A DNA stretch of 64,000 nt from NCBI RefSeq assembly GCF_988242995.1, contig NZ_OZ547043.1, one strand, 5' to 3'. The position numbers were made by a program, and so were the translations under genes. Of the stretch, positions 1 through 64,000 are shown in pieces. Numbering within the stretch: the stretch's first letter is position 1; each line of letters opens with the position of its first letter. A model generated the notes under the pieces. It had not been told where the DNA came from. It ran no database searches and saw only the letters and a list, made by a program, of their open reading frames with translations.

Positions 1-1312
1 CCGCTTTAACCCAGCCACGATGCTGCTGAATGGCGGTTTCAACAATCGCCAGCCCCAAACCTGTACCGCCAGATTCACGATCGCGTGCTTCATCGGTACG
101 ATAGAACGGACGGAAAATCTGTTCGCGATCTTCCGGGCTAACGCCAGGACCATCGTCGTCCACCGTAATGGTGATACCGTCTTTATCTACCGCAAAGCCC
201 ACTTCAATCTTCGTATGGGAATAACGCAGGGCATTACGAACAATGTTTTCCAGCGCACTCTCCAGGGCGTTCGGGTTGCCGTACAGCGGCCACGGCCCAG
301 GCGGGAAGTTAACCGTCAACGACTTGCCCATTTGCTCGGCTTCGAACGCCGCGTTATCCAGCACTTCGCCCCACAACTGGTTAGCTTTCAATGTCTCGCT
401 TACCAGCGCGTTTTTCTGCTGATTACGTGACATCACCAACAGATCGTTAATCATGCTGTCCAGACGTTGCGCTTCGGTTTCAATACGCTCCAGTTCCTTG
501 CTTTCACCGCTACGACGGCGCAGTAACGCCGTACCCAGTTGCAGACGCGTCAGCGGGGTGCGCAGCTCGTGAGAGATATCAGAAAGTAGACGCTGCTGAG
601 AGGTCATCATGCGCTCCAGCGCGGTGACCATCTGGTTAAAACTGGCACCGGCGGCAAGGAATTCCTGTGGCCCCGCTTCCAGTTCCGGGTGCTGACGTAA
701 GTTTCCCTGGGCAACTTCATCGGCAGCGTTTTTCAGCTTACGCGCCGGTTTTGCCAGACTCCAGGCCAACCACAACAGCAGCGGCGTACTGACCAACATG
801 GTGACAATCAGCAGTAATAGCGGGCGGTCAAACAGTAAGTTAATGAAATCGGATTGAGAACTGCTGGCCGGACGAATCAGATAAAGTTGGTAATTATCTT
901 CGCCATCACGCACTGAGAACGGACCGACCAGTTCCACGCGGCCATACTTTTTCTTCTGCGGATGATCGGCGTTATCGGCCTGACCAATAAAGTTACGAAT
1001 GATCTGCATTTCGCTGCGTTCAGCGCCGATCACGCGGCCCTCGGTGGTCACCAATAACAAACGCTGTCCTGGCGGTGCCCACTTATCAATCGCCCGGAAC
1101 AGACGCCGCCACCACATTAAATCGTTGGGCGGATCGTTCGCCAGCTCCGCTTCGACATGCTGCTCAATCATCAGACCCTGACGCTGTTCGCTATCCAGAA
1201 GCTCGGTCATCTGGCGTGAATCGAGCTTGGGTAACATCAAAACCAACATCAACACCAGCGCCAGCGTCAGCCAGAAGATGGCGAAGATGCGCGCGGTTAA
1301 GCTGCCTATCAT
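1..1312 (-). CDS. cpxA: Envelope stress sensor histidine kinase CpxA, 3' end truncated by window edge (about 20 codons missing)
   Basis: Reverse translation from 1312 gives MIGSLTARIF...; window start reverse-translates to ...GLAIVETAIQQHRGWVKA; start overlaps cpxR stop as in the cpxRA operon. Confidence 0.93.
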   Translation of the reverse strand, partial: MIGSLTARIFAIFWLTLALVLMLVLMLPKLDSRQMTELLDSEQRQGLMIEQHVEAELANDPPNDLMWWRRLFRAIDKWAPPGQRLLLVTTEGRVIGAERSEMQIIRNFIGQADNADHPQKKKYGRVELVGPFSVRDGEDNYQLYLIRPASSSQSDFINLLFDRPLLLLIVTMLVSTPLLLWLAWSLAKPARKLKNAADEVAQGNLRQHPELEAGPQEFLAAGASFNQMVTALERMMTSQQRLLSDISHELRTPLTRLQLGTALLRRRSGESKELERIETEAQRLDSMINDLLVMSRNQQKNALVSETLKANQLWGEVLDNAAFEAEQMGKSLTVNFPPGPWPLYGNPNALESALENIVRNALRYSHTKIEVGFAVDKDGITITVDDDGPGVSPEDREQIFRPFYRTDEARDRESGGTGLGLAIVETAIQQHRGWVKA

Positions 1313-2007
1313 GAAGCAGAAACCATCAGATAGCCGCGACCACGCAAGGTTTTAAACCACGGGTGACCATCTTTACGATCCGGCAGTTTACGACGCAGGT
1401 TGGAAATGTGCATATCAATAGCGCGGTCGAAAGGCGTCAGGCGTTTGCCCAGCACTTCCTGGCTTAAATGTTCACGGGAAACTACCTGACCCAGATGCTG
1501 TGCCAGCAAATAGAGCAGGGTAAACTCAGTACCGGTTAACTCCAGCGTTTGCCCGTCGAAGCTGGCTTCCTGACGGCCTGGATTTAGCACTAAGGCATCA
1601 ACTTCCAGTGTCGGTGAACCGTTGTCGTTGTTTTGCTGTTGCTCGCTCCAGTGCGAACGGCGCAGGATCGCGCGAATACGTGCCACCAGCTCACGATCAT
1701 TAAACGGTTTCGGGAGATAGTCATCTGCGCCCAGCTCAAGGCCGAGAACGCGATCAAGTTCACTGCCGCGCGCCGTCAACATAATGACAGGCGTCTGGTG
1801 TGTCTGGCGAAGTGCTTTTAATGTGTCGATACCATTTTTCTTCGGCATCATTACATCAAGCAAAAGTAAATCAATGCTGTCGTCCAGAAGATCAAGCGCC
1901 TGTTCCCCATCGTGGGCAACAATCACGTTGAAGCCTTCCATCTCGAGCAGCTCCTTTAATAGGGAAGTCAGCTCTCGGTCATCATCAACTAACAGGATTT
2001 TATTCAT
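1309..2007 (-). CDS. cpxR: Response regulator CpxR (232 aa)
   Basis: ORF MNKILLVDDDRELTSLLKELLEMEGF... recognised as CpxR; operon with cpxA. Confidence 0.97.
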   Translation of the reverse strand: MNKILLVDDDRELTSLLKELLEMEGFNVIVAHDGEQALDLLDDSIDLLLLDVMMPKKNGIDTLKALRQTHQTPVIMLTARGSELDRVLGLELGADDYLPKPFNDRELVARIRAILRRSHWSEQQQNNDNGSPTLEVDALVLNPGRQEASFDGQTLELTGTEFTLLYLLAQHLGQVVSREHLSQEVLGKRLTPFDRAIDMHISNLRRKLPDRKDGHPWFKTLRGRGYLMVSAS

Positions 2008-2062
2008 TGTTTAAATACCTCCGAGGCAGAAATTACGTCATCAGACGTCGCTAATCCATGAC

Positions 2063-2077
2063 TTTACGTTGTTTTAC
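2063..2077 (-). promoter_or_regulatory. CpxR box (GTAAA-N5-GTAAA) in the divergent cpxR/cpxP promoter region
   Basis: Plus strand TTTACgttgtTTTAC, i.e. GTAAA-acaac-GTAAA on the minus strand. Confidence 0.6.
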
Positions 2078-2156
2078 ACCCCCTGACGCATGTTTGCAGC
2101 CTGAATCGTAAACTCTCTATCGTTGAATCGCGACAGAAAGATTTTGGGAGCAAATG

Positions 2157-2657
2157 ATGCGCATAGTTACCGCTGCCGTCATGGCCTCAACGCTGGCAGT
2201 CAGTTCATTAAGCCACGCTGCTGAAGTCGGTTCAGGCGATAACTGGCATCCGGGTGAAGAACTTACGCAGCGCAGTACGCAGAGCCATATGTTCGACGGC
2301 ATAAGTTTAACCGAACATCAGCGTCAGCAGATGCGAGATCTTATGCAACAGGCCCGGCACGAACAGCCTCCTGTTAATGTTAGCGAACTGGAGACAATGC
2401 ATCGCCTTGTCACCGCAGAAAATTTTGATGAAAACGCTGTGCGCGCACAGGCAGAAAAAATGGCGAATGAGCAAATTGCTCGTCAGGTTGAGATGGCAAA
2501 AGTCCGCAACCAAATGTATCGCCTGTTAACGCCGGAGCAGCAAGCGGTTTTAAATGAGAAACATCAACAACGAATGGAGCAGTTGCGTGACGTGACGCAA
2601 TGGCAAAAAAGTTCATCGTTGAAGCTATTGAGTAGTAGCAACTCACGTTCCCAGTAG
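2157..2657 (+). CDS. cpxP: Periplasmic Cpx-pathway adaptor/chaperone CpxP (166 aa)
   Basis: [24 protein letters not shown]...; start taken at second Met of the track ORF. Confidence 0.95.
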
Positions 2658-2664
2658 TAAACCC

Positions 2665-2724
2665 TGTTTTCCTTGCCATAGACACCATCCCTGTCTTCCC
2701 CCACATGATGTGGGGGTTTTTTTT
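2665..2724 (+). ncRNA. cpxQ: CpxQ-like 3'UTR-derived sRNA of cpxP, ending at an intrinsic terminator
   Basis: About 60 nt after the cpxP stop ends in GC hairpin cccccacatgatgtggggg (2698..2716) plus T8 (2717..2724); CpxQ is known to be cut from the cpxP 3' end; 5' end position is inferred. Confidence 0.5.
2698..2724 (+). terminator. Rho-independent terminator of cpxP/CpxQ
   Basis: Perfect 5-bp GC stem with 9-nt loop followed by TTTTTTTT. Confidence 0.75.
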
Positions 2725-2736
2725 GTGCACAGAAAA

Positions 2737-2755
2737 CCCCCAGCTAGGCTGGGGG
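2737..2755 (+). repeat. IS200 left subterminal hairpin (8-bp stem, 3-nt loop)
   Basis: cccccagcTAGgctggggg, a perfect inverted repeat. Confidence 0.6.
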
Positions 2756-2867
2756 TTCCGGAAAGCTTTCAGCTTTGAGCCAGTTATTAAAACCCCTTTT
2801 GATTTGTTAAAACACCTTGCGGTCTGGCAACTGCAAGTGTCAAACAAGAAATCAAAAGGGGGTCCCA

Positions 2868-3326
2868 ATGGGGGACGAAAAGAGCTTAGCGCACACCCGC
2901 TGGAACTGTAAATATCACATAGTTTTTGCGCCGAAATACCGAAGACTGGCGTTTTACGGAGAGAAGCGTAGGGCGATAGGCAGTATTTTGAGAAAGCTGT
3001 GTGAGTGGAAAAGCGTACGGATTCTGGAAGCAGAGTGCTGCGCAGATCATATCCATATGCTTGTGGAAATCCCACCCAAAATGAGCGTATCCGGCTTTAT
3101 GGGATATCTGAAAGGGAAAAGCAGTCTGATGCTTTACGAGCAGTTTGGGGATTTGAAATTCAAATACAGAAACAGGGAGTTCTGGTGCCGAGGGTACTAT
3201 GTCGATACGGTGGGTAAGAACACGGCGAAGATACGTGACTACATAAAGCACCAGCTTGAAGAGGATAAAATGGGGGAGCAGTTATCGATTCCATATCCGG
3301 GCAGCCCGTTTACGGGCCGTAAGTAA
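2868..3326 (+). CDS. tnpA: IS200 transposase TnpA (Y1 HUH single-strand transposase, 152 aa)
   Basis: MGDEKSLAHTRWNCKYHIVFAPKYRR...DHIHMLVEIPPK (HuH motif)...YIKHQ (catalytic Tyr); the 17 upstream codons of the track ORF are 5'UTR. Confidence 0.93.
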   Translation: MGDEKSLAHTRWNCKYHIVFAPKYRRLAFYGEKRRAIGSILRKLCEWKSVRILEAECCADHIHMLVEIPPKMSVSGFMGYLKGKSSLMLYEQFGDLKFKYRNREFWCRGYYVDTVGKNTAKIRDYIKHQLEEDKMGEQLSIPYPGSPFTGRK

Positions 3327-3407
3327 CGAAGTTGAATGCAAATGTCAGATCGTATGCGCCTGTTAGGGCGCGGCTGGTAACAGAGCCTTACAGGCGCATT
3401 TGAAAAA

Positions 3408-3426
3408 CCTCCGGCTATGCCGGAGG
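3408..3426 (+). repeat. IS200 right subterminal hairpin (8-bp stem, 3-nt loop)
   Basis: cctccggcTATgccggagg; same architecture as the left hairpin; followed by an AT-rich tract. Confidence 0.55.
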
Positions 3427-3517
3427 ATATTTATTTATCCTCAATTTGCCTGCTGCTTAATGCATTGCAGATGATTTGCTTCCGTTATACTAGCGTCAGT
3501 TGATAGCGGGAGTATTT

Positions 3518-4420
3518 ATGAATCAATCTTATGGACGGCTGGTCAGTCGGGCGGCGATTGCTGCAACGGCGATGGCTTCACTGCTATTGCTGATTAAAAT
3601 TTTTGCATGGTGGTATACCGGGTCGGTGAGTATTCTCGCCGCGCTGGTGGATTCGCTGGTGGATATCGGCGCGTCGTTGACGAATTTACTGGTGGTGCGA
3701 TATTCCCTGCAACCTGCCGACGATAATCACTCGTTTGGTCACGGTAAAGCTGAGTCCCTCGCGGCGCTGGCGCAAAGTATGTTTATCTCCGGTTCGGCAC
3801 TATTCCTCTTTTTGACGGGTATTCAACATCTGATATCTCCAACACCGATGACAGATCCAGGCGTCGGGGTAATCGTGACAATTGTGGCGCTAATTTGTAC
3901 GATTATCCTTGTCTCGTTTCAGCGGTGGGTGGTGCGCCGGACGCAAAGCCAGGCGGTGCGGGCTGATATGCTACATTACCAGTCTGATGTTATGATGAAC
4001 GGCGCAATTCTGCTGGCGCTGGGGTTGTCCTGGTATGGCTGGCATCGCGCCGATGCTCTGTTTGCATTGGGAATCGGCATCTATATTTTATATAGCGCGT
4101 TACGCATGGGATATGAGGCGGTACAGTCATTACTGGATCGCGCATTGCCTGATGAAGAACGGCAAGAAATTATTGATATCGTGACTTCCTGGCCGGGTGT
4201 TAGCGGCGCTCACGATCTTCGCACGCGGCAGTCAGGGCCGACCCGCTTTATTCAGATTCATTTGGAAATGGAAGACTCTCTGCCTTTGGTTCAGGCACAT
4301 ATGGTGGCGGATCAGGTAGAGCAGGCTATTTTACGGCGTTTTCCGGGATCGGATGTGATTATCCATCAGGACCCCTGTTCCGTCGTACCCAGGGAGGGTA
4401 AACGGTCTATGCTTTCATAA
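3518..4420 (+). CDS. fieF: Cation-efflux (CDF family) Fe/Zn transporter FieF (300 aa)
   Basis: [50 protein letters not shown]...; start after 6 upstream codons of the track ORF. Confidence 0.95.
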
Positions 4421-4600
4421 TCAGTATAAAAGAGAGCCAGACCCGCATTTTGTGTATAAAATACCGCCATTTGGCCTGACCTGAATCAATTCAGCAGGAA
4501 GTGATTGTTATACTATTTGCACATTCGTTGGATCACTTCGATGTGCAAGAAGACTTCCGGCAACAGATTTCATTTTGCATTCCAAAGTTCAGAGGTAGTC

Positions 4601-5563
4601 ATGATTAAGAAAATCGGTGTGTTGACAAGCGGCGGTGATGCGCCAGGCATGAACGCCGCAATTCGCGGGGTTGTTCGTTCTGCGCTGACAGAAGGTCTGG
4701 AAGTAATGGGCATTTATGACGGCTATCTGGGTCTGTATGAAGACCGTATGGTACAGCTAGACCGTTACAGCGTTTCTGACATGATCAACCGTGGCGGTAC
4801 GTTCCTCGGTTCTGCGCGTTTCCCGGAATTCCGCGACGAGAACATCCGCGCCGTGGCTATCGAAAACCTGAAAAAACGTGGTATCGACGCGCTGGTGGTT
4901 ATCGGCGGTGACGGTTCCTACATGGGTGCAATGCGTCTGACCGAAATGGGCTTCCCGTGCATCGGTCTGCCGGGCACTATCGACAACGACATCAAAGGCA
5001 CTGACTACACTATCGGTTTCTTCACTGCGCTGAGCACCGTTGTAGAAGCGATCGACCGTCTGCGTGACACCTCTTCTTCTCACCAGCGTATTTCCGTGGT
5101 GGAAGTGATGGGCCGTTATTGTGGCGATCTGACCCTGGCTGCGGCCATTGCCGGTGGCTGTGAATTCGTTGTAGTTCCGGAAGTTGAATTCAGCCGTGAA
5201 GACCTGGTAAACGAAATCAAAGCGGGTATCGCGAAAGGTAAAAAACACGCGATCGTGGCGATTACCGAACATATGTGTGATGTTGACGAACTGGCGCATT
5301 TCATCGAGAAAGAAACCGGTCGTGAAACCCGCGCAACTGTGCTGGGCCACATCCAGCGCGGTGGTTCTCCGGTGCCTTACGACCGTATTCTGGCTTCCCG
5401 TATGGGCGCTTACGCTATCGATCTGCTGCTGGCAGGTTACGGCGGTCGTTGCGTAGGTATCCAGAACGAACAGCTGGTTCACCACGACATCATCGACGCT
5501 ATCGAAAACATGAAGCGTCCGTTCAAAGGCGACTGGCTGGACTGCGCGAAAAAACTGTATTAA
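4601..5563 (+). CDS. pfkA: 6-phosphofructokinase I (320 aa)
   Basis: [25 protein letters not shown]...; 32 upstream codons of the track ORF excluded. Confidence 0.97.
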
Positions 5564-5619
5564 TGATTTCGGAAAAAGGCAGATTCCTTTAGCCTGAAAC
5601 CGATGACAGAAGCAAAAAT

Positions 5620-5717
5620 GCCTGATGCGCTTCGCTTATCAGGCCTACATGAATTCTGCAATTTATTGAATTTGCAAACTTTTGTAGGCCGATAAGGCGT
5701 TCGCGCCGCATCCGGCA
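5620..5717. repeat. REP (palindromic unit) pair / BIME-like element
   Basis: gcctgatgcgcttcgcttatcaggcctac and inverted gtaggccgataaggcgttcgcgccgcatccggca. Confidence 0.8.
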
Positions 5718-5746
5718 TCGATAAAGCGCACTTTGTCAGCAATATG

Positions 5747-5770
5747 AGGCGGATTTCTTCCGCCTTTTTA
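5747..5770 (+). terminator. Intrinsic terminator downstream of pfkA
   Basis: aggcgga-tttct-tccgcct stem-loop followed by TTTTTA. Confidence 0.6.
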
Positions 5771-5881
5771 ATCCCTCAACATATACCCGCAAGTTATAGC
5801 AAATCTTTTTTTATTCTTTAATGTTTTGTTAACCTTCTGGCACGCTTTGCTCATCACAACACAACATAAGAGAGTCGGGCG

Positions 5882-6871
5882 ATGAACAAGTGGGGCGTAG
5901 GGTTAACATTTTTGCTGGCGGCAACCAGCGTTATGGCAAAGGATATTCAGCTTCTTAACGTTTCATATGATCCAACGCGCGAATTGTACGAACAGTACAA
6001 CAAGGCATTCAGCGCCCACTGGAAACAGCAAACTGGCGATAACGTGGTGATTCGTCAGTCACACGGTGGTTCAGGCAAACAAGCGACGTCGGTAATCAAT
6101 GGTATTGAAGCTGATGTTGTCACTCTGGCTCTGGCCTATGACGTGGACGCGATTGCGGAACGCGGGCGGATTGATAAAGAGTGGATCAAACGTCTGCCGG
6201 ATAACTCCGCACCGTACACTTCCACCATTGTTTTCCTGGTGCGTAAGGGCAATCCGAAGCAGATCCATGACTGGAACGATCTGATTAAACCGGGTGTTTC
6301 GGTGATCACGCCTAATCCGAAAAGCTCTGGTGGCGCGCGCTGGAACTACCTGGCAGCCTGGGGCTACGCGCTGCATCACAACAACAACGATCAGGCAAAA
6401 GCACAGGATTTTGTTCGGGCACTGTATAAAAACGTCGAAGTTCTGGATTCTGGCGCGCGCGGCTCCACTAACACCTTTGTCGAGCGCGGAATTGGCGATG
6501 TACTGATTGCCTGGGAAAACGAAGCTCTGCTGGCAGCGAATGAGCTGGGGAAAGATAAATTCGAAATCGTTACGCCGAGTGAGTCTATCCTCGCAGAGCC
6601 AACCGTGTCGGTGGTCGATAAAGTGGTCGAGAAAAAAGGCACCAAAGAGGTGGCGGAAGCCTACCTGAAATATCTCTACTCGCCAGAAGGTCAGGAAATT
6701 GCCGCGAAAAACTACTACCGTCCGCGCGATGCTGAGGTGGCGAAAAAGTACGAAAATGCGTTTCCAAAGCTGAAGTTATTCACCATTGATGAAGAGTTCG
6801 GCGGCTGGACGAAAGCGCAAAAAGAGCATTTTGCTAACGGCGGTACGTTCGATCAGATCAGCAAACGCTGA
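5882..6871 (+). CDS. sbp: Periplasmic sulfate-binding protein (329 aa)
   Basis: [43 protein letters not shown]... Confidence 0.96.
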
Positions 6872-6890
6872 TTTCCCCAGGATAATTATC

Positions 6891-6926
6891 AAACCCGGTG
6901 GTTTCTCGCGACCGGGTTTTTTATTT
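6891..6926 (+). terminator. Intrinsic terminator of sbp
   Basis: aaacccggt ... accgggttt stem followed by TTTTTATTT. Confidence 0.65.
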
Positions 6927-6977
6927 GTCACGATTTTGCGTTACCCTTGCATCTCTTTGAGGTACAGGGAAAAAAAG

Positions 6978-7733
6978 ATGAAAAAAGCGGGTCTTCTTTT
7001 TTTGGTGATGATAGTTATCGCCGTTGTGGCTGCCGGTATTGGTTACTGGAAATTAACCGGTGAAGAGTCGGATACACTACGTAAGATTGTCCTTGAGGAA
7101 TGTTTGCCCAATCAACAGCAAAATCAAAATCCTTCGCCATGTGCGGAAGTCAAACCCAATGCCGGATACGTGGTTTTAAAAGATCTTAATGGCCCACTGC
7201 AATATCTGTTGATGCCAACGTATCGTATTAACGGCACGGAAAGTCCTTTGTTGACCGATCCTTCAACGCCGAACTTCTTTTGGTTGGCCTGGCAGGCGCG
7301 TGATTTTATGAGCAAAAAATACGGCCAGCCGGTTCCCGATCGCGCGGTTTCTTTGGCGATCAACTCTCGCACCGGGCGTACGCAAAACCATTTTCATATT
7401 CATATCTCTTGTATTCGTCATGATGTGCGCGAACAGCTGGATAACAATCTGGCTAACATCAGCAGCCGCTGGTTGCCACTGCCAGGTGGTTTGCGTGGGC
7501 ATGAGTACCTGGCGCGTCGGGTAACGGAAAGCGAACTGGTACAACGCAGCCCATTTATGATGCTTGCAGAGGAAGTGCCTGAGGCGCGGGAACATATGGG
7601 AAGCTACGGGCTGGCGATGGTGCGGCAGAGTGATAATTCGTTTGTTTTGCTGGCGACACAACGAAATCTACTGACGCTGAACCGTGCTTCAGCCGAGGAA
7701 ATCCAGGATCATCAGTGTGAGATTTTGCGTTAA
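6978..7733 (+). CDS. cdh: CDP-diacylglycerol pyrophosphatase (251 aa)
   Basis: [26 protein letters not shown]...; 64 upstream codons of the track ORF excluded. Confidence 0.93.
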
Positions 7734-7755
7734 GGCGAGGAGTTAAGGAAAGTAA

Positions 7756-7778
7756 GTGCCGGATATGAAATCCGGCAC
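7756..7778. terminator. Stem-loop between convergent cdh and tpiA, possible terminator
   Basis: gtgccggat-atgaa-atccggcac perfect 9-bp stem; no strong U-tract. Confidence 0.4.
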
Positions 7779-7787
7779 CTGTCAGAC

Positions 7788-8555
7788 TTAAGCCTGTTTA
7801 GCCGCTTCTGCAGCTTTAACGATCACTGCGAAAGCGTCAGCTTTCAGAGAAGCACCGCCAACCAGCGCGCCGTCGATGTCTGGCTGAGCAAACAGTTCTG
7901 CAGCGTTAGACGCGTTTACAGAGCCGCCGTACTGGATGATCACTTGTTCAGCGATGTTAGCGTCAACTTTAGCGATGTGGTCACGGATGAATTTGTGAAC
8001 AGCCTGTGCCTGCGCCGGAGTTGCAGATTTGCCAGTACCGATTGCCCATACGGGTTCGTAAGCGATTACCGCACCTTCGAATGCTGCAGCACCCTGAGTT
8101 TTCAGTACCGCGTCGATCTGACGTGCGCAAACTTCTTCAGTTTTGCCCGCTTCGTTTTCAGCTTCGGTTTCACCGATGCACAGAACCGGAGTCAGACCCT
8201 GCTCTTTCAGCACCGCGAATTTTTTCGCGATCAGTTCGTCAGACTCTTTGTGGTAAGTACGACGTTCAGAGTGGCCGATGATGATGTACTGTGCGCCGAT
8301 GTCTTTCAGCATAGCAGCAGAGGTTTCACCGGTGAATGCGCCGGACAGGTTCAGGTCCACGTTTTGCGCACCCAGCATGATGTGGCTGCCTTCAGCTTCA
8401 CGCTTCGCCATATCGATGTACATTTCCGGTGGTGCGATTGCAACCGCACAGCCAGCAACACCTGCCAGCTCTTTACGCAGATTAGAAACCAGCTCGTGAA
8501 CCATGTGGCGGCTGCCGTTCAGTTTCCAGTTACCCATCACTAAAGGATGTCGCAT
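7788..8555 (-). CDS. tpiA: Triosephosphate isomerase (255 aa)
   Basis: [69 protein letters not shown]... Confidence 0.98.
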
Positions 8556-8662
8556 TTTAATTCTCCACGCTTATAAGCGAATAAAGGAAGATGGCCGCCC
8601 CGCAGGGCAGCAGGTCTGTGAAACAGTATAGAGATTCATCGGCACAAAGGCTTTGCTTTTTG

Positions 8663-9262
8663 TCATTTATTCAAACCTTCAAGCGATTCAGATAGCGCCA
8701 GCTTAATCGGTTCAACAGCGAAGGTCAGCCCCTTTTCGCCGTTGTCCGCGACAACATAACGCAGTGCACCTTCTGTCTCGGTGTAATAACGTTTGTTTTT
8801 CCCCGCCGTTAGTAGCGACTGCAGTTTTTTCTGGCTTTGTGTTTTGGTCATTAATGGGGTGAGTGTGCGGATCACCGCTGCCATGTATTCCTGAGCTTTC
8901 GCTTTCGCGGCTTTTTGCTCTGGCCCCTGGATGGGTAGCCAGGTCATTTGAATGCTTTTGATTTTTAAGGTACCGCGCTCCAGCGCTGTAGAAGCATACA
9001 AGTTCTCATTAATTTTACTGGCAGCACGAGTGAGATTGGCTTTGTCGGGACTGCTGTCGATGGCACGAAATTCGTTCAGTGGCAGGCTGGGATTCTGGCT
9101 GTTAAAGTCTTCTCTAAACTGGCTGATGGAGAGATCGAAAGTAGGGGCTCCAGCCAGCAGATAAGGCGCGGTCGTTGCCGTATCTGGTGTTTGTGCATGC
9201 GCCGTTGTTGTAACGGTTAATGCAGAACATAAGAGAAAAAACAGCGTACACCCTGGCTTCAT
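8663..9262 (-). CDS. yiiQ: Uncharacterised secreted protein YiiQ (DUF1454 family, 199 aa)
   Basis: Position between tpiA and yiiR; N-terminal signal-peptide-like sequence MKPGCTLFFLLCSALTVTTTAHA. Confidence 0.85.
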   Translation of the reverse strand: MKPGCTLFFLLCSALTVTTTAHAQTPDTATTAPYLLAGAPTFDLSISQFREDFNSQNPSLPLNEFRAIDSSPDKANLTRAASKINENLYASTALERGTLKIKSIQMTWLPIQGPEQKAAKAKAQEYMAAVIRTLTPLMTKTQSQKKLQSLLTAGKNKRYYTETEGALRYVVADNGEKGLTFAVEPIKLALSESLEGLNK

Positions 9263-9362
9263 TGACAGTACCTTTTGTTATGACTGGCTCCGATTAAAAC
9301 GATATCTGTCGCCCTTGTCAAAAGGGTAGAATCCTGGAAAAGACAACCATCAAGGAACTTAC

Positions 9363-9803
9363 ATGACCATACAGCAATGGTTATTCTCATTTAAAGGGCG
9401 TATTGGACGCCGTGATTTCTGGATTTGGATAGGCCTGTGGTTCGCAGGCATGCTGGTGCTTTTCTCACTGGCGGGTAAAAATTTACTCGATATTCAGACT
9501 GCGGCGTTTTGCCTTGTGTGCTTGCTCTGGCCAACAGCGGCAGTAACCGTTAAGCGCTTGCATGATCGCGGGCGTTCCGGCGCATGGGCATTTCTGATGA
9601 TTGTGGCGTGGATGCTGCTGGCGGGTAACTGGGCGATTTTACCGGGTGTCTGGCAATGGGCGGTGGGGCGTTTTGTCCCGACGTTGATTCTGGTGATGAT
9701 GCTTATCGATCTTGGTGCGTTTGTTGGCACACAAGGCGAAAATAAATATGGTAAAGATACCGAGGATGTGAAGTATAAAGCCGACAATAAATCAAGTAAT
9801 TAA
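9363..9803 (+). CDS. yiiR: Inner-membrane protein YiiR (DUF805 family, 146 aa)
   Basis: Hydrophobic ORF MTIQQWLFSFKGRIGRRDFWIWIGLWFAGMLVLF...; synteny. Confidence 0.85.
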   Translation: MTIQQWLFSFKGRIGRRDFWIWIGLWFAGMLVLFSLAGKNLLDIQTAAFCLVCLLWPTAAVTVKRLHDRGRSGAWAFLMIVAWMLLAGNWAILPGVWQWAVGRFVPTLILVMMLIDLGAFVGTQGENKYGKDTEDVKYKADNKSSN

Positions 9804-10014
9804 CCTTTAATATATCTCTTACTGCTATTTTTTTCCGGGATTGTTATTTCCACGATGCAAATGACAATACCCGGAAAATCCTTCTGAACTCTTCACCTTA
9901 AGCAATATCAAAAAAAATGGTAATCCATAAGATCATTACTTGTTTGTTCTTCCCTTAACGGCGCATTATTCTTAAGTCGTAATCGACAGAGAGGCGAATA
10001 TACAGAGGTGCCCT

Positions 10015-10314
10015 ATGAAAGATGTCGTAGATAAATGCAGTACTAAAGGATGTGCGATTGATATCGGTACGGTGATTGATAACGACAACTGTACCAGTAA
10101 GTTTTCGCGCTTTTTTGCCACCCGCGAAGAAGCAGAGTCCTTTATGACCAAACTGAAAGAGCTTGCCGCCGCTGCATCCTCTGCAGATGAAGGGGCCAGC
10201 GTGGCCTATAAGATTAAGGATCTGGAGGGGCAAGTTGAGCTTGATGCGGCCTTCACCTTCTCATGCCAGGCCGAGATGATTATTTTTGAGTTATCACTGC
10301 GTTCGTTAGCTTGA
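10015..10314 (+). CDS. yiiS: Small conserved protein YiiS (99 aa)
   Basis: Synteny, immediately upstream of uspD. Confidence 0.8.
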
Positions 10315-10340
10315 TGGAGTTGCTTTAGAAGGAGTTAAAC

Positions 10341-64000: not shown

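Follow-up and report, generated by a model that had tools for sequence, protein, structure and literature searches.

Our analysis revealed that the insertion between cpxP and fieF in the window, i.e., the whole 64,000-nucleotide stretch of contig NZ_OZ547043.1 (assembly GCF_988242995.1) that was analysed, is a complete and ordinary IS200, a minimal member of the IS200/IS605 family. The explanation that best accounts for the observations, and which we regard as very probable, is that of a complete and probably transposition-competent element that occupies the canonical target of its group, with small local consequences. This canonical target of IS200-group elements comprises a GC hairpin and, behind it, a T-rich tract that ends in TT. 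Since the U-tract of a terminator is a habitual landing site of the group, the position of the element behind cpxP is its signature and not a coincidence. A place right behind a terminator is typical for such an element and not surprising, a point that was missed when the DNA was first read from its sequence.

That sequence-only reading had described a complete IS200-like element with an intact tnpA at 2725-3435, located right after the U-tract of the cpxP terminator and about 80 bp upstream of fieF, in an interval said to be IS-free in K-12. All of these points were borne out by comparison with empty and filled sites. In the alignment of the cpxP-fieF interval with K-12 MG1655 the site was empty, and the uninterrupted sequence GGGGG-T8-ATCCTC was likewise present in the K-12-like strain KLY and in TUM1886; these clean empty sites indicate a simple insert of 711-712 bp without target duplication. 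Apart from one ambiguous T, the insert is the sole difference between the filled and the empty sites, and it moves the fieF upstream region about 0.7 kb away from cpxP, as had been claimed. The inserted block begins with GTGCACAG at position 2725 and ends with ...GGATATTTATT at position 3435, and its right flank consists of T and ATCCTCAATTTGCC (T+ATCCTC...), continuing up to the fieF ATG at 3518, i.e., 82 bp from the end of IS200. The flanking T's leave an uncertainty of 1-3 T in the exact boundary; among the 12 other IS200 copies compared, the base that follows ...TTATT differs (T, G, C or A), which sets the right boundary at 3435 and defines the element as 2725-3435, the same limits as in the first reading. 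One T is unexplained: in the window the IS is preceded by T8 and followed by a single T, but only T8 is present in the empty sites. This extra T reflects either slippage in the T-run or an element of 712 bp, with the boundary off by one nucleotide. Copies that are 100% identical over 711-712 bp were found at other loci, where the similarity stops at the same bases; thus, the element in the window is neither truncated nor chimeric.

In MG1655, cpxQ is annotated as a non-coding RNA of 58 nt that extends up to and including the final T of T8, so IS200 adjoins the annotated 3' end of cpxQ exactly. When compared to MG1655, CpxQ of the window carries a single change in the loop (C>A at 2708), which is common to TUM1886 and GN02461. 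Rfam matches to NsiR1 and anti-hemB at 2679-2724 were weak (E = 0.4-0.7) and were dismissed as generic terminator look-alikes. The features of the locus and the basis of each assignment are listed below.

Table. Coordinates, strand and basis of the features at the cpxP-IS200-fieF locus of the window
Feature	Position	Strand	Basis
cpxR	1309-2007	-	ORF list and sequence reading
cpxP CDS, upstream gene co-oriented with the IS	2157-2657	+	ORF list; RefSeq annotation of the corresponding region of GN02461, KLY and MG1655
CpxQ sRNA region (cpxP 3'UTR), structure targeted by the IS	2667-2724	+	MG1655 ncRNA cpxQ annotation; terminator scan; DNA fold
cpxP/CpxQ terminator	GC hairpin 2698-2716, then T8 2717-2724	+	terminator scan; DNA fold
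IS200 element, 711 bp, boundary +/-1 nt (flanking T's)	2725-3435	+	empty-site alignments; identical copies at other loci
Left-end perfect hairpin, AACCCCCAGC-TAG-GCTGGGGGTT	2735-2757	+	fold; Rfam STnc490 alignment
Putative art200 antisense region	2787-2876	-	coordinates inferred from the Salmonella description (PMC4513863) and the near-identical sequence and structure here
tnpA mRNA 5'UTR stem-loop, pairing the Shine-Dalgarno region (AAAGGGGG)	2793-2861	+	fold; Rfam STnc490
tnpA, 152-aa Y1 (HUH) transposase, intact ORF	2868-3326	+	ORF list; Pfam; NCBIfam; PDB relatives
Right end: A5 (3403-3407), hairpin CCTCCGGC-TAT-GCCGGAGG (3408-3426), 9-nt T-rich tail ATATTTATT (3427-3435)	3403-3435	+	terminator scan; fold
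fieF-proximal upstream region, 82 bp, identical to MG1655	3436-3517	+	alignment
fieF CDS	3518-4420	+	ORF list; annotation of GN02461 and MG1655
pfkA	from 4601		ORF list

The transposase of the element was identified by its matches to Pfam Y1_Tnp (E = 8e-37) and to NCBIfam transpos_IS200 (NF033573; 144 bits, cutoff 55), as well as by its relatives in the PDB, i.e., 2ec2, 2f4f, the IS608 TnpA structures 2a6m/2vhg (E about 2e-19) and the ISDra2 TnpA structure 2xm3 (E = 2e-15). Its HUH motif is H61-I62-H63 and the candidate catalytic tyrosine is Y110 within RGYYVDTVG; both align with the solved TnpA structures. The ORF list contained no second reading frame with any family signal within IS200. Assignment to the REP-associated tyrosine transposases was considered and rejected, with a score of 29.8 bits against a cutoff of 80 for NCBIfam NF047646 and with flanks that consist of a gene terminator and the fieF upstream region, not of REP/BIME arrays.

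Upstream of tnpA, the left-end hairpin is preceded by a 10-nt leader, GTGCACAGAA, with GAAAA directly 5' of the hairpin. It corresponds to nt 12-34 of IS200, which have been described as a bidirectional terminator (Ellis et al., PMC4513863), and by analogy with IS608 it is presumably also bound by TnpA. The same study described nt 69-138 as a 5'UTR stem-loop that represses the translation of tnpA, together with the antisense RNA art200 (PMC4513863). A full-length match to Rfam STnc490 (RF01405) was detected at 2735-2858, with 146 bits versus a gathering score of 56. By analogy with that system, tnpA of the window is expected to be nearly silent, through the combined action of the 5'UTR stem-loop and art200 (PMC4513863); the caution of the first reading that the element may be silent is thus appropriate. 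The hairpin at the right end has a stem of 8 bp with a dG of -10 kcal/mol (z = -3.7) in the fold, and the terminator scan found this end to be terminator-like on both strands. The right-end hairpin is kept in Yersinia, Edwardsiella and Tatumella, and in Vibrio its stem shows a compensatory change, CCACCGGC/GCCGGTGG in place of CCTCCGGC/GCCGGAGG. Terminal inverted repeats were not found, the two ends of IS200 matching at 8/30 positions, which is the level expected by chance. Judged from its sequence, the window copy is probably competent for transposition, and TnpA would be predicted to move it as a single-stranded DNA circle, given its homology to the IS608 and ISDra2 enzymes, the strand bias described below and what the abstracts of two reports state (PMC5027513, PMC3597680).

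The same variant was detected at six further sites, where copies with 99-100% identity sit behind ytfL, ccmH, a bhsA-like gene, purL, fdnI and recA; the copy downstream of fdnI, in strain E26, is 99.7% identical. A TnpA protein of exactly the same sequence is encoded at several other loci of public assemblies. At all six sites the upstream gene is co-oriented with tnpA, and GTGCACAG adjoins a GC-rich hairpin and a T-rich tract ending in TT, with the same spacing as at cpxP. The presence of near-identical copies at several loci supports the suggestion that this variant has been active recently.

For a broader survey of junctions, one genome per species was scanned for the left-end hairpin, which gave at least 120 loci among the matches listed. 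Once non-IS matches and duplicates had been discarded, the matches listed comprised 115 distinct left junctions; these came from about 25 genomes and had all been selected for an identical left-end hairpin sequence. They originated from Y. pestis (IS1541, n = 42), Vibrio ruber (n = 17), Brenneria, Edwardsiella and Tatumella, and further from Mailhella and Desulfovibrio MAGs, MAGs of Bacillota and of Peptococcaceae, Oxalobacter and others. To pass the strict hairpin test, a flank needed a stem with 5 or more contiguous pairs and 3 or more GC pairs, a loop of 3-9 nt, and a hairpin foot within 12 nt of the junction. Among these junctions, which are survivors and to whose terminator bias selection could have added, 100/115 (87%) passed the strict test, in comparison to 12.5% of controls matched for the T-pentamer and 15.8% of intergenic T-pentamers (binomial p about 2e-63 against the intergenic rate). 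When 40-nt flanks were folded, a dG of -8 kcal/mol or lower was reached by 114/115 IS junctions, in contrast to 23% of the matched controls and 23.3% of the intergenic T-pentamers, with a mean dG of -18.2 kcal/mol for the IS junctions versus -5.7 for each of the two comparison sets. The distance from the hairpin foot to the junction ranged from 0 to 11 nt with a mode of 6. The last five bases of the flank, tallied for 102 junctions, were most often TTTTT (59), followed by TTATT (14) and TTGTT (10); junctions were placed by a rule, a T followed by G/A located 9-12 nt before the hairpin, and because of this rule the statistic that flanks end in TT is partly circular, while the hairpin statistic is unaffected.

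Two additional observations came from the same junctions. At three loci of Y. pestis, IS1541 copies are arranged in tandem, with the left end of the second copy directly on the right end of the first (...TTATT, as in GGATATTTATT), which means that the right end of the element itself serves as a target. Furthermore, a positive GC skew on the IS top strand prevailed, with 72 sites against 23 with a negative skew (p = 5e-7); for the + strand of the window it was +0.028. This skew agrees with insertion into the lagging-strand template, although the bias in gene orientation acts as a confounder. A preference for the lagging-strand template is known for the IS200/IS605 family. All sampled subfamilies have A-rich bases before the hairpin and T-rich targets in common.

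The preference for terminators is known in outline and not new in kind; here it is sharply quantified, IS200-group elements being located almost solely right behind terminator hairpins. In 1998, Odaert et al. (J Bacteriol 180:178) reportedly found terminator-like stem-loops at 8/14 IS1541 sites and proposed them as possible hot spots. Our literature search for an explicit IS200 target rule returned only a 2025 preprint on terminator enrichment. Terminator-like sequences upstream of insertion sequences have been found to be strongest for the IS200/IS605 family (bioRxiv 10.1101/2025.07.22.666184).

The enrichment could in principle arise through survivorship and not through targeting, if insertion took place at any T-rich pentamer and only the copies in the neutral gap behind terminators persisted. 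In its favour, only fixed insertions are represented in the data, those that disrupted genes or promoters would be lost by selection, and the classic hisD984 insertion of IS200 lay inside a gene (PMC4513863). We nevertheless consider survivorship an unlikely sole cause, although it deserves more weight than the other alternatives discussed below. A hairpin precedes only 15.8% of intergenic T-pentamers versus 87-99% of the IS junctions. In addition, the junctions keep close to the hairpin foot and are not scattered through the neutral space downstream, the tandem copies target the hairpin and tail of the right end itself, and the same nucleotide of the cpxP terminator was used by two IS200 variants. 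Survivorship may add to the bias; however, the tight distance to the hairpin and repeated insertion at the same nucleotide are not easily explained by it.

With target choice by the element as the preferred reading, we propose that IS200 would have entered in single-stranded form, directly behind the T-tract (on its 3' side) of the cpxP/CpxQ terminator, the top strand of the element lying on the strand that bears the T-run. The target resembles in shape the right end of the element itself, which consists of an A-run, an 8-bp GC hairpin and a 9-nt T-rich tail ending in TT. TnpA would select the site directly, with the A-rich stretch on the 5' side of the left-end hairpin acting as a guide that pairs with the T-rich target. 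According to the IS608 paradigm, each hairpin is preceded on its 5' side by bases that pair both with the cleavage site and with the target. If an A-run served as such a guide in IS200, this would explain both the T-rich target and a right end that finishes with TTATT. The target hairpin would contribute in some manner, possibly as a mimic of the right end or by exposing the adjacent T-tract on single-stranded DNA. The tandem IS1541 copies, the compensatory change in the Vibrio stem and the GC skew fit this proposal. A further idea, in which the target terminator acts as a pseudo-right-end that supplies its own A-run guide on the 5' side, was rejected for this site, where the cpxP hairpin is preceded by TGTCTT.

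Extending this to the whole group, we lean slightly towards the view that IS200-group transposases directly recognise intrinsic terminators, in the form of a GC hairpin and a T-tract on the single-stranded lagging-strand template, as a structural mimic of the right end of the element. If this is true, every rho-independent terminator would be a potential landing pad with a fixed orientation, from Enterobacterales and Vibrio to Desulfovibrionaceae and Bacillota, and the cpxP/CpxQ terminator, apparently struck twice by two IS200 variants, would be one example. Target choice would then be guided by structure, unlike the rule of a 4-5-nt motif that applies to IS608 and ISDra2, and this would explain the innocuousness of IS200 as well as its persistence. 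IS200 would thereby offer a simple system in which structure-directed target choice by a Y1 transposase can be tested.

Comparison with known systems places the element among its closest relatives. Like IS200 of Salmonella and E. coli, it is about 710 bp in length (~707-711 bp) with a 152-aa Y1 transposase as its sole gene, has hairpins at nt 12-34 and nt 69-138 with a full-length STnc490/art200 match, and shows neither inverted repeats nor target duplication. It is 95.9% identical to the copy in GN02461 of a sister variant that NCBI names IS200C, and 99.7% identical to copies that are annotated only as 'IS200/IS605 family'. IS1541 of Y. pestis and Y. pseudotuberculosis has the same left-end hairpin and the same right end as the window element, and all of its sampled copies are located behind a hairpin and a T-tract; its leader is GTGCCCAGAA, in contrast to GTGCACAGAA in the window. 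A genome can contain dozens of IS1541 copies, some of them as tandem dimers, whereas IS200 in E. coli has a median of 2 copies.

The better-studied 'peel and paste' paradigm, i.e., IS608 of Helicobacter pylori and ISDra2 of Deinococcus, has a TnpA homologous to that of the window and subterminal hairpins. As in IS200, the element inserts on the 3' side of a short target motif, which its left end adjoins, and the strand bias is consistent with the lagging-strand template. Unlike IS608 and ISDra2, IS200 lacks tnpB; its target is a T-rich tract behind a hairpin and not a fixed TTAC or TTGAT, and the distances from the cleavage site to the hairpin differ, being 10 nt at the left end and 9 nt at the right end here. 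The pairing of guide and target proposed above for IS200 is modelled on the IS608 paradigm. TnpA_REP and the REPtrons (PMC3333891, PMC8266576) are similar in that a Y1 relative deals with extragenic GC-rich hairpins; there, however, the repeats are processed by a domesticated enzyme, whereas IS200 uses ordinary gene terminators as landing sites.

With regard to the neighbouring genes, the CpxQ body, the terminator hairpin and the T8 run are intact, and the DNA is changed only downstream of the U-tract. The promoter scan found no consensus promoter in 2000-3700, neither one for fieF nor a hybrid created by the IS, and no outward promoter-like site at the right end of IS200. In the literature, a 'promoter of fieF' downstream of CpxQ has been mentioned (PMC4817254), and a promoter has been located in the fieF/pfkA spacer, not upstream of fieF (PMC3946193). 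For the window, the fieF promoter is presumed to lie within 3436-3517. The anatomy suggests that IS200 would be transcriptionally insulated by the hairpins at both of its ends, and any transcript that reads through from cpxP would now run into the terminator of the left end and the hairpin of the right end. Given the intact terminator, the unchanged 82 bp, the hairpins at both ends and the lack of an outward promoter-like site in the scan, the effects on fieF and CpxQ expression are probably small, with little or no phenotype, as far as can be judged from anatomy.

It has to be considered whether the insertion is instead regulatory or adaptive and was retained for that reason, by altering the expression of fieF, for example through the removal of upstream elements or of read-through from the Cpx-induced cpxP transcript, or by altering the termination of CpxQ. 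The insertion does set cpxP and fieF 0.7 kb apart and replaces the sequence right after the U-tract, and RNAs derived from the IS200 5'UTR act in trans in Salmonella (PMC5435999; bioRxiv 10.1101/2024.06.26.600842). We regard such a role as improbable. The terminator hairpin, T8 and the fieF-proximal region are unchanged, no promoter-like site has been created, and hairpins insulate both ends; the extreme rarity of the insertion in the species argues against selection for it, and the site is simply a canonical IS200 target. With small local effects as the favoured reading, the locus itself is of very little consequence, and the insertion is of use as a strain marker. It indicates that an IS can reside at the terminator of CpxQ with no visible harm to CpxQ or fieF, and the habit of settling next to terminators helps in annotating IS200 boundaries. 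By the same habit, 3'UTR-derived sRNAs with strong terminators would be preferred neighbours of IS200.

The first reading had regarded the insertion as a strain-specific event, which agrees with our survey of 5,426 complete E. coli genomes, a set that does not include the source genome of the window. An IS between cpxP and fieF was present in 1/5,426 of them, GN02461, and belongs to a different variant; the window variant at this site is shared with no complete E. coli genome. IS200 in general is far from rare: 2,641/5,426 of these genomes contain matches, at up to 35 places per genome (median, 2). TUM1886, the complete genome closest to the window, is 99.5% identical over 20 kb and has an empty site. 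When JGI metagenome contigs were scanned for exact matches to the right junction, consisting of the IS right end and the fieF upstream sequence, 0 matches were obtained.

IS200 has often been assumed to be old and immobile, and the window copy could accordingly be an inert relic. This has little probability here, with 100% identical copies (711-712 bp) present at several chromosomal sites in different assemblies, with the ORF and both ends intact, and with the insertion absent from the closest complete genome.

In GN02461 the element, annotated as IS200C, has the same position and orientation as in the window. The two elements differ at 29/711 positions, spread over positions 53-667 (95.9% identity), and the flanks have diverged by about 0.9% across 24 kb, the nearest mismatches being located at 2588 and 3565. 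The T-run on the left is T8 in the window and T7 in GN02461. The economical reading of these comparisons, and the one to which they point, is that of two independent events at the same nucleotide, since a common ancestral insertion would need loss in nearly all other E. coli as well as conversion of the whole element. A single ancestral insertion, with one copy later overwritten by gene conversion, would account for the equal site and orientation and for the 130 bp that are identical on each side, but it is highly improbable for strains about 0.9% apart over 24 kb when 5,424 other complete genomes, including TUM1886, are empty, when 29 differences that span positions 53-667 would call for conversion of the whole IS, and when the left T-runs are unequal. 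Between the tnpA genes of the window element and IS200C of GN02461 there are 24 nucleotide differences and only 5 amino acid differences, which indicates purifying selection on the transposase.

The cpxP terminator has been entered by IS200 in another E. coli strain as well. GN02461 carries a copy there that shares with the IS200 of the window both the exact insertion nucleotide and the orientation, and that belongs to a different variant, IS200C, with 29 differences in 711 positions; the two strains themselves are about 0.9% divergent. On sequence comparison, the GN02461 insertion looks like an independent repeat hit on this terminator. The T-run is divided as T8 + 1 around the element in the window and as T7 + 1 in GN02461, and it counts T8 at the empty sites of MG1655, KLY and TUM1886. 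The one T by which the window exceeds the empty sites stems from either homopolymer slippage or a 1-nt shift of the boundary.

The terminator loop of CpxQ, the sRNA from the cpxP 3'UTR, reads ATGATGT in the window versus ATGCTGT in MG1655. TUM1886, whose site is empty, and GN02461 carry the allele of the window, so that the difference reflects polymorphism between lineages and has nothing to do with the IS.

Features at the cpxP terminator and the positions of their matches
Feature	Sequence	Position	Strand
Rfam RF02628 (Hrs1) match	window	2652-2724	-
Variable base of CpxQ terminator loop	window	2708	
T8 left of IS200	window	2717-2724	
Single T right of IS200	window	3436	
IS200C copy of GN02461 (L001 / L134)	NZ_CP095533.1	about 491.9-492.7 kb	

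CpxQ lies exactly where the window matches the Rfam model of Hrs1 from Erwinia amylovora on the opposite strand, at 44.5 bits (below the gathering score of 56.4). Since hrs1 is located between cpxP and fieF in Erwinia and is co-oriented with both genes (PMC4070566), Hrs1 is probably the Erwinia orthologue of CpxQ. The stored model appears to be antisense; its consensus starts with an A-run and a hairpin, i.e., the reverse complement of a terminator.

The left end of IS200 was searched for as a 23-nt hairpin with two loop bases left free. Among the matches listed, it is identical outside these bases in IS200-like elements (loci L014-L089) whose very distant hosts include Bacillota, Peptococcaceae, Saccharibacteria and Elusimicrobiaceae MAGs, Mailhella/Desulfovibrio and Oxalobacter. 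Such identity points to conservation of unusual strength or to horizontal transfer over a wide range of hosts, and MAG contamination may contribute to it; many of the distant-host copies are located at contig ends. In Dickeya (L044, L068, L070) and Mangrovibacter (L043), the IS200-type leader GTCTATAGAA and the left-end hairpin AACCCCCAGCCAGGCTGGGGGTT follow a host terminator with no IS200 body 3' of them. Each of these four loci may represent either a left end left behind on its own or a miniature derivative of the element.

In Yersinia pestis NCTC5923 (L091, L092, L094), copies of the IS200-group element IS1541 are arranged in head-to-tail tandem. Within a tandem, the tail ...GGATATTTATT at the right end of one copy borders immediately on the left end of the next; the right end of IS1541 evidently serves as an insertion target itself. 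Two further loci carry the same IS200 variant with the same narP region on its right; on the left, L005 (GCA_964045655.1) has ccmH and L007 (GCA_005384585.1, BFLQ01000020.1) has purL. This mixture of flanks suggests either that two IS200 copies recombined, inverting or deleting several hundred kb, or that the draft was misassembled.
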